From positions 64,001 to 128,000 of IMG/VR virus record IMGVR_UViG_3300046779_001412: a stretch of 64,000 nt of DNA; one strand, 5' to 3'. The translations under genes and the position numbers were made by a program. This DNA is from a virus. This document shows positions 1-64,000 of the stretch, piece by piece (within the stretch, counting starts at the first letter, position 1; each line of letters begins with the position of its first letter). The notes beneath the pieces were generated by a model that was given only the letters and a program-made list of their open reading frames with translations, did no database searches and had not been told where the DNA came from.

Positions 1-524
1 CCGTACTCTTTGTGCCATATCTTACACATTCGTTCGGTTTGCAATTTGTAACTGCCATACAGAGTAAGAGGATCGCACAGTGATTCTTCATTAGGTTGTC
101 CATTAAACTTGTTAAAATCACCATATACCATGGAACTGCTGGCTAGAACAAATCTATCTACTTTGTATTTTACACATAATTCCAGAGCCAAAGCAGTTGC
201 CGCAACCATGTTAACTGTAGCATCAACTACATTTTTCTTTACCATCTTGGCATTGGGATACGTGGCAAGATCAATCACACGCTCAGGTTGAACTTCCATA
301 AAAACACGATTCATAAAATCAGAATCTGTCACATCACCAAACCAGATGCCATGATCTCCAATGTAATCAACCCGCTGTTTCATGACTGCATCAAATTCCC
401 ATTTAGGATACTCACCGTAGTCATGATGACAGTCAACTACATGTACGTTATGTCCTTGATCCAACAGCATCTTGGTTGTATGATGTCCAATAAAACCGTG
501 ACCACCAAGTACGAGTATTTTCAT
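1..524 (-). CDS. NAD-dependent epimerase/dehydratase (runs off the window edge)
   Basis: Manual translation from ATG 524: MKILVLGGHGFIG Rossmann motif, later YGSYK (YxxxK); not in ORF track. Confidence 0.85.
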   Translation of the reverse strand, partial: MKILVLGGHGFIGHHTTKMLLDQGHNVHVVDCHHDYGEYPKWEFDAVMKQRVDYIGDHGIWFGDVTDSDFMNRVFMEVQPERVIDLATYPNAKMVKKNVVDATVNMVAATALALELCVKYKVDRFVLASSSMVYGDFNKFNGQPNEESLCDPLTLYGSYKLQTERMCKIWHKEY

Positions 525-1564
525 TTCAGTGCCTTTGCTATGTGTTCTACTTCTTCGTCAGTGAGAGAATGTTGATTTGGAACTGTAAAAGAGACTTCTT
601 TAAGTTGTGAGCTTGCGTGTAGTTCATTGAAACTCTTGTACAAAGGCTCGTCATTTATCAAATTGTTGTAATGTACAGTAGTAGAAACATTGTGATCTAA
701 CAAATGTTGCAAGTAGCCATCACGATCAAAACTTTGAAATACTAATTTTTGATGTCCATGTTTGATGATTGTTTGGTCAGTGGCTGCAGGCAATTTACAA
801 GCAGATATCAAATGGTTGGCTATGTGTTGTCGACGATCGCGCCATTGTTCAGATCTATCCAGTGCAGCCCAAATGCATGCAGCTTCAAATCCACTGATCA
901 TTGAGTTCATTCCAGCATGATACGATGTGTGTTGTTTGTTATACCTACCATGCAACCGTAATGCTTTGGCTTTAAGAGCAACTTCAATATCATCAGTGAA
1001 CAGTGCACCACCACTACCCCAACTAGATATAGGTTTACTTGGACTAAAGCTCACGCAACTGATATCACCAAAGCTGGCACTGTATGCGCCATGCCAGCTT
1101 TCCATGCTCTGTGCAGCATCGTTTATGACGGGAATGTTGAGCTTTTGCAGTGCACTCCAGTCGCTCATGTTGCCAAACATGTCTGCTACCACAACAGCGC
1201 GAGCAGTGGTAGGTATTTGGCTTGCATCAATACAGTAATTAGAGTTAACATCAACTGGGTGTACACGATATCCTGCTCGAGCAACAGCATGAGCAGTGGC
1301 CACAAAGGTATAGTTAGACACGGCTACAACACTGCCCGAAGGCAAGTTCAAACAAGTTAATGCAATAATCAATGCGTCAGTGCAACTAGCAGTGGTAACA
1401 CAGTATCTACGATTGTAAAGTTCTGCCAAACGTTGTTCAAGCTTGCCTACCAGACGTGTGTTCTGTGCCTGACCATTGGCACTGTCTTGATCAACAAGAT
1501 CAAAAACTTGGTTGCGTATTTGTTGCCAGTTGCGCTCGTTTTGGAACAAAGCAATTTTATTCAC
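521..1564 (-). CDS. DegT/DnrJ/EryC1/StrS PLP-dependent sugar aminotransferase
   Basis: SCTDAL, DAAQS, SFSPSKP motifs. Confidence 0.9.
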   Translation of the reverse strand: MNKIALFQNERNWQQIRNQVFDLVDQDSANGQAQNTRLVGKLEQRLAELYNRRYCVTTASCTDALIIALTCLNLPSGSVVAVSNYTFVATAHAVARAGYRVHPVDVNSNYCIDASQIPTTARAVVVADMFGNMSDWSALQKLNIPVINDAAQSMESWHGAYSASFGDISCVSFSPSKPISSWGSGGALFTDDIEVALKAKALRLHGRYNKQHTSYHAGMNSMISGFEAACIWAALDRSEQWRDRRQHIANHLISACKLPAATDQTIIKHGHQKLVFQSFDRDGYLQHLLDHNVSTTVHYNNLINDEPLYKSFNELHASSQLKEVSFTVPNQHSLTDEEVEHIAKALK

Positions 1565-2186
1565 AGTGACTCACTAGATCAAAGTTTTCAGCATACTTGA
1601 ATCCATGTTTGACTCCTGATGCCATGTTATCTCTGCGAATGTTTTCAATAGCATCATAATCCAAGTAACTGCTGTAACACTCTAGCAATTGTTGTTTGAA
1701 GTCCCAGTGATCACTGATGTCTATTGTGATACGTGGCTGCGAACGATGCCAAGCACGATATGGCCAATGACACATGGTCCATATCTCACGGGCACGATTT
1801 TTCAACAGCGGAAATGCCAAGTCGTATGTGGATCTGTGATCTTGATGACTGTCTTCGGGACTTGGTAATATTGCCAAGTCACAATCGCTGATGTATTTGC
1901 TCATCTCAGTCATGGTGATGTTGTTGCATACTAAATTTGGACGACCGTTAGAGTGTAAATCTGTTTTCATGACCGAACATTTCCAGCCGCTGATGTCATA
2001 ACTGGTGTGTAGTTCTTGCCAAACTATTCGATCGCTGCGTTTACGATTGTCCTCAACACTGGGACGCACAGCAACGATACTGGTAATCTCGGCTCCTTGC
2101 AGTTGCCAACGACGTAGCGAACCTGCGCAAGCAATTTCAACATCGTCAGGGTGTGCTGATACTACTGTTATTTTTTGTCGGGCCAT
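1557..2186 (-). CDS. PIG-L/LmbE family deacetylase
   Basis: AHPDDVE and HQDH motifs. Confidence 0.85.
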   Translation of the reverse strand: MARQKITVVSAHPDDVEIACAGSLRRWQLQGAEITSIVAVRPSVEDNRKRSDRIVWQELHTSYDISGWKCSVMKTDLHSNGRPNLVCNNITMTEMSKYISDCDLAILPSPEDSHQDHRSTYDLAFPLLKNRAREIWTMCHWPYRAWHRSQPRITIDISDHWDFKQQLLECYSSYLDYDAIENIRRDNMASGVKHGFKYAENFDLVSHCE

Positions 2187-2413
2187 CTTAGTAAGTATTC
2201 TGTGATTTCAAGCGGATTGTCAATACTGCCAGTGATAGCCACATGATGTCCAAAATTGCTATAATCTGACACAGTTTGCCAGGCTAGATCCTTGCAACGT
2301 TCCGTAACCCAGCGGCCTTGTTCAGTTTTCTGCCATGCATCTATTGGGTAACTAGCATAGATCTCTATATCTTCAACGTCGCCCATCTTGAATGTATGAA
2401 AAGTAAATTTCAT
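2168..2413 (-). CDS. small hypothetical protein (C-terminal F/YxL(K/R)W family)
   Basis: Overlaps both neighbours in operon; ends EYLLRW. Confidence 0.6.
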   Translation of the reverse strand: MKFTFHTFKMGDVEDIEIYASYPIDAWQKTEQGRWVTERCKDLAWQTVSDYSNFGHHVAITGSIDNPLEITEYLLRWPDKK

Positions 2414-3060
2414 TGTGCTATAATTTTCAAAAAGTTTTCAGCAAAAATTTTATGTTGTGCAGGACCTGGATGCATGTTATCTGTACCAAGATCAATCCAA
2501 GTTTTAGGGCCTCGGCAAACTTGATGAAATTCTCTTATCTTATAAAGTTGATCAGCTTGTTCTACGTCATATATTACACTGAGCACTATTAAACGTGCAC
2601 CAACTGCCTGGCAAAAGTTTTCAGCTCTTCGCACAGCCTGTATGTTATGATACACTAAAGTGGTGCTCAACAGCAAGTCTATTGGAAACTCTTGATTTAT
2701 TTCAGCATGTAATTTATACTCGCCAGGGGTAAGATGGAACAGTTGATTGTTTCGTATTACCGGCAATCTGGGTTGTGTGGTCAATGCCCATAATATTAAA
2801 TCATCTTGCCTAATCTGACTCTGGCATATTTGATCACTTTGCCACAATATGCTACTGCCTTCTGCACATAGATCTGTGTAGGGTAAGTTCAGCGTGCAAC
2901 TAACACATTCTTTCCATGTTTGATCAAGTGCCACACCTACTCCAACTGTGACACTGCATCCAACTGCCCAAAACTGCCGGTTGGCAACTCTAGGGCTTCC
3001 TGATTTTATATGAGAAATTGCTTGATAGTGAGCTGCATGACCAAGATCCAGGTTGGGCAT
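2410..3060 (-). CDS. SGNH/GDSL-like hypothetical protein
   Basis: GCSVTVG and C-terminal DNMHPG motifs. Confidence 0.55.
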   Translation of the reverse strand: MPNLDLGHAAHYQAISHIKSGSPRVANRQFWAVGCSVTVGVGVALDQTWKECVSCTLNLPYTDLCAEGSSILWQSDQICQSQIRQDDLILWALTTQPRLPVIRNNQLFHLTPGEYKLHAEINQEFPIDLLLSTTLVYHNIQAVRRAENFCQAVGARLIVLSVIYDVEQADQLYKIREFHQVCRGPKTWIDLGTDNMHPGPAQHKIFAENFLKIIAQ

Positions 3061-3069
3061 GTCTTAACC

Positions 3070-3720
3070 TTATTGATAACTGATCAACGGGAAGATTTTG
3101 GCAATAACTTCAGCACAGGCCAAAGCTATTTCTTGATGTTCTTTTTGAGTGCCATGAGCACGACGTAGATCAATGTAATGCACCCACGAACGCAATGTGC
3201 CGTTCATGTATAATCTGCTTTCGATTAATCCTTCTGGTAAAACAGCACGAGCTTGTTCTTTGGCAATACCGTTTTCAATAGCCCAGTTATAGGCCATACG
3301 TGCTTCGGTAATAACATTGTTCTGCCACCGACGCCATTGCTGTTGTAAGTCGTCATCGTTGGTTTCTATGCTGTTCTGTCGATTAGTAGTGTCCTGGAGT
3401 CGTGCCTCTCTATACACAAAGTCAAGGTCTTTTGTTGGATCAGCGTAACGTTGACTAAATTCTTGAAAGCTAAAACTACGATGTCTCAACATCTGCCGGG
3501 CAATGTCGCGTGTGGTATGAATTTCAAGACAAGCTGAAACCATTTCCAATGGACTCCAGTGTTGATGTTTGATCAAATAGCGAATAAGTTTTTCGCTGGT
3601 TTCACTATTGGTTTGGTTACTTGGATTACTCACACGAGCGCAAAAGGCAATGAGCTCTTGCGCATCTAGCACACCCGGAATATCAACCGGCTGACTATAG
3701 CTAATTAATTTAACTTTCAT
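3070..3720 (-). CDS. thyX: flavin-dependent thymidylate synthase
   Basis: RHRSFSFQEFSQRY signature. Confidence 0.95.
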   Translation of the reverse strand: MKVKLISYSQPVDIPGVLDAQELIAFCARVSNPSNQTNSETSEKLIRYLIKHQHWSPLEMVSACLEIHTTRDIARQMLRHRSFSFQEFSQRYADPTKDLDFVYREARLQDTTNRQNSIETNDDDLQQQWRRWQNNVITEARMAYNWAIENGIAKEQARAVLPEGLIESRLYMNGTLRSWVHYIDLRRAHGTQKEHQEIALACAEVIAKIFPLISYQ

Positions 3721-4025
3721 TGAAGTCCGTTTAGGATTTTGTTGGTGTGTGGTTGGACCATCTCTGCTACTGCTGGAATATCAAGCACAAACTCTACATC
3801 ATGTACGTCGTCGCTGAGTTCGGCTAACTGTCTTGTAATCAAGATCTCAATTTCCTCCAAGGCCAGACCTTGCTTTTTCAAGGTCTGGAAGTTGATGGTT
3901 TTGCGTCGTCGTCCGTCTAGTCTGATTATGACTTTTTTAATGCATTCCAAGGGCACTGCTGTTTTTTCATCAATACCTGAAATGATGTGCTCCCAACGGG
4001 AAAGGAAATCATCACTGAGATTCAT
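3717..4025 (-). CDS. hypothetical protein
   Basis: Operon-coupled ORF. Confidence 0.65.
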   Translation of the reverse strand: MNLSDDFLSRWEHIISGIDEKTAVPLECIKKVIIRLDGRRRKTINFQTLKKQGLALEEIEILITRQLAELSDDVHDVEFVLDIPAVAEMVQPHTNKILNGLQ

Positions 4026-4722
4026 GAGCCACTGCTACCTGTTTTTTTGGTCGTCCAACTGGACGTGGTTTGGTGGCGGTGGTATCTTGGGGTATCTCCT
4101 TGGGAAAAGCATTGGGATATAAATTTTCAGCTTCTTTTTTCATGCGTTTGGCCTCGGCTACCATACTATGTGCTTCCAGCTCCATGCGTTTGGCCTGTGC
4201 TAACATATTGTTTGCAATATCTTGATCACTTAGTGCTGAGTTGTTACTGGCCTGCACAGGTGCCTGTGCTGTTCTACTGGCCTTGTATTCAGCTTCAGCC
4301 GCTCGCTTGGTTGGAGCATCAACAAGCCCACGGTTGGCATCTGCAGCCGCAAGTTTTTTTCTAGCTTCGTCACCGGTTTTCATTTCAGCCAACATCTTGT
4401 TGAGTTCATCAAGACGCACAGTGCTGGAAGTGGTAGGAGTCATGATGATCTGTTCGGTATTGACTTTTTTCAACATACCTTCACGATGTAGTGTTTCAAG
4501 AATGTTACGTCCATCAGGCAGTAGATTACGATGCAGTGCGTCTGCAAACTCTTCTGCTTGTTGTCCAACATCGCTTTCTAGTACTTTCATTATAGAGTCA
4601 TGCCAATGTGCAGGCAAGGTTTCTGGATAGATAACCAAGCACATATGATCCATGCCTGGAATAGTGCGGAATACCACAGCCGCCTTACGGTCATTGTGTC
4701 TTCCAATGTGTTTCATAAACAT
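4012..4722 (-). CDS. hypothetical protein with coiled-coil, basic C-terminus
   Basis: GGAG RBS; 236 aa ORF. Confidence 0.7.
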   Translation of the reverse strand: MFMKHIGRHNDRKAAVVFRTIPGMDHMCLVIYPETLPAHWHDSIMKVLESDVGQQAEEFADALHRNLLPDGRNILETLHREGMLKKVNTEQIIMTPTTSSTVRLDELNKMLAEMKTGDEARKKLAAADANRGLVDAPTKRAAEAEYKASRTAQAPVQASNNSALSDQDIANNMLAQAKRMELEAHSMVAEAKRMKKEAENLYPNAFPKEIPQDTTATKPRPVGRPKKQVAVAHESQ

Positions 4723-4723
4723 G

Positions 4724-4978
4724 TTATTCTCCTTGTGTGGGTGCTTCAGTTACTGGCGCATCAGCTTGCTGTGGATTTTCTACATGCTGTAAAAAGGCAC
4801 TCAAACGATTAAATGCTGTACCCACTGTCTGCATTTCTTCTGCTTTGAAAGCACCACGACTACTGGCCAATTGGATACAGGAACGTAGCACCTGTAGATC
4901 TTGAATGTTTACTGATGGCGGTTCCTGCTGTTCTGAGACGTGTGTGTCTGTTGTTTGTTCGGTTGTTGTTTGTTCCAT
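4724..4978 (-). CDS. hypothetical protein
   Basis: Start moved to ATG 4978, downstream of TAAATA and GGAG. Confidence 0.65.
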   Translation of the reverse strand: MEQTTTEQTTDTHVSEQQEPPSVNIQDLQVLRSCIQLASSRGAFKAEEMQTVGTAFNRLSAFLQHVENPQQADAPVTEAPTQGE

Positions 4979-5007
4979 TATTTTCTCCCTATAGATATTT
5001 AACCAAG

Positions 5008-5035
5008 AAAAAACCGCAGATGTAAAATCTGCGGT
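5008..5035 (-). terminator. intrinsic terminator
   Basis: ACCGCAGAT/ATCTGCGGT stem plus U tract. Confidence 0.7.
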
Positions 5036-5052
5036 GGTTTTGGCAAAATTAA

Positions 5053-6318
5053 TCAGCTTTTGCTGGGCTGTTCGTAGTAAGCGTATTGTCCCCAGGGAGG
5101 CACAATCTCCTTGGTACCGTGCAAGATCCACAGAGTGTCTGCATAGTTTTCGTCACCCCAGGATCCAAATGGATAGCCATCTGTGAACACCACCAAACGC
5201 TTGGGTTCAATGTGTTCTTTCTTAAGGTACTCAAACACACAGTCAAAGTCAGTGCCACCACCGCCATCAATTTCATAGTCACATATAGTATCTAAATTGT
5301 CTGATGTATAGGTCACCGGATTGTAGGCTTCGGTATCAAATGTGATGACATGTATGCGGAATGCTTGGAACTGATCCATGATGCCTTGTACCTCGCTAAG
5401 GAAGTCTCGCAGCATGGTCTCGCCTATAGATCCTGACGCATCAATCGCAACCGCAATATCAATCTGCTCGTCGTTACGCATGCCAGGCATGATAGCATCC
5501 ATGTGCCAGCCCTTGCGACTTGCTCGCATCCAACTAAAGTCACTCTTGATTGTGCTTTCTAAATTGAGCCGCAGCAGTTCGCGCCAGTTCAGCGCAGGCT
5601 CAGTTAAGTCTTTGATCAGACGTCGGACACCAAGCGGAATGTTACCAGCTTCGGAGGTGCTAGCGGCATTAAGCACTGCTTCTTTAATTTCGTCACGGAT
5701 CTTAGCACGTTCTTCGTCACTGATCTTGGGACGACCTTTACCATCTTCATCGCCATCCGCACCAAGACCGTCCATGTGATCATCTAGGAGTTTGTCAATC
5801 AATCCTTCTAGATCTAGTTTTTCTGCGTTTTCATAAAGCAGGTCATATACTTCCTCTGAACTCTTGCCGTCATACTTTGAATCATACAAACAGGGCACAG
5901 TGGTGATAAACTGTCCAACGTTATGTTTCTTAAGGTCAGAGTTCACGCAGTAGTCGTTGGCAATATTCCATAACTGCGGATCGCGAGATCCACGACGTCC
6001 AAAGTGATCGTAAACCACGTGCAACACCTCGTGTCCAAACAAAAACTCAAGCTCGCGTGGTGATAACATCTTGATAAACTCGGAATTGAAATAAAAGTTG
6101 CGACCGTCTGTAGCAGCAGTGGAGCACCATTCATTAGCAGGAACCAATTTTAGTCGGGTAGCCAGGTTGCCAAAAAAGCTCGACTTCAGCAACAAGCCAA
6201 TCCTAGCGGTTCTTAGCAATTCAATGACATTTTCTAGTTCTTGTCCTTTGGGATTTGGGCCAATCAAATCACGGAACTTGCTGCTGATTTCTTTCTTGTT
6301 TTCTGTAGTCTGTGCCAT
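5053..6318 (-). CDS. metallopeptidase-like plus vWA domain protein (MoxR partner)
   Basis: HEVLH, DASGS MIDAS, GGGGTDF, FTDG; start at ATG 6318 after GGAG. Confidence 0.85.
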   Translation of the reverse strand: MAQTTENKKEISSKFRDLIGPNPKGQELENVIELLRTARIGLLLKSSFFGNLATRLKLVPANEWCSTAATDGRNFYFNSEFIKMLSPRELEFLFGHEVLHVVYDHFGRRGSRDPQLWNIANDYCVNSDLKKHNVGQFITTVPCLYDSKYDGKSSEEVYDLLYENAEKLDLEGLIDKLLDDHMDGLGADGDEDGKGRPKISDEERAKIRDEIKEAVLNAASTSEAGNIPLGVRRLIKDLTEPALNWRELLRLNLESTIKSDFSWMRASRKGWHMDAIMPGMRNDEQIDIAVAIDASGSIGETMLRDFLSEVQGIMDQFQAFRIHVITFDTEAYNPVTYTSDNLDTICDYEIDGGGGTDFDCVFEYLKKEHIEPKRLVVFTDGYPFGSWGDENYADTLWILHGTKEIVPPWGQYAYYEQPSKS

Positions 6319-6343
6319 ATACGCTCCTAGTAACAATATCAAT

Positions 6344-6372
6344 ATTATACATAATAATGAATTACTGGTCAA
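6344..6372 (-). promoter_or_regulatory. sigma70-type promoter
   Basis: TTGACC-17-TATAAT. Confidence 0.8.
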
Positions 6373-6757
6373 CCTTGTGCGCTAACTTGAAAAACGCAAC
6401 TTCTTTGTCGGTTGCACAGTATATTCTTAGATCTCCGCCATCGCGTCCATTGGTCCAACTCCAATGCTCACTTACAATGTCTTTTGGGAGTTCATCACTT
6501 TGTACCGGCATTGGTAATCGTTTGCGCCAAAGAGTAGCAGCGGCTTGAGTAAAATTGTAGTAAGAAACAATATCTACCCATGCTCTAACTTCTGCACTGT
6601 AGCCATAGGTTTTTTCAAACCATTGTTTGGCTCGGTTGAATTCAATAGCTCTAAGAGCTGCACTGGATTGACCAGTTATTTCAATCATGTAGGAAAAGTA
6701 CGTGTTGTAATTAAACCTAGCATCTAGCTTAGAAACTTTAAATTTAGATATTGGCAT
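6362..6757 (-). CDS. hypothetical protein
   Basis: ORF ending VAFFKLAH; start uncertain. Confidence 0.6.
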   Translation of the reverse strand: MPISKFKVSKLDARFNYNTYFSYMIEITGQSSAALRAIEFNRAKQWFEKTYGYSAEVRAWVDIVSYYNFTQAAATLWRKRLPMPVQSDELPKDIVSEHWSWTNGRDGGDLRIYCATDKEVAFFKLAHKVDQ

Positions 6758-6992
6758 GGGCTTCACCAAGATATTTAAGACAAAAGATCAATGCATCGTT
6801 CCTGTCTCTAATATAAAAATTAAGTTGCCAGTTATTGTCGTGATTTTCATCAGCTGGCACTTTGAAAAACCAACGCGGTGATTCACCATACGTAGGTCCA
6901 AATTCCTTACGCAAACTTTCAAGCATTTCACTTACCTGTTTATGACTGTAAGGCGTAAAGGTTTTTCTAATAACAATATATTCTTCGAACAT
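6744..6992 (-). CDS. small hypothetical protein
   Basis: ORF with DALIFCLKY motif. Confidence 0.6.
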   Translation of the reverse strand: MFEEYIVIRKTFTPYSHKQVSEMLESLRKEFGPTYGESPRWFFKVPADENHDNNWQLNFYIRDRNDALIFCLKYLGEAHANI

Positions 6993-7016
6993 GCTACACG
7001 GACCTAAATATGCTTG

Positions 7017-7964
7017 ATGTTTGAAATATGTAGACCTTGGGATAGACTCAGTGCTGCTGTTGTTGGCAGCGCATGGAGTCCTGCACGTTTTGATTGGGTA
7101 GAGATCTCACAAATCCGCAGCGAGCTAGAAATTATAGCACAAGAAACCCAAGAAGATCTAGACAACTTGGCTAGTATGTTAACATCTCTGGGCGTTGAAG
7201 TGTATCGACCTAACATGGATCTAGTATCAACTAAGGCACTACCTCCTGTGGCACCACGCGATGATTTGTTGATGTTAAACAGTAGTTTTTGTGTGTTAAA
7301 CAATGAAAGATCTCCTGGTTACCAACATATAGTTGATCTTGTGCAAGAAAAGCATAATCCAGTTATTATACACAACACTCCGGATATACACAGCGCCAAT
7401 GTTTATGATCTTGGCGATTGCATTTATTACAGCGTGGATGATATTCAACATCTTAGCCAATCCGAAAACTGGTTTGCGCAACACTGCCCTGGTCGCAATC
7501 GAAGACGCTATTACAATATTGGACATCTTGATGGCTGGTGGTGTGCTCCTGTACCTGGCATAATTGCAGCCAGTCGTGACCACGCTCAACATGCCTTGCA
7601 ACAACTTTTCTTTCGACACCATTTTCCTGATTGGCAAGTGATTTATCTCAATGAAACTTTTGCTGGAGTTCTTGATAGAACTTGGTGCAGTGATCGTCAT
7701 CCTGCCCACGGTGAATTCGCTATCTGGGCCAACAGCAATATTAGTAGTTGGCTTGGTTGCGCTAGCGAAACTGTGTTTGAAATCAACATGTTGGTTATAG
7801 ATCAAACTCTTGTAATTACTGGACAAGATCATGCTGAACTCCGTAATACATTAAAACAAAAAGGGTGCCACCTTTTAGTAGCACCCTTGCGACATCAAAC
7901 ATTCTGGGATCTGGGCATACACTGTGCCACCGCAGATCTAGCTAGAATTAGGAATTCGCACTAG
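7017..7964 (+). CDS. amidinotransferase-like (pentein fold) protein
   Basis: PRDD, GHLDG, GIHCAT motifs; preceded by TAAATA. Confidence 0.75.
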   Translation: MFEICRPWDRLSAAVVGSAWSPARFDWVEISQIRSELEIIAQETQEDLDNLASMLTSLGVEVYRPNMDLVSTKALPPVAPRDDLLMLNSSFCVLNNERSPGYQHIVDLVQEKHNPVIIHNTPDIHSANVYDLGDCIYYSVDDIQHLSQSENWFAQHCPGRNRRRYYNIGHLDGWWCAPVPGIIAASRDHAQHALQQLFFRHHFPDWQVIYLNETFAGVLDRTWCSDRHPAHGEFAIWANSNISSWLGCASETVFEINMLVIDQTLVITGQDHAELRNTLKQKGCHLLVAPLRHQTFWDLGIHCATADLARIRNSH

Positions 7965-9039
7965 CACTTAAAATGTACTTGCCATAACGCTCATGGAACT
8001 CGTCGAAGTTCTTGAGCTTGCTGGGCTGGAACGGAAGATCATATGTTGTCAGCGCCACACGAGCACCCATCACAACAATCTCAGTTTCAAAATTGTCCAT
8101 CATGAAACGGAAGAAGTTGTCTGCCATGTCATTGAATTTTTTATCATCAACGCCATTACCATGCGCATCCTTTAGTTCATAGCACATTGAAGTAACCAAA
8201 GAGTACATAGCTGACACTTCTTTGACCTTGAGCTCTTTGACTTTGCCAGCAAGAATATCTTCAGGCTTGGGCATCTTAGCAGCTACCTTGCGGTGAGCTG
8301 CAAACTTCACAGCAAGACCTTCTCCAACAGTACCTGCTATTAGGTTGGTTGCAGTGTCATCATCAAGATCCTCGTCCGCAAGAATCTCACTTACAAAGGT
8401 CCACGTGCGCGGTGTTGCAAACGCACGACTAGCAGACTTAGAGTCAAAGTCATACAAATCTTGCTTGGCAAAGCTCAGATAACCAACCACGTCCTGGTGA
8501 ATCTTATTAGCAACTGCCCACTCTTGCCAGCATGCAAAGTCCTGCTTGAGTTCTTGGTGAATAAAACGGTTAGCCAACGGAGTAGGCATGCGATATGTTA
8601 CACCCTTGTCCGACTCACGGTTACCTGCTGCAATCATAACCACGTTGTCAGGTAGTTTATACTTGCCAATGCGCCGATTCAAGATTAACTGATAGGCCGC
8701 TGCCTGTACCGCAGGTGCTGCTGAGTTAAGCTCGTCCAGGAACAATACAACAATAGGATATTGTGATGCTAATTCTTCATCTGGCAAATCAATTGGAGGA
8801 GCCCAGTCCATCTTACCAAGTTCTTTGTTGTAAAACGGAATACCACGAATGTCTGTGGGCTCCATCTGACCCAAGCGAAGGTCAATCATGAAACCACGCA
8901 TGTCGTTGGTTACTTGTGCTACCACATCACTCTTGCCAATACCAGGAGCTCCCCAAAGGAAAATGGGACGCTTCACTGCAAAGGCTTTGTTGATGCTGCG
9001 GCGTGCTTGCTTAATAGTTACGGTACGTGTATCTGACAT
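7948..9039 (-). CDS. MoxR-like AAA+ ATPase
   Basis: Walker A GAPGIGKS, Walker B LFLDE, AAGN, NRF. Confidence 0.9.
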   Translation of the reverse strand: MSDTRTVTIKQARRSINKAFAVKRPIFLWGAPGIGKSDVVAQVTNDMRGFMIDLRLGQMEPTDIRGIPFYNKELGKMDWAPPIDLPDEELASQYPIVVLFLDELNSAAPAVQAAAYQLILNRRIGKYKLPDNVVMIAAGNRESDKGVTYRMPTPLANRFIHQELKQDFACWQEWAVANKIHQDVVGYLSFAKQDLYDFDSKSASRAFATPRTWTFVSEILADEDLDDDTATNLIAGTVGEGLAVKFAAHRKVAAKMPKPEDILAGKVKELKVKEVSAMYSLVTSMCYELKDAHGNGVDDKKFNDMADNFFRFMMDNFETEIVVMGARVALTTYDLPFQPSKLKNFDEFHERYGKYILSASANS

Positions 9040-9068
9040 TTTGGCTCCTTGTTAACATTACATCTAGT

Positions 9069-9097
9069 ATTATACAAAAACATGTTTTAATGGTCAA
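9069..9097 (-). promoter_or_regulatory. sigma70-type promoter
   Basis: TTGACC-17-TATAAT. Confidence 0.8.
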
Positions 9098-9743
9098 ACA
9101 CTTTCACTCTGTTTAATTGAGTGCTGTCTGTCTTGTGTGCCTTTACTGTGCCATGTATTTGGCACTCTTTGCCAGGCTGCATGGCTTCTTTGAAGGCAAA
9201 AAACACAACATGGTTACAACTGGTTTTGGCAGTGATAAAATTTAGCTGGTACTTTTCACTATATATTGTTCTCACAACGATGATATCACGGGTAATTCGC
9301 TCACCTACTGTGGCCAGTGGTTGGCTGATGGTGTCCTGCAAAAGAGTTTCTTCATAGATACTGTTTTTCCAACGAGGTATCTGGCTTACAATCACATTCA
9401 TGTCTGTGGAATTTTGTCGTTCAAAATTTTCAAGAGTCAGACATTGTATTAATCTATGTTCAAAACCATTCAAGTCAGATTTCAAAGCTCTGAACATGTA
9501 ACGCTTTTGCAAAAACAGTCTGGCATCGCGACCATTGGTGTAATCAAATTCAGTTAATTGTTCTAGGTCTTTTAAACCTTCTAACATCACAGTTCTGCTA
9601 GACTTACGACCTGGACGGGCGTCGCTATCATTGCTGGGATCATAAAGCCACTCATCGTTGCGCAGATATTCGCCGTTGTTAATACGGCAAGCTCGCGCAG
9701 CCGCTGCCCAAACCTGATCAGCTGTCCATGTGGTTTTGTTCAT
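9087..9743 (-). CDS. hypothetical protein, possible C-terminal OB fold
   Basis: 218 aa ORF ending GTVKAH..TQLNRVK. Confidence 0.6.
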   Translation of the reverse strand: MNKTTWTADQVWAAAARACRINNGEYLRNDEWLYDPSNDSDARPGRKSSRTVMLEGLKDLEQLTEFDYTNGRDARLFLQKRYMFRALKSDLNGFEHRLIQCLTLENFERQNSTDMNVIVSQIPRWKNSIYEETLLQDTISQPLATVGERITRDIIVVRTIYSEKYQLNFITAKTSCNHVVFFAFKEAMQPGKECQIHGTVKAHKTDSTQLNRVKVFDH

Positions 9744-9919
9744 TGCTTTCTAAAGTGTTTAAAACTAACAAGGACCGTCGTTAGTTAAGTTTAAGGTCCG
9801 CCATTTCCATCCTGCGCTTTTCCTTACCGGGATGCCATGGTCAAGCTACGGCTCTCTAACGCTAGGCGCTTGCTTTCTGCGCCAACTCACTGTCGCTAGT
9901 GTCACAGGGCACTATAGAG

Positions 9920-10102
9920 TCAGCCTGTGCTCTGACTATACTCAATCTTGCTTAATCTATCTGCGTGAACCCATACAAACCACCCGAGTCCCAATGCACC
10001 AACTTTGACATACTCTAATCTCTTACGGAGTACTTCGCCATACACAACGCCGTGTTTTTTTGTTTTGAAAAAAACATGTTCACCTTTGTTCCAAATACGC
10101 AT
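9920..10102 (-). CDS. small hypothetical protein
   Basis: AGGAG RBS. Confidence 0.55.
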   Translation of the reverse strand: MRIWNKGEHVFFKTKKHGVVYGEVLRKRLEYVKVGALGLGWFVWVHADRLSKIEYSQSTG

Positions 10103-10111
10103 AATTGCTCC

Positions 10112-10432
10112 TTAGGCTAATTCAAGTTCGCAAGCAGGGTAAGTAATTTTACCATCAAAGTCCAATTGGTTTTGTTCAAACTCTGTTAGGTAGTCATCTT
10201 CAACAACACTCCAATCCAGGATGTGCTCACGCACATAGTCATTGTTGGACTCAACCTTTGGACGAAGCAATTCAACAATAATACCCGGAGCATAACGAGT
10301 AGGATCAAAGTTGCGAACAACGTAATCACTCCCGCCTTTGGCTTTCCAGTAAGCCGCATCGCCGGTGCCAATAGAACCGTCTTCCATCCAGGCGTAGTTT
10401 TCGTAAACTTGAGTAGTGATTAGTAATTTCAT
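10112..10432 (-). CDS. hypothetical protein
   Basis: GGAG RBS, downstream of a sigma70 promoter. Confidence 0.7.
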   Translation of the reverse strand: MKLLITTQVYENYAWMEDGSIGTGDAAYWKAKGGSDYVVRNFDPTRYAPGIIVELLRPKVESNNDYVREHILDWSVVEDDYLTEFEQNQLDFDGKITYPACELELA

Positions 10433-10462
10433 TGCATGCTCCGTGTTGTTTACTATTCTATT

Positions 10463-10491
10463 ATTATACTAAAATGGCTATTTTTGGTCAA
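10463..10491 (-). promoter_or_regulatory. sigma70-type promoter
   Basis: TTGACC-17-TATAAT. Confidence 0.8.
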
Positions 10492-10492
10492 G

Positions 10493-10515
10493 AAAAAAGC
10501 GGCCCTGGGGCCGCT
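10493..10515 (-). terminator. intrinsic terminator
   Basis: AGCGGCCC/GGGCCGCT stem plus U tract. Confidence 0.75.
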
Positions 10516-10518
10516 GTG

Positions 10519-10887
10519 TTATGCTGCTTTTTTTGCAAGTTTTGCGGCTTTGTCTGCAAACCATTCTTCCACAAACTGGTTTGGATCTTGTCCCTTGCGT
10601 GGTTTGTCACCCACACGTTTTGTTTTTGTTACAGGAACTGCAACAGTTGCAGTCTTAGCAACCTTTGCTACTTTAGCAACACGCGGCATTTTGCCTGCTG
10701 TAATGCCTTGTGCACCAAGATAGTCAACCGCAGCTTCTTTGCCCATGCTGAATGGCAGTTTAAGCATGTTTACATCTGTTGCACCCAACTTTGCCAGAAC
10801 TGCCGCACGACCCTCGTCGTTAGCAAATTTGTAAACAGTTGCACCATTAACAACACATGTACCTGCGTAAGCAAAAAGTTTAGACAT
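10519..10887 (-). CDS. Lys/Ala-rich basic protein
   Basis: AGGAG RBS; VAK repeats; own promoter and terminator. Confidence 0.7.
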   Translation of the reverse strand: MSKLFAYAGTCVVNGATVYKFANDEGRAAVLAKLGATDVNMLKLPFSMGKEAAVDYLGAQGITAGKMPRVAKVAKVAKTATVAVPVTKTKRVGDKPRKGQDPNQFVEEWFADKAAKLAKKAA

Positions 10888-10917
10888 TTACAACTCCTTA
10901 TTAGTTACAGTACCATT

Positions 10918-10946
10918 ATTATATGAAAAAGGAAATAATTGGCCAA
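10918..10946 (-). promoter_or_regulatory. sigma70-type promoter
   Basis: TTGGCC-17-TATAAT. Confidence 0.6.
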
Positions 10947-10961
10947 CCAAAATTTTGTTGC

Positions 10962-11246
10962 TTATTCAGCAACACTTAACATATTCATAGGAACCTTCCA
11001 AAGCCCTTGCCCCGTACTCACTGTGGCGTATTTTAATGCAACTTTTGCAACCTTGCCACGTAAAGTGATACCACGTTTGGTGCTGTAGAACTGTACATCG
11101 CTGCCTATATGTATAGCATGACGAGCTTGTTTTACTAGATTTGCTCTTGCATATCTAACAGCATCAATAATGCTGCTCAATTGCGAGTCTGTAAACGTGC
11201 CGCCTATTATTGCAGCATTGATGTCCTGGATAGAAAGTTGCGACAT
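10962..11246 (-). CDS. hypothetical protein
   Basis: GGAGG RBS. Confidence 0.7.
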   Translation of the reverse strand: MSQLSIQDINAAIIGGTFTDSQLSSIIDAVRYARANLVKQARHAIHIGSDVQFYSTKRGITLRGKVAKVALKYATVSTGQGLWKVPMNMLSVAE

Positions 11247-11276
11247 AAAAAACCTCCAATAAGTCTTAATATCAAC

Positions 11277-11305
11277 ATTGTAGACTTATTGGAGTTTATG
11301 GTCAA
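11277..11305 (-). promoter_or_regulatory. sigma70-type promoter
   Basis: TTGACC-17-TACAAT. Confidence 0.7.
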
Positions 11306-11323
11306 CCGTGTGCTGTTGTGATT

Positions 11324-12619
11324 TTAGTAACGATAGGTGTCAGGTTTGAAAGGCCCTTGCACTGGCACGCCGATGTAGGCAGCTTGGTCTGCACTGAGTT
11401 CTGTGAGCTTGGCACCAACGTGTCCAAGATGCAGTCTTGCAACTTCTTCATCCATGTGTTTAGGCAGTAGATACAGTTGTCCTGCTTGGTATTTTTCGTT
11501 GTCACGATGTTGCCATAGTTCAATCTGAGCTAGGACTTGATTTGTAAAACTATTGCTCATAACATAACTTGGATGACCTGTGGCGCAGCCAAGATTAACC
11601 AATCTGCCCTTGGCCAACACAATCAAGCGTTTGCCGTTGGGGAAAATCACATGGTCTACCAAGGGTTTGATTTCTCGCCACTCAAGATCCTGCAAGCCAG
11701 CGATGTCTATTTCACTATCAAAGTGCCCAATATTACACACAATCGCATTGTTTTTCATGCGCTCCATGTGTTCGCGTGTGATAACATTGATGTTTCCTGT
11801 GGCAGTCACGTAGATATCAGCCTTGTCAGCTGCATACTTCATGGTGGTAACTTTGTAGCCTTCCATGGATGCTTGTAGTGCGCAGATTGGATCAATTTCA
11901 GTAACCCACACAATGGCACCCAGGGCACGTAAGGCCTGTGCTGATCCTTTGCCCACATCGCCGTATCCGCAGACCACAGCGGTCTTGCCTGCGATCATGA
12001 CATCTGTGGCACGTTTGATAGCGTCCACTAGACTTTCACGACAGCCATAAAGATTATCAAACTTGGCCTTGGTCACTGAATCGTTTACGTTGATAGCCGG
12101 CAGCAACAGCGTGCCAGCACGAATACGTTCAACTAACTTGTGTATACCGGTTGTGGTTTCTTCGCTCACACCCACAATGCCTGCAATCAACTCAGGGTGC
12201 TTGTCATGTACCAGACCTGTGAGATCATGCCCATCATCCAGTAACATGTTTGGGCGCCAGTTATCAGGACCTGTTAAGGTTTGTTCTATACACCACCAAT
12301 ATTCTTCTTCGGTTTCACCTTTCCAGGCAAACACAGGAATACCCTGTGCTGCCAAAGCAGCAGCCGCATGATCTTGTGTGCTAAAAATATTACAAGAACT
12401 CCAGCGTACTTCTGCACCCAGAGCCACAAGTGTTTCAACTAACACAGCAGTCTGAATTGTCATGTGCAGACTACCTGCAATACGTGCACCTGCGAGTGGT
12501 TGACTGTCGCGATATTTTTCACGCACAGCCACTAGGCCGGGCATCTCATACTCGGCAATTTCAATTTCTGCTCTGCCCCATGCGGCTAGATCAATGTTGG
12601 CTACTCGGTAATCTGTCAT
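11324..12619 (-). CDS. ahcY: adenosylhomocysteinase (SAH hydrolase)
   Basis: [40 protein letters not shown]. Confidence 0.97.
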
Positions 12620-12789
12620 TATCTTGAATCCTTGCGTTCATTTTTGTTGCTTCTTGGTGGTGCCATACGACTCTGTAATTCAGCTTGCACCATGCTACGA
12701 ATAAAATGACCACGGCGATCTGCGTCTAATATTCTAGCTGCCATCATTTTACTGGGCTTGCTTAAACGAAAATGTCTGTTGGCGTTCAT
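12619..12789 (-). CDS. 56-aa hypothetical protein
   Basis: Manual translation [11 protein letters not shown]...; overlaps rpoZ stop and ahcY start. Confidence 0.6.
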
Positions 12790-13043
12790 CGTGTGTTTCT
12801 CCTTCGTTGTGTGTATTCAGGTGGTTGGCGTTTTAACCAGGTTCGGTCCACTTTGTCTGCTGCAATTTCATGCATAGCAGTGCTCAAAGGACTGTTGCCT
12901 TGGTTTACCATGGCAGCGTGTCCTGCTTTAAGTTCACGTATGCGTTGACCTAGCACTAATACAGTGTCAAATTGATTGCCAATTTTTTTTACAATAGCTT
13001 GGCTGCTTAAACTGACCGGATCTCTGTTGCTGTAATGTTCCAT
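12786..13043 (-). CDS. rpoZ: RNA polymerase omega subunit-like protein
   Basis: IGNQFDTVLVLGQRIREL..STAMHEIA matches the RpoZ pattern. Confidence 0.75.
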   Translation of the reverse strand: MEHYSNRDPVSLSSQAIVKKIGNQFDTVLVLGQRIRELKAGHAAMVNQGNSPLSTAMHEIAADKVDRTWLKRQPPEYTQRRRNTR

Positions 13044-13094
13044 TTGGTCTCCTGTGTGATAATTATGCGCATTTGCTTCAAAGCATAGAAAAAC

Positions 13095-13116
13095 AAAGCC
13101 CGCCGGAGCGGGCTTT
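13095..13116 (-). terminator. intrinsic terminator after groEL
   Basis: AAAGCCCGC/GCGGGCTTT stem. Confidence 0.75.
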
Positions 13117-13123
13117 GAGTGTT

Positions 13124-15041
<1,918 letters not shown>

Positions 15042-15211
15042 CGTTGCCTTCTCCTTTTCAATATAAGCAAGAAAGTATGCACAGTCTCACCCGAGCACTG
15101 TGCAAAGGTTATTTATAACATAGAAATTGGGTTAAAACAACTTTTTTGGTAATTGACTGGTTACGAGTTCCAGCGGTGCTCAATTGTTGCACCCGATTTA
15201 CAAAAATCATT

Positions 15212-15235
15212 AAAAAAGGCACCTAGGTGCCTTTT
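15212..15235. terminator. bidirectional terminator after porin gene
   Basis: AAAAGGCACC/GGTGCCTTTT palindrome. Confidence 0.7.
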
Positions 15236-15247
15236 AACCTTGACTAA

Positions 15248-16660
15248 TTAGAAACTTAACTGACCACGTAGCATTACTGCCTTTTCGCCATTTACACGAC
15301 TACCTGATGTGCCTACAACTGCATCAAATTTAGTGTCAACGTAGTTTAGCATGAAACGCACATTGTCGTTCCAGAACCATGTTACGCCATAAGTCATTGC
15401 AGTAGCACGATTGCTTTTGCCAGTTGCTACTGAAATATCTTCAGCATTGAATTCACTGGCACGTACAGCAACTTGCCATGCACCTGGACCACCACTGGTT
15501 ACAGCGGTGTTAGGTTTGATCCAATTGAAAATACCATTTCTGTAGTTGTGGCTTTCACCTGTTAGGTTATACACCGCTTGAACATAGTGACCTTTGATCT
15601 CTTGATCTGAACCAGTGGTAGGATCATACTTGAAATTAAACTGTTCACCTTGTAACTTTACATTCTTCCAAGCAAATGCTGCTTCAAGACCTTGGCGTGT
15701 ACGTTCTGTTTCACCACTCATTGCTGAACCTGTGAACCATGCACTTTGATTTCGTGCTTCAGTACGACCACTGGCAGCAGTAACACCAGTCTTGATGTTG
15801 CCTGTACTGTATGCGGCACCTAAGTGCGCAACAAAGTCTTTGTTCTGAATTACTTCGGCAATGTTTGTAGTTACACGACCAATGATATCTGCACCATCAA
15901 CTGTGGCAGATTTATTAGCACGACCACGACTTGCTGCTAAAGCATAAGTGAATCCAGTTGCAGGAACACCATGAATCATTACACCAGTTTCTTTTGCTGG
16001 AATCAATTCGCTGTCATTCTGACCAACTAAACTACGTTCCATAAAATCGATGTTGTTTGAACTGGTCAACTGTTCCAAACTGAATGGCATCTTAAATGTA
16101 CCAAACTGAAATTGAGCAGCAGGGTTAGCATCATAGTTTACCCAGAACTCATCAATGGTACTTGAAGTAGAACTTGCACCAACATCATTACCAAAGTTTG
16201 CTAACAATTGATATTTGAAATCTTTGGCAATTTGTCCACGCACACCAAAACGACCTCTACGCATTTCCATTGCATCTTGGTAACCATCTGTAGTTTGACC
16301 TGATGCATAGTCTGGACTGTAGTTTCTATAATCCATGTGAATACGACCAGTAAACTGCGCAGTGGTATTACCATCTTTTGATTTGATGCCTAGACCGTTC
16401 TCCATAACAGCACCATCGTTGCTCTTGCTCAAACGATAGTTGTTGTTATCTCTCAGATCTTTGTCAATGCGACTGGAATTGAATTGTGAATTCTCCAAAC
16501 GATCACGGTGTGCTGTGATGCGTGTATCATACTCTTGGCGAGTAATGATGTTCTTTTGTAGCAGCAGATCTAGTGTGTCAGTGTATTCATCTGCCATTGC
16601 AGGTGCAATGAAGACCGACATCAAGATTGCTGCTAGTGCTAATTTTTTAAATGTTTTCAT
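15248..16660 (-). CDS. phosphate-selective porin (OprO/OprP-like)
   Basis: Signal peptide, FKMPFSLEQLTSS..FMERS, terminal Phe, adjacent to pstS. Confidence 0.85.
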   Translation of the reverse strand: MKTFKKLALAAILMSVFIAPAMADEYTDTLDLLLQKNIITRQEYDTRITAHRDRLENSQFNSSRIDKDLRDNNNYRLSKSNDGAVMENGLGIKSKDGNTTAQFTGRIHMDYRNYSPDYASGQTTDGYQDAMEMRRGRFGVRGQIAKDFKYQLLANFGNDVGASSTSSTIDEFWVNYDANPAAQFQFGTFKMPFSLEQLTSSNNIDFMERSLVGQNDSELIPAKETGVMIHGVPATGFTYALAASRGRANKSATVDGADIIGRVTTNIAEVIQNKDFVAHLGAAYSTGNIKTGVTAASGRTEARNQSAWFTGSAMSGETERTRQGLEAAFAWKNVKLQGEQFNFKYDPTTGSDQEIKGHYVQAVYNLTGESHNYRNGIFNWIKPNTAVTSGGPGAWQVAVRASEFNAEDISVATGKSNRATAMTYGVTWFWNDNVRFMLNYVDTKFDAVVGTSGSRVNGEKAVMLRGQLSF

Positions 16661-16725
16661 ATAAAATCCTTAAATTGTTGACAACCAGTAATGGTAACAT
16701 TTCCAACTACTAGTTGTCAAGTTTA

Positions 16726-17751
16726 TTATTTCCAAACTGCTGCGCCATCAGGACCTTTGAAGTCACGACGCCAATTGTCTTGAACCAACTTGATTACAGA
16801 CTGAGGCATATGAACATACTCGAGTTCCTCACTCATCTTGGAACCATTTTTGTAGGACCAATCGAAGAACTTAAGAATAGCACGACCAGTTAAAGCATCT
16901 GCTTGCTGTTTGTGCATTAGAATAAAACTTGCACCAGTTGCTGGCCAAGCATCTTTACCTGGTTGCCAAGTTAGTAATTGATACATACCTGGAGCATTGT
17001 TCCAATCTGCATTAGCTGCCGCTGCTTTGAATGTTGTATCGTCAGGTAATACAAAGTTACCATCGCGATTTTTTAAGGCTGCGTAGGCAATTTTATTTTT
17101 CTTTGCATAAGCATATTCGACATAACCGAATGCACCTTTGATACGCTGCACTTGTGCTGCAACACCTTCATTACCTTTACCACCCACACCTACAGGCCAT
17201 TTAACTGCTGTACCTTCACCTACAACTTTAGCAAACTCAGGATTTGCTTTGCCAAGATAATTGGTCCAAACAAAAGTTGTGCCTGAACCATCTGCACGAT
17301 GAATTACAGTAATGTTGGTTGCCGGTAATGTGATACCTTGGTTCAACTCAACGATTGCTTTGTCATTCCATTTAGTAATCTTACCTAAGTGAATACCTGC
17401 CACAACATCACTTGTTAGTTTTAATTGCCCTGGTTCTATACCATCAAGGTTAACCACAGGAACAACACCACCAATAATTGCTGGAAATTGTACAAGACCT
17501 TCTTTGTCTAGTTCTTCTGGTTTCAATGGCATGTCACTAGCGCCAAAGTCCACTGTCTTGGCCTTGATTTGACGAATACCACCACCTGAACCAATGGATT
17601 GATAATTGAGTCCTATGCCTGTTGCTGCTTTATATGCTTCTGCCCACTTAGCATAGATTGGATAAGGGAATGTAGCACCTGCACCTGTTAAGTCTGCTGC
17701 ATGGGCATTCAATGACAGTGCAGTCAATGCCGTAAACAAAAGTTTTTTCAT
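16726..17751 (-). CDS. pstS: phosphate-binding protein PstS
   Basis: GAGATFP, GSGGG, DFGASD, RADGSGTT; start at ATG 17751. Confidence 0.96.
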   Translation of the reverse strand: MKKLLFTALTALSLNAHAADLTGAGATFPYPIYAKWAEAYKAATGIGLNYQSIGSGGGIRQIKAKTVDFGASDMPLKPEELDKEGLVQFPAIIGGVVPVVNLDGIEPGQLKLTSDVVAGIHLGKITKWNDKAIVELNQGITLPATNITVIHRADGSGTTFVWTNYLGKANPEFAKVVGEGTAVKWPVGVGGKGNEGVAAQVQRIKGAFGYVEYAYAKKNKIAYAALKNRDGNFVLPDDTTFKAAAANADWNNAPGMYQLLTWQPGKDAWPATGASFILMHKQQADALTGRAILKFFDWSYKNGSKMSEELEYVHMPQSVIKLVQDNWRRDFKGPDGAAVWK

Positions 17752-17799
17752 GTGTAATCTCCATATTATGTGCAATGCACAATTAATATTTAAACACAT

Positions 17800-17821
17800 A
17801 CATATTACAACTGCGTTACAA
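17800..17821 (-). promoter_or_regulatory. Pho box-like tandem 11-bp repeat
   Basis: TTGTAACGCAG-TTGTAATATGT upstream of pstS. Confidence 0.6.
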
Positions 17822-17844
17822 AAGTGGGATTTGGAGAAATTAAA

Positions 17845-18045
17845 TTACATACCGCGTGGAGAGTAATGTTGGATATAGATACAGCGTGCGCTGACTTTGT
17901 AGCCATCTGTGTACCAAGTGGCGCTGACACGAGCACGTTCACGCTGGCAGTCTTCGTAGTTATGTTGTGGGGCCTGTATAATACCTTTGCTCTGTGTTTG
18001 ACCATAGGGCTGTGCAAGATACAAACTGATAACAAGAATCCACAT
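17845..18045 (-). CDS. small hypothetical protein
   Basis: Follows TAAATA; hydrophobic N-terminus. Confidence 0.5.
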   Translation of the reverse strand: MWILVISLYLAQPYGQTQSKGIIQAPQHNYEDCQRERARVSATWYTDGYKVSARCIYIQHYSPRGM

Positions 18046-18062
18046 GTTGATATTTATTAATG

Positions 18063-18085
18063 AAAAAGCCCGCCGAAGCGGGCCT
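18063..18085 (-). terminator. terminator after tmRNA
   Basis: GCCCGC-TTCG-GCGGGC plus U5. Confidence 0.85.
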
Positions 18086-18385
18086 ACTATTTTGGGTGAC
18101 AAGGCATAGTTGCCTCGGAGATTAGGCTGCTAGAGCGAAAATCTCGTCGTTAGCTGCGTTTGCAGTTATCATTTTTCGCTGATTACGTCAGTCGACTCTC
18201 GTGTTGTCCACTCGCCTACTCTTGACCCTGTCGAAACCTTGACTGGCCCATCAGAAACATACTTCGTCCTGCAGTACGGTCCTTTTCACAAAGAGTCGCA
18301 CGGTCTGCAAATATGTTTCTGGTGGACCAGGTGGGAGTCGAACCCACGTCCAGAACCCTTTTTGGGTCGCTTCATACAACAATAC
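18086..18385 (-). ncRNA. ssrA: circularly permuted (two-piece) tmRNA
   Basis: T arm and CTGGTCC-ACCA (3' end 18320) come first, then a spacer, then 5' GGGCCAG (18249) with G3:U70; tag ANAANDEIFALAA* at 18163..18122; outer ends approximate. Confidence 0.92.
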
Positions 18386-18396
18386 AATTATTTATT

Positions 18397-18981
18397 TTAT
18401 AGAACTTGTTGAATTTTGTCAAGTATGATATTGACCACTTGACTGCTGAGTACAACCTCGTAATGATTGAACGGCATTTCAATGATCTCAAAATCATCAC
18501 GATAAAGCATACTCTGTAAAGTAACCACACCATCATTGGGTTCTTTGATCCAGGGACTTTGACCCACTGTGGTTACAATCTGAGTCCAGTTTGGCGGTGA
18601 CGCAATCTTTCTACTGTCCTGCATTGGCGCACTCATGGTACCTATGTCTTTCATTAGTTTATTGAAAGGCAAAAAGTACTTGGCAAAATCTGCTTGTTCA
18701 CTGCCACCATAGGGTGTGCTTAGACTTACGCCACCTCGAGTGGTTTCGCGATAGTGATCCGCGAGAAACAAACTATAAATGCCACCAAGACTGTGACTTA
18801 TAAAGAACAATCTTTCTGCATCATCTAGCCGGCCCATCATGTGCGCTAGATTATGAGCAAAGCCATTTTCGCTGCGATACTCCAGCATGATGTCGGGTTC
18901 TTCGTAGTGATCCCGCACGAACTGACGAATGTAGCTAAAACTCTCCGCAGTGGCGCTGGCACCATGTATGTAAACAATCAT
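18397..18981 (-). CDS. alpha/beta hydrolase (esterase/lipase-like)
   Basis: YIHG, SHSLGG, NDGVV, catalytic His. Confidence 0.85.
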   Translation of the reverse strand: MIVYIHGASATAESFSYIRQFVRDHYEEPDIMLEYRSENGFAHNLAHMMGRLDDAERLFFISHSLGGIYSLFLADHYRETTRGGVSLSTPYGGSEQADFAKYFLPFNKLMKDIGTMSAPMQDSRKIASPPNWTQIVTTVGQSPWIKEPNDGVVTLQSMLYRDDFEIIEMPFNHYEVVLSSQVVNIILDKIQQVL

Positions 18982-18984
18982 ACA

Positions 18985-19212
18985 TTATTTGACCTTGAGC
19001 TGTTGCTCTTTGACTGCTTTGATTTTGTCTGCATCTTCTTTGGTAATGTAACGCACAGCATGATCATCAAATGGAGCAATTTTCCAGCCCCAAGATTTCC
19101 AATACTTTGCAATTAAATTGTTTACAATCAATACTCCACTGATAATCACTATACTTCCAATGGCTATTAGTATCGAGGAGGCTAAAAATACAGCCGCTTG
19201 ATCCATGTTCAT
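18985..19212 (-). CDS. small membrane protein
   Basis: N-terminal transmembrane segment. Confidence 0.6.
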   Translation of the reverse strand: MNMDQAAVFLASSILIAIGSIVIISGVLIVNNLIAKYWKSWGWKIAPFDDHAVRYITKEDADKIKAVKEQQLKVK

Positions 19213-19239
19213 TATACTATCCTAAACTTTGATTTGTAT

Positions 19240-19836
19240 TTACACAAAATTACAACAGGCTATGTTTGAAGTGCTTTGATGCAGCAAACGCCAGCCCTGC
19301 GATAACAACCAAGGCACAGCGGTGCCGCCCTTACCATCAAAAGCCACGCCGTCCCAGGTGCGAGTATCGTCAAAATGTATCACACACCGTTCAGCTGCAG
19401 CCGCTGCTACTAACTTGGCCTGATCTAGATGAGCTTGCTGACTATTTGCATTGTTCATTACTAGACCAAATTCTTGATATCTAGCAATTTGCCGTTGCAC
19501 ATACATCGGGGGTTCGCCCTCGTAATAGTTCCAGTCAAAATTGTCAAGATAAGCCCAACAGATTTTTTCACCAGTTGGTAGTAAATGATCAGCTAGAAAG
19601 TCTTCTCCCCGTAGCTGATGTGCATGCATATTTGCTATGTGATTTTTGTATCGGTTGATAATCTTGTGAGCTTCAGGATCGAAGTCTACACTATGATATT
19701 GAAATTCAGGTCTTGCAGCAGCAATGCCGGCAAAGAAGTCGGTACTTCCTTCGCCGCGACCTGCACCAATTTCTACAATTGCACCCTTGAGTTGATCAAG
19801 GTATCGTGATATAAGATGATGATTTCTAGCGCCCAT
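19240..19836 (-). CDS. class I SAM methyltransferase-like protein
   Basis: VEIGAGRG, SVD, YLD motifs. Confidence 0.65.
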   Translation of the reverse strand: MGARNHHLISRYLDQLKGAIVEIGAGRGEGSTDFFAGIAAARPEFQYHSVDFDPEAHKIINRYKNHIANMHAHQLRGEDFLADHLLPTGEKICWAYLDNFDWNYYEGEPPMYVQRQIARYQEFGLVMNNANSQQAHLDQAKLVAAAAAERCVIHFDDTRTWDGVAFDGKGGTAVPWLLSQGWRLLHQSTSNIACCNFV

Positions 19837-19865
19837 GCACTGAGTATACACGATAAGTAAAAAAA

Positions 19866-20414
19866 ATGCTACCAAGAATTTACCTTTGTTGGTTTCCTTT
19901 GGTTTCTCGTTCCAAAGTGCGTTCCATGCAAACCATTACCGAATTGGTTAATCAGGCCAATGCCAGATCACCCGCGGCTTTGTCTAAATCCATGCGACTG
20001 AATTGGATGGTCCAGGATATTAATGAAAACGGAATGCTCAAACCAGTCGTAGTTGACAATAATTGGCAAACCATAGTTGGTGATACTAGACTCATGGCTG
20101 CGGATCTTTTGCAGTGGGACCAAGTGCCTGTGCTGGCACAACTCCTACAGCCAGAAACGCAGGTAATTTCTTGTGAACAAGAATTGGTCACGTATTGCAC
20201 AGTGCACACGCCATGCACCCCCAATCAAAGATCTTTGTTTACAGAGTCAGTTGACTGGGTAGACTTTGACATGCCACAGAGCCGTGATCATTGGCATGAT
20301 GCTGATCAAAGACTTGATCTAATGCAGCAATACCTTGATAGTCAGTCTGAAGACTTTGTGTTTGACCTAGCATGGTATAGATCATCAGTGGACTGGACGC
20401 AATGGTCAATATGA
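19866..20414 (+). CDS. ParB/Srx-like domain protein
   Basis: DINENGMLKPVVV..GDTRLMA. Confidence 0.5.
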   Translation: MLPRIYLCWFPLVSRSKVRSMQTITELVNQANARSPAALSKSMRLNWMVQDINENGMLKPVVVDNNWQTIVGDTRLMAADLLQWDQVPVLAQLLQPETQVISCEQELVTYCTVHTPCTPNQRSLFTESVDWVDFDMPQSRDHWHDADQRLDLMQQYLDSQSEDFVFDLAWYRSSVDWTQWSI

Positions 20415-21307
20415 GCAGGTAGTTTTTCTTTGAAGCTGGCCAAGAGGGCACGGTTATGCGCAGCAGCCTGAGCTAGTCTTGCATGATTTAAGATAGCATT
20501 AAAATTTTTCATCATGTCAACTACGGTATCCATGCGCTGCCAATGATTTTCAATGCTGTCATATCTGTGATGATCAACATAATCATCTAGTACATCAAAC
20601 CCATGCTCACGCAGCATACGCACAGTGCCTGGCGTACAATACACTAACCAGGGCCTAGGAGTTTGTAACACTCTAAAAATTTTCTCACTAATGGCTATGA
20701 CCCAATTGCTTACATAGGTTTCCATAACCAAGGTTATCTTACTGTCCATGGCAGCGTCATCTGGAGTCATATTCAGCAACAGTGGAACTCTAGTTTTTAG
20801 TTCATGATGTGCATCACCAAAGCCTATTAGGTCACAATCTGCACGCACGGTGTCAAAATTTATTTTTCTTTGATCAATACCTGGATCTGGGGCATGATAC
20901 AAACAATTGTAACTAACGTGGCCTTGATCCAACAAGCCATGTGAATACAGTTGGTACAACATACGCTGGCGCTCACCAGAAATACGATTAATCATGCAAT
21001 TAAAAAGTTTACTGGGCTGCTCCGTGGTATTCAAAATAGCAGCGCAATGATAGATGCCCCAGAAAAAAGGTGCTAGGTCAATCACATTACAACTGGGTTT
21101 ATGCAAGAATTGATTGTCAGTTACCACTAGAGGATAAGCATCAAGGTCCGACTGCATAATACACACAGCATCTACAGGCTTGACCAATATGCGAGGTGAA
21201 ATCTGTTGAAATCTTTTTACAATGCTGCGTTCTTGTTGCAAACATCCTGAATACCATATAGCATCATGGTGGGTGTCAACGTGTAGAAAATTTTTAGTTG
21301 CTGTCAT
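20342..21307 (-). CDS. hypothetical glycosyltransferase-like protein
   Basis: VMETY..SEKIFR..GFD motif, also in 24547..25629. Confidence 0.55.
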   Translation of the reverse strand: MTATKNFLHVDTHHDAIWYSGCLQQERSIVKRFQQISPRILVKPVDAVCIMQSDLDAYPLVVTDNQFLHKPSCNVIDLAPFFWGIYHCAAILNTTEQPSKLFNCMINRISGERQRMLYQLYSHGLLDQGHVSYNCLYHAPDPGIDQRKINFDTVRADCDLIGFGDAHHELKTRVPLLLNMTPDDAAMDSKITLVMETYVSNWVIAISEKIFRVLQTPRPWLVYCTPGTVRMLREHGFDVLDDYVDHHRYDSIENHWQRMDTVVDMMKNFNAILNHARLAQAAAHNRALLASFKEKLPAHIDHCVQSTDDLYHARSNTKSSD

Positions 21308-21773
21308 AATCTACTTCAGGCATGCTAAACAGAACAAAATTGTGTACCACAGGATTGAATCTAATCTTGAACCAACATTCTCCGGGCTCATCAAGATACC
21401 CATAGCTGCGTTTGATGCCGCCTTGTCGCAGTCTATATACTGCAAAATGATCAAGATCACGCAAGGGCTCACCTGATAGTTCTATCAGTTCTACTATTAC
21501 AGCACTTTCGTGGTCACTACGGTTCAGCACTTCAATACCAATGCTGCTGATCTGTGTGATATCATGAACAAAGTCAAATCTCTCCAGCGTGGGTTCGATG
21601 ATCACACGATCAACACAGGCACCCAGTATACGCCATTGTATGGCGTCAGGATTGCCTTTAGATCTTGCGTATAGCGAAAGTTTTTTGAGTATTTTTGGCT
21701 TCAAGGTATTGTTCATATACTGCCTGTTGTTCGCGTAACATTCGGTCTGCTTCTTGGCCGTCACGGTCTCCAA
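21294..21773 (-). CDS. hypothetical protein (start uncertain)
   Basis: ORF between radical SAM and GT-like genes. Confidence 0.45.
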   Translation of the reverse strand: METVTAKKQTECYANNRQYMNNTLKPKILKKLSLYARSKGNPDAIQWRILGACVDRVIIEPTLERFDFVHDITQISSIGIEVLNRSDHESAVIVELIELSGEPLRDLDHFAVYRLRQGGIKRSYGYLDEPGECWFKIRFNPVVHNFVLFSMPEVDYDSN

Positions 21774-23202
21774 ATCCTAGTTCCTGTTGCAGTTCAAGAA
21801 AGCGACGGTATCTATGAAATCTAGTTTCATATGTATTTTCTTGATTAATCGGAGTGCTCCAAAAAATATGACTCCACCCTTTGACAACCTGCTCACGTTC
21901 AAAATGATAGTGATCACGTAGTCGTTCATCATTGGTTAGTGGCACTTGATCTCCCAAGGTAAACGGAGAGGATATGGCCACTTTCAAGGATCCATCTGCT
22001 GCCCAGTGTTGATACCTTCGCAGCAGCGCCAGGGTTTCTTGAAAATCTTCTTCGGTCTCCATGGGATAACCTGCCATGAACAACCATGTTTGTTGTATTC
22101 CGTTATCATGCAATTGATTTGCGGTGTAATCAATGTCAGCATTGCTGAACTTCTTACGCATGTCATATCGTACACGCTCACTGCCACTTTCTACACCAAT
22201 GATCCATTCTTGACAGCCTGCTCTCCCGGCTAGTTCAAAATCTCTAGGTGGTTGATTCTCTTTGCCCCGAAAAATAGCATAACCACTGTAGCGTAGAGTA
22301 CGTGGCAAGTGATCCGCTAGATACTGATTCATTTTGCGGTAGTTTGGTATACTACCGTTAATCAAATTTCCACTAAACCTAAAAAAGTCAATGTCAGTGC
22401 GGTGATAACTTTCGATCATCTCCTTGGCTAGTAACTCGCCATCTTTGAAGATATACTTTGGCCATAAATGTTCAACATCACAAAATGTACATCGGCGCAC
22501 ACAGCCTTTACTGTCAGTTATAAGCAGATATCTATCACTAGGATTGAATCTCTGATATAAATCAAAATCATAGTTGTCCCAATTTGGAATTGGTACTTGA
22601 TTTAGATCAGCGGATGTCTGCGGAGGAGAATCTACTACACCATATAGATCTTGAGTGATTACATCAATAATAAAGCTTTCAGCATCGCCGGTTACCACAC
22701 AGTCTATCATGCCATGTTCTACTAACCAGCGAGCTCTAGAGCCAGTGGTATGTGCATCACCGGTATATTCTCCCTGAGTGAGTATTTCAAGTCCACGTCC
22801 ACCTGCTAGAATTTTTACTCCTGGTAGCCAGCGTCTTATGCTGTAACACATCAAAGTAAGATATGTTTCACTCATTACGCTGAACACACTAAGACCAATA
22901 ATGTCTGGATTGTAGTCACGTTTAATTTCAAGCAGACATCGCCGGTTCCAACGCAGGATGTCTATAAACACTCGACGCGGAAGCTTGCGTTCAGGATTTG
23001 GTCCTTGACTTATATAGAACAGCAATTCAGGCCAATAAGGTCGGTCCACAAACTCTGCAACAAATTCCGCTGCTAGGTCTCTAGGCACAGCACTAATGCC
23101 GGCTTTGTTTAGGCACGCACTCAACAGCGCAGGTGCCGTGGCAGGCCATCCAGGCGTCTGGTAAGGCAAGCTCACAATCACTATCTGTTGCTTAGAGTTC
23201 AT
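21658..23202 (-). CDS. B12-binding radical SAM protein
   Basis: SKGCVRRCTFC, GVESGS, N-terminal cobalamin-binding-like domain. Confidence 0.85.
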   Translation of the reverse strand: MNSKQQIVIVSLPYQTPGWPATAPALLSACLNKAGISAVPRDLAAEFVAEFVDRPYWPELLFYISQGPNPERKLPRRVFIDILRWNRRCLLEIKRDYNPDIIGLSVFSVMSETYLTLMCYSIRRWLPGVKILAGGRGLEILTQGEYTGDAHTTGSRARWLVEHGMIDCVVTGDAESFIIDVITQDLYGVVDSPPQTSADLNQVPIPNWDNYDFDLYQRFNPSDRYLLITDSKGCVRRCTFCDVEHLWPKYIFKDGELLAKEMIESYHRTDIDFFRFSGNLINGSIPNYRKMNQYLADHLPRTLRYSGYAIFRGKENQPPRDFELAGRAGCQEWIIGVESGSERVRYDMRKKFSNADIDYTANQLHDNGIQQTWLFMAGYPMETEEDFQETLALLRRYQHWAADGSLKVAISSPFTLGDQVPLTNDERLRDHYHFEREQVVKGWSHIFWSTPINQENTYETRFHRYRRFLELQQELGFGDRDGQEADRMLREQQAVYEQYLEAKNTQKTFAIRKI

Positions 23203-24196
23203 ATACCAAGGTCAAAAAATCAAATCTGTTAGTTGCATTGATATCAAAGGGACTGGCTATGTTGGTCATGGTGTATTTGCTAAGATGATAACCAAAGTCA
23301 CCAAGTATGGTATCAAACCAGGCTTTGTTCGGACACCCTACACGAGTTTCCATGTCAGTGGCATGATAGCCTTTCCAAGCCACCGTTGTATCCTCTAACC
23401 ACCAATAAATTAGTGGAGCTGGGTTGTTGGCTATCGCGGGAGGATTCCAATTTTGTATGATTATAGTGTTTGGCTTATGCTTGGTAATCGCACGCATGAT
23501 ACCAAAGTGATCTGTTACTATGTTCATGATAGCTGCTAGAATAACCGTATGGCGATCACGACATAGTGCTTGGGTTTGATCTAGATCATTGATATCAGAC
23601 AACACAGCTCTATATCTATCATGCGACAAGTTTAACATGCCCAACAGGTCATCAGCAATGTTTAAACAATTATTTTTGATGTTAGTCACTATCACATGTT
23701 CTGCATGATTGTGCAAACATACCGCTCCTAGTAAACCTATGTGTGTGCCAAAGTCAACTATGTTTTTATCTTTAATAGCTGGTAGGTTATCAATGAGAGC
23801 CAGTTTAAGTCTAATCACATCAAATGCATCTAACTGCCAGGTGGGATCACTTTGAAATTTATCAAAAGGAATTGTAGAGTCTAACCAGATATCAGCACTG
23901 AACCCATGTTGATAATGACATTCATGTCGAATGTGTGGAGAAAGGAGATGAAAGTCGTCCGGAGACAGGCAGTCAGGCCAGCTGGCATCACGGATGTTTT
24001 CATAGCTTCGACGCCATGCATTGAGATTCCGCAGGTCGTAGCCTGGATCACGATTGGGATTAGATCTTTCATCCAGATAGGCCTTACGACTAGCATATTC
24101 ATACAGTTTTAGATCAAACATATGATCTATCACTTGTTGATACCCCTGGGCATCAACGCCATAGGACTCTAACAGCCGTTGGTATTCATAGTTCAT
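23192..24196 (-). CDS. SAM methyltransferase-like protein
   Basis: IVDFGTHIG motif I. Confidence 0.6.
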   Translation of the reverse strand: MNYEYQRLLESYGVDAQGYQQVIDHMFDLKLYEYASRKAYLDERSNPNRDPGYDLRNLNAWRRSYENIRDASWPDCLSPDDFHLLSPHIRHECHYQHGFSADIWLDSTIPFDKFQSDPTWQLDAFDVIRLKLALIDNLPAIKDKNIVDFGTHIGLLGAVCLHNHAEHVIVTNIKNNCLNIADDLLGMLNLSHDRYRAVLSDINDLDQTQALCRDRHTVILAAIMNIVTDHFGIMRAITKHKPNTIIIQNWNPPAIANNPAPLIYWWLEDTTVAWKGYHATDMETRVGCPNKAWFDTILGDFGYHLSKYTMTNIASPFDINATNRFDFLTLVYEL

Positions 24197-24233
24197 TGGA
24201 AATATTTACAGTGTTATTGTTGGCAACAAATTT

Positions 24234-24530
24234 TTACTGTGATTTATAGGGACGAAGAGTAGCCCCGCTTTGAACAACACAAAACATCTCTGTGCTCCAG
24301 TGCTCAACCACAGTGTAATTGCCATTTTGTGGATTCACAAACAATATGGTTTCAAGATTGACAACTTGCTCATTTATCTGCCTACTTGACAGACCTCTTA
24401 AGGCTGGCTCTTCACCATTTTGGTCCAGCACTAACTTGATTTTGGGCCAATTATCACAATGTAGTACAGAATACACTTGCTGAGCTGACGCTGATGTGGC
24501 AATCAGTATACCAAGGACCAGGGCTCTCAT
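24234..24530 (-). CDS. small exported protein
   Basis: Signal-peptide-like MRALVLGILIATSASA. Confidence 0.55.
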   Translation of the reverse strand: MRALVLGILIATSASAQQVYSVLHCDNWPKIKLVLDQNGEEPALRGLSSRQINEQVVNLETILFVNPQNGNYTVVEHWSTEMFCVVQSGATLRPYKSQ

Positions 24531-24546
24531 AATGGGCTCCAAAATA

Positions 24547-25629
24547 CTATTTAGTGGCCCATTGGCTAATTTTTTCTCTGGTTTGTTGATTGATACGGTC
24601 ACATCTTTTCACTAATGCACCTGATTTAATATATTCAAGGTTGTATGCACAGGCTTCTTTAGATCCTACGTAGATATCTTCAAGACTTTGTTCATTCAAA
24701 ACATCTATGACCTTGAAAATCTCTGTGATACGCGATAAATCGCCCGCGTCTTGATCAAAGGTTAGGTCATAACCAAAGTTATTGTTGAAACCTAGATGTT
24801 GCAACCAGGCATGGCTGTGACGTTGTCCAATGGCCAAGATTGCTCTACCCGCTATCAAGGGCTTAAGAGTTTTCTCTGTCAGATACGGACCTGGGTATTC
24901 AAATTCACGAGAGTTCCATATGGTACGATTATAATGCCATGTTTCATTGGTACAGTTTACAGCACAAAGATTAATACCAGGAACATCCCAGTTGCCATTG
25001 TCTATGGGTGCAAATCCTGGAGCAAATCCATCCCACTCGCGATTAATAAATTGAGCTTGTTCTAGCATACGAAAGTCAAGACTGTCCAAGGCTGGCCATC
25101 CTGCAGGATGCCCGTGATTATCTTCTGGCTTACGTACCTTAGCATGCCATGACAGCATCATGTGTTCATGCTTAAAGTTTTGCAGCAAATATGCAGTGAT
25201 AAATTTTTTGTATTGTGTGACTCTTGATGAAAGACTACTGAGCTTGAACCTAGGCGGTTGAATTTGATCAGGCGCACCAAACTTTGCAATCAGGATATCT
25301 ATTTGCTGATCCACTGTGGTATAGGTTTCGCATTCAAGATTACTCATGCCTAAACTTGCAGCATCACAAGGCCAATCTGTTATACACAACACAGGTCTAG
25401 GATGAACACGCTGACACTGACGCACCAGCCAGTCTACGTCCATGTATTCTGTATGCCAAGAAAACAGATATCTGTCATAAGACAAAGGTACATCATGCTT
25501 TGGCCATTGCAGATTTACATCAATATAAGTGTTAGGTGGAGGTGATACACGGTAGATAAGTTGAAACACAGAAGACACTTGGTCTTCTGTGTTGTGTGAG
25601 GCAATTGCTTCGGGAAAAAAATCAGGCAC
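24547..25629 (-). CDS. hypothetical glycosyltransferase-like protein
   Basis: NET..LTEKTLKP..LGF motif. Confidence 0.55.
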   Translation of the reverse strand: MPDFFPEAIASHNTEDQVSSVFQLIYRVSPPPNTYIDVNLQWPKHDVPLSYDRYLFSWHTEYMDVDWLVRQCQRVHPRPVLCITDWPCDAASLGMSNLECETYTTVDQQIDILIAKFGAPDQIQPPRFKLSSLSSRVTQYKKFITAYLLQNFKHEHMMLSWHAKVRKPEDNHGHPAGWPALDSLDFRMLEQAQFINREWDGFAPGFAPIDNGNWDVPGINLCAVNCTNETWHYNRTIWNSREFEYPGPYLTEKTLKPLIAGRAILAIGQRHSHAWLQHLGFNNNFGYDLTFDQDAGDLSRITEIFKVIDVLNEQSLEDIYVGSKEACAYNLEYIKSGALVKRCDRINQQTREKISQWATK

Positions 25630-26246
25630 TAATCAACTCCATGGTTGCCATTTTTAAAGCCTATAGTACCACCTTCTGCCTCAATACGTTTGATAACATC
25701 TTCAAACAGTATAGGCGTGTAGTCTGTTTGCTCTACACACACGCAGTGATACCTAGTATCAACTACTTCCTCTTGAACTGTAAAAGGTCTAGGATCGTGT
25801 TCTGAAGTTTTTTCAACACTTACAGTTTTCATCACACGGTTAGCATGTAGATGTCCATGTATGTTAGTACCGAAACGACCAAGACTAGCCTCATGTATAG
25901 GAATATGGCTTAATATCATTCCGTTCATTACATGATATGCACGTAGTTCACGGAAGTATTTACGATATTCATCATCTCTAAAGATATCGTGGTTACCACG
26001 TATAAGCACCTTGTCACCGTTCAGTCTACCCAGTGTTACAAGTGCTTTGCGATTAATAACTACATCACCTAGATGATATACTTTATCGTTAGGACGAACA
26101 CGTTCGTTCCAACGCTTGACCATTTCTTCATCCATTTCATTTGGATCAGTCCATGGTCTAAGTTTAGTCACACCATCGTTGCGCATGAAACGACATACGC
26201 CAGCATGACCAAAATGTGTATCACTAACTAAAAATACTGCTGGCAT
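25629..26246 (-). CDS. calcineurin-like metallophosphoesterase
   Basis: SDTHFGH, LGD, GNHD, HGHLH. Confidence 0.9.
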   Translation of the reverse strand: MPAVFLVSDTHFGHAGVCRFMRNDGVTKLRPWTDPNEMDEEMVKRWNERVRPNDKVYHLGDVVINRKALVTLGRLNGDKVLIRGNHDIFRDDEYRKYFRELRAYHVMNGMILSHIPIHEASLGRFGTNIHGHLHANRVMKTVSVEKTSEHDPRPFTVQEEVVDTRYHCVCVEQTDYTPILFEDVIKRIEAEGGTIGFKNGNHGVD

Positions 26247-26270
26247 AAGCTGCTCCTTTCTTAATTTTAT

Positions 26271-26299
26271 AGTATAGCTAATCTTGAAATTTTGGTCAA
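26271..26299 (-). promoter_or_regulatory. sigma70-type promoter
   Basis: TTGACC-17-TATACT. Confidence 0.7.
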
Positions 26300-26400
26300 C
26301 CGTTAAATATGTTGCTGACCTATTAACCAGCTGTTAGAGGATGCTGATCTCAGGGGTTTTGCTGGTTTCTCCCAGAGCACGACAAAGGCCAAATCTAAGG

Positions 26401-26937
26401 TCAGCCTTGATTGTCTTGTTCTCGTTGTTGTTTTCTCGCAGCAGCCAGCATAAAAACTTTTTCGTTGTCGTTTGTCCAGTCTTGTGATAAAGCTACGCCA
26501 TTAACACTGTGTTTTTCTAGAGGATCAAATGATAGACCAAGACTTTCCATCATTAGATGCTTGACCAAGAGATTGGGACATCTAAAATCTTCAGTGTCTT
26601 GAAAACCCATCATAACTCCTACTTCAACCACAGCTCCGGATCTACACACACCGGCATGACAGTGCACTATCACATTCATAGAATTATCTAGTGCGTGTTG
26701 TAAACACTGTGTTAATTGTTGAGCCTGCCCATGGCTACAGCGCCAAGATTCATCTATGCTGTTATCATTGGCTTCAATGTCTAAGAAAAAAAACTGATGT
26801 CGCTCTTTAAAAGCGTATTTTGGTTCAGGAAATTCCACACCAGGATCCACAATCTGTATCAGCATGGAATTAACACCTGGATCGTAGTGGTGTCCTCGAA
26901 TGACTGCGCTTAAACTAATGTTTTGAATCCAGGGCAT
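26401..26937 (-). CDS. PTP/dual-specificity phosphatase-like protein
   Basis: HCHAGVCRS (CX5R); start moved to ATG 26937. Confidence 0.8.
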   Translation of the reverse strand: MPWIQNISLSAVIRGHHYDPGVNSMLIQIVDPGVEFPEPKYAFKERHQFFFLDIEANDNSIDESWRCSHGQAQQLTQCLQHALDNSMNVIVHCHAGVCRSGAVVEVGVMMGFQDTEDFRCPNLLVKHLMMESLGLSFDPLEKHSVNGVALSQDWTNDNEKVFMLAAARKQQREQDNQG

Positions 26938-26951
26938 AGATATCCTTAAAT

Positions 26952-27935
26952 ATGAATATGACTTATGACTTTGCAATAAAATTCTATGAATGTCAACCAC
27001 TTGAGGTGAAATTAATAGACACACCACTTGCTCAACGCTATCTTGCTTTGCTCTATAGAAACTATTGTGTTGAACCACCAGTGGTACGTGATCAAGGCGC
27101 ATTTGATCAACAGCGCCTGCAAGAGCTAGCCAATCAGTGTAGGAAAATATTTGGCTGGAATTGGGTGCATCAAGACTACACAGATCTTGCTGTGACAACT
27201 CGTATGCACAAAGATATTGAGCAGTATCTTGCACAAGGCTACAATCGCGTAGCCCCTGGTCATGATGAACTATTACATGAACTCCATATCTGTCTCCACA
27301 GTGTGCAGTATAACAGTGAACGCACCACAATGCAACTGGAATGGTTTAACGATGATCAATTTCCAATTCAGCCAGGTGAACTAGATTTTGTACATGACAA
27401 CACTCTAGGAGCCATACTGCTACAAAATGCCTATGTAGGTCATCCGCCTATGTGGTTATTTCAACAAAATGATCATATCAATGTATGGCAAACCTGTAGG
27501 TTTCATGATATAGTAAAACCCGGAATCGTAATCCAGATGCAGGGCAGCACAGAAATCTTACCACAAGAATTTGAACAAGCAGATCTATATTTGAACTGGT
27601 GGCGAACAGTGGCTCCGGATTTTGTTAATTATCATAGCGAGAAAAAACTACTAGACAACGCAGGCAAACCAGTGATTGGTTATGTTATCAATCGCGAATA
27701 CCTTTACAGCCTGCTAACCAAATCTAGATTTGAGCTTGAATATATTGAATTCACAGAGCAAGCTAGATTAATTGCATCAACCTGTATCTTGCCCCCACGA
27801 TTGCCTCTTACCAGACAAGACTACAACAATCTAGCCGGTCCTGATTGGCCCTGTTATGATACCTGGCTTGAAACCCAAGAGCTACCAGAATTTGTAAGAG
27901 CAGAAATATTAGACATGATCGGAGTGCAAGTGTAA
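26952..27935 (+). CDS. hypothetical protein
   Basis: 327 aa ORF directly after TAAATA. Confidence 0.7.
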   Translation: MNMTYDFAIKFYECQPLEVKLIDTPLAQRYLALLYRNYCVEPPVVRDQGAFDQQRLQELANQCRKIFGWNWVHQDYTDLAVTTRMHKDIEQYLAQGYNRVAPGHDELLHELHICLHSVQYNSERTTMQLEWFNDDQFPIQPGELDFVHDNTLGAILLQNAYVGHPPMWLFQQNDHINVWQTCRFHDIVKPGIVIQMQGSTEILPQEFEQADLYLNWWRTVAPDFVNYHSEKKLLDNAGKPVIGYVINREYLYSLLTKSRFELEYIEFTEQARLIASTCILPPRLPLTRQDYNNLAGPDWPCYDTWLETQELPEFVRAEILDMIGVQV

Positions 27936-28054
27936 AAATCATGATTATCACGATGCGCTATTACGCAATTCACACATGTAACTCTGGCATTTATCTCATA
28001 CAATAGAACTACATACTAATGCAGTATGTTAATTTTTAATCAAGGAGAACTAAC

Positions 28055-28129
28055 ATGGCATGGACTACACCTTCAGCACAAGATATGCGTTTTGGTTTTG
28101 AAATCACCATGTATATCGCTAATCGCTAA
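28055..28129 (+). CDS. pqqA: pyrroloquinoline quinone precursor peptide PqqA
   Basis: MAWTTPSAQDMRFGFEITMYIANR with ExxxY; AAGGAG RBS; downstream terminator. Confidence 0.93.
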   Translation: MAWTTPSAQDMRFGFEITMYIANR

Positions 28130-28149
28130 TCGTTGTTAGTGATTAAATC

Positions 28150-28171
28150 AACCCGCTTCGGCGGGTTTTTT
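28150..28171 (+). terminator. terminator after pqqA
   Basis: AACCCGC-TTCG-GCGGGTT plus U tract. Confidence 0.85.
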
Positions 28172-28173
28172 AT

Positions 28174-28251
28174 TGGTACCCCCACTCCGATTCGAACGGA
28201 GAAAACTGCTCCTTTTGAGAGAGCCGACTTTGCCAATTTGTCTATGGGGGT
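28174..28251 (-). tRNA. tRNA-Leu(CAA)
   Basis: Cloverleaf, loop CTCAAAA, encoded CCA. Confidence 0.9.
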
Positions 28252-28309
28252 TTAATAATTTTTCCCACTTACTCTTATGTCTTACGTATTATTTTCATTT
28301 TTAACTCCT

Positions 28310-28386
28310 TGGTACGGATGGAGGGATTCGAACCCTCAAAACTCGGATTTTAAATCCGATACGTATACCTGTTCCGTCACATCCGC
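28310..28386 (-). tRNA. tRNA-Leu(TAA)
   Basis: Loop TTTAAAA, CCA. Confidence 0.9.
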
Positions 28387-28397
28387 TAAGTAACCTT

Positions 28398-29420
28398 GTG
28401 TTAACACTGGATCAAATTCAACAAATACATGTGGAGCTTACAACTAGATGCAATGCTCGTTGTCCAATGTGTCTACGAAATTTTAGAGGATCTGATTATA
28501 ATTCAGGATATCCTCTAACCGAACTAACTTTAGATCAATTCCAAAAGATCTTTACACCTAATATTATCAAGCAATTGTCACGTGGTGTAAATTTCAATGG
28601 CAATCTTGGCGACTTTGGTCTGGCTCGCGACGCATTAGAAATTACTGATTATGTTGTCACGCAGCAAGTACCTGTGCACATCAACACCAATGGTAGTATG
28701 CGATCGCCAGACTGGTGGGCACAACTAGCTCGCCCAGGTGTGAGTGTGGCCTGGGCTTTGGATGGACTTGAGGACACACATCATTTCCATCGTCAAGACA
28801 CAGATTGGCATCGAGTAATTGAACATGCTCGGGCATTTATTGCTGCTGGTGGTCGTGCAATTTGGAAGTTTATCAAATTCAAACATAATCAACATCAAAT
28901 CGCACAGTGTCGCGAGCTGGCACGTGAATTTGGATTTGCTGCGTTTGATCTTGTAAATCAAGGTAGAGATCAAAGTCCGGTGTTTTCTCGTACAGGAGAA
29001 TTCAGTCATTGGATTGGTGATCCCTGGACAGAGGACGAGCCTGAAGTGCAGTCCATGTTAACCAGCATGATTCACTGGTATGATTCTAATAGTACGTGTC
29101 ATCCTCAAGACGTCGCAGATCTACAACTAAACTGCGTGCATCTTACCACACGCGAAATCTATGTTGCGGCTGATGGCACTGTGTATCCTTGTTGCTTTCT
29201 TGGATTTTATCCGCACAGCATGAAACACGCAGATAATCATCGTGTGCGTGGCTTAATATATGAAAACAATGCATTGGAACACGGGTTAGAACATGCAATG
29301 CAATGGTTTGATCGTGTGCAGCACACCTGGAAACTGCCCAATGTGGCACAGGGTAGATTGTACACCTGTGTAAATTCCTGTGCAGCACGCTCTAATGGCG
29401 GGCGTGTGCAACCTCTTTGA
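28398..29420 (+). CDS. radical SAM protein with SPASM/twitch domain
   Basis: CNARCPMC; C..IYVAADGTVYPCC; C-terminal CxxxC. Confidence 0.88.
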   Translation: MLTLDQIQQIHVELTTRCNARCPMCLRNFRGSDYNSGYPLTELTLDQFQKIFTPNIIKQLSRGVNFNGNLGDFGLARDALEITDYVVTQQVPVHINTNGSMRSPDWWAQLARPGVSVAWALDGLEDTHHFHRQDTDWHRVIEHARAFIAAGGRAIWKFIKFKHNQHQIAQCRELAREFGFAAFDLVNQGRDQSPVFSRTGEFSHWIGDPWTEDEPEVQSMLTSMIHWYDSNSTCHPQDVADLQLNCVHLTTREIYVAADGTVYPCCFLGFYPHSMKHADNHRVRGLIYENNALEHGLEHAMQWFDRVQHTWKLPNVAQGRLYTCVNSCAARSNGGRVQPL

Positions 29421-29421
29421 A

Positions 29422-29497
29422 TGGTACCCCAGGGGAGAGTCGAACTCCCAAAATTTGGTTTCTAAGACCAACACGTATACCGTTCCGTCACCAGGGC
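29422..29497 (-). tRNA. tRNA-Leu(TAG)
   Basis: Loop CTTAGAA, CCA. Confidence 0.9.
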
Positions 29498-29586
29498 TTA
29501 TTTAATATCTTACCAGACAGCTTAGATACTGTTCAGCCTGGCGTTGTCTATGTTCTATCATAGCAAGTAACACTTGCTGTAGCCAA

Positions 29587-29760
29587 TTATAAATTTTTTT
29601 GCGCACTGTAGGTAAACTCTCTTTCTAGTCTTTCTATGTCTTCCGCACAGCATGGATTTTTGCTGTTGACATACCGTTCAAGGCGACTGGCATAGTCTTG
29701 ACTGGGAAACATTTCAGCCAAACGATCCAATATATGTGTTATAAGTTGCGACATGGTCAT
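29587..29760 (-). CDS. 57-aa hypothetical protein
   Basis: Manual translation; AGGA RBS. Confidence 0.5.
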   Translation of the reverse strand: MTMSQLITHILDRLAEMFPSQDYASRLERYVNSKNPCCAEDIERLEREFTYSAQKNL

Positions 29761-29819
29761 TTCCTTTTTTTATATAGAATATTTATTGCAGTGCACAAAG
29801 AATTCGATATTTCAAGGAA

Positions 29820-29895
29820 TGGTGCCGACTCCTGGTTACGCTCCAGGCTCTCACGCTCTTCAGGCGTATGCTTTCACTAGATTAGCTTAGTCGGC
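29820..29895 (-). tRNA. tRNA-Phe(GAA), atypical T loop
   Basis: Loop CTGAAGA; T loop AGCGTAA. Confidence 0.85.
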
Positions 29896-29922
29896 AAGTG
29901 GTGGCCTGTTTCTGTGATTAAA

Positions 29923-30159
29923 CTAACGGGCCCATGTTAACACAAATATTGATCTATCTTGATCCCATTTGAATGCAACACCTAGTTGATATGAGGATCT
30001 ACTGTCATTCCATGCCCATGTCACATAGTGTTTGCCAACATGGGACTGCAGCCAGGACTCTACAAGGTCTACGCCTTGAATCCAGTCCAGCTGTGGTACG
30101 ATACCAGCAGGCCACGGTACAGTGGCCGTGTACACAAAAGCATGTCTATCAACCAGCAT
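29923..30159 (-). CDS. small hypothetical protein
   Basis: Ends DRSIFVLTW. Confidence 0.6.
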   Translation of the reverse strand: MLVDRHAFVYTATVPWPAGIVPQLDWIQGVDLVESWLQSHVGKHYVTWAWNDSRSSYQLGVAFKWDQDRSIFVLTWAR

Positions 30160-30171
30160 GCTCTTATTTAA

Positions 30172-30249
30172 TGGTCTCGGTGGAGAGATTCGAACTCCCG
30201 ACCCTCTGCTCCCAAAGCAGATGCGCTACCCAGGCTGCGCTACACCGAG
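30172..30249 (-). tRNA. tRNA-Pro(TGG)
   Basis: Loop TTTGGGA, CCA. Confidence 0.95.
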
Positions 30250-30330
30250 ATTATTGACGATTTATTACATACAGCAATGCCGCCATCATTGCTATAACTA
30301 TGATTGCCCCATGATTGTTCTCCGGTTGTT

Positions 30331-30406
30331 TGGTAGGGGATGAGGGACTCGAACCCCCGCATGGCGGAATCAAAATCCGCTGCCTTACCAGCTTGGCGAA
30401 TCCCCA
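30331..30406 (-). tRNA. tRNA-Gln(TTG)
   Basis: Loop TTTTGAT, CCA. Confidence 0.93.
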
Positions 30407-30412
30407 ACAGTT

Positions 30413-30562
30413 TTAACTTGGTATGATTTTAGGAATATAAGGTACATTCCTGGGACCATGACGTTGCTCAAATAACTGTTTTGCTTCTTGTAGATCTTTC
30501 GCATACACACGATCTTTGACTTCTCCTTGAGTAGTCTTGACTGTGGTTTCATACATTGGCAT
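30413..30562 (-). CDS. small hypothetical protein
   Basis: AAGGAG RBS, between tRNAs. Confidence 0.6.
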   Translation of the reverse strand: MPMYETTVKTTQGEVKDRVYAKDLQEAKQLFEQRHGPRNVPYIPKIIPS

Positions 30563-30580
30563 AACATCTCCTTGGTTACA

Positions 30581-30655
30581 TGGCCCGACCGGCAGGAATC
30601 GAACCCACATTCTGGAGGTAGAAGCTCCATGTCCTATCCATTGAACGACGGTCGG
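30581..30655 (-). tRNA. tRNA-Arg(TCT)
   Basis: Loop CTTCTAC, CCA. Confidence 0.9.
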
Positions 30656-30661
30656 TAATAC

Positions 30662-30737
30662 TGGAGCGGGAGGCGAGATTCGAACTCGTCTATTTCAGTT
30701 TGGAAGACTGACGTGTAACCGTAAACACTTCACCCGC
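30662..30737 (-). tRNA. tRNA-Gly(TCC)
   Basis: Loop CTTCCAA, U73, CCA. Confidence 0.9.
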
Positions 30738-30743
30738 TTAGAT

Positions 30744-31211
30744 CTATAATGCTCCATTGGCTATTCTATCTGCGGCGTAACTTGCAGCAAACGCCCGAGG
30801 TTTAACCAGGGGAATCACGTTGCAAGTACCTCGAATATAACCAATGGCCTGACTTATCACGCAACTGCTACCATGCTCTTCATTGGGGTTGATATCCAGA
30901 TGTACTTCAACTGGAAAGTCCCCCATTACCGGTGCAAGACGTTGAAACATTTCGCTCACACGATAAACTTCATTCATCAACCTCATGGCCGGCTTGTTTA
31001 ATTTGTGATCATAATCACGTTCTCTAGTTATTTCACCAAAAATTTTACAGCCGTTGTTGCCATTGATGTGAATTACCACAGCTACAGTGTATTCAGCATA
31101 CCATATGCCTTTTTCACGATAACGAATGCTGTCTGCACCTAGATAGACTTTTGTACCAGTGCCACAGGCATCTACAAATTGTTTGATTTGGTCTACATTG
31201 ATACGTGGCAC
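30744..31211 (-). CDS. RNase H-like YkuK/DUF458 family protein
   Basis: YLGADS, RLMNEV, EVHLDIN, ASYAAD. Confidence 0.75.
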   Translation of the reverse strand: MPRINVDQIKQFVDACGTGTKVYLGADSIRYREKGIWYAEYTVAVVIHINGNNGCKIFGEITRERDYDHKLNKPAMRLMNEVYRVSEMFQRLAPVMGDFPVEVHLDINPNEEHGSSCVISQAIGYIRGTCNVIPLVKPRAFAASYAADRIANGAL

Positions 31212-31227
31212 ATTAACTCCTTTAAGT

Positions 31228-31302
31228 TGGCCGGTCCGGAGAGATTCGAACTCCCGACAGCTGGTTTCGAAGACCAGAACTCTTCCGCTGAGCTACGGAC
31301 CG
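31228..31302 (-). tRNA. tRNA-Arg(TCG)
   Basis: Loop CTTCGAA, CCA. Confidence 0.9.
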
Positions 31303-31308
31303 ATTGTA

Positions 31309-31380
31309 TGGCGGGCCTTTGCAGGAATTGAACCTACTACTCTATCCTTTGGAGGGATACGAGATCGCCAGAGTAGACCC
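31309..31380 (-). tRNA. degenerate tRNA-Trp(CCA)-like RNA without a paired D arm
   Basis: Anticodon arm TATCC-CTCCAAA-GGATA, T arm and GCCA end present; D region unpaired. Confidence 0.55.
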
Positions 31381-31388
31381 ATAAAACT

Positions 31389-31476
31389 TGGCGGAGAGTA
31401 TAGGATTCGAACCTATGCGCCACTTTCGCAACGACAGTTTAGCAAACTGCTGCCTTAACCACTCGGCCAACTCTCC
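31389..31476 (-). tRNA. tRNA-Ser(GCT)
   Basis: Loop TTGCTAA, long variable arm. Confidence 0.95.
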
Positions 31477-31483
31477 ATGTTAC

Positions 31484-31512
31484 ATTATACCTAGATTGGT
31501 ATTTTATGTCAA
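31484..31512 (-). promoter_or_regulatory. consensus sigma70 promoter inside tRNA array
   Basis: TTGACA-17-TATAAT. Confidence 0.85.
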
Positions 31513-31520
31513 AGGTTATT

Positions 31521-31594
31521 TGGTGCCCCTTGACAGAATCGAACTGCCAATCCCGGATTACAAAACCGGTGTTATGCCATTTAACTAAAGGGGC
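31521..31594 (-). tRNA. tRNA-Thr(TGT)
   Basis: Loop TTTGTAA, CCA. Confidence 0.88.
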
Positions 31595-31732
31595 TCTTGG
31601 TCCTCTTGATCTGGTATATGTGGTACACGTTGTGCCAACCACATCCAATACCAGATCAATGGGATACAACATATAAAAAATAAAAATGGGCGCATTCTTT
31701 TAGTTAGTATGCACTGTTATTTTGGAAATATT

Positions 31733-31822
31733 TGGCGGAAGCGGTGAGATTCGAACTCACGGTACCTTTCGATACGTCTGTTTTCAAGACAGGTGCAATC
31801 AACCGGACTCTGCCACACTTCC
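31733..31822 (-). tRNA. tRNA-Ser(TGA)
   Basis: Loop CTTGAAA, long variable arm. Confidence 0.93.
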
Positions 31823-31827
31823 ATCAC

Positions 31828-31901
31828 TGGTGCTCCCAACTGGTAACGATCCAGTGTCGCTACATTACCAATGTAGTGTAATGCCTTTATACTATAGGAG
31901 C
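31828..31901 (-). tRNA. tRNA-Thr(GGT)
   Basis: Loop TTGGTAA; T loop ATCGTTA. Confidence 0.88.
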
Positions 31902-31902
31902 T

Positions 31903-31980
31903 TGGTAGCGATGGAGGGATTCGAGCCCCCGATCTTCCGCGTATGAAGCGGCTGCATTGAACCAACTATGCTACATCGCT
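31903..31980 (-). tRNA. tRNA-Met or Ile2 (CAT)
   Basis: Loop TTCATAC, fully paired acceptor stem. Confidence 0.85.
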
Positions 31981-31986
31981 GTTGTA

Positions 31987-32060
31987 TGGTAGTCAGTACT
32001 GGTAACGATCCAGTGTCTCACGGTTATCAGCCGTGTGCTCTGCCCTTGAGCTAACCGACT
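31987..32060 (-). tRNA. tRNA-Ile(GAT)
   Basis: Loop CTGATAA; T loop ATCGTTA. Confidence 0.9.
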
Positions 32061-32062
32061 AT

Positions 32063-32136
32063 TGGCTCCGGTGGAGGGAATCGAACCCCCACTAACGGTT
32101 TTGGAGACCGCCGCGCTGCCATTACACCACACCGGA
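32063..32136 (-). tRNA. tRNA-Trp(CCA)
   Basis: Loop CTCCAAA, G73. Confidence 0.92.
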
Positions 32137-32144
32137 ATAACTTT

Positions 32145-32222
32145 TGGAGCATCGGGCTGGATTTGAACCAGCGAATCGAGAGTTTTGCAGACTCCGCCAT
32201 TGGGCCGCTCTGGTACCGATGC
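32145..32222 (-). tRNA. tRNA-Cys(GCA)
   Basis: Loop CTGCAAA, U73. Confidence 0.9.
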
Positions 32223-32225
32223 ATA

Positions 32226-32516
32226 TTAATCTTCTTCGTCAAACTCACCTGAGTTATGACAATAGCCTTTCAATGTACCTATAACCAAGTCTTGGTCGGA
32301 TACCACAAACACATTGTATTCTGCACGACGAAACGGATTCATTCTAGGTATGTCTCTACGTGCGTCAGTGTCAAATGGCAAAGGTTCAACTTTGACATTA
32401 CCTGAATGCTCGTATGTCTCTGCTACACGCCCTATGATAATTCTGTTGTTATGGCAGGTTAATACAGTGGAACCTGTTTTAATTGTTGTTCCTAAAATAT
32501 CTTTTAAGCCTGTCAC
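32226..32516 (-). CDS. hypothetical protein
   Basis: GTG start after GGAGG, between tRNAs. Confidence 0.6.
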   Translation of the reverse strand: MTGLKDILGTTIKTGSTVLTCHNNRIIIGRVAETYEHSGNVKVEPLPFDTDARRDIPRMNPFRRAEYNVFVVSDQDLVIGTLKGYCHNSGEFDEED

Positions 32517-32544
32517 AAACCCTCCATTAAAGTTTTGGCTACGT

Positions 32545-32618
32545 TGGGGTGAAGTGGGGAATCGAACCCTCTCTGACTGTTTCACAGACAGCCGTGCAGC
32601 CATTACACTAACAACACC
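32545..32618 (-). tRNA. tRNA-His(GTG)
   Basis: Loop CTGTGAA, G-1/C73. Confidence 0.85.
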
Positions 32619-32619
32619 A

Positions 32620-32874
32620 TTAAGTTTTGTCAAGTGGAATTTCTTCCACTGGATCAGTCATAATTGATTCTACTACAAACACATCAAACACAGCGTCATC
32701 TTCGGGATGACAAATTTCTTCTAGGAATTTGTGTCCAAATTTGGTACGCCAGTGAATAAAACGTTGCTTGTGGCTATCCCACCGTGCCACACTGGCATTA
32801 CGACAACTGCCATTATAGTACAAACCGTGTTCAAGGTCAACCTTGGCAATTTTGGGTGTATAATCTGTTAACAC
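32620..32874 (-). CDS. hypothetical protein
   Basis: AGGAG RBS. Confidence 0.65.
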   Translation of the reverse strand: MLTDYTPKIAKVDLEHGLYYNGSCRNASVARWDSHKQRFIHWRTKFGHKFLEEICHPEDDAVFDVFVVESIMTDPVEEIPLDKT

Positions 32875-32891
32875 TGCTAACTCCTAATAGT

Positions 32892-32966
32892 TGGTGGACC
32901 GACGGGGAGTCAAACCCCGACTTCTCGGGTGCAAACCGAGTGTGCTCTCGCTATCACTATCAGCCC
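32892..32966 (-). tRNA. tRNA-Ala(TGC)
   Basis: Loop TTTGCAC, G3:U70. Confidence 0.9.
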
Positions 32967-32972
32967 TGATAT

Positions 32973-33051
32973 TGGCTCCGCATTAGAGAATCGAACTCTA
33001 CTAGCCAGTGATTAACAGTCACGCCCATGCACCTTGCTCGGGTTCTGCGGA
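32973..33051 (-). tRNA. tRNA-Asn(GTT)
   Basis: Loop CTGTTAA. Confidence 0.88.
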
Positions 33052-33058
33052 ATTGGTT

Positions 33059-33151
33059 TGGTGGGTGTCCACGGATTTGAACCGCGAATGTTTACCACGA
33101 GGGACCGATTTTACAGACCGGTGTAGCACACGCCATAGCTACAAGACACCC
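33059..33151 (-). tRNA. tRNA-Tyr(GTA)
   Basis: Loop CTGTAAA, long variable region. Confidence 0.85.
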
Positions 33152-33154
33152 AAT

Positions 33155-33406
33155 TTAATTTTGATTTAGATCTTTGGCATCCACACAGGTGCCACCTTTG
33201 AAAACGTAGATATCGCTGTCTACGCGAATTTGTTCAAACACATGATTGTTCACACACACGTAAGGATCTTTGTGATTTTGCACAGCATAGTACACGCCAA
33301 ATCCTATGCCTGCCAGCAACATTATCACAGGCAGGTATTTCAAATACTTGACTATTTCGGGCAGCGCACTGAGAATCTGCGGAAGATTTTTAAGCAATTC
33401 CTTCAT
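33155..33406 (-). CDS. small membrane protein
   Basis: One TM segment; follows TAAATA. Confidence 0.6.
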   Translation of the reverse strand: MKELLKNLPQILSALPEIVKYLKYLPVIMLLAGIGFGVYYAVQNHKDPYVCVNNHVFEQIRVDSDIYVFKGGTCVDAKDLNQN

Positions 33407-33435
33407 GACTGTATTTACGTCAGTGCCTGCTGATC

Positions 33436-33510
33436 TGGCGGTCCCAAGGGGTAACGATCCCCTTCTTTCAGCGTGACAGGCTGATGTGCGTCCATGAACA
33501 CTTTAGAACC
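33436..33510 (-). tRNA. tRNA-Asp(GTC)
   Basis: Loop CTGTCAC; T loop ATCGTTA. Confidence 0.88.
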
Positions 33511-33522
33511 AGATTTTATAGG

Positions 33523-33660
33523 TAAGCGCCGAGAGAATGTCAATTTAGACGTCCTGCGCTAACAGTGTCAAAGCCGAGACCAGTTATATTAGGACTCGTC
33601 CCCGGCCGGGAGAGCCCGAATAGTGTGTGCGTCCACACACGATACCTGTATCGACGCTTA
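33523..33660 (-). ncRNA. candidate structured ncRNA
   Basis: Closing stem TAAGCGTCGA/TCGGCGCTTA; internal GTGTGTG/CACACAC hairpin. Confidence 0.5.
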
Positions 33661-33678
33661 ACTATAAAATCTAATAAA

Positions 33679-33829
33679 TGCTCTGCGACCCCTGGCGGTA
33701 ATTATACCGTATTGCTACGGCCTCCACCCGCTCCACAACAGGGTCCGTTCTCGCATTGCCAGCGCACTTTCGGTTTAAAGTGTACCACCCGTGCTTGTCA
33801 AGGCACTTCTCATCCTCCGGGTCAGAGTA
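33679..33829 (-). ncRNA. candidate structured ncRNA
   Basis: Closing CTCTG-ACCC/GGGT-CAGAG; CCGTA-GCAA-TACGG; CACTTT/AAAGTG. Confidence 0.5.
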
Positions 33830-33971
33830 TCCAGTGACGCTGGAACGTTCTTTATGGTAGTTGGTCGCTACGCCAACTTTTGCTTTCACAAGGATACCTT
33901 TACAGGTTTCGCATTATAGGTTATTTCAGCGCACAGCGAATTTCTTCACTAAACCCAAACCTTGCTACATT

Positions 33972-34036
33972 ACCATATTGAAACACACTATGCCACGCTC
34001 TGAACCTGGACTCTTAGTAATGTGTTTTAATATGGT
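33972..34036 (-). repeat. constant-stem hairpin, copy A (tRNA-Glu trailer)
   Basis: ACCATATTAAAACACAT...AGTGTGTTTCAATATGGT. Confidence 0.8.
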
Positions 34037-34107
34037 ACACGGTAGGGGAATCGAACCCCTCTTCCATCCGTGAAAGGGATGTGTCCTAACCGATAGACGA
34101 ACCGTGC
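34033..34107 (-). tRNA. tRNA-Glu(TTC)
   Basis: Loop CTTTCAC, CCA. Confidence 0.93.
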
Positions 34108-34109
34108 AT

Positions 34110-34476
34110 AAAATCTTGAAGGTTCCTATAAAGCCCATCGTCACCTACAACCATTGGGTAGTTTCCTACCATCTGATCTAATGCTAACAAGGAACTGACT
34201 GTTACATGATGCTGAAGTCATATTACTGCATCAAACCCTTGCTGAACCCTTGCGGGACGATTCGCACTTGATCGTTTTACTCAAAATATTGAATCAGCTA
34301 CTTGTTTTCCATGCAAGCCCTGAAACCGAGTTGTTACCCTGTCCATCCCTTTTATTCTGTGTCTGTGTGCAGAGGGATACTGCCTATCAGAGTCTGGGTT
34401 ACCCCGCTAACGGTTTTCTGCCACCGGATCTCTATCGCTAATCAAACGCTACTTTCAGGAAAGTAGTAACCGGAAC
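34110..34476 (-). ncRNA. candidate large structured ncRNA(s)
   Basis: No credible ORF; three GNRA-capped hairpins on the minus strand. Confidence 0.5.
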
Positions 34477-34553
34477 TGGTTGCGGGAAACAGGAATCGAA
34501 CCTGATGTCTTTGGCTTATGAGACCAACGAGTAAACCGTTTCTCCCTCCCGCC
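34477..34553 (-). tRNA. tRNA-Met(CAT), initiator-like
   Basis: Loop CTCATAA; 1:72 mismatch with A72/A73. Confidence 0.85.
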
Positions 34554-34572
34554 GCTGTATTGTATTTTGTCT

Positions 34573-34601
34573 ATTATAACAAAAAGAATTTTATTGGTCA
34601 A
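34573..34601 (-). promoter_or_regulatory. sigma70-type promoter
   Basis: TTGACC-17-TATAAT. Confidence 0.8.
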
Positions 34602-34676
34602 CCATATAGAAACACACTATCCTAGATAACCTCTTTGGGACGGACTTTAACCGTTCGAAATGTGTTTTTATATGGT
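34601..34676 (-). repeat. constant-stem hairpin, copy B (tRNA-Lys trailer)
   Basis: ACCATATAAAAACACAT...AGTGTGTTTCTATATGGT. Confidence 0.8.
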
Positions 34677-34749
34677 AGGTGCGGTGAGACTTGAACTCAC
34701 AACTTATCGGTTAAAAGCCGATTACTCTAGCCAGTTGAGTTACGCACCC
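34673..34749 (-). tRNA. tRNA-Lys(TTT)
   Basis: Loop CTTTTAA, CCA. Confidence 0.95.
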
Positions 34750-34781
34750 TTCATCTTGCCACTATCCATAACAGGATCTCC

Positions 34782-35006
34782 TTATTTGTTTTTTTGAAAG
34801 TACTCTTCAGCCAGTGCATCTTCTGCTAGTTCTCTAGCACGACGCTGTTCTTGCGTTTCTTCTGTTTCTAATTGTTCATTCATTTGTTTAATGTTTGACA
34901 CAATATGTTCTTTGCTGCTTACTTCACCACGTAACTTAGCCAATTCTCGTTCGTATCTGGCCACAAGACCTGGTGTTACGTGTTTTTTTATCCATTCTGT
35001 AGTCAT
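34782..35006 (-). CDS. hypothetical coiled-coil protein
   Basis: AGGAG RBS. Confidence 0.65.
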   Translation of the reverse strand: MTTEWIKKHVTPGLVARYERELAKLRGEVSSKEHIVSNIKQMNEQLETEETQEQRRARELAEDALAEEYFQKNK

Positions 35007-35043
35007 AATTAATCTCCTGCTAGATGGGATTCTTGGATTCTAA

Positions 35044-35115
35044 ACCATATTGAAACACACTACTCTCTTTGTGGTCGCCGCCGCGGAACGGCATCGCAAT
35101 GTGTTTCAATATGGT
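35044..35115 (-). repeat. constant-stem hairpin, copy C (directly after a promoter)
   Basis: ACCATATTGAAACACAT...AGTGTGTTTCAATATGGT. Confidence 0.8.
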
Positions 35116-35127
35116 CCCAATATTGAT

Positions 35128-35156
35128 ATTGTAAGACAATCACAAATATTGGTCAA
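35128..35156 (-). promoter_or_regulatory. sigma70-type promoter
   Basis: TTGACC-17-TACAAT. Confidence 0.7.
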
Positions 35157-35289
35157 CCATATGTTGGGATCAACACCCCAACCAGGAGTCTTACCATCTG
35201 CGTTGCCGCCACAGATTTCATGTGTCCTGTCCGCCCGTTTGTGATTTTTAATGAATCACTGGTCCTCGTTACCTTAAACATCTTGACAA

Positions 35290-35448
35290 TTACAAATTAA
35301 CTATTCTAGCCTCTTGTACTTGTCTAAATCCTTGTTGCATTAGCTTGGCACGCTCGAACTTAGCTTCGATCAACTTGGCCAAATCTTCTGCTGTTAAAAC
35401 ATGCTCCTTAAGCTGATGCAAACTTTTTTCATCTCTATTTTCTTTCAT
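35290..35448 (-). CDS. 52-aa hypothetical protein, first gene after the attenuator
   Basis: Manual translation MKENRDEKSL...; AAGG RBS. Confidence 0.55.
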   Translation of the reverse strand: MKENRDEKSLHQLKEHVLTAEDLAKLIEAKFERAKLMQQGFRQVQEARIVNL

Positions 35449-35464
35449 AATACCTTATAAAAAC

Positions 35465-35537
35465 AAAAAACCCTGGAGTTTTCACTTCCAGGGTCTAGTA
35501 GATTGATATTGCTTGATGCTTGATCTACTCAGACCCT
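35465..35537 (-). terminator. attenuator: terminator 35465..35494 overlapping antiterminator 35490..35537
   Basis: ACCCTGGA/TCCAGGGT plus U tract competes with AGGGTCT-G-AGTAGAT/ATCTACT-AGACCCT for ACCCT. Confidence 0.75.
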
Positions 35538-35650
35538 CTGCTATCACTATTCTCGATCGCACGGGGATATCCAAACTGGAGCCATGTAGGTAGGCCTACC
35601 AACGTTGAACATTTGTGCATCTGAGATAATGAAAGTTTTGTAGTCATCAT
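35525..35650 (-). CDS. putative leader peptide (41 aa, all 20 amino acids)
   Basis: MMTTKLSLSQMHKCSTLVGLPTWLQFGYPRAIENSDSRGSE*; stop lies in the antiterminator 5' arm. Confidence 0.7.
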   Translation of the reverse strand: MMTTKLSLSQMHKCSTLVGLPTWLQFGYPRAIENSDSRGSE

Positions 35651-35657
35651 AGTGTGT

Positions 35658-35686
35658 ATTTTACATTTTTATTTATACTAGGTCAA
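35658..35686 (-). promoter_or_regulatory. sigma70 promoter with embedded TATAAATA, giving a leaderless uORF transcript
   Basis: TTGACC-17-TAAAAT, then 7 nt, then ATG. Confidence 0.75.
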
Positions 35687-35738
35687 TTGGTATTTTGGTT
35701 ATTTTTTTCTTAATTTTACCAAAAATCTTGTTACTTTG

Positions 35739-36101
35739 TTAACTTTTTGGCAATCCATCTACATAACGACCAAGATCACCATACAGTGCCATCATCATGG
35801 CTTCTTTGCTGCCAAAAAACGTAATACGGCGTCTGCGATCCAGATGATAGGGCCATTCCTGACCTCGATCTAATCTCAACAGCATGCCCTGACTGATCAT
35901 CTGATCTCTGGGTATTACAAACTCATGACATTCTATTTCGGCTAGATCTTGAAATATCACCAACCCACGATCAGTTAGTGCCAAGCCTCCCCTGGGCCTA
36001 ATGTTACGCCACCAGGTATGCATCGCAGTATCTAGGCTCACACGATGCTGCTCGGGCAGAAGCTCTAGGATTTTTTTGGTAATGTCAGCTTTGCGATTCA
36101 C
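35739..36101 (-). CDS. hypothetical protein
   Basis: Operon ORF, probable GTG start. Confidence 0.6.
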   Translation of the reverse strand: MNRKADITKKILELLPEQHRVSLDTAMHTWWRNIRPRGGLALTDRGLVIFQDLAEIECHEFVIPRDQMISQGMLLRLDRGQEWPYHLDRRRRITFFGSKEAMMMALYGDLGRYVDGLPKS

Positions 36102-36405
36102 TGGCAGTTCCAGTGATTGTGGGATACACCTGATCCCCTGCACGCAGCAAAACCACTGTGAACTTGTTGGTGCGGAATTGTGTATTGAGTTTTTTAGCTA
36201 AATTGATGGCATGGCCCGGATTACTAAAACTAACTTTTTTATATTTTGGGCCAGGAAATTGCTGCAACATGTTGGCTGTTTTTAGATTGATTGGAGCATT
36301 GTCAAAAAACACAGCCCATATTCCTTCACTGGCCAATACCTGCTCTGTACGATATGTATTTTTGTCAGTTAGTTCTACTAGAATTTTTGGCTTTGGTCTA
36401 GACAC
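36085..36405 (-). CDS. hypothetical protein
   Basis: AGGAG RBS after TAAATA. Confidence 0.7.
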   Translation of the reverse strand: MSRPKPKILVELTDKNTYRTEQVLASEGIWAVFFDNAPINLKTANMLQQFPGPKYKKVSFSNPGHAINLAKKLNTQFRTNKFTVVLLRAGDQVYPTITGTASESQS

Positions 36406-36454
36406 AGCATCTCCTTACTTCAGTTCTATATTTATGCCAAAAACCATGTAGTTT

Positions 36455-36661
36455 TTATTTAAAGCCACCGCCAGAAACTTCAATATTAACAACATCTGGT
36501 TCTGTGCTTTTTTGCTCAGCCAACCTCTGTAGTTGCATCAAAAGTTTAGTGATGTCTGCATGTAGATCTCGTGCATCTTGCAGTGGCATCACAAAGTCAC
36601 GGGCCGCGCGACTTTCGTGAGCTTTGAGTCGATCCACAAAGCGATTGATATGCATGCTCAT
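36455..36661 (-). CDS. hypothetical protein
   Basis: ATGA-coupled ORF. Confidence 0.65.
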   Translation of the reverse strand: MSMHINRFVDRLKAHESRAARDFVMPLQDARDLHADITKLLMQLQRLAEQKSTEPDVVNIEVSGGGFK

Positions 36662-37092
36662 TGTGCTTCCTTGTCAGTGTGAAATGGTCCGTGGTATGGA
36701 TAGCGTTGCAGCGTGATTAACTTGGGATTACGTATAACTTGCCAGGTGCGATTTTGCATCACTCGATACCATCCAGCTGCATACCAACTCTTGCTTTTGC
36801 GAGTCTTAGTAAACAGCGGTAGTTGTCGGCGCACTTCATAGATTCCATTGTATGCAGCACATCCAGTATCAAACCCGTGTACTTGATTCTGTGGTTTCTT
36901 GTTGGTCTTTACAGCAGGCTCAAAGTCAATACCTATGCGCTGTTTTATCATGCGGACATTTTTGTAATTCTCCACTTGATCTAGGATTTGTACAGTGAAT
37001 CCATTGGCAGTGGCCTGTATGTTTCCTATCTTTTCATCATCTTGTTTTAAGATCCAAAACCGATCAGGTACCACTGGTTTAGCAATTATCAT
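36658..37092 (-). CDS. hypothetical protein
   Basis: Operon ORF. Confidence 0.7.
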   Translation of the reverse strand: MIIAKPVVPDRFWILKQDDEKIGNIQATANGFTVQILDQVENYKNVRMIKQRIGIDFEPAVKTNKKPQNQVHGFDTGCAAYNGIYEVRRQLPLFTKTRKSKSWYAAGWYRVMQNRTWQVIRNPKLITLQRYPYHGPFHTDKEAQ

Positions 37093-38086
37093 TTAATGTT
37101 CCTGTATATACTGTGTTAAGCCATTGAGCATACTGTTCTGCCTGTTCGCTGATTTTTTGCAGATCGAACTTGCCACAGAATCTCATGAATCTCACGCCCA
37201 CTTGACCTATGTCTTTGTGAGCAATTTGTTCACGTATGGCGGTGTCCACTTTGTGTTTGACATCGTCCGGTTGTGCTGTGAGATCAATTAGTTGTCGGTT
37301 GCGATTGTAGTCATCAAGTACACGGTGCTCACTGCCGTTGTGGTCTGTCCAACGCTGCAACATTAAATTGTTCCAACTATATCCACGAGCGTGTCTATCT
37401 TCAAACGCTTCCATTAATCCTACTTTGTTTTTTGTGCCCTTGGTTCTAACGCCCGGGTAGGCAGAAAACACATTGTCTGATGCATCGCCACGCATGCATT
37501 TTTCAAACAATAACCATTCTGGGTCGGGGATACGTTTAGGTTGTTTTGTTTTTTTATCTACGACTTCGCGACCACGTGCATCAAATATGCCTTCTAGTGT
37601 GATCAATTCATCTTGAATGCCATTGAATTGATTTACATTAGGTGCTATGAGTTGCACAAAATCAGTGTCACTGCTAACGATGGTGTGATGATCTTGGGGA
37701 TGCAGATGTATCCATCTAGCAATAATATCGTCAGCTTCTGCTTCAGGGTGTCGGACTACCGAGCAATTTGTTCCTTGCTCTAGGTATTTAGTAAAGTGAT
37801 CATAGGTTTCCCAAAACACTCGATCTTCTTCGGCTTCAGCTTCGGTTAGAGCAGCTCGTGCAACTGCTCTATTTGCTTTGTATGGCTTGTAGAAATCCTT
37901 CCGCCAGCTGCGTCCTTCAAGTGCGAACAAAACATGATCTGCGTTGAATTTCTTTGCTACTTTGTTGATTGCAGCAAGAGTGATGTGCAGTGCATAGCCT
38001 ACCTTTTCCTCAGTGGAACTGGCTCGATGCGCAACATGTCTAGCCCGGAAAAACATGTTGGCAGTGTCAATCAGCAGATAGTGCAT
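37079..38086 (-). CDS. 5'-3' exonuclease / T4 RNase H-like flap nuclease
   Basis: LIDTAN, YKANR, EADDII, SSDTDF, GDASDN. Confidence 0.92.
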   Translation of the reverse strand: MHYLLIDTANMFFRARHVAHRASSTEEKVGYALHITLAAINKVAKKFNADHVLFALEGRSWRKDFYKPYKANRAVARAALTEAEAEEDRVFWETYDHFTKYLEQGTNCSVVRHPEAEADDIIARWIHLHPQDHHTIVSSDTDFVQLIAPNVNQFNGIQDELITLEGIFDARGREVVDKKTKQPKRIPDPEWLLFEKCMRGDASDNVFSAYPGVRTKGTKNKVGLMEAFEDRHARGYSWNNLMLQRWTDHNGSEHRVLDDYNRNRQLIDLTAQPDDVKHKVDTAIREQIAHKDIGQVGVRFMRFCGKFDLQKISEQAEQYAQWLNTVYTGTLNDNC

Positions 38087-38093
38087 GGGTCAC

Positions 38094-38786
38094 CTAGAGT
38101 TTATGATCGTGAATATATTGTAGCACATAATTCGCCCAAAAGCAATGGGCGTCTGCTCCAAAATGCCAGCTGTCAGTATTAACAGTTTCGTAACCATTTA
38201 TGCGTAGCAGGGAATCATAGGTGCCCATGCCATCATAAGGCGAGATATAATGATTTTTCCAATCCAGTCGAGACTCACCTTCAAAATGATTGTTGCCGTT
38301 GAAAAACACATGGCGTATGCCCTGATCCTGTAGTTCGCAATGAAAATGCCAGATATCCTGATGCCATTGGCGTCTGCGCTCGTGCCAGTTCATGTCCAAG
38401 ATAAAGTACCTATAGCGGTCTTGATAGGCGTCTGGCACAGTGTCTGTGCCCGATGCACCCACTTGATAGTATTCACCATTAATGATCCATTCATCACGTT
38501 CCCAGGTACTCCATTGAATAATCAACAAAGGATCTGGCGCGGTGTTTCGAGCAAGCCATTCTCTAGTGGAGCGTAGAATTCTAAGATTACTGCTCCCGGA
38601 TTCAGCATCACAGCAGTAGTCAGACTCCAGTTGCTGTGAAATCAAATAACCAAAACTCACCTGTTGATTTACAGGATGAGAACGACGTCCTAGGGCCCAA
38701 TGTGCTACATCATCTTTAGCCATGCTCCAGGGACCTGCGGCTTCAGCCGCAGCAGCATGGCTGTCACCGTTGACGTAGACTACCAT
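38094..38786 (-). CDS. SGNH-like hypothetical protein
   Basis: NGDSH, GSSNLRI, WHFG. Confidence 0.6.
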   Translation of the reverse strand: MVVYVNGDSHAAAAEAAGPWSMAKDDVAHWALGRRSHPVNQQVSFGYLISQQLESDYCCDAESGSSNLRILRSTREWLARNTAPDPLLIIQWSTWERDEWIINGEYYQVGASGTDTVPDAYQDRYRYFILDMNWHERRRQWHQDIWHFHCELQDQGIRHVFFNGNNHFEGESRLDWKNHYISPYDGMGTYDSLLRINGYETVNTDSWHFGADAHCFWANYVLQYIHDHKL

Positions 38787-38976
38787 ATTTCAGCTCATAA
38801 AATGAATACTGCTTTGATCCTTCTCTCACCCAGATCTGTACTCGGCTATCATTGCCACTGAAGTCCCAGTCACGGCCACGTTCGCCAAGATTGCTTCTGC
38901 ACCAACGTATGTGTTCCAGGATGTTCATGTCTTTGTTGGTGATATTGAATGTGCTAGCAAAGTATTGTCTACTCAT
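38764..38976 (-). CDS. small hypothetical protein
   Basis: WCR..G..W..FYELKY motif. Confidence 0.6.
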   Translation of the reverse strand: MSRQYFASTFNITNKDMNILEHIRWCRSNLGERGRDWDFSGNDSRVQIWVREGSKQYSFYELKYGSLRQR

Positions 38977-39446
38977 GACTGGAGAGCCCGTTGTGTTTCT
39001 GCATGTATCACACGCTTACGCAGACTGCTACTACTAAACGAGTGATCTCGTGCGTTGAATACAATTTCAATACCGCGCTGATAACATTCAGCATCACCTG
39101 AAAACTGTTTACCTTCGTATTCTACTCCTAGCACACGAACATTCACTGGTAGGATTAGCAATAGATCAAGAAGATCTTGTTCGGTTTGATAAACAACAAC
39201 TTCATCAACATAACGACAGGCTGCTAGTTGTATCTGCCTTTCAACAATACTTTGAATAGGGTGATTTTTAGTATGAGGACGATCAATGGTTGGATCTGTT
39301 TGTAGGCCTGCGATTAAATAGTCACAATGATTCTTGGCCTCGGCCAACATGGCCACGTGTCCGGCGTGTAACATGTCAAAGGTGCTGAAGGTGATGCCTA
39401 TGCGTTTGCCTTGTTCTTTAAGCGTCTTAATATGATTAAAAATCAA
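38973..39446 (-). CDS. cytidylyltransferase (TagD/RfaE-like)
   Basis: TFDMLHAGH, SSSSLR. Confidence 0.9.
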   Translation of the reverse strand: MIFNHIKTLKEQGKRIGITFSTFDMLHAGHVAMLAEAKNHCDYLIAGLQTDPTIDRPHTKNHPIQSIVERQIQLAACRYVDEVVVYQTEQDLLDLLLILPVNVRVLGVEYEGKQFSGDAECYQRGIEIVFNARDHSFSSSSLRKRVIHAETQRALQS

Positions 39447-39634
39447 AAGTAATCTCCTCCCACGTTAACTGCTCGCATAACATAGTTGGCCACACGCTCG
39501 GGTTCTTCGCTCCAGATCTGCTCAGGTGTCGCGTACTCAAAAGCCTGATTGGGACTTTGCCACCACTTGTAGACTAGTTCTTTATCGCCCAGAGCACTTA
39601 TCAACAGCCAATTTAATCGCTCACGTGAGATCAC
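39443..39634 (-). CDS. MbcA/ParS/Xre antitoxin C-terminal-like small protein
   Basis: LGD..V.KWWQSPNQAF..ATP pattern. Confidence 0.55.
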   Translation of the reverse strand: MISRERLNWLLISALGDKELVYKWWQSPNQAFEYATPEQIWSEEPERVANYVMRAVNVGGDYF

Positions 39635-40032
39635 GATACCTCGCTGCGACCATTGCCAATATCAGTGGTGCGCACGTAGATACCCGATGCACGCATGGCC
39701 TGCTCCTGTTCCCAGGTTTCCATCACAACATTTCGGCAGATATTTTGAAACCAACGATCTACAATAATATCTTCTGGTTCATTGGGTTTCATTTGATAGC
39801 CAGCACGCACTAGATACGTTATGAATTTGTCATTCCATTCAAGTTCAAAACTGCCTGAGTTGATATCTTCAGGATTGAGATCAAAACTCACAATACCCAC
39901 GTAGGCTTCGCTGCGTTCTGTTGCTAGGTCTTTGGCTGTTTTCTTTTGAATAGGCGTGGCACTCTTGATTGGCTTTTTTGCAACAACCTGAGGCTCTGGC
40001 TTGTTCCCAAAAAATTTATCAAACAGTCCCAT
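39631..40032 (-). CDS. hypothetical protein
   Basis: Start moved to ATG 40032. Confidence 0.65.
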   Translation of the reverse strand: MGLFDKFFGNKPEPQVVAKKPIKSATPIQKKTAKDLATERSEAYVGIVSFDLNPEDINSGSFELEWNDKFITYLVRAGYQMKPNEPEDIIVDRWFQNICRNVVMETWEQEQAMRASGIYVRTTDIGNGRSEVS

Positions 40033-40246
40033 GATCCTGATCCTTTTGTCTACCCCACTTGATACGTAACCATATGCGTTCATGAATATAATAATCAATG
40101 CTGAGCAAAATGTGCAGTGCTGTGGCAAAAGTTGTAGCAGACGCTACATCTTCTGTAAACAACCATGTCCAAAAAATGGTAAACAGCCAGGCTGTGATAC
40201 GATAGCTTACCATTCTAGCTATAGTTCGTTGTCGAGTTTCAGTCAT
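40019..40246 (-). CDS. DUF2061-like small membrane protein
   Basis: ETR.RT..R..SYR and YYIHERIW..IKWG. Confidence 0.75.
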   Translation of the reverse strand: MTETRQRTIARMVSYRITAWLFTIFWTWLFTEDVASATTFATALHILLSIDYYIHERIWLRIKWGRQKDQDHGTV

Positions 40247-40288
40247 TTTCTTGTCTCCAGATGTTGTATAAATTTGTACAAATACTTT

Positions 40289-41155
40289 TTACGTTCCCCA
40301 TGCATTACGCCATATATCTACTTGCAGTCTTGGACTATATCTCCATCCTCGATCCAATGCAAGCTTTGCCACTTGTTGTGTGTTGAGATTATACACCTGT
40401 GGAACTCCTCCCACAGGCATTAGATACACCGGACAGTTGATGTTGTGTTTGCGATATTCAGCAACAGCACGTTCAGCATCAGCAACATCTTCGTCTGTGG
40501 CCACTACAAATTTCAAATACACTTGTCCATACAGCTGATATTGATGAACCACTTCGGGTTGTATAGCACGTTCAAACGGCTCACCTGAACATGGCAACTT
40601 GGGACTCACACTAAAGGTCAAGTGATCAAAGTCTCGTCCATATCTTGTGAATTCTTGAAACAGATATTCTTCTACTTCAGGATAGAGTTTTTGAGTACCA
40701 TTGGTTTCAAAAGTAATATGCTGAAGTCCATTGGCACGACAGCGATCAATCAGTTCCGGATAAAGTTGTTGATACGCCAGCAGTGGTTCACCACCAGTGA
40801 TAATCAAATGAGACTGATTCCAAACTTTGCCCGGCAGCAAGTCATGTATTTGGCCTGCAATAGTTTCCACATTTTCTTGTTGATTGAAACGCTTGAACTC
40901 AGGATAGATTGATGCATAGGTATCGCACCCTGTGGTAACCAGTGGCAGATCTTCAAACTTTTGATATTGATCTAGATTTTTTAAGATTTCAACTACTTCA
41001 GGATTGTGACCTTCGATGAGTTCGTCACGTGGTCTTCCAAACTTGCGACATCTAAAGTTGCAACCGTATGTACGAAAGAAAATGCTGGGCACACCAGCAT
41101 ACATTCCTTCTCCTTGCAGACTGTAAAAAATTTCAGTATAGGTTATCTTTTCCAT
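40289..41155 (-). CDS. queE: 7-carboxy-7-deazaguanine synthase (radical SAM)
   Basis: EIFYSLQGEG, GCNFRC..GCDTY, TGGEP, ETNGT, SPK. Confidence 0.9.
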   Translation of the reverse strand: MEKITYTEIFYSLQGEGMYAGVPSIFFRTYGCNFRCRKFGRPRDELIEGHNPEVVEILKNLDQYQKFEDLPLVTTGCDTYASIYPEFKRFNQQENVETIAGQIHDLLPGKVWNQSHLIITGGEPLLAYQQLYPELIDRCRANGLQHITFETNGTQKLYPEVEEYLFQEFTRYGRDFDHLTFSVSPKLPCSGEPFERAIQPEVVHQYQLYGQVYLKFVVATDEDVADAERAVAEYRKHNINCPVYLMPVGGVPQVYNLNTQQVAKLALDRGWRYSPRLQVDIWRNAWGT

Positions 41156-41186
41156 GTGTAGATTATACTAGAGTTAAACCGCTGTG

Positions 41187-41753
41187 TCAAATGTTTTGTG
41201 GATCCCACCATTGTTCCCAGGGAAATACCACCCAACTAGGATCTTCGTATTTGTTAATAGTACGGGCACTGTAGTTCATAGTGACTTCGGATTCGCTGCT
41301 GATGTTATCTATCAACACAGCAAATCTAACCGATTGATTCCAAATAGCTCGCCATACGTGTGTTTCATTGGGCATACATCCTGAAGGCCAATCTTTGTGA
41401 ATCCAGTTAAATGTAGCGCCACTGTCGTTGATGTCATCTACAATCAAGATTTTTTTGCGCAGAGCAGGATCAGTCACGGTGCCTGATTCACCGCGTAGAT
41501 CTTGGGATAGATAACCAAATGCATCTTCAGCCATCCAAAGATTGCTTTCGGGCTCAGAACGCTCATCACGCAGGCTTACCTTGAGTGTTTCCATTGGAAT
41601 ATTTAGGTATTGACTGATCATGTTGGCAGGAACTAGGCCACCACGTGTTAGGCCAATTACATAGTCAGGCCTCCAGCTATCTTGATTCATTTGTCGTAGA
41701 ATTTCCAGCACCATACCTTGGACTTCTGTGTCGGATATGTGTATTTTTTTCAT
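41187..41753 (-). CDS. purine phosphoribosyltransferase-like protein
   Basis: RGGLVPA, LIVDDINDSGAT, WVVFPWE. Confidence 0.88.
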   Translation of the reverse strand: MKKIHISDTEVQGMVLEILRQMNQDSWRPDYVIGLTRGGLVPANMISQYLNIPMETLKVSLRDERSEPESNLWMAEDAFGYLSQDLRGESGTVTDPALRKKILIVDDINDSGATFNWIHKDWPSGCMPNETHVWRAIWNQSVRFAVLIDNISSESEVTMNYSARTINKYEDPSWVVFPWEQWWDPQNI

Positions 41754-42535
41754 TTTTTACGTGCCTCAATTAGTAGATGCCAACCAAGATATTCTTTCAC
41801 TGCATCACGCATAGTGTCACTCATGGCAGCGAACCAGGGTTCTAGCTCATAATGACCTTGACGGTATGCAGGTACATTATACATAAAACAGTGATCTTGT
41901 CTAGTACGTTCTATTTCAAAATAGGGTTCTAGTATGTGATGTATTTCTTCTTTGGTAAAGGCCTCTGCATAAGGGCACTCTGCCTGCGCTTCAAATTGAT
42001 CAAGGCCTTTTTGAATCATGGCATGCTTCCAGGAGTTTTTAGCATACACCATAAAACGGAACTCGCCACCAGCTGCCACTAACTTGTGAATCTCTTGGAT
42101 GTGTTGAGCAATATTAGGAGAATGATGTATAACACCATAACTGTACACCAGATCAAACTCGCCAAGATCCATGTGATCAATATCTAGTAGATTAACATTG
42201 TAAAATTCACCATGAAGATCTAGTGTTGTAAAACGATCACGACAGATTTGTAAACTAGCATCACTGATATCAATACCAGTGTATTCAGCGCCATGACGTA
42301 CAAACTGTTCGGCATCTGTGCCAATGCCGCAGCCAATCTCCAATACTCTCCGACCTTGCCAGAGATGAAACTGTGCGAAATCAAGTATATGTGGCTCTAC
42401 ACGATATCGACGTGCAGTGACTTCTTCAAAGTAGTCTACCGACCCCATGGGCTTTTGACTGTGCCTGATGTTACAAGGTTGTCTATCCCAGTAGGCCTGT
42501 ATTTTTTCCAGTAGTGCCAAATTAGATTGTGCCAT
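41750..42535 (-). CDS. class I SAM methyltransferase
   Basis: VLEIGCGIG, FDLVYSYGVIHH. Confidence 0.9.
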   Translation of the reverse strand: MAQSNLALLEKIQAYWDRQPCNIRHSQKPMGSVDYFEEVTARRYRVEPHILDFAQFHLWQGRRVLEIGCGIGTDAEQFVRHGAEYTGIDISDASLQICRDRFTTLDLHGEFYNVNLLDIDHMDLGEFDLVYSYGVIHHSPNIAQHIQEIHKLVAAGGEFRFMVYAKNSWKHAMIQKGLDQFEAQAECPYAEAFTKEEIHHILEPYFEIERTRQDHCFMYNVPAYRQGHYELEPWFAAMSDTMRDAVKEYLGWHLLIEARKK

Positions 42536-43355
42536 TGATTGTTCTTGTTTGTGTCATTTGTTTGTTAATATCATTCTCTGACAGTTTTACCCAGGGATCT
42601 TGCTTGCCTGTTTTGCAGTTTTCCCACCAGGTTTGGTCAATACCTTTGCTTCGGAGTAGTTGCGAAAGACGCTCTGCGTCATTTACTCTGCGAGTATGCC
42701 ATTTGTTGCTGTGAAAGTCTTCAGGATTGTTAGGCTGATTTTCCAGTTGTGGTCTATTGTTGTATGTTTCATCGTTGTTGTTGCCGGTTAAATCAAAGCG
42801 ATCATGTGTGACCCAAACCGGAATACGTTCAAAGATATCCACTAGATAGGCCATCTGACTAATCCATGCGTCGCTCAGCTGATGAGGACTCATATATCCA
42901 AACAGATCCAACCAATCTCGTGGCACTATGGGAAAAATACTATAGGGATGCTCACGGTGAGTGTGTACTGCAAGTACCTTGAATTGGCCTTGATACTTCA
43001 TGATCTCTTCATCCCAGTTCTGGCTTTCCATGATAGCATCATCATTCCAAAACATCAACCAGTTACTGTTGCTTTGTTTAGACATTTCTGTAACATATTC
43101 GTTCAGACGGATATAGCCCAAGGGCTCAAACACCATGGCAGTGAAATGAGCACCTCGTTGTCGCAGCAAGGGCTCTACTTCGGTCTGCCAATAGGTGATG
43201 CCCGTGGTATCATCTTCGTCAAGACCTATAAAAAACTGTATGCGATCAAGATTCCTTGTGCGATTTACTAGACTCATGATGCTGCGCAGTAGAGCAGTGG
43301 TTCTACCTCGAGTGGGTAACAACACCGCGATGTCGTATTTTTTGCTGTCAGTCAT
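42522..43355 (-). CDS. GT-A fold glycosyltransferase
   Basis: VLLPTRGR, WNDD. Confidence 0.7.
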   Translation of the reverse strand: MTDSKKYDIAVLLPTRGRTTALLRSIMSLVNRTRNLDRIQFFIGLDEDDTTGITYWQTEVEPLLRQRGAHFTAMVFEPLGYIRLNEYVTEMSKQSNSNWLMFWNDDAIMESQNWDEEIMKYQGQFKVLAVHTHREHPYSIFPIVPRDWLDLFGYMSPHQLSDAWISQMAYLVDIFERIPVWVTHDRFDLTGNNNDETYNNRPQLENQPNNPEDFHSNKWHTRRVNDAERLSQLLRSKGIDQTWWENCKTGKQDPWVKLSENDINKQMTQTRTINGTI

Positions 43356-43372
43356 TTATTTTCCTTGCTGTG

Positions 43373-43675
43373 TTATACATACCGATCAATAAAGATTCCG
43401 CGCACTGTGTGTCTGGCCAACAGACGCTGTTCTTTTATTGACTCATAGAACTCGTAGTTCTTAATCCATTCTGTGTCTTTTTGATAGTTGTAGTTGCGCA
43501 ATAATCTACGTGTTTCATTTACTTGATTAATACGCTGTTGCTCTTGATAATTAGTGTCGCTGTTCTGCTCGGCAATGCTTTTGTTCATGGCCGCATATCT
43601 CAAACTCCATTGGCCAACTTCTTGCAGCAGCGTGTTAGATATTCGCGCTATGGGCATGTTAGTCTGGCGTACCAC
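43373..43675 (-). CDS. hypothetical protein (start uncertain)
   Basis: Operon ORF. Confidence 0.45.
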   Translation of the reverse strand: MVRQTNMPIARISNTLLQEVGQWSLRYAAMNKSIAEQNSDTNYQEQQRINQVNETRRLLRNYNYQKDTEWIKNYEFYESIKEQRLLARHTVRGIFIDRYV

Positions 43676-44018
43676 CTTCGCTGCCTGAATCTTCGGGAAT
43701 CTCAGGAAGGTTGTACCGTCTTTTATACTGAGAGTCTACGCTGCCCAAAGGATCAGGTGCTGCATATTGCACATTGTGTTCAACAGGCAATCCAAATCTT
43801 TTGCGGATGGCTTGTTTATCAGCCTGGCTCCCACAGCATTGTGCACATTCTTCCACTATGTATTCAGCGAACCTTCGCGCAGTGCCACGCCAAAGATCAT
43901 TGTGATAGATACTGAAGTTTGCCTGCGCTGCTATAAAGTCAAATGTATCTGGATTGTCAGGTAACAGCACCGAATAGTAGGCACTATCAAAGTCGGGGAA
44001 ATCACTTGGATTCTTCAT
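43659..44018 (-). CDS. hypothetical protein (FAxxIVxEC family)
   Basis: FAEYIVEECA..IRKRFG. Confidence 0.6.
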   Translation of the reverse strand: MKNPSDFPDFDSAYYSVLLPDNPDTFDFIAAQANFSIYHNDLWRGTARRFAEYIVEECAQCCGSQADKQAIRKRFGLPVEHNVQYAAPDPLGSVDSQYKRRYNLPEIPEDSGSEGGTPD

Positions 44019-44022
44019 ATCA

Positions 44023-44316
44023 TTAAATATTTCCGTATTTGAGTAAGAAAAGACTACGGTGTTTTTCTGAATAAAAGTCTAACATTACTGCTACTACCAG
44101 CACGTCTTTGTCATAATCAAACTGTTGATGTTCTCTCACTGTAAAGCCTAGAACTTTTTTCATGTTGCTCCGGATCAAATACACACTGGGAGGATGATCT
44201 CTTTTGATCTTTTGCCAAATGGGGTGCCAATCCCGATATGTGTAAACAATAGGCTTCACTGGTAATGTTCCATAATTTCTCGCCAATAGTTGCGTTGTGC
44301 CCAATGAACTACGCAC
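44023..44316 (-). CDS. small hypothetical protein
   Basis: Ends SLFLLKY. Confidence 0.55.
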   Translation of the reverse strand: MRSSLGTTQLLARNYGTLPVKPIVYTYRDWHPIWQKIKRDHPPSVYLIRSNMKKVLGFTVREHQQFDYDKDVLVVAVMLDFYSEKHRSLFLLKYGNI

Positions 44317-44320
44317 ATGA

Positions 44321-44515
44321 TTATTTTAATCCAAAATGTTTGAGTATACACTCATAGGGATCATGATCTTCACGCAAGGCAATGTTTGCACATTCACGCA
44401 CAATTGACTCTGCGAATATTCTATTGTACTCGGCTATCCACATATCAGGATCAAGTACACCACGAGGTACAGAGTTTTTGGCTTGATCTGCCAGTTGGCT
44501 CACAAGTTCATTCAT
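44321..44515 (-). CDS. hypothetical protein (FAxxIVxEC family)
   Basis: FAESIVRECA..ILKHFG. Confidence 0.6.
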   Translation of the reverse strand: MNELVSQLADQAKNSVPRGVLDPDMWIAEYNRIFAESIVRECANIALREDHDPYECILKHFGLK

Positions 44516-44711
44516 AAAATCCAAAGTGTTTGAGAATTGTTTTGTCAATCCTGCGCTGATAATGTTCGTCGGTATAAACAAGTTTGAATTGGTCAGCACA
44601 TTCTTTCACAATCAACTGGGCGAACTTTTCTTTGTCAAATGTATAAGTCTTGTTGTCCCACGAACCGTAATCTTCGCATTGATCGGCAAGTTGTTTAATT
44701 CGTTCGTTCAT
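44508..44711 (-). CDS. hypothetical protein (FAxxIVxEC family)
   Basis: FAQLIVKECA..ILKHFG. Confidence 0.65.
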   Translation of the reverse strand: MNERIKQLADQCEDYGSWDNKTYTFDKEKFAQLIVKECADQFKLVYTDEHYQRRIDKTILKHFGFYE

Positions 44712-45205
44712 GCAAATAGATCCTCATCCCATTCACGGTGTCCTTCGCGGAACGCCATGTTAGATTGGGTTTCGCGTACCTCTACACGATAACACCAAAG
44801 TCTTTCAGCTTCACTAGGTCCCCACATATCAGGAATATACACGCCATTGACATATTTGTAAAGCATATCGGCTAGACCTTCACACCCCAATCTTGGAAGA
44901 ATAGTAAGTTTGGCCATATTCCGCTCTTGTAGCATCTTGAATGTCTCTAATTCAGGATCATCCTGTGCTACTAGCAAAGTATGATCAAACTGATCTTCCA
45001 ATATTGCTTTTAATTCTTTTAATCCACCGTAGTCGGCAGCCCAGTTACGAACGTCTAACTGGTCAGTGCCAAAGTAGAACTTCATACTAAATGCATAGCC
45101 ATGTATTAAATTACAGTGACTATCCGCCCTCCATTGCCTATATGCGCAGGGAAAAGCATGGTGATACTCTTTGGTGCTGGTATATTTGTATGTAACAGGT
45201 TGCAT
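44708..45205 (-). CDS. queD: 6-carboxytetrahydropterin synthase
   Basis: HCNLIHGY, DYG, FDHT, VRET; start at ATG 45205. Confidence 0.88.
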   Translation of the reverse strand: MQPVTYKYTSTKEYHHAFPCAYRQWRADSHCNLIHGYAFSMKFYFGTDQLDVRNWAADYGGLKELKAILEDQFDHTLLVAQDDPELETFKMLQERNMAKLTILPRLGCEGLADMLYKYVNGVYIPDMWGPSEAERLWCYRVEVRETQSNMAFREGHREWDEDLFA

Positions 45206-45287
45206 TGATTTTTTCCTATAAGTTAATATAGGCCTGCAGAATTTGTAAAGCGGGATGAAGAGCCAGGAAGGCCGCTGTGATTGATAT

Positions 45288-45605
45288 TTAGTCTTGTGAA
45301 AAGTCGAACTCGTCCTTAAATTGTTCTTCACCAAACCATGATGAAAATTGCTCGCTGAAGTCTTCATCTAGGTTAAGCCAATGAATAATATCAACTTGAT
45401 CTTCTTCTGACAACTCATGATACAGATCTCTGAAGTGTTGGGACTGTTCCTCGCTGGCTTCTTCTCGTTTTTCTTCAGCAGCGATCCAGTTATCCTCTTC
45501 TTCAGAGTCTCCTAGTTCATCTGCTTCAGCCCACAGACCCCATGCCAGTTGGTGAGCTTCTTCGTTGAGATTTTCAGTTAATGTCCAAGCTTCTTCTAGT
45601 GTCAT
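45288..45605 (-). CDS. acidic hypothetical protein
   Basis: Very Glu/Asp-rich ORF. Confidence 0.6.
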   Translation of the reverse strand: MTLEEAWTLTENLNEEAHQLAWGLWAEADELGDSEEEDNWIAAEEKREEASEEQSQHFRDLYHELSEEDQVDIIHWLNLDEDFSEQFSSWFGEEQFKDEFDFSQD

Positions 45606-46189
45606 TTTGATTCCTTGTCAACTGTGTCAGGGAAAGGCCATGTTGGATCCACAGGATTTATTTTAGATAGTTCATCCAAAGTGATTTCTTCGTCCTGGGC
45701 TTCTTGGAAGTCAACAACATTACCTTGATCGTCGGCACAGATAATCTTGACTTTGTTGCCATGTTCGTCTTCAATAAGGATAGGACCCCAGACCCAGGCC
45801 TCGCATTCGTTTTGATTCCAGCCTTCTTCTTCCTCTAACACTTCATAAACACTGGATTCACCAAATCGTTCTAACAGTGCTTCCTGCTCGTCCTCGTCCA
45901 TATCTTCGGGAAAGTCAAAATCTTCCCAACAACCATCGTCCATGCTTTCGAGTTCGCTGTTCACAATATTGTTTGTACAGCAGTCATACATGTTGATACT
46001 ATCGGTTTTGCTATCGCCCCCGGGAACCTGTGTAAATTCAAACTCTGGCGGATTGCTATCATCTGTTTCTACATAAAAACTACTCCAGCGAAAACCAGTT
46101 TTGCGAACAATGTTTTTCCCATCCTTGCTGTAGTATTCATGTTCTTCGCAGCATTTTTTGTAATAAGTTGAAACTTTCCAATTAGCCAT
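45602..46189 (-). CDS. acidic hypothetical protein
   Basis: ATG 46189 after AGGA. Confidence 0.65.
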   Translation of the reverse strand: MANWKVSTYYKKCCEEHEYYSKDGKNIVRKTGFRWSSFYVETDDSNPPEFEFTQVPGGDSKTDSINMYDCCTNNIVNSELESMDDGCWEDFDFPEDMDEDEQEALLERFGESSVYEVLEEEEGWNQNECEAWVWGPILIEDEHGNKVKIICADDQGNVVDFQEAQDEEITLDELSKINPVDPTWPFPDTVDKESK

Positions 46190-46203
46190 GTTGTTTTTCC
46201 TTG

Positions 46204-47103
46204 TTACGACTTGCCAGTTATTGATAGCCAAAACTTATTATACCATCTATAGATTGTTTTGTCAATGCTTTCTGGTTCAGTATTGGGGTCTGGATGTGGC
46301 TCATTGTCGTTGATTACATTATCTACTTCATGATCAACCAGTTGATTGTAAATTGTGGACTTAGCAAGTTCGTATCTTTTTTGTTTGCTTTCGCTGTGTA
46401 AAATCACTATCACAAACTCTTGTCCATGACTTTGAACCAACATGCCCACACACCATCCAGCTGAATTGGTAAAACCAGTTTTGCTGACTTTGATTTGATC
46501 AAATTCCATCAGCAGTGGCTTGTTGGTATTGTCAATGGATATGGTACGTATTTTACGTTTGCGGTTGACTTCAAATAGCACATGTTTTCTCACACTGGTT
46601 TCCACAATAAATGGATATAGCGATGCTATTTGTACCATATTACCCACTGATCCTGCGGTGGCCTCGTTACTGGAACTTAGACCGGTTGGGTCAAAAAATC
46701 TAGTTCCAGTCATTTCAATGTCTTTGGCTTTTTGATTCATGGCCTTGATAAAGTCTTTACGACCATTGGGATAATCCCTAGCAACACTTTCTGCTGCTAC
46801 ATTGTCACTCCTTACCAACATGGCAGTCATGATATCACGCCGAGTGTGCTCTCCTGCTGGCAACTTGCCACCAGGTAACATCTGTATTTTTCTATCAAGA
46901 TTACGATCATAGTCTAACGATACCATGGCTGTCATAAGCTTGGTGATACTGGCAATAGGCATGGTTTCATTTTGATAGCGAGCCACAACTATTTCCTGTT
47001 TGGTTATGTTGTACACCCATATGGCCGGATAATGACCTTGAGACTTTTTGGCCCAGGCTACGGTTGAAATCAACAGCAACAGAATGGTTAGTATTTTTTT
47101 CAT
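46204..47103 (-). CDS. D-Ala-D-Ala peptidase (S11, PBP7-like)
   Basis: Signal peptide, SITK, SDN, KTG. Confidence 0.9.
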   Translation of the reverse strand: MKKILTILLLLISTVAWAKKSQGHYPAIWVYNITKQEIVVARYQNETMPIASITKLMTAMVSLDYDRNLDRKIQMLPGGKLPAGEHTRRDIMTAMLVRSDNVAAESVARDYPNGRKDFIKAMNQKAKDIEMTGTRFFDPTGLSSSNEATAGSVGNMVQIASLYPFIVETSVRKHVLFEVNRKRKIRTISIDNTNKPLLMEFDQIKVSKTGFTNSAGWCVGMLVQSHGQEFVIVILHSESKQKRYELAKSTIYNQLVDHEVDNVINDNEPHPDPNTEPESIDKTIYRWYNKFWLSITGKS

Positions 47104-47510
47104 GGTTTTTGGTATTCTGCCTTGCGATAATTTTGTTGTGCTGCAATCACACCACGTACACCTCCTGTGGGATCTTCACAGTCTCCCTGCCTGCGCGGTA
47201 TCATGTGCACATGTGGGTACAACACAGTTTGTCCGGCTGCGGCGCCAATGTTTTGTCCGATGTTAAATGCCTCCCAGCGACCTTCCCTTACACCGGCCGT
47301 TCCAGTTTCATAAGCAGCTTGATAACAGGCAGCCAGGCAGAGCCAGGTTTCTTGTCTGGGCACAAACAACAAGTGGCCCTGAGTCACTGCGTAGGCATCT
47401 GCAAACACTACATAGTCCGGCTGCACGTCAACAACGGTCTGCCATGGAGCCACACCTGATGATCTAGCATGATCAAGATCAGAGGTCAGCACTGTGATTT
47501 TTGTAGTCAT
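47100..47510 (-). CDS. HIT family hydrolase
   Basis: GHLLFVP, AGQTV.YPHVHMIPR. Confidence 0.88.
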   Translation of the reverse strand: MTTKITVLTSDLDHARSSGVAPWQTVVDVQPDYVVFADAYAVTQGHLLFVPRQETWLCLAACYQAAYETGTAGVREGRWEAFNIGQNIGAAAGQTVLYPHVHMIPRRQGDCEDPTGGVRGVIAAQQNYRKAEYQKP

Positions 47511-49048
47511 ACTAGTGTACCAATTTGGATTTGTTTAACATTGGATGCGTCATGAGGCACAAGTTTATAAAATTGTTGCCTTTGAGTGTGATGTAGATTA
47601 TTCATAACTATTAAATCTTTAAGTTCCTGTAAACGGCTTGATTGCCTCCATACCGGCCATAGATATTTTATAGCTGCTTCATGCACTTCTAGTTTTCTTC
47701 TAATACGTTCAGTTATAGTAAGTTCAGGATTTTCGCGGCTCCACCAAAGATGAAAGCCAGGTTCGTTGTTATGATTAAGTAGAAATTCTATACCATGTGA
47801 TTCAATCATGCGTTCTACTGGAGCGCCAGGTAAGATTTCTAAACTTGCTCCAAGTTCAATTCCTATTATAGTCCCATCTGCAACATATCGTTGCCATCTT
47901 GGAAATATTGCAAGATTGTCATAGTGGTCTTGTAGAGTTTCTGTTAGATAGCCAGTGAACATCAAAGGCATGATGTGAATTTTATTGCGACTCAGTTCCG
48001 CAAGTTGATAATCAATGTCTTCATTGCTAAACTTTTTGCCCATCTCGGCTCGAAGTCTGTCACTACCGGTTTCAAGTCCTACATATAAAATATCAGCACC
48101 TGCTTGTCGCATTAGTTCAAAGTGATCTCGCGGTAGGGTTTTTATAGTGCGGAAAATAAACTGTCCTGACCATGATATAGGTTGATCAAAGTTGTAGTTG
48201 GCCAAAGTTTCACAAAAATCTGTAAACACTTTCAAACTGCCATTTACCAAGCTGTCCGTAAAATAAAATCGAGTGACTCCATGTTCATTGTAATTGTGTA
48301 TGATTTCATTTGCTACACTTTTACCACTTCGGTATCTATATTTTGGCCAGTATCTTTCTACATCGCAGTATGTACACTTTCGAACACAGCCTCGACTCCC
48401 TGTAATGTAAACTTCACGTTTGCCTGGTTTGAGATAATCATAAAGATCTAAATTGTAGTAACTGTAGTTTGGCCAAGGCAAACTATCTAGATCATCAAGC
48501 TGATTAATATCTGTATTGTTGATACCAGGAAAGGCTGTGCCATTAAAATATGCTTCTACTGCCATTTCACCTTCGCCAACGATAAAATCATCAATTAAGT
48601 CTTGATCTTTAAGTATAGTACCATAGCATCTGTGCGCATCTTCAAGTGTGGTAACACCCACTCCCATGCCACCTGCGAGGATTTTACCTTTGAAGAGTTT
48701 ACGACATTCCTGCAAAAATTTTTCTATAAAAAAGTAATTGGCTGTACCAAAAACGCTCACTAAAAGATAATCAAAGTTCAGTGCATGAATCTCAGCGCAC
48801 TGGTGCGCTATGAAGTCAGTGATAAATTCTAGCTGATCAACTGATGGCGCAGTTGTTTGATTCCAAACGCCATCAAATCCGTGGTAGTCAATATTGTGAG
48901 ATTTACAGGCATGAAAAAATTCAATGTTTAAATCAAACGCACTGACTTGATGTCCTAGATTCTCACACACTTGACATATTATAGCAGGACCTGTGGGAGG
49001 ACGATGGGGTTCTAATCGCGGAACATTAACTATTGCGGTTTTGATCAT
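47507..49048 (-). CDS. B12-binding radical SAM protein
   Basis: SRGCVRKCTYC, GLETGS. Confidence 0.87.
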   Translation of the reverse strand: MIKTAIVNVPRLEPHRPPTGPAIICQVCENLGHQVSAFDLNIEFFHACKSHNIDYHGFDGVWNQTTAPSVDQLEFITDFIAHQCAEIHALNFDYLLVSVFGTANYFFIEKFLQECRKLFKGKILAGGMGVGVTTLEDAHRCYGTILKDQDLIDDFIVGEGEMAVEAYFNGTAFPGINNTDINQLDDLDSLPWPNYSYYNLDLYDYLKPGKREVYITGSRGCVRKCTYCDVERYWPKYRYRSGKSVANEIIHNYNEHGVTRFYFTDSLVNGSLKVFTDFCETLANYNFDQPISWSGQFIFRTIKTLPRDHFELMRQAGADILYVGLETGSDRLRAEMGKKFSNEDIDYQLAELSRNKIHIMPLMFTGYLTETLQDHYDNLAIFPRWQRYVADGTIIGIELGASLEILPGAPVERMIESHGIEFLLNHNNEPGFHLWWSRENPELTITERIRRKLEVHEAAIKYLWPVWRQSSRLQELKDLIVMNNLHHTQRQQFYKLVPHDASNVKQIQIGTLV

Positions 49049-49628
49049 TGAACAGTTCTTTAATCTCTTGTATAATTTCTAGATCACGTTCATAGTGCCA
49101 CCGCGCAGCAAAGCCGCTAAAGTAAGCCAAAGAGGGATCATTTGGTACTTTATATTTAGACACTATCAACCAATCGTAAACAGGGCAGTTAAATTCTATG
49201 TTACTGTATCCATTAAAAGTCATAGACTGAAAACCGCAGACTTTGGTGTATTGATCAATAAAATTTTTAGGAGTAGTGTCCTGTTGGTACTGAGACCAAA
49301 TAGTATTGAACACCAGATCGTTACGCATTAGATCAATACTAACATCATTGAATCTAATGTCCCTTAAAACAATTTCACATGATTGACTTCCATCAGGTAG
49401 TGAATCATAGACACCGGTTTCACCAAATTGTTTGCCATAATGAATCAAACTCAACGTGTTGTTTTTTGTACATAAGGGTCTAATTTTTATGGTTTGTTCG
49501 TCAACCACTTCACTATCATAATAGACTTTATCATTGACAATTAGTTTAAATTTAGGCCAATGATTAAAAAATTTGCCTATGACATCAAGTTCAATCTCAA
49601 CATAATCAGAATCTTGCACATCAAACAT
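49026..49628 (-). CDS. hypothetical protein
   Basis: Operon ORF. Confidence 0.65.
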   Translation of the reverse strand: MFDVQDSDYVEIELDVIGKFFNHWPKFKLIVNDKVYYDSEVVDEQTIKIRPLCTKNNTLSLIHYGKQFGETGVYDSLPDGSQSCEIVLRDIRFNDVSIDLMRNDLVFNTIWSQYQQDTTPKNFIDQYTKVCGFQSMTFNGYSNIEFNCPVYDWLIVSKYKVPNDPSLAYFSGFAARWHYERDLEIIQEIKELFNDQNRNS

Positions 49629-49860
49629 CTTCGCCCATCATCCAACGATCAACCATGGTTTCGGCTTCTTGTTTGGTCATTGCTACCACTTTAAACCAAG
49701 CTCGTTTATGATTGGCCTTGATATCAAAAGGTACTCTGCCTCTAAACTCAAGAGGTTCATCTAGTTGTCTACTTATCTCAAAGGTTTTAAGTTGCCTAGC
49801 ACGCTCTATTAATGCCGCGGCCTGAGCACGAGAATTATCATTGGGTAAAGTATCTTGCAT
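49621..49860 (-). CDS. hypothetical protein
   Basis: ATG after GGAG. Confidence 0.6.
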   Translation of the reverse strand: MQDTLPNDNSRAQAAALIERARQLKTFEISRQLDEPLEFRGRVPFDIKANHKRAWFKVVAMTKQEAETMVDRWMMGEDV

Positions 49861-50533
49861 AAGTTTCTCTCCATAGTATGGCTGCTGCTTGATGTGCATC
49901 TTCTAATGGATGCAGACCAGGATTTGATACTGCATATCCACGCATGCGACTCCAATCTAGAAAATTATGTCCTTCCCAGGTTGATAAATTTGGCTCTATG
50001 AGTAATTGCATCTCTTGCACGTAGTCTGGAGCATGAATCACTGTGTCCAGCATGTCTGGGTCCATGAAGGTTTGTACACAGGGAATACCATGATGTCTAA
50101 GGTACTGTTGTGCCACCATAATGGTCTGCAGACTTCTTACCTTATTCCACAACAAACTGGCGCAGCCGTAGTCTTTGGCAAAATCCACAACACGCTGACT
50201 CTGAGATCTATCTAACAGTGCAAAATATCGATGCGGCACACTCATAGGTCCTAGAGTGGCCCATTGTTCTTTGCCTTGGCCAAAGTAGAAGTCCCAACGA
50301 TGTGCCCAAGTCCAGTTTATCACTGCTAAAACATCGTCATGACTATGATTAGCAAAGTATGATAAAATTTGCCTAGTTATAGATTCATTTCCACAACCAG
50401 GTTCAGCGCAGGTTTTGTAATCTACGCCTAAACTTCTAGCTACTATAGCCGGCCATGCTTGTGAACCGTCATAGTTGTTGGTTAATTCAACACCATAGAT
50501 AAAGCTATCACCAAATGAAACTATTTTCTTCAT
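49838..50533 (-). CDS. SGNH-like hypothetical protein
   Basis: FGDSF, GCGNESI, LHP. Confidence 0.65.
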   Translation of the reverse strand: MKKIVSFGDSFIYGVELTNNYDGSQAWPAIVARSLGVDYKTCAEPGCGNESITRQILSYFANHSHDDVLAVINWTWAHRWDFYFGQGKEQWATLGPMSVPHRYFALLDRSQSQRVVDFAKDYGCASLLWNKVRSLQTIMVAQQYLRHHGIPCVQTFMDPDMLDTVIHAPDYVQEMQLLIEPNLSTWEGHNFLDWSRMRGYAVSNPGLHPLEDAHQAAAILWRETYARYFTQ

Positions 50534-50898
50534 TATGGTCTAACATACTTGGCAAGATCAGGAGGAGTCCATCCTTCAGGTTTGAGAACTTTACCATCTT
50601 CTCTTTTACAAACCTTGCCTGTGTCTTTGTCAATCTTGGCAAGATTACTGTTCAATACTTCACGCCATGCACCGTCAGCATCAACTCCTAGGCTATGAAT
50701 AGCGCCTATAGTAACCACTATGAGATCAATAAGAGCGTCTAATGTTTCAACTTTGTCTTGTTTGATTATAGCGTCAGCTAGCTCGCCACCTTCCTCTTGC
50801 ATGAGATTCAAATACATATTAAGTTGATCTTGGTTAAACTTGCCTACGGTTTGATCGCAGGATAACATAAATGCCATTTGATCTAGAAATACGCTCAT
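50533..50898 (-). CDS. MazG-like nucleotide pyrophosphohydrolase
   Basis: EE..EL, DALID, SNLAK, REDGKVLKP. Confidence 0.85.
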   Translation of the reverse strand: MSVFLDQMAFMLSCDQTVGKFNQDQLNMYLNLMQEEGGELADAIIKQDKVETLDALIDLIVVTIGAIHSLGVDADGAWREVLNSNLAKIDKDTGKVCKREDGKVLKPEGWTPPDLAKYVRP

Positions 50899-50908
50899 TG
50901 TTTTTCCT

Positions 50909-51736
50909 TTATCTTGGTGCAAATTCTTGTTGAAGTTTGATATTGTCCATGAACTCTTTTTTGACGCTGGGATCGTCTTTAAAGGCTCCGGTCAACACCG
51001 TGGTTTGTGTTAGACTGCTGTGTGCCATGATACCGCGATTTTCACAGCAACCATGTGTGGCCTGTATGTACACGCCTACATTTTTACTGCCAGTGGCTTT
51101 GCTTATCTCTCTGGCAATGTCATTGCACAGCTCTTCTTGTAGTGTACCGCGACGAGCACACCACTGAGCGATGCGAGTATACTTGCTCAAACCAATGAGC
51201 TTTTCGGCAGCAATGATTCCGATGTAAGCAACGCCAGACACAGGCTGATGATGATGACTACACATACTACGAAGCTCACTGCGAACCACAAGCATGCCTT
51301 CATATCTATCTTCGGAATCGTTTGGGAACGCTGTGGCATCTGGTGCTGGTTCATATCTACCTGCCATTATTTCGTTAAAGTACATTTTAGCAAGACGTTG
51401 AGCTGTGCCCCGGCTGTTGGGATCGTTTTCGCGATCAATCAGCAGTCGATCAAGCACCAGTTCAAAAGCTTCTGTGGCTTCCTTGATCAAGTGTTCTTGA
51501 TCCGATGGCGCAATATAATCGCTGATGTTGTCGCCAGCCCAGAAACGTTTACCATCGCGTTTCATTCTAGCACGTATTGCATCTGCTAGATATGATTCTT
51601 TGTTGGTTGTTATCTCGCCAGCTTTGACGTAGACTTTTTGTGGCAAAGGTACATATAAAGATTCAAGATCCACGGGTACAAATTCTTGGTCTTGTGTTAC
51701 ATTTAATACAGGATCAGGGTTGAATTCAGTTGACAA
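50909..51736 (-). CDS. folE: GTP cyclohydrolase I
   Basis: SMCSHH, GLSK..R, LQE, HGC..RG. Confidence 0.93.
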   Translation of the reverse strand: MSTEFNPDPVLNVTQDQEFVPVDLESLYVPLPQKVYVKAGEITTNKESYLADAIRARMKRDGKRFWAGDNISDYIAPSDQEHLIKEATEAFELVLDRLLIDRENDPNSRGTAQRLAKMYFNEIMAGRYEPAPDATAFPNDSEDRYEGMLVVRSELRSMCSHHHQPVSGVAYIGIIAAEKLIGLSKYTRIAQWCARRGTLQEELCNDIAREISKATGSKNVGVYIQATHGCCENRGIMAHSSLTQTTVLTGAFKDDPSVKKEFMDNIKLQQEFAPR

Positions 51737-51799
51737 TATTATTCTCCGAGTTTGAGTCGAGGATGACTAGGGTTAGTATAAAGGATATTTAGGTCGTGG

Positions 51800-52315
51800 T
51801 CAAGATGATTTGACATTTGTTATGCCAGTAATTTGTAATGTGTATCTATCTTGCTGCCCTAGATTAGCAGCAAGATGCGGAGTCGTGCCTTGCCATGATA
51901 CCCAGTCACCACACTGCCAGGCACTCACTGACTCTGTGCCTATTTGCAACACCTGGCCAAAACACCAATCTTCAGGAAACAAGATCACTCTTGTAATTAA
52001 TGCGAGATCTTCAACACCACGTCGCTGGGCATAGGTCTTATACGCATCATGATGCCAAGGTAGAAGTCTACCTGGACGCATGCGATGCATAGCATAGACC
52101 TTGTCACTTAAATGATCAAAATTCTGTTCTAGATAATCAGTTACAACACTGGGTATGTCTCTAGCAATTGCAAGTTCCACCAGTCCGTTATATCTTTCAC
52201 GATCTATTTCATAGATTGGCACAAAACCAGTATAGGGCTCTGGGTGTGTTACAAAGTCGCAGTCAAGATACCATTTTTCAAACTGCGCTAGATTGATGTG
52301 CCCATGCTGATTCAT
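51800..52315 (-). CDS. 2OG-Fe(II)/cupin-like protein
   Basis: PWHHD, PHLAAN, RYTLQIT. Confidence 0.6.
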   Translation of the reverse strand: MNQHGHINLAQFEKWYLDCDFVTHPEPYTGFVPIYEIDRERYNGLVELAIARDIPSVVTDYLEQNFDHLSDKVYAMHRMRPGRLLPWHHDAYKTYAQRRGVEDLALITRVILFPEDWCFGQVLQIGTESVSAWQCGDWVSWQGTTPHLAANLGQQDRYTLQITGITNVKSS

Positions 52316-53232
52316 TTATCTAGTTTTCTACGCCAAATATCTATAGTCCTGGCTAATCCTATGTCAAGATCTATCTGCGGCTCCCAACCAAGATCACGAC
52401 TAATAGCAGTTGTTCCACTGTTTAACCAGTAGATCTCACCCGGACGTTTTGGCTTAGTGTTCCATTGTATGTTACCATTCCATCCAATCATAGCGGCTAT
52501 CTTGTTAGCATAATCACTAATCTTGATTGGATTGTCAGGACCCACTGTGTAGATTTTGCCTTGGTTACATTGATTTGGATTTTCAATCACTCTTATCCAG
52601 GCTTCTAATAAGTCATCAATCCAAATGAAATTTCTAAATGGTTCAGCATAGCCAAGATTTACCACATCAGAGTTTAGAATCATCTGTGTGATAATTTGTT
52701 CGGTAACAAAAAAGTCATTGTCCGTGCGTCCATAACTATTGGTTTGTCTAATAGCAGTAAACGGCAAGTTCAATGCTCGATGAGCGTATTCAAGATATTT
52801 TTCCACTGCGAGTTTAGCTACTGCATAAGGAGCATTGGGATTGGGAGGCGTATGCTCGTCAAAGGCCAGGCTCTGCCTAGGTGTACCATGATCGCGTATC
52901 TCGTCACTGATTGGTTGCCAGCCATAGACTTCCATGGTACTAGCAAACACAAAGTTCTTTAGATTAGGCAATCTGCAGGCAGCATCAATTAGATTAACGC
53001 TGCCCACATAGTTTATTTCGCTAAATGTGACTTGTTCGTAGAAACTTTTTTCAACTTCAGTTCTAGCCGCTAGATGTACAATTACGTCCGGATCGGCATT
53101 CATGAGCTCGGTTACTACATCTGCATGATGCCTAAGATCACTCTTGAGTTCAATGATTTCATGATTCAACTGCAATCGAGGAACAAGATGCTGGCCTATA
53201 AAACCAGTGCTGCCAGTAATGAATATTTTCAT
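52312..53232 (-). CDS. NAD-dependent epimerase/dehydratase
   Basis: TGSTGFIG, HLAA, YAVAK. Confidence 0.92.
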   Translation of the reverse strand: MKIFITGSTGFIGQHLVPRLQLNHEIIELKSDLRHHADVVTELMNADPDVIVHLAARTEVEKSFYEQVTFSEINYVGSVNLIDAACRLPNLKNFVFASTMEVYGWQPISDEIRDHGTPRQSLAFDEHTPPNPNAPYAVAKLAVEKYLEYAHRALNLPFTAIRQTNSYGRTDNDFFVTEQIITQMILNSDVVNLGYAEPFRNFIWIDDLLEAWIRVIENPNQCNQGKIYTVGPDNPIKISDYANKIAAMIGWNGNIQWNTKPKRPGEIYWLNSGTTAISRDLGWEPQIDLDIGLARTIDIWRRKLDK

Positions 53233-53271
53233 AAGGGGATTAGTGTGTAGATAAAATATTTAGCTAGATAT

Positions 53272-54474
53272 CTACTCACTGATTTTTCTCACATGATATT
53301 TGGCAGTGCCCACGTGATCGCGATAACGGTTACCAGATCGATTCCACTGTTCTCCATGTCCCAGTATGATGTCAACTACACGATCCACAGTACCATCATT
53401 CCAATCTGAAATCAAGCCCATGTTGTGATGCGGTTCTAGCAACAAGGCGTCCAATTTGTGAAAAGCATCATCAATGCTCCAAGGCACATACAAACGATTA
53501 GGATCATTGGCAAAGGTTTCTGGGAAACTACGATACGCAGGATACAGCACATTACAGCCCAGGGTATCAGCTTCACTTACAGTGTTTGAAACCCAATCTT
53601 GTAGTGCGCAATTAAACAGCACGCGAGTATCATTAAGCAGATGGTAATAATCATTTTTCTGCAGGTTTTCGTATATAGTTAACCGTCCCTGTGCTTCTAG
53701 GTGTCTAGCTCTTGTTATATATTCTTGGTTGTTGGAGCGTAATGGGCCGCCGGAGAACACGCAGAACTCCACTGGATACCAAGCCTTATCATGCCACATA
53801 TCAATCAAGTCCATGAAAAATCCTGGCTGCTTTTCTTGGTCAAATCGTGCAGCAAATCCTACTCTCATGGGACGTTGGTTGAATGGTGTGATGTTGTCAG
53901 CGCCACCAATGCGTTCAAGCACTTCCTCTTTGCCAAACGCTAGGCCAGAAATATTATAGATAGGAGCACGCCATCCAGCAATACGCATATGAGCAACCAT
54001 TTCCTCATTAGTGGCGAGAACCCCGGTGGCGAACTCATTGACCATGTGTTCATAGAGAGCCATCCATTTCTGTAGACCCCATACATGAACAAAATCATCA
54101 GGATCAATGGACTGAGCAAGACACCTAACAAAAACACGGGGCCGCTGATCATGAGGCACCTGATCAAATATGTAAGGTAGGCTCTCGATACCGGGTTGAA
54201 ACATGTCCTCAAAGTAGATAACATCATCATGCCTAATCTCTCCGTTTTTATGCATTTGCACTAGATTCATCATTTGGCTCATGCCAAAATAACTTCTACC
54301 ATGTGCATCAAGAACCTGCCCCACAGATATGGACTGTGAGTTGTCAATGGCAGTACCTGGAACATAAACTACATCTAGCCCACGACGTTCAAACACACGA
54401 CGATTCCATTCGGTTAGTTGTAGAGTGTAACGAGCTTGATAACTTTCAAGCCCCATGTAGTAGAGTTTTCTCAT
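53272..54474 (-). CDS. GT-B fold glycosyltransferase-like protein
   Basis: ARFDQEKQP, C-terminal SEA..GC..P..SFPE. Confidence 0.7.
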   Translation of the reverse strand: MRKLYYMGLESYQARYTLQLTEWNRRVFERRGLDVVYVPGTAIDNSQSISVGQVLDAHGRSYFGMSQMMNLVQMHKNGEIRHDDVIYFEDMFQPGIESLPYIFDQVPHDQRPRVFVRCLAQSIDPDDFVHVWGLQKWMALYEHMVNEFATGVLATNEEMVAHMRIAGWRAPIYNISGLAFGKEEVLERIGGADNITPFNQRPMRVGFAARFDQEKQPGFFMDLIDMWHDKAWYPVEFCVFSGGPLRSNNQEYITRARHLEAQGRLTIYENLQKNDYYHLLNDTRVLFNCALQDWVSNTVSEADTLGCNVLYPAYRSFPETFANDPNRLYVPWSIDDAFHKLDALLLEPHHNMGLISDWNDGTVDRVVDIILGHGEQWNRSGNRYRDHVGTAKYHVRKISE

Positions 54475-54692
54475 TACGGTCTCCCGGGTCTACGTTGGTC
54501 TTGGAACCACATGTCTTTCACTGGTTTGCCTTGGGAGAACTTCATGAACTGTTGATAAGCATAGCTTTTCCAGTTGTAAAGTTCTGCTTCGTTGTAACGA
54601 TAGCCAAACTCTTGACAAAATTCAAGATAGCGTTCGAGGTCATCAAACACTTGTGTAACACGAGGGTTTGGCTTAATTACAGGCTTGCCCAT
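54474..54692 (-). CDS. hypothetical protein
   Basis: AGGAG RBS. Confidence 0.7.
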   Translation of the reverse strand: MGKPVIKPNPRVTQVFDDLERYLEFCQEFGYRYNEAELYNWKSYAYQQFMKFSQGKPVKDMWFQDQRRPGRP

Positions 54693-54702
54693 TTCAATCT
54701 CC

Positions 54703-54894
54703 TTATTGGTCTAGTGGCTTTGAATTATATTCGCGAATTAGATCAAGAACTTCAGATTCAGTATTGCAAATAACTTTACTAGTGGCCCACTCACTTTCTT
54801 CATTGCGGCCACCAATTTCTACCATCCAACCGTTGTCGTAACGATTGATAGTAATTGATTCGTTTACTTTACTAAGTTTATTTAGATCTGGCAT
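54703..54894 (-). CDS. hypothetical protein
   Basis: AGGAG RBS. Confidence 0.65.
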   Translation of the reverse strand: MPDLNKLSKVNESITINRYDNGWMVEIGGRNEESEWATSKVICNTESEVLDLIREYNSKPLDQ

Positions 54895-54912
54895 AACATC
54901 TCCTTTTAAATT

Positions 54913-55839
54913 TTACGCAGCATCAGGGTCGTGTGCAATACCACGCCACTGTTTGATTTTTATTTCTTCTATGTCGGGAGTATCGTCGCCCCAAACTGGA
55001 ACCCATCGTGTGCCAGTCCAACGTGCTGTGGTTGCACTGTAGCTTGGCCACTCGTTCTTTTTGCCTGTGTTGATTTCATAAATGCCTTCCCGCACCGGAT
55101 TGACTTTTTTGGAAAACCAGTCAGTCATTTCATAAGTGCAATCATCTGAATCACGATATCGTTCCCACTTACCGTCCTTGTATGTTCCTGCTACATAGAA
55201 TCCAAATTCTGAACTCTTGCCAGTGGTATCGCCGCCATAGTTATCAATGTCAACACCATCGTAACTTACACCGCAGACAACTTCACTGCCATCTACATCT
55301 TCAACATGGAAGGCTAGTTTGTTAATATCAAATGGAGCAGTGAGTTCAATCTCGCCTTCAAAGAATGTTCCCTTTTCGTTGCTGTTGCCAATGAATATTA
55401 TAGTGCCTGGAGACTTGTCATCAATAAACACTGCATCTGTGTAATCAAACTCTGGACAGTCCTCGTCTTGGAAAGAGTCAAGCCCACATTGAAATACTTC
55501 AACGCCGTTTTCATCACCAATCCATACAGTGCCACTCTGTAGTACAACTCCATTGCTATGTACCATGTCATCACACTCATACCATGATCCAGGAGGGAAT
55601 GGCCACATGTCTTCGGGTATGTTGTGTTCCGCAGCATAGTCACTGTCCCAGGCAAAGTCACTAACAGATATTCTACGACTGCGAAAGTAATCATAAATTT
55701 CACGATTCACTGTGCCCATAACAGACTCGCCTCCATATCCCCATAAGGATATTTTATAGGTACATGGAGTAAATTTCAAAGTTTCAATGAGTTTTTCTTG
55801 CTCGGCAATAACTTCAGCAGACTTTTTTGTTCGGGGCAT
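54913..55839 (-). CDS. acidic hypothetical protein
   Basis: AGGAG RBS, 308 aa ORF. Confidence 0.7.
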   Translation of the reverse strand: MPRTKKSAEVIAEQEKLIETLKFTPCTYKISLWGYGGESVMGTVNREIYDYFRSRRISVSDFAWDSDYAAEHNIPEDMWPFPPGSWYECDDMVHSNGVVLQSGTVWIGDENGVEVFQCGLDSFQDEDCPEFDYTDAVFIDDKSPGTIIFIGNSNEKGTFFEGEIELTAPFDINKLAFHVEDVDGSEVVCGVSYDGVDIDNYGGDTTGKSSEFGFYVAGTYKDGKWERYRDSDDCTYEMTDWFSKKVNPVREGIYEINTGKKNEWPSYSATTARWTGTRWVPVWGDDTPDIEEIKIKQWRGIAHDPDAA

Positions 55840-55848
55840 GAGAGCTCC

Positions 55849-56331
55849 TTAGATTTTGATTGATTGATAAGGTTTATGGATAGGGTATTCAATTACACAA
55901 CCATTTTCACCATCTTCGCTTACTTCAATAATAATACTGCGATTTGGGTAGCGTTTGGCAATTTCTTGATACAAATCGTCTGCGATCATCTCGCAACTTT
56001 TGTAGTCAAGACTTAGAACGGTATCTTGATTAGAATACAGCCCTTGAAGCCAGCGTTTGAATTGGATGAACTCGATGTCCCGGTTATTGTGGAACACATC
56101 GATTGACACCCTAAAATGGAATATGTGACGGTGAGGATAACCAAGAAACGATACATCATATTCATCATTGGTTGCAAGTTTAGGATCCTCCAGTGCTGCA
56201 GGATATTTATGGATCCCTTCTCGTTGAAAAGATACCCAAATCTGTCTTTTGGCTTCCTGTAGTATCCTAGTACGTGTTTCTGCAGCCACTTGAAGTTGTG
56301 AGTGAGTGATATCAATAGACTGATTTGTCAT
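55849..56331 (-). CDS. second T-fold (QueD-like) protein
   Basis: H..HRHIF..IEF..SCE..VSED pattern parallels QueD. Confidence 0.6.
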   Translation of the reverse strand: MTNQSIDITHSQLQVAAETRTRILQEAKRQIWVSFQREGIHKYPAALEDPKLATNDEYDVSFLGYPHRHIFHFRVSIDVFHNNRDIEFIQFKRWLQGLYSNQDTVLSLDYKSCEMIADDLYQEIAKRYPNRSIIIEVSEDGENGCVIEYPIHKPYQSIKI

Positions 56332-56780
56332 GAGCGTATTTGTCCTTTGTAGGGTATATCAGACTTTACTACTATATTTGTATTAAGAAAATCAACTATG
56401 TCAACTCTAAAAGGAGCATTGATCCATATCTGTGTTTCAACTAGTGTCCAGCTGCGTTGCATAGTAATTATACGCTGAACACCTCCCTTGGCTATATCTT
56501 TTTGGATACGATGTTGTGCTTTTTCATTCCAATCTGGACCTTCCCATTGAAAACCGCTTGAAATTTGGTGCTGTACATCATACCCCAAGGCAGCATCGCA
56601 CTGTATAAATTTGGTATATCTGGCAAGATCTGTATCGTCAGACAGGAATGCTTGGCCCCACATAAACCATTGATCAATACGCACAGTTTGATCTCGGCTG
56701 GCTCGACTCAAGACATTATGTAGCTTTACCGATCTATCAGCTAGGCTAGTCACACGATACAGCGTTTTTGTGTCAGACAT
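56328..56780 (-). CDS. hypothetical protein
   Basis: Operon ORF. Confidence 0.6.
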   Translation of the reverse strand: MSDTKTLYRVTSLADRSVKLHNVLSRASRDQTVRIDQWFMWGQAFLSDDTDLARYTKFIQCDAALGYDVQHQISSGFQWEGPDWNEKAQHRIQKDIAKGGVQRIITMQRSWTLVETQIWINAPFRVDIVDFLNTNIVVKSDIPYKGQIRS

Positions 56781-57097
56781 CAGTATTGTCTCATACTTTC
56801 CATTGTGATAATCTTGGCAAGTTCTGTGTTGAAATCTTGCTCTGATGTGATTATATAGGTCTTGTTTTCGCTGCGATCTAATTTTCTATCATAGCTTTTG
56901 AATGTCACAAGTGATCCACCTATGACTTTTTTGAGATTGATACGCAGGCCATCACTAAGATCGTGTGGATCATCATCGCCACGTATTACATTAGATGCTA
57001 TCGCATCTGTTGGATATACACCCTCTAAGCCAATTAAATGTTTGTTTTCCCAAGCCCATTTACTTTTGCGGATAAACCACTGATCAAACCATTTCAT
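56780..57097 (-). CDS. hypothetical protein
   Basis: Operon ORF. Confidence 0.65.
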   Translation of the reverse strand: MKWFDQWFIRKSKWAWENKHLIGLEGVYPTDAIASNVIRGDDDPHDLSDGLRINLKKVIGGSLVTFKSYDRKLDRSENKTYIITSEQDFNTELAKIITMESMRQY

Positions 57098-57630
57098 TAT
57101 ATCACCTTGTCGTTGGAGTATTGACCCCAGTCAGTAAACTGCTGAGGATTCATGATGTTGTGCAATCTATGTACCCATACTCCTGGATTTGTATCTGCAA
57201 AATCCTTGTCGTCAATTTTTAAACAAGTGTTGTAGTTCCAGAGTTGGATGTAAGGCACAGGCACTTTAATTATAGGTATAAACTGATGGCTTTCGCACAA
57301 GCCACCTTCATTGAAGTTAGCAGCATACTTAAAAGGAATGTCAAGACTACACCAGTATCCACGCATTAAAAAAGTGTGTATGACATTTTCCCAGCCCACA
57401 ATATCATTGCTAGTTAGTGGATGATAGCTGTCATTGGCGCCAAAGAAAATATGTCTTACATGCTTTGAACTATCTACATAGGAATTTTGTGTGTTGAGCA
57501 CATCTTCTATGTCTTGGATAGTTTGATATCCTATTACAAACAATGTTTTCATTCCATGTGCAGGCGTGTGTTCTACTTCGTTGCCAAAAAAGAACTGTGC
57601 TGTGGAATGCCCTGGTCTATTCATGGTCAT
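57097..57630 (-). CDS. hypothetical protein next to TGT-like gene
   Basis: Operon ORF; KIDD.DF..TNPGVW. Confidence 0.7.
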   Translation of the reverse strand: MTMNRPGHSTAQFFFGNEVEHTPAHGMKTLFVIGYQTIQDIEDVLNTQNSYVDSSKHVRHIFFGANDSYHPLTSNDIVGWENVIHTFLMRGYWCSLDIPFKYAANFNEGGLCESHQFIPIIKVPVPYIQLWNYNTCLKIDDKDFADTNPGVWVHRLHNIMNPQQFTDWGQYSNDKVI

Positions 57631-57826
57631 CGTAATTTACTCTTTCGTGGTCGTGTTCAAATTGCCGACGACGCAGGTCTCTCAATTGGTCGCGTACCAA
57701 AAGTCTGCGTTTTTTTAAATCTTGTAAACGCATGTCTTCAAATATACCAGTTTTTTCCATGGTATCAATGTGTTTGTCTAGGTCGCGATGTTCTGTTTCT
57801 AATTGACGAATTTTATCTTGATACAT
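57617..57826 (-). CDS. DUF465/YdcH-like small coiled-coil protein
   Basis: EHRDLD..I..LKKRRL..RD. Confidence 0.7.
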   Translation of the reverse strand: MYQDKIRQLETEHRDLDKHIDTMEKTGIFEDMRLQDLKKRRLLVRDQLRDLRRRQFEHDHERVNYDDHE

Positions 57827-57886
57827 GCAGTTTCCTGTCACAAGTAGTTCTTGCAATTTTACAACAGACCAGATATACTGTCAAGC

Positions 57887-59425
57887 TTATTCAGCTTCAA
57901 GTTCGTCCAACTTAGATTGATCTAGATCGTTGTCAGATGTGTCTGTATCGGATGTTTCAAAAAGATTGTTAAACATTGAAGTGGCATTTACAGCTCGCTT
58001 GCCTGTAAACCCTCGAGTACCAATTACTCTTTCCCAAATACGTGCATTGTCGTTTATAATTTGCAGACTCTTTTGCCGATCGCAGGCAGCAAACACTTGG
58101 TCAATAAGCCGAGCCACATCGTAGTCTGAATTCAATGGATGTACTAGCATGTCTGGTGATGTGCCAGAATCAAACATTCGGTTAGCACGTTGCACAGCTT
58201 CAATATGCATCCAAACGTTGTGGCCCATGAGCAGTGCATAACTGAAACTATCCCAGCTGGTTCGGCCTTCTTTGCCAATTTTGTTAAGATCTCCGGGTTT
58301 GTAAAAACACACGTCAGATATTTTTAATCTAGCTGATATAGGCGAATCTTCAAAAGCAGGATGTATTCCTTCTTGCATCACAGCATCGCGGAATGATCTT
58401 GAATCAGTAGCAAACTTTTTGTTGTCTGCTGTGGGGCTCATTTGATAACTCCACTTGCTCCTATCTTCGGTAGTAATGGAATGATAGAGCTGACCGTTTG
58501 CTGTAGCAAGGAACGGGCTTGCACAGTCAAAACTGATAGTGAAGTCGGAGTTGTGGTACTTACGTACAGCTCGTTGGATGATTGTGAGAAGTACTGCCCA
58601 TTCCAATTTACTTGTACCTAAGAAGTGCATCCAGTCATGCACGCCCTTTTCTAACAAGCCATCATGTATCAGTGTGATCAATCTTTTTCACACCAGATGT
58701 ACATCACACATATTTTGTCCACCCATGCCCCAACCGTTAAAATGACGTCCGGGATACTTGGTAGGATCACAATACTGTTTCATTAGATCATACCATGCAT
58801 CAGCTTCAGTATGATTGGCACCTTGTAAAACATTCAAGAACTTAGTACCACCTTCTGCAACACCGCGTCGGTGTTTGATAAAGTATTCATTGTTGTAATG
58901 CGTGGCTCGAACAGCGTCGTCGTAGTCTCTAATACCAGTCTTTTCAGTGGCTCCGGGTACATTGGAGGTCCACGTGGGAATGTCCAGAGTCATGCCATAG
59001 TCGGCCATGCCATCTAGCCACTTCAGTGCAGCTTCGCGTTTCTTTTGTGCTCGCGGGCATTTGGGATCTTTCCAATCACCTTCCCATACACCCTTGGCAA
59101 TCTGGAATCCACCCGAGTCGCACAGCAAAGTGGTATGATTGCCACGATTACGCATCATGTCTTCTCGAGGATCAGCCTTGGTTAAATCTAGATTAGCATG
59201 TCCTGCTGAATACAATGCCCAACGATATGGAAACAATCCTGCTTGATCATTTAGGAAATTCATCATCTCCATGTCTGGAATACCTGCAGGCATACGTGTA
59301 GCTTCTACATATTGCTCATAACGTTGACGTCCTACGTAGGTACTGTAAAAACTTGACACAGCTGGAAGAAACACAGCATAGTCGTTTTGTGCAGCAGTCA
59401 GATCATGCTGGTGGTTTATTTTCAT
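57887..59425 (-). CDS. dpdA: TGT-fold guanine transglycosylase (DpdA-like), one in-frame TGA at 58690..58688
   Basis: DSGGFQ, LDIP, VLQG, GG before the stop; HFLG, SFDCAS after it; both ORFs in one frame, 6 nt apart. Confidence 0.75.
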
Positions 59426-59774
59426 TAGTGGCTAGTTGCTTTACTATTTGGAATTTTTCATAGACATCGCGAAGTGCAGGCGATCGTTCAATCAGTTGTT
59501 CTAGATCTTGTTCTTCTTGTTGTTTTTGTCGTGCCCATTTAATTGCTGATTCGGCTTCTGGGCTCAAGCACACTGTGGCGTGTCCGTAATATATGTTTAA
59601 CCAGTTGTAACCATCCCATACCTGTAGACCCTGTGAGCTAGAATCAAATCTCACATCGCCAATCGTAAGAGGAGTTGCACCTACCACTCCTGATGTGTTA
59701 ATATATGGGCCTGCAGATGTAGTTCCTCCTAAGATTTGAACAGACCCACCAGAAGCCGAAATCGTTTTTATCAT
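59403..59774 (-). CDS. hypothetical protein
   Basis: Operon ORF. Confidence 0.65.
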   Translation of the reverse strand: MIKTISASGGSVQILGGTTSAGPYINTSGVVGATPLTIGDVRFDSSSQGLQVWDGYNWLNIYYGHATVCLSPEAESAIKWARQKQQEEQDLEQLIERSPALRDVYEKFQIVKQLATNENKPPA

Positions 59775-60493
59775 TTTTGATGTGCAGGCATGATATAACT
59801 GTAAGTGGCCAAGCCTGAATCAACTACTATTTCAGCAGCTCCGCCGTCTGAAAATTTCACCTTCTTGTCGCCGTTGAGATTGAGAATTGATTGTACCACT
59901 GCCACTGGATAGGCCCAGGGACGTTTTAGTACACCAGATACTCCAGCATGAAACACAAAATTGCCGGCGTGCGTGCTGTGGTCACCAAACAAGAACTTGA
60001 GATTCTGCTTGTCAACTTGTACTTGTAGCAAGGGTTCATCTGAGTTGGCCTGTGCCTGCATGCGCAGTCTTTGAATTGAAGCAACTGCGGGTTCAAACTC
60101 TACGTCCCAGTTCACGCCTTTGAATTTAACATCTTTCACTTGTTGACTCACAATGTCTGCTGACATGAATCTATAAGTGTTGTGAAAGTCGCCGGTTTGA
60201 TTTTCAAAATACACACCGTCAGGATCGCCGTTGGCTTTTTTAGTAATACTGAGTTTGGCATTTTCACGATACTCAGGCAAGTTCAACAGGATCTTTAATT
60301 TACTGAGATTGGGCATGCCAAAGTGGCCGATGAATTCAGCCACTGGTGTATGGAATCGACCTTCAAGTACAACATTCTTGTTTTCTGCATATCCGAAGAT
60401 TGTGGTTTCTTTGTCAGTGCCATCAATCTTGACAAGATCAATGCAACCGAGGTCATAGGTGTGTTCAACTAAGTCTAATAATTGGTCTCTCAT
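59771..60493 (-). CDS. probable DNA sliding clamp (gp45-like)
   Basis: 240 aa, near polymerase, C-terminal YSYIMPA; inferred from size and context. Confidence 0.55.
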   Translation of the reverse strand: MRDQLLDLVEHTYDLGCIDLVKIDGTDKETTIFGYAENKNVVLEGRFHTPVAEFIGHFGMPNLSKLKILLNLPEYRENAKLSITKKANGDPDGVYFENQTGDFHNTYRFMSADIVSQQVKDVKFKGVNWDVEFEPAVASIQRLRMQAQANSDEPLLQVQVDKQNLKFLFGDHSTHAGNFVFHAGVSGVLKRPWAYPVAVVQSILNLNGDKKVKFSDGGAAEIVVDSGLATYSYIMPAHQK

Positions 60494-60531
60494 GTGTTCT
60501 CCTTGTGTATATTATAACGATATTATTTAGA

Positions 60532-61476
60532 TTATCCAAGCGTCTTGGGAATTATTTTTGCCAAGGTCTGTCCACCACGCAGTGTGTTAAACTCTCCTGG
60601 TTTGGTAAGATGCATCCAAAACAAGCCAGTAGACGTGTTTTCGGTTTTCACATGTTGGTACCCTAGACTCTGTGCAAGATTTTCTAGCATGCCGCCTGGT
60701 GTATAACAACAAAAAGAACTTTCACTTAGTTTGACGCCATAGCTTAGATCACAGTTGTTAAATGTAAAAACCAAACTACCACCAGGACGTAGTTTGTGAT
60801 AAAGTTCCACTAGATATTGGCGAATTACTTCTAATGGTCTAAAATTAAAAAAGTAGTAGGCATAAACCAGTCCCAGCTGACCATCAGGTATAAAATCAAA
60901 CAAGGAAGTCTGTTGTTCTTTGACAGCATAGGTTCGTAGATGTCGTTGATATTTGGGATTAAACTGCTCCAGTGCAGGTCTAAGCAACTCATGGTCTGTA
61001 TCAACCATGTACAAAGGGTGGCATGGTACCAACCATCTAATGTGTTCTTCTTTACCAGGCCTTATACACAAGGCTGGATATCGCCAGTCCGACAGATTTT
61101 TTATACAGTGCTTCAGGCCTTCAAGTTCTGTTTCTGGGACCTGTAATCTCCGATTTAGAATATAGTCTACAGTCTCAAAAGAGGACTCCTGAGTGTACCA
61201 TCTGTAGCTGCGAGCAAAGTAATCTGGTTCAACTCTTGCAATTAAATCGTTTACTCCTCGAATCACTGTGTCTAGTGTGCTTTCAAGTTGCTTTAGGCTC
61301 TGATGTACTTGGCCACAACTGGTTTCCAGTAGATGTTCGAATTCATTACGCACAGACACATCATGTCTTACATTTCTTAGCTGTAGGTCAATGTAGTTGT
61401 CCAAGGTCCAACGATATTCACGATTAGTGTTGGTCACTAGATTGTTGCGATAATGAATTAGATCGCTGAGTTTCAT
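60532..61476 (-). CDS. methyltransferase-like protein
   Basis: C-terminal KLRPGGSLVF motif. Confidence 0.6.
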   Translation of the reverse strand: MKLSDLIHYRNNLVTNTNREYRWTLDNYIDLQLRNVRHDVSVRNEFEHLLETSCGQVHQSLKQLESTLDTVIRGVNDLIARVEPDYFARSYRWYTQESSFETVDYILNRRLQVPETELEGLKHCIKNLSDWRYPALCIRPGKEEHIRWLVPCHPLYMVDTDHELLRPALEQFNPKYQRHLRTYAVKEQQTSLFDFIPDGQLGLVYAYYFFNFRPLEVIRQYLVELYHKLRPGGSLVFTFNNCDLSYGVKLSESSFCCYTPGGMLENLAQSLGYQHVKTENTSTGLFWMHLTKPGEFNTLRGGQTLAKIIPKTLG

Positions 61477-64000
61477 GTGAATTCAAATAGGCTTTGGAAA
61501 GTATTAGTAGTGTTGGTTGAACTGTCAATATCCCATTCCAGCACGCCTAATAGGTTGTCTAATTTGCCATCAATCACAGTGGTTTCCATACCATTGTCAT
61601 CAAATGGCAAATCCTTAAACCATTGTGGTAAATGTAGTTCATCAGTGGGATATGCAATAGATGTCCAGTCCAAGGGATTGTTTTTGAGTTTGCATACAAT
61701 GACTTTTTGTCCGTCCATGATTTGCATACTGTAGTTGTCGGAGTGCATGCGCCGCATGGTGTTCCAGTTCATGGCTGCTCGCACATGTCCTGGCATGTTG
61801 GTTTTGCCTTCGCGATCTTCGGCTTTCACAAACTTGGTGAGATTGTTCACACGCTTTGGAGAACCTTTTTCCCAACCCGGACGCTCTTTAAAGTCTAACT
61901 TAAACTGCCGAATTTTTTCTATGATTTGTTCACGGCCAGCTCCTTGTAGCACTTCATTTAATACCTCACTGAGAAAATCTTGAATGACCTTGGGAGTGTC
62001 CGAACGCTTGAGATCAAGTCCCATGGCCTTGACTTTGCCCGGACGACCATTAACATCCACACGTTTGTTTTCTTTGTCAATGTACATCACTGCATAGCGT
62101 TTCTTTGTGATAAACAATCCCTTGGTGGCTACAAGTTCACGCCCGCCACGTATCACTGAGCCCATTTCTCTAGGCACATGAAATGCCTGCTCCATAAATC
62201 CAGGAAAACTTTCGTTGACCTGATCTGCTATGCCGTTGTAGAGTTGAATACAGGTGTCACTAGTCCATTCCATACGGCCTTCTGCTACTTCTTTTTGCAG
62301 CACTGGCCATGCGGAAAAGTAGCAGCTATCTGTGTCACCATAGATTATTGTTTCTCCGACGTGGTCGTATCGTCCGGTGATGCATTCGTTGACGTAGGCG
62401 TCCATGTGCTTGGCGATAGCACGTCCAGTAAGAGTAGTAGACTGACCAATACGCTTATCAAAGAACCTACAACCGGGGTTAAGAATAGCGCCATAAAGGC
62501 TATTAAGATTAATCTTCTTGACAAGTTGGCGCTTGTCCCAGTATTCAAATTTTTCATCATCTACTCCTTCAAATTCTCTAGCTTTCTTCTGCATGTCTTT
62601 GCGTTCGGCATACCAACGTTTGAGCAAGCCTGGCACCACGCCTTCACGTTCATATGTAAAAATAGTGCCATTCGCAGACAGCATCCAGGGCTGACGACTG
62701 TCAAAGATCATTCGCCAGACTTCTGCAGCCGAGTGCACAGATTCCGTGCCATCCTGCCAGTCAATGATGATTTCTGTGCCACGTTGCTGTTCCATCACAG
62801 CAGTATATTCAAGAGTGCCAAACAGGCCCTCCCAGCTGGCAGCAAAGCTCATTCTTTGTTGCTGTCGCTCTTGAATATAACGATTGGTCATGTGCGGTCT
62901 AAGTTGACCAATAATGGTTTCCGGTGCCATGTTAAGAGCGCGGATTGCTGAGGGATACAGCGAGTTGATGTCAATGGAACCGATCCACTCGTGGAGCCCT
63001 TTTTTGGGATAAGCAACATAGGCACCTGCTGCTTGCGTGTCGTCATCACTGTATCTCTCCTGTCGATTAGGTACAACCATACCACGCTCATGCGCTTCGT
63101 TGATAATGGCTTGTTCAGTAACTGCCACAGCACCCATGGTAGTGGGCAACAACACTGTGTTTTCATGCGCCAGAGTATTGGCTAGATCCAAGAACCTAAG
63201 TTTTTTGTCAAGCGAGGCTAACCCATTAACATCCTGTCGGTTGTACTCAATGAACTTGCGGAAGTCTTGATTGTAGAGTTGATCCAATGTACCTTCATAT
63301 TTGGTCTTGCCTGCTAGTTCTTCATATTCAAGTATGGAATCAAGACTGTAAGAGTGGCGCTCTTCGTAAGTGTACTTTCTATAGAGCTGCATATAATCCA
63401 TGTGCACACGGCCCACCAGGTCAAACGTTAGAGCTTCTGCGCCAAAACGTTCAAAGGTACGTGACTTAGGAAACTGCCCCCATAAACAGAATTTGCGTGT
63501 GTCATCTTTACTGAGCACTCGAGTCACACGCTGCACAGTATAAGGAATATCATAGCCTTCGGAGTTCCAACCTGACAGTACATCTGCATCATCTATGAGA
63601 TCAAGAAACATCAACAGCATTTCTGCTTCGGACTCAAACAAAAACGTATTGGGGAAGTCACTAACCTGTTGTTGTGCAGTCTCCATGCTGATGCTACGAG
63701 GAGGAACTGCCATGGTCACCAATTGATCCAGCCAGCCAAGATACACTGATATTGCTGTGATAGCATTAAAGGGATCATCAGGACGACTGTACCCACGTTC
63801 CGGATCAAAGTCTACCTCGATGTCAAAAAACGCTGCGTTGAGCCTGGGCGCATCTTGACCTTTGTAGTTGTCTTCTAAACAACGAAACACAGGATTTATA
63901 TCTGACTCGTAGCATTGTTTGCCACTTTGCATGCGAAGTTCTTTACGAAATTCTTTGTTGCTGCGTGTGGAAAATCTAGCTACTTGCGTGCCGTATATGC
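61473..64000 (-). CDS. family B DNA polymerase (N-terminus outside window)
   Basis: DIE exonuclease, DINSLYPS, KINLNSLYG, YGDTDS; frame open to window end. Confidence 0.97.
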   Translation of the reverse strand, partial: IYGTQVARFSTRSNKEFRKELRMQSGKQCYESDINPVFRCLEDNYKGQDAPRLNAAFFDIEVDFDPERGYSRPDDPFNAITAISVYLGWLDQLVTMAVPPRSISMETAQQQVSDFPNTFLFESEAEMLLMFLDLIDDADVLSGWNSEGYDIPYTVQRVTRVLSKDDTRKFCLWGQFPKSRTFERFGAEALTFDLVGRVHMDYMQLYRKYTYEERHSYSLDSILEYEELAGKTKYEGTLDQLYNQDFRKFIEYNRQDVNGLASLDKKLRFLDLANTLAHENTVLLPTTMGAVAVTEQAIINEAHERGMVVPNRQERYSDDDTQAAGAYVAYPKKGLHEWIGSIDINSLYPSAIRALNMAPETIIGQLRPHMTNRYIQERQQQRMSFAASWEGLFGTLEYTAVMEQQRGTEIIIDWQDGTESVHSAAEVWRMIFDSRQPWMLSANGTIFTYEREGVVPGLLKRWYAERKDMQKKAREFEGVDDEKFEYWDKRQLVKKINLNSLYGAILNPGCRFFDKRIGQSTTLTGRAIAKHMDAYVNECITGRYDHVGETIIYGDTDSCYFSAWPVLQKEVAEGRMEWTSDTCIQLYNGIADQVNESFPGFMEQAFHVPREMGSVIRGGRELVATKGLFITKKRYAVMYIDKENKRVDVNGRPGKVKAMGLDLKRSDTPKVIQDFLSEVLNEVLQGAGREQIIEKIRQFKLDFKERPGWEKGSPKRVNNLTKFVKAEDREGKTNMPGHVRAAMNWNTMRRMHSDNYSMQIMDGQKVIVCKLKNNPLDWTSIAYPTDELHLPQWFKDLPFDDNGMETTVIDGKLDNLLGVLEWDIDSSTNTTNTFQSLFEFT

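What the first reader, a model, noticed from the sequence alone, without database searches (positions are those of the whole stretch)
33972..35115. Repeated constant-stem, variable-loop hairpins that pair with tRNA CCA ends
Seen: three copies (33972-34036, 34601-34676, 35044-35115) share a stem of about 17-19 bp, ACCATATWRAAACACAT/AGTGTGTTTCWATATGGT, with a compensatory T-A/A-T change in copy B. The 27-38 nt loops are unrelated except for AAGAG in each. In copies A and B the first ACCA is the 3' end of tRNA-Glu and tRNA-Lys, so the trailer folds over the CCA. Copy C follows its own promoter with no tRNA. The tmRNA spacer has a related stem. Inference: a processing signal (RNase III-like or phage nuclease), a guard for immature 3' ends, or a scaffold releasing small RNAs with variable guide/antisense loops (loop C is notably GC-rich).
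Basis: partly seen in the sequence, partly recalled or inferred. Interest (0 to 1): 0.72.

Follow-up and report, generated by a model that had tools for sequence, protein, structure and literature searches.

The report
Constant-stem hairpins in phage tRNA array
Three hairpins at the head of this giant lake phage's tRNA gene row belong to a large, apparently undescribed RNA family with one nearly fixed stem and freely varying contents, which most likely marks where the long tRNA transcript is cut.

Summary
Three hairpins (33972-34036, 34601-34676, 35044-35115) lie on the minus strand, the strand of all 23 tRNAs. They share a 19-22 bp stem, and A and B start exactly on the ACCA of tRNA-Glu and tRNA-Lys. 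The stem is not local: an exact-arm scan hit at least 119 uncultured viral contigs, always inside one-strand tRNA arrays. Of 242 stems, 129 start on a tRNA's discriminator-CCA and 57 end inside the next tRNA's 5' end. Stem pairs covary. G.U pairs outnumber A.C 254 to 16 on the tRNA strand, apart from one conserved central mismatch, so it acts as RNA. The enclosed part runs from 4 to about 250 nt, is often swapped between phages, and is sometimes tRNA-like. The intervening sequence of the phage's permuted tmRNA has a weakly related stem at the same place. No Rfam family, cultured phage or paper matched. Best reading (0.5): an RNase III-type processing stalk or spacer, excised during tRNA end maturation. 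This is unproven, because no RNA data exist. No phage-encoded RNase III, dsRBD, Ro60 or integrase was found. Two earlier notes of this scan (e1-5700479, e1-5994491) describe the same kind of element on other genomes.

The parts
33972..34036 (-). Hairpin A: 19-bp constant stem with a 27-nt loop. Its first four bases are the ACCA of tRNA-Glu.
   Evidence: z -4.2; R1 59.9 bits.
34601..34676 (-). Hairpin B: 19-bp constant stem with a 38-nt loop. Its first four bases are the ACCA of tRNA-Lys(UUU), and its last base is the first T of the next promoter's -35 hexamer.
   Evidence: (R1 63.6 bits).
35044..35115 (-). Hairpin C: fully paired 22-bp stem with an inner G+C-rich hairpin. It lies about 5 nt (my estimate from the -10 hexamer) from the predicted transcript start, in the 5' leader of a 74-aa ORF.
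   Evidence: z -7.6; R1 60.4 bits.
34033..34107 (-). tRNA-Glu(UUC), whose discriminator-CCA is stem positions 1-4 of hairpin A.
34673..34749 (-). tRNA-Lys(UUU), whose discriminator-CCA is stem positions 1-4 of hairpin B. This is the commonest upstream partner in relatives (80 of 129).
33963..33971 (-). Nine bases after hairpin A that match the start of the tRNA-Met genes abutting this hairpin in relatives. They look like a relic of a lost downstream tRNA.
   Evidence: downstream strings of the window-like locus L013 against L011, L017, L036; reading.
34573..34601 (-). Sigma-70-like promoter (TTGACC-17-TATAAT, 11 of 12, TG extension) between hairpin B and tRNA-Met.
34481..34552 (-). tRNA-Met(CAU) downstream of hairpin B. 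In relatives this tRNA type starts inside the last bases of the stem.
35128..35156 (-). Sigma-70-like promoter (TTGACC-17-TACAAT, 10 of 12) that puts hairpin C at the 5' end of its transcript. It is preceded by a partial copy of the 3' arm.
   Evidence: (D12).
34782..35006 (-). 74-aa coiled-coil ORF downstream of hairpin C, with no confident Pfam family.
18250..18323 (-). Intervening sequence of the permuted tmRNA: a hairpin with a weakly related, shorter stem. It lies between the ACCA of the acceptor piece and the 5' end of the coding piece.
   Evidence: (19.5 bits, E 0.029).

Best explanation
The three hairpins are members of a large phage RNA family defined by a nearly constant 19-bp closing stem. 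They are transcribed as part of the tRNA operon. The stem most likely works as a processing stalk. It is a two-turn, A-U-rich double helix with one conserved central mismatch, placed exactly between the CCA end of one stable RNA and the 5' end of the next. It would be cut by a double-strand-specific endonuclease, most likely the host's RNase III. The remnants would then be removed by RNase P on the downstream side and by 3' exonucleases that stop at CCA on the upstream side. This would separate neighbouring tRNAs and release whatever RNA the stem encloses. In the window that content is short and may have no function of its own. Shown here: the structure, the strand, the registration with tRNA ends, the distribution and the cargo diversity. 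Inferred: that the stem is cleaved, by which enzyme, and where.
For: (1) It acts as RNA on the tRNA strand. In 89 of 89 exact-arm copies that can be oriented by the position-17 U.G, the orientation equals the strand of the locus's tRNAs (36+34 beside a tRNA, plus 19 read from the rows). In 203 unique stems, G.U/U.G outnumber A.C/C.A 254 to 16 outside position 9. Position 8 covaries (AU 39, UA 20, GC 9) and so does position 19. Looser copies show double changes in the 'constant' part. (2) Registration. Of 242 stems, 129 have an ARAGORN tRNA upstream, and in all 129 the stem's first base is the discriminator. Fifty-seven have a downstream tRNA starting 2 (50) or 1 (7) bases inside the 3' arm. 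(3) Helix form. Positions 4-7 and 10-12 are almost always A-U or U-A, and position 9 is unpaired in 109 of 203. E. coli RNase III substrates typically span two helical turns, internal loops can limit cleavage to one strand, and G-C pairs act as antideterminants in the proximal box (PMC1540722: abstract, introduction and part of the figure legends read). (4) The stem alone suffices. Three loci have 4-6 nt loops, and an X3 contig has copy B with 5 letters in place of the loop. (5) Same topology as a sequence known to be excised. The tmRNA intervening sequence lies between ACCA and the next 5' end and has a weakly related stem. Such sequences are absent from mature tmRNA and are cut out by tRNA processing enzymes (PMC11915505, passages read). 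(6) Long-cargo copies enclose real structured RNAs: 33 of 56 pairs are compensatory in 6 sequences. In the loci printed, these copies follow a shared boxA-like leader, as rRNA stalks do (the resemblance to boxA is recalled). (7) In two complete 352-kb genomes all hits lie in one stretch of 10 kb (304.9-314.7 kb) or 4 kb (124.2-128.1 kb), holding the tRNA-array loci L060 and L070.
Against: No RNA ends are known, and no listed run holding the region is on record as RNA, so cleavage is pure inference. Neither RNase III (PF14622) nor a dsRBD (PF00035) is encoded in the own record or in four or five relatives, two of them complete. The host is unknown. Host RNase III has only weak sequence preferences, so it does not obviously explain why the stem's sequence, and not just its pairing, is kept. 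Arms are about 94% identical while the adjoining tRNA-Lys bodies are about 70%, though the arm figure is inflated because loci were found by their arms. The proximal and distal box rules could not be applied because the cleavage site is unknown and the figures of PMC1540722 are not held. Where a tRNA abuts the 3' arm, the basal pairs compete with that tRNA's acceptor stem.
Confidence: 0.5

Rival explanations
1. The hairpins are stable small RNAs in their own right. The constant stem is a handle for an unidentified phage or host protein, and the variable interior is the working part, for example decoys for tRNA-targeting defence nucleases, regulators or tRNA mimics. tRNA processing only serves to release them.
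For: The stem's sequence, not only its pairing, is conserved across phages whose tRNA-Lys genes are only about 70% alike. Twenty-nine of 203 unique cargos carry a T-arm-like hairpin, against 1.5 in shuffles and 1 on the opposite strand, and 21 of these abut the 3' arm as in a tRNA. Multi-arm folds are predicted. A 215-250-nt cargo family covaries. Loops turn over fast: identity is 51% against 49% for shuffles, even beside similar tRNAs. Most copies sit next to tRNA-Lys(UUU), which I recall is a common target of anticodon nucleases; this was not tested.
Against: Cargo is dispensable. Short loops are barely more structured than shuffles (mean z -0.5). No partner was found: Ro60/TROVE is absent, dsRBD is absent, and no ORF family occurs in more than 24 of 119 loci. 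The DUF2828/DUF7788 protein is in only 1 of 5 genomes. The window's three loops have no target-like match in the own record.
Confidence: 0.2
2. The stem is an uncleaved protective hairpin. It guards the 3' end of the upstream tRNA, or the 5' end of an mRNA as in copy C, against exonucleases or 5'-end-dependent decay until other enzymes trim it.
For: The stem covers the CCA exactly. Copy C lies about 5 nt from a predicted transcript start (the start is my estimate). Hairpins at RNA 3' ends can protect against 3'-5' exonucleases (PMC1540722, introduction).
Against: A stable hairpin on the CCA would also block the trimming that makes the tRNA usable, so an endonuclease is still needed. A guard needs no fixed sequence and no conserved central mismatch.
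Confidence: 0.1
3. The constant arms act at the DNA level, as short portable homologies or recognition sites at which tRNA and small-RNA modules are exchanged between co-infecting phages. The RNA hairpin is then a by-product.
For: The same loop family follows different tRNAs in different phages: loop A after Glu here, after Lys in L036 and after Tyr in L112. Loops are replaced rather than diverged. DNA contigs of other runs break or rejoin at the arms, for example 34018 to 35098 with 9 shared letters. Homing endonuclease genes sit in the arrays (HNH in 18 loci).
Against: The excess of G.U over A.C on the transcribed strand and the compensatory changes show selection for RNA pairing. Orientation is never reversed. 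No tyrosine recombinase is present. Shuffling is an expected side effect of any repeated 19-mer. At 85% likeness the joints in metagenome contigs may come from related phages rather than from recombination events.
Confidence: 0.1
4. The hairpin is a transcription signal: a terminator, pause site or antitermination site for the long untranslated operon.
For: Long untranslated operons need protection from Rho. The element recurs along the array.
Against: The stem is A-U-rich with no U tract, and no terminator-like site was called on the minus strand at the hairpins. Downstream tRNAs start inside the stem with no promoter, so termination there would silence them. In relatives a separate boxA-like leader is already present. 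Loops, the usual protein-binding part of nut-type sites, are not conserved.
Confidence: 0.05

Closest known systems
Phage T7 RNase III processing signals (R1.1 and relatives) and the RNase III stalks flanking 16S/23S rRNA
   Same: They are hairpins or stalks of about two helical turns, lying between cistrons of a polycistronic transcript on the sense strand. Internal non-Watson-Crick features at the centre can limit cleavage to one strand. I recall, without having checked, that several sites in one phage resemble each other. The features of RNase III substrates are taken from PMC1540722 (abstract, introduction and part of the figure legends read).
   Different: Here the stem sequence is nearly fixed across at least 119 contigs of diverged phages, while the interior varies from 4 to about 250 nt. 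The stem begins exactly on a tRNA's discriminator-CCA and often ends inside the next tRNA. Cleavage has not been shown.
Intervening sequence of permuted (two-piece) tmRNA genes
   Same: It occupies the same position, between an encoded CCA 3' end and the next RNase P-type 5' end. It is removed by tRNA processing enzymes and is absent from the mature RNA (PMC11915505, passages read). This phage's own tmRNA intervening sequence has a weakly related stem.
   Different: The tmRNA stem is shorter and only weakly similar (19.5 bits). The family described here sits between separate genes, not within one.
Bacterial Y RNAs (YrlA) bound by Ro60/Rsr
   Same: The concept is similar: a conserved closing stem plus a module that mimics tRNA with T- and D-like arms, also found in phages (PMC4201824, abstract and passages read).
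   Different: No TROVE protein is present. The GNCGAAN0-1G motif that the paper names is absent from the constant stem. Here the T-arm abuts the 3' arm, so the stem stands in for the acceptor stem, whereas in YrlA the closed stem-loop between T and D does. Most members here have no tRNA-like part at all.
Integron attC sites
   Same: They also have conserved paired ends with a fixed unpaired position and a variable terminal structure of very different lengths, all in one orientation. These features are recalled, not tested.
   Different: No integrase is present. Both flanks of a given loop vary, which fits homologous rather than cassette-type exchange. The interior holds sense-strand RNA motifs.

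Membership tests
RNase III processing signal (T7 R1.1 type / rRNA stalk) | Double helix of about two turns | tested here: met
   The stems have 19 pairs (A, B) or 22 pairs (C). The 19-pair helix is 95.7% paired in 69 sequences.
RNase III processing signal (T7 R1.1 type / rRNA stalk) | Lies between cistrons of one transcript, on the sense strand | tested here: met
   89 of 89 orientable copies are on the tRNA strand. 129 of 242 start on an upstream tRNA's CCA and 57 end in the next tRNA.
RNase III processing signal (T7 R1.1 type / rRNA stalk) | No inhibitory G-C pairs in the proximal and distal boxes; internal loop or mismatch at the cleavage site | tested here: inconclusive
   Positions 4-7 and 10-12 are almost all A-U, and position 9 is unpaired in 109 of 203. 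The box positions depend on an unknown cleavage site, and the figures that define them are not held.
RNase III processing signal (T7 R1.1 type / rRNA stalk) | Cleaved by RNase III | not testable with these tools
   No listed run holding the region is on record as RNA. No phage RNase III gene was found.
tmRNA-type intervening sequence | Lies between an encoded CCA end and the next 5' end made by RNase P | tested here: met
   This holds for A and B on the CCA side and in relatives on both sides. In the window the downstream tRNA after A is lost, and the one after B lies 48 nt on, behind a promoter.
tmRNA-type intervening sequence | Absent from the mature RNAs | not testable with these tools
   No RNA data.
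Y RNA / YrlA | Ro60 (TROVE) protein encoded with it | tested here: not met
   PF05731 was not found in the own record or in 5 relatives, 2 of them complete.
Y RNA / YrlA | Conserved Ro-binding motif in the closing stem (GNCGAAN0-1G, as named in PMC4201824) | tested here: not met
   The consensus stem of alignment A1 contains no such motif.
Integron attC | Tyrosine recombinase (integrase) present | tested here: not met
   PF00589 was not found in G000-G004.
Intrinsic terminator | G+C-rich stem followed by a U run | tested here: not met
   No terminator-like site was called on the minus strand at the hairpins. The stem is A-U-rich.
Any Rfam 15 family | Match at the gathering score | tested here: not met
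   None was found at the gathering score. At the E-value threshold only chance-level miRNA models at E 0.68 or more touch hairpin C.
Genome-wide promoter/stem-loop cassettes of T4-type phages (PeSL; recalled) | Scattered through variable regions of the genome, flanking ORFs | tested here: not met
   In two complete 352-kb genomes all model hits lie in one stretch of 4-10 kb holding the tRNA-array locus.

The most novel reading that the evidence does not exclude
The constant stem is a universal adaptor. It would let these phages express and mature a swappable library of small RNAs from their tRNA operon, including tRNA-like molecules with a 19-bp 'acceptor' stem. The stem would be read by an unknown protein and the cargo would act as decoys or regulators in the conflict over tRNAs (the link to tRNA-Lys is striking). 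That would make it a natural, modular small-RNA platform, not merely a cutting mark.
Probability: 0.2. Interest if true: 0.85.

Novelty: new variant of a known kind. Interest (0 to 1): 0.6.

Why it matters
Giant phages with 20-40 tRNA genes must turn 10-kb untranslated transcripts into working RNAs, and how they do so is largely unknown. This element is a compact, testable handle on that process. It is a fixed 19-bp helix locked onto tRNA ends, found in at least 119 viral contigs and in lake metagenome runs of 8 studies. It also marks the borders of many undescribed structured RNAs in these arrays, among them tRNA-like molecules and a covarying 215-250-nt RNA. A covariance model of the stem therefore doubles as a finder for new phage RNAs. 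If the stem proves to be a sequence-specific handle rather than a generic RNase III site, it would point to an unknown RNA-protein system and could serve as an RNA expression scaffold.

Tried and rejected
Rfam gave no family for the hairpins and none for a 233-nt cargo RNA.

Cultured phages: blastn of the 2.1-kb region found only tRNA matches. The 76-nt hairpin found only chance hits at E 0.6 or more.

Bacterial and archaeal genomes: 4 stretches on 3 contigs of three MAGs, with record titles Planktophila, a gammaproteobacterium and Polynucleobacter. These are too few and too fragmentary to name a host.

RNA evidence: no RNA holder was listed, so expression and RNA ends could not be examined.

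Partner proteins were sought and not found: RNase III, TROVE, dsrm and Phage_integrase. DUF7788 was in 1 of 5 records. No ORF family was present in more than 24 of 119 loci.

A boxA-like motif was sought in the window: 0 matches.

Guide/antisense idea: the loops have no match beyond chance in the own record.

Unbiased sampling through the neighbouring flap endonuclease gene: among the best 80 of more than 600 relatives, only the four at 90-94% identity have hairpins. The rest have few or no tRNAs in the DNA held, so absence there is uninformative.

Five paper searches found no description of the element. Supplements are closed and were not seen. The proximal/distal box test could not be done because figure sequences are not held.

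The 373-nt ORF-free stretch 34108-34480 folds no better than shuffles (z -0.46).
Full report
WHAT IS THERE. All 23 tRNA genes and the tmRNA gene of the window are on the minus strand (Rfam agrees). Read on that strand, the three elements run 5'-ACCAUAU..AAACACAUU / loop / AGUGUGUUU..AUAUGGU-3', at 34036-33972 (A), 34676-34601 (B) and 35115-35044 (C). The 16-nt arm pattern has six exact matches in the window, which are the six arms. The own 136,488-bp virus record, estimated 39% complete, has no further copy. As RNA the minus strand folds to -23.8, -22.1 and -37.2 kcal/mol (z -4.2, -2.2, -7.6). The ACCA that ends tRNA-Glu and tRNA-Lys forms the first four stem bases of A and B. Hairpin B is followed at once by a near-consensus promoter (34601-34573, 11 of 12) and then by tRNA-Met. 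Hairpin C follows a promoter-like site (35156-35128, 10 of 12) and precedes a 74-aa ORF. Nine bases after A match the start of the tRNA-Met genes that abut this hairpin in relatives, so a downstream tRNA seems to have been lost there. I did not test it, but the promoter-like site at 35686-35658 fits, and it puts the three hairpins at the head of the array.

IT IS A LARGE FAMILY. Every one of these loci carries a tRNA array on a single strand. A covariance model (R1) built from 69 hairpins gave 495 matches, counting both strands, in the window plus 99 loci. A looser search allowing up to 2 mismatches per arm found 242 stems, 203 of them unique. In two complete 352-kb genomes all model hits fall in one stretch of 10 kb and 4 kb respectively, and each stretch holds the tRNA-array locus of that genome. 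Cultured phages lack the element. The nearest cultured relatives of the neighbouring flap endonuclease are PA5oct-like and EJP2-like jumbo phages at about 50% identity. Among 185,579 species' genomes the pattern occurs on only 3 contigs of three MAGs, so it is a phage element and not a host repeat. DNA of this region is held by 20 runs of 8 studies, labelled freshwater or lake water apart from one coded organism label.

IT ACTS AS RNA ON THE tRNA STRAND. The two arms differ systematically. On the tRNA strand position 17 is U.G and position 9 is A.C or C.A. All 89 exact-arm copies that can be oriented by position 17 point the same way as the tRNAs. In 69 aligned hairpins position 8 is always paired but varies (AU 39, UA 20, GC 9, GU 1), and position 19 also covaries. 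The covariation score exceeds all 500 shuffles and all slid structures, although 14 of the 19 pairs were fixed by the search pattern and say nothing. In the 203 unique stems, G.U/U.G pairs outnumber A.C/C.A 254 to 16 outside position 9, which is what RNA pairing on this strand predicts. Looser copies show double compensatory changes at positions 2 and 3. Position 9, at the centre of the helix, is the exception: it is unpaired in 109 of 203, with 89 A.C or C.A and no G.U.

REGISTRATION WITH tRNA ENDS. Of the 242 stems, 129 have an ARAGORN tRNA upstream, and in all 129 the stem's first base is the discriminator. The tRNAs are Lys-UUU 80, Glu 14, Gln 7 and Tyr 6, with the rest made up of Leu, Ala, Ile, Thr, Arg, Gly and Phe. 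Fifty-seven have a downstream tRNA beginning 2 (50) or 1 (7) bases inside the 3' arm, mostly Met-CAU (38 of all downstream tRNAs) and His (13). Several copies counted as having no upstream tRNA follow tRNA-like sequences that ARAGORN did not call. The basal pairs also covary where no tRNA constrains them.

THE INTERIOR. The part between the arms runs from 4-6 nt (three loci) through the common 27-45 nt to about 250 nt. Twenty-nine of 203 unique interiors contain a T-arm-like hairpin, against 1.5 in shuffles and 1 on the other strand, and 21 of them abut the 3' arm as in a tRNA. Predicted folds are cloverleaf-like. A 215-250-nt cargo family has 33 of 56 predicted pairs kept through changes on both sides in six sequences and has no Rfam match. 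In the loci printed it follows a shared leader motif and a small hairpin; from memory these resemble the boxA antitermination leader of rRNA operons, which I did not test. Short loops are only slightly more structured than shuffles (mean z -0.5). AAGAG is not a family feature (8 of 85 against 3.9 expected). The window's loops have no match beyond chance elsewhere in the own record.

Loops turn over much faster than their surroundings. In 72 distinct tRNA-Lys-plus-hairpin units the tRNA bodies are 70% identical on average, the arms 94% (inflated by how the loci were found) and the loops 51%, equal to shuffled loops at 49%. The same loop family follows different tRNAs in different phages. DNA contigs from four other runs break or rejoin at the arms, and one carries copy B with a 5-letter loop. 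At 85% likeness these contigs may come from related phages.

MECHANISM. The best-supported reading is a processing stalk. It is a two-turn, A-U-rich helix with a central mismatch, placed between a CCA end and the next 5' end. This matches what is described for E. coli RNase III substrates: two helical turns, internal loops that restrict cleavage to one strand, and G-C pairs as antideterminants (PMC1540722; abstract, introduction and part of the figure legends read). A cut near the centre would leave a short trailer on the upstream tRNA for exonucleases that stop at CCA and a short leader on the downstream tRNA for RNase P; these steps are general knowledge and inference.

The phage's own permuted tmRNA gives a parallel. 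Its intervening sequence lies between the ACCA of the acceptor piece and the 5' end of the coding piece and forms a weakly related, shorter stem (likewise in L010). Such sequences are absent from mature tmRNA and are removed by tRNA processing enzymes (PMC11915505, passages read).

Three things count against the reading. No RNA ends are available. No phage RNase III or dsRBD protein exists in the records searched. Host RNase III does not obviously explain conservation of the stem's sequence. That last point keeps alive the reading that the stem is a handle for a specific, still unknown partner and that the cargos are working RNAs. I found no such partner: TROVE, integrase and dsrm are absent, and no ORF family is common to the loci.

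COMPARISON AND NOVELTY. The element works most like T7-type RNase III sites, rRNA stalks and tmRNA intervening sequences, but membership cannot be claimed without cleavage data. It is not a Y RNA (no Ro60, no Ro-binding motif), not an attC site (no integrase), not a terminator and not a genome-wide promoter/stem-loop cassette. It matches no Rfam 15 family, and five full-text searches found no description. Two earlier notes of this scan on other genomes (e1-5700479, e1-5994491) describe the same kind of element and reach the same reading. They are AI notes and not independent evidence; I reached my reading before seeing them. I took from them the pointer to PMC1540722 and then read that paper myself.

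VERDICT. The feature is real, widespread and apparently undescribed. It is most likely a processing stalk (0.5). It may also be, or be instead, the constant handle of a modular phage small-RNA family (0.2).

Noticed in passing
window 33511-33672 (minus strand): A different long stalk, 22-nt arms that are 91% complementary, encloses a 118-nt structured RNA directly before tRNA-Asp. The fold is -70.6 kcal/mol, z -7.8. In contigs of runs X3 and X7 the whole unit (33505-33677) is replaced by 14 letters, so it is a presence/absence module. No Rfam match at the gathering score.
   Followed up: partly
window 18031-18436 (minus strand): Phage-encoded circularly permuted tmRNA (Rfam beta_tmRNA 135.5 bits, tmRNA_permuted 125.6 bits) with tag peptide ANAANDEIFALAA. 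Its betaproteobacterial type hints at the host group.
   Followed up: partly
L031:13141-13373, L047:5919-6136, L060:1217-1436, L061:1427-1640, L070:4431-4673, L122:86-336 (also L033:824-1057): A 215-250-nt structured RNA family enclosed by a variant of the constant stem. 33 of 56 predicted pairs show compensatory changes in six sequences, and there is no Rfam match. In the loci printed it follows a shared 12-nt leader motif plus a small hairpin that I recall as resembling rRNA-operon boxA. No copy of that motif is in the window.
   Followed up: partly
L061:407-872 (minus strand): A GOLLD RNA (Rfam RF02032, 219.9 bits) lies in the same tRNA island as the hairpins in a related phage.
   Followed up: no
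e.g. L062:3001-3114; L010, L114 and L054 (oriented coordinates as printed): These are tRNA-like RNAs of 100-130 nt in which the constant 19-bp stem takes the place of the acceptor stem. A T-arm abuts the 3' arm, some have a D-arm-like hairpin, and none has a CCA end. ARAGORN does not call them.
   Followed up: partly
related loci (e.g. L118:6610-8022, L087:2799-3026, L031:11566-12123): Genes are embedded in the tRNA arrays of relatives: a 471-aa DUF2828+DUF7788 protein (13 of 119 loci), a 76-aa RNA polymerase Rpb6/omega-like protein (18 loci) and HNH endonucleases (18 loci).
   Followed up: partly
window 34108-34480 (minus strand): A 373-nt stretch between tRNA-Met and tRNA-Glu has no minus-strand ORF of 40 aa or more. 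It folds no better than shuffles (z -0.46), and its role is unknown.
   Followed up: partly
window 35150-35163 and 34595-34608: The end of the 3' arm (ATATGGT) runs straight into the -35 hexamer TTGACC at two promoters. At the promoter before copy C only this arm fragment remains, which suggests that a hairpin-plus-promoter unit was duplicated or decayed.
   Followed up: no

Follow-up and report, generated by a model that had tools for sequence, protein, structure and literature searches.

The amino-acid operon attenuators of E. coli (trpL, hisL, pheL, leuL, thrL and ilv) combine a short ORF, a terminator and a competing hairpin. In the trp type, a ribosome at the leader stop codon blocks the antiterminator, while an earlier stall permits it to form. 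Antibiotic-responsive leader attenuators work with a drug-stalled ribosome in the leader ORF, which raises transcription of the resistance gene. The T-box riboswitch also chooses between terminator and antiterminator, and does so by binding one uncharged tRNA directly, without translation. Reportedly, one study described an effect of ribosome-to-terminator spacing on termination.

In Pseudomonas aeruginosa, loss of the CCA-adding enzyme, a tRNA defect, raises transcription downstream of the PA5471.1 leader (armZ) via stalling, and the leader depends on codons 3-4, according to the available part of that report (PMC13041342). The trn L-array of Anabaena sp. PCC 7120 comprises more than 20 accessory tRNA genes whose level is low until translation is impaired; it lies on a bacterial plasmid, and the available parts of the two reports ascribe its control to promoter repeats and the repressor TrcR (PMC8421152; PMC10272220). 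In the available portion of PMC8421152, the terms "attenuat-", "leader" and "terminator" occur 0 times. Recent work, as far as its available text goes, links phage tRNAs with escape from tRNA-cleaving defences. A search of full-text literature returned no published account of an attenuator before phage tRNA genes.

Here we describe an element that lies upstream of a tRNA array in a 64,000-nt stretch of viral DNA, hereafter the window, which covers bases 64001-128000 of a 136-kb IMG/VR virus record (CheckV completeness 39%). The flap endonuclease gene at 37079-38086 of the window has 48-52% identity to giant-phage homologues (PA5oct, Rak2-like group), and the stretch is contained in DNA runs from lake and freshwater metagenomes; the source of the element is an uncultured lake-water giant phage. 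Its features are as follows, in window coordinates.

35658..35686, minus strand: sigma-70-type promoter, with TTGACC at 35686-35681, a 17-nt spacer and TAAAAT at 35663-35658 (read from the sequence and by promoter scan)
35525..35650, minus strand: leader ORF of 41 codons plus TAG, probably leaderless, containing all 20 amino acids
35523..35537, minus strand: 5' arm of the putative antiterminator hairpin, AGGGTCTGAGTAGAT, spanning the last four codons, the stop TAG (35527-35525) and the bases just after it
35490..35503, minus strand: 3' arm of the same hairpin, ATCTACTAGACCCT, whose final 5 nt (ACCCT) double as the base of the terminator 5' arm
35459..35495, minus strand: intrinsic terminator, with the stem (G)ACCCTGGAA / TCCAGGGT(T) at 35495-35470 and a T6GT5 tract at 35470-35459
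35290..35448, minus strand: first gene behind the putative switch, encoding a conserved 52-aa protein; an AAGG ribosome-binding site stands 5 nt upstream of the start codon ATG
28174..34749, minus strand: tRNA array of 24 genes (23 from ARAGORN, one from Rfam)

These features bear out most of the anatomy that a first-pass annotation had read from the same DNA. The promoter does stand 7 nt ahead of an ATG, on the minus strand at 35686-35650, and a direct count returned the 41 codons, the 20 amino acids and the 33 distinct codons that it had given for the ORF; the five Leu use five codons (CTT, TTA, TTG, CTA, CTC) and the three Gly use three (GGC, GGA, GGG). The end of the ORF and its stop were correctly placed in a 14-bp helix with one bulge (35537-35523 against 35503-35490), in which two runs of 7 bp flank a single bulged G. 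The sharing of ACCCT between the hairpin 3' arm and the terminator 5' arm, and the U tract behind it, were found as described.

In layout, the phage element is closest to the trp-type attenuators: both combine a short ORF with an intrinsic terminator and, upstream of the terminator, a hairpin that competes with it. Unlike them, it has a leader with all 20 kinds of amino acid and without the defining codon run for one amino acid, its layout has two hairpins and places the stop codon within the antiterminator arm, it is probably leaderless, and it would control phage tRNA genes and a small protein. In signal, its nearest counterpart would be PA5471.1-armZ, where general stalling is the signal, as the available text describes it (PMC13041342). 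According to the same partial source, leaders of the PA5471.1 type are short, rely on particular codons and serve efflux or resistance genes in the cell; they have no sequence relationship to the phage element. In physiology, the closest case would be the Anabaena trn L-array, as far as its available description goes: the logic would be the same, on a phage genome instead of a plasmid. As in a T-box, tRNA status would set the choice between terminator and antiterminator; unlike in a T-box, translation would be needed. When 27000-37000 was compared with Rfam, nothing beyond the tRNAs reached its gathering score, with no leader-family or T-box match, and the sole match within the element was an insignificant partial one (35468-35496, 16.3 bits vs a gathering score of 88).

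On balance, we think that the element is probably a ribosome-dependent (leader-peptide) transcription attenuator that gates the passage of transcripts from a single strong promoter into the small protein gene and the tRNA array, and the analysis supports, at the level of sequence, the attenuator interpretation of the first-pass annotation. Transcription would start at or next to the ATG, and translation of the leader would do without a 5' untranslated region. The stop-codon region of the emerging RNA would pair with a segment 21 nt downstream and occupy the base of the terminator stem. With no ribosome close by, this hairpin would persist and transcription would tend to continue. A ribosome that kept up with the polymerase and stood at the TAG would cover the hairpin 5' arm; the terminator would then form about 55 nt downstream and transcription would stop. 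Slow decoding of any leader codon would delay the ribosome and favour read-through, and since a ribosome covers about 12 nt ahead of its A site, such a delay should be effective up to about codon 34. Since every amino acid has a codon in the leader, the sensed signal would be general decoding capacity. From these steps we infer the direction of the switch: phage tRNA output would go up when decoding capacity is low and be turned off when it is sufficient.

The promoter scored 10 of 12 matches in the promoter scan, and its 20-nt core has a single occurrence in the window. The ATGATG at 35650 begins 7 nt past the -10 hexamer TAAAAT, so the leader RNA probably has no 5' untranslated region. A second candidate leaderless gene in the window (promoter at 41190, ATG at 41155) suggests that this start mode is used here. 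The sequence TATAAATA was considered as a general late promoter and rejected, with 2 copies per 64 kb against 2.8 by chance. The motif ATAAATA in the spacer of the element's promoter is a feature that a simple attenuator does not call for.

Relatives of the element were found in two ways. Close copies (73-89% identity) and distant copies were recovered by blastn and nhmmer in loci fetched via neighbouring genes. Among the close copies the promoter does not vary, the frame is kept and the ORF ends at the same TAG, one locus (L004) carrying an in-frame 3-nt insertion; in distant relatives the promoter is still kept. A scan of IMG/VR for the promoter pattern gave at least 120 loci, with 109 unique sequences among the matches listed. 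Duplicate sequences were merged before each count, leaving one representative per sequence. To count as a member, a sequence needed an ORF at the ATG with a length of 20-55 codons and, behind it, a T tract preceded by a hairpin with a folding energy of -7 kcal/mol or lower. Such an ORF and terminator were present in at least 65 of the 109 unique sequences among the matches listed. One of the 65 (L153) was judged unrelated and was dropped together with other Lys-rich 'MKLKK...' ORFs, which leaves at least 64 distinct leaderless variants, carried on giant-phage contigs of IMG/VR. Also excluded were L099 and the pattern matches without a terminator or stop (44 of 109), except for ten internal-start leaders. 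At least 10 further variants start with a mini-ORF of 2-3 codons at the leaderless ATG; about 60 nt of inserted sequence separate it from an internal-start leader of 45-48 codons. The ten internal-start leaders terminate in the same hairpin as the leaderless ones.

This census is biased to the present promoter type, because the promoter pattern was required. In a pattern-free check on 80 loci collected by way of the flap endonuclease alone, a covariance model found 12 copies, each of them with the promoter pattern. The element occurs once in the window's own record and twice in one relative (L109). Among cultured phages, a blastn search with the element and two distant members against 50,697 phage records gave no match, and searches of the giant phages PA5oct, EJP2, BF, XaC1 and Hallingskeid with the covariance model R1 gave no credible copy. 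Weak R1 hits in five giant phages (E 0.001 to 0.5) were rejected: they have no tRNA nearby, and the one that was inspected is a plain gene-end terminator. Collectively, the relatives look as the first-pass annotation had expected them to, with a drifting peptide and a retained promoter, leaderless ORF, stop codon inside the hairpin and terminator.

The genes behind the element were described less accurately at first. The first-pass annotation had put the element at the head of 26 tRNA genes on the same strand. The array does lie downstream on that strand; its count came down to the 24 genes listed above, of which Rfam supplied the one at 29823-29895, and the first tRNA (Lys, 34749) is 720 nt past the terminator. 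This interval holds four small ORFs and the promoters at 35156 and 34601. The same annotation had cautioned that internal promoters at 35156, 34601 and 31512 could bypass the switch. The promoter scan recovers all three and adds one at 32840; these strong promoters could supply tRNAs independently of the switch, and such bypassing is not what a simple attenuator would lead one to expect. Most relatives among the matches listed have a protein of 50-59 aa directly after the terminator, with a ribosome-binding site, and these homologues share the motif L-x-x-K-[FIL]-[ED]-R-A. The 52-aa protein of the window belongs to no Pfam or PHROG family and has only unnamed close relatives.

A same-strand tRNA follows 187-1274 nt downstream in 54 of 65 elements among the matches listed; of the 11 elements without one, ten have at most 1564 nt of sequence there. 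In relatives, tRNA arrays stand behind the element even where the first tRNA differs, and that first tRNA takes 15 identities among the matches listed (Lys, Cys, Trp, Tyr, Met, Ser, Glu, Asp, Leu, Gln, Ile, Ala, Arg, Asn and Gly). On the upstream side, 52 listed members have 1.5 kb or more of sequence, and in 37 of them no tRNA on the same strand occurs within 3 kb. A single tRNA-Met is found there in 14 of the 52, and Pro plus Thr in one.

We then turn to the RNA fold. The terminator has a folding energy of -17.0 kcal/mol (RNAfold) and was overlooked by a simple scan because its loop exceeds 8 nt. The complete window RNA has a minimum-energy fold of -24.4 kcal/mol, made up of the terminator and the top 7 bp of the hairpin. 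Blocking the terminator 3' arm gives the full hairpin at -18.4 kcal/mol; with the RNA made unavailable as far as 6-12 nt past the stop codon, as the first-pass annotation had suggested trying, the terminator alone remains, at -17.0 kcal/mol. In these models the full hairpin and the terminator are mutually exclusive, and the position of the stop inside the hairpin arm fits a fold set by the ribosome, a statement about geometry and not about function. In the window the terminator state is 6 kcal/mol more stable than the complete hairpin. Since the terminator state is favoured and only 5 nt are shared, antitermination in the window would have to be kinetic. Across the family the balance varies: in minimum-energy folds, 23 of 63 members have at least 80% of the terminator formed and 38 have no more than 50% of it, and at equilibrium the hairpin wins in 38 and the terminator in 23 of the 63, all among the matches listed.

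When the RNA of each member among the matches listed was folded up to the terminator 3' arm, a hairpin of -14 to -30 kcal/mol was obtained, and the member hairpins extend from the last codons to the terminator 5' arm. Its 5' arm begins 8-33 nt before the stop (median 14) in 62 of 62 members measured among those listed, and the stop codon lies 26-35 nt ahead of the terminator arm and 49-64 nt ahead of the T tract, again among the matches listed. Against dinucleotide shuffles, the window hairpin has an energy z of -2.6, with 4 of 100 shuffles as stable. For the family, with the upstream part shuffled, the median z is -2.75, and 50 of 63 members among the matches listed fall below -2. The overlap between hairpin and terminator arms was dropped as a statistic, because 91% of shuffles also pair the terminator arm.

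The covarying stems that had been predicted for relatives were found in both helices. When hairpin arms were swapped between members among the matches listed, native pairs averaged -16.4 kcal/mol and swapped pairs -11.5 kcal/mol, and the native mean was reached in 0 of 5000 permutations, in a test that ignores relatedness between members. Compensatory pairs in the hairpin within four subfamilies numbered 2, 0, 2 and 1. In family-wide MAFFT and model-fitted alignments of the matches listed, hairpin columns pair in 56-58% of cells, and family-wide covariation was weak yet higher than in shuffles, at 0.155 vs 0.134 in A2 (6 of 500 shuffles as high) and 0.166 vs 0.129 in A3 (0 of 500), but we do not regard such column counts as a valid test of the hairpin helix because its register differs between subfamilies. 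For this reason shuffle energies and the arm swap were used for the hairpin. The terminator helix is paired in 95.3% of cells, with compensatory change in 7 of 8 pairs among the matches listed; its covariation score was reached by 0 of 500 shuffles, and slid controls pair in 20-63%.

The leader ORF keeps its frame while its peptide changes. Frame 0 is open in all 63 distinct leaders among the matches listed, by construction, whereas the +1 and +2 frames are open in 0 and 2 of the 63 and hold about 3 stops each over the leader span. In eight subfamilies among the matches listed, variable sites at codon positions 1, 2 and 3 number 55, 55 and 83; amino-acid changes are seen in 78 codon columns, and another 31 vary only synonymously. 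With the other frames almost always closed and substitution counts near neutral, the frame is kept while the peptide is nearly free to change. The peptide alignment of the matches listed conserves just Met1, one Trp and, close to the end, a Gly-x-Glu that is encoded by the hairpin arm. Because the Trp is nearly invariant, the peptide is not fully free. This Trp, about 63 nt from the start, and the frequent Cys do not fit easily with a simple attenuator, and neither does the modest extra structure in the ORF, which comes without covariation.

What the leaders retain is a breadth of amino acids. In the window leader, no single-amino-acid codon run is present, and ten of the 20 kinds occur once in the peptide. 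Compared with 100,000 windows of 41 residues drawn from 55 long ORFs of the window, finding 20 kinds in 41 residues has P=0.012 (null mean 16.5) and finding 33 codons has P=0.0125 (null mean 27.3). A random-codon null with the base composition of the leaders gives P=0.014 for 20 kinds. The comparison with random windows that the first-pass annotation had called for is thus in its favour for codons overall; given the peptide, codon diversity has P=0.13 and is not significant. Its expectation that codon diversity would be retained in relatives stood for the kinds of amino acid, whereas synonymous codons contribute only a weak further diversity (mean z 0.85; 77% of 62 leaders among the matches listed above 0). 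The number of kinds exceeds the length-matched null mean in 69 of 71 distinct leaders among the matches listed (mean z 1.6). Clustering of the listed matches at 50% identity gave 10 clusters, and every cluster with members of at least 36 residues reaches 19-20 kinds; a leader of 38-46 residues would have all 20 kinds with a probability of 0.006-0.03 in either null, although the clusters are not independent trials because they share ancestry. Rare residues change position between clusters though 19-20 kinds are retained. Retention of kinds at this divergence, as the sequences are read here, implies selection. Short leaders (27-35 codons) among the matches listed have 14-19 kinds, which sits badly with a sensor of any codon.

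These data raise a tentative extension of the attenuator model, which we regard as a real possibility rather than as the expected outcome: the leader may take a census of the whole aminoacyl-tRNA pool and form part of a homeostatic, self-measuring counter-defence circuit. Because the leader has at least one codon per amino acid, any single tRNA loss could be sensed. Losing any one host tRNA would hold the pioneer ribosome, keep the antiterminator closed and feed in a near-complete set of phage tRNAs. Such losses might come from phage-induced host shut-off or from anticodon-nuclease defences, and the switch would shut after decoding had recovered.

A narrower sensor is suggested by the tryptophan of the leader. 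Trp and Cys are each found in 99% of the 71 leaders among the matches listed, compared with 55% and 47% of null windows. Trp is also the sole conserved column outside the RNA-constrained C-terminus, at a nearly fixed distance from the ATG (median 63 nt, among the matches listed). It could then be, with the nearby Cys, the regulatory position, the other residues being filler; it would act either as a slow codon that reports the supply of Trp- or Cys-tRNA or within a nascent-peptide arrest motif of the TnaC or SecM type. One subfamily with Trp or Cys as its first tRNAs would suit such a specific sensor, but these first tRNAs belong to a minority of members overall among the matches listed. Moreover, the Trp is a single codon and not a run, and its distance to the stop ranges from 12 to 129 nt, so that there is no fixed tunnel geometry and a TnaC-type fixed Trp-to-stop spacing was rejected. 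Sensing of one or two residues would also leave unaccounted for the 19-20 kinds in leaders of at least 36 residues, and we think it quite unlikely. Another unlikely explanation is that the promoter and terminator belong to an ordinary small gene or, at about 190 nt, to a dual-function small RNA. On this view the stop-codon hairpin would serve RNA stability or a fixed read-through, and the real point of control would be ATAAATA, acting as operator or second -10. Such an explanation would agree with the more stable terminator state in the window and with the spacer motif, which is invariant in close relatives, kept in distant ones and specific to this promoter. A leader region more structured than shuffles (median z -1.59) would also agree with it, as would the published stress-responsive tRNA array under a promoter repressor, as its partly available reports have it (PMC8421152; PMC10272220). 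However, the peptide is near-neutral while frame, stop position and arm complementarity are kept, a pattern to be expected if what counts is the act of translation rather than its product. The leader and the neighbouring ORFs match no Pfam or PHROG family, and the element sits before tRNAs in 54 of 65 cases among the matches listed, neither of which a small gene or small RNA of this kind would lead us to expect.

If the ORF were incidental, the element could be an untranslated structured RNA leader, riboswitch-like or protein-binding, and the lack of a Shine-Dalgarno sequence at the ATG would be accounted for. This is highly improbable in our view, given a frame open in 63 of 63 listed leaders beside alternatives with about 3 stops each, and an ATG held 6-10 nt past the -10 in relatives, the 12 pattern-free copies included. 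The absence of an Rfam match points the same way, and so do the 0 compensatory pairs within the ORF in two subfamilies, where a region 1:2 helix was sought.

Taken together, the attenuator reading, if true, would provide a mechanism for the timing of phage tRNA production, and would bear on why phages carry and deploy large tRNA sets. It would extend leader-peptide attenuation from the sensing of a single amino acid to that of the whole pool, and would provide a readout of translation capacity in a compact part of about 230 nt. If the census reading is true as well, this would be the first known case of an attenuator in control of tRNA genes.

The leader ORF region of the candidate attenuator (window 35540-35650, and the corresponding region in relatives from IMG/VR giant-phage contigs) folds more stably than its shuffled sequences, with a median z of -1.59 and values below zero in 55 of 61 cases. 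Within the leader, one Trp codon is near-invariant across the window and its relatives, at a distance of about 63 nt from the start. No compensatory pairs were found inside this region in the two subfamilies checked.

The way in which the leader is opened differs in one subfamily (L118, L122, L129, L144, L149, L157, L170, L185, L078 and their relatives). There, the leaderless ATG, which stands a few nucleotides after the -10 box, begins only a mini-ORF of 2-3 codons (e.g. MRQ and a stop), followed by an insert of about 60 nt, after which an internal ATG opens the all-amino-acid leader. The internal ATG in this subfamily has no clear ribosome-binding site. Another relative, L109, carries two hairpin-terminator modules about 4 kb apart on one contig (L109:159-240 and L109:4269-4350).

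The other features located in the window and in the relative L086 were as follows.

Window 18031-18412, minus strand: permuted tmRNA with tag ANAANDEIFALAA, called by ARAGORN.
Window 29823-29895, minus strand: tRNA, Rfam score 43.3 bits, absent from the ARAGORN list.
Window 35290-35448, minus strand: conserved 52-aa protein directly 3' of the element's terminator, with its own ribosome-binding site.
Window 40289-41190, minus strand: second gene with a probably leaderless start, TTGACA-17-TATAAT at 41190-41162 and the ATG 6 nt on.
L086:13937-14332: permuted tmRNA with tag ATAANDEIFALAA, called by ARAGORN.

The motif L-x-x-K-[FIL]-[ED]-R-A of the 52-aa protein is shared by most relatives; comparison with Pfam and PHROGs gave no family for this protein, whose only relatives are unnamed. 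The ORF behind the promoter at 41190-41162 starts with the ATG at 41155 and encodes 288 aa. In some relatives (L159:1079, L203:4010), the flap endonuclease gene is joined directly, and leaderless, to the element's promoter pattern. A lone same-strand tRNA-Met outside the gated array was observed 0.7-2.8 kb upstream of the element in 14 of the 52 relatives with enough upstream sequence. In L112, one more relative, tRNA-Pro and tRNA-Thr stand shortly before the element.

In the element's promoter, the spacer (window 35664-35680) contains ATAAATA (in the window TATAAATA), which is invariant at the same place in relatives. The motif resembles a late promoter of phage T4, or else a second -10 box. 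It occurs only twice across the window, and a role as a general promoter there was therefore rejected. The spacer ATAAATA could be an operator.
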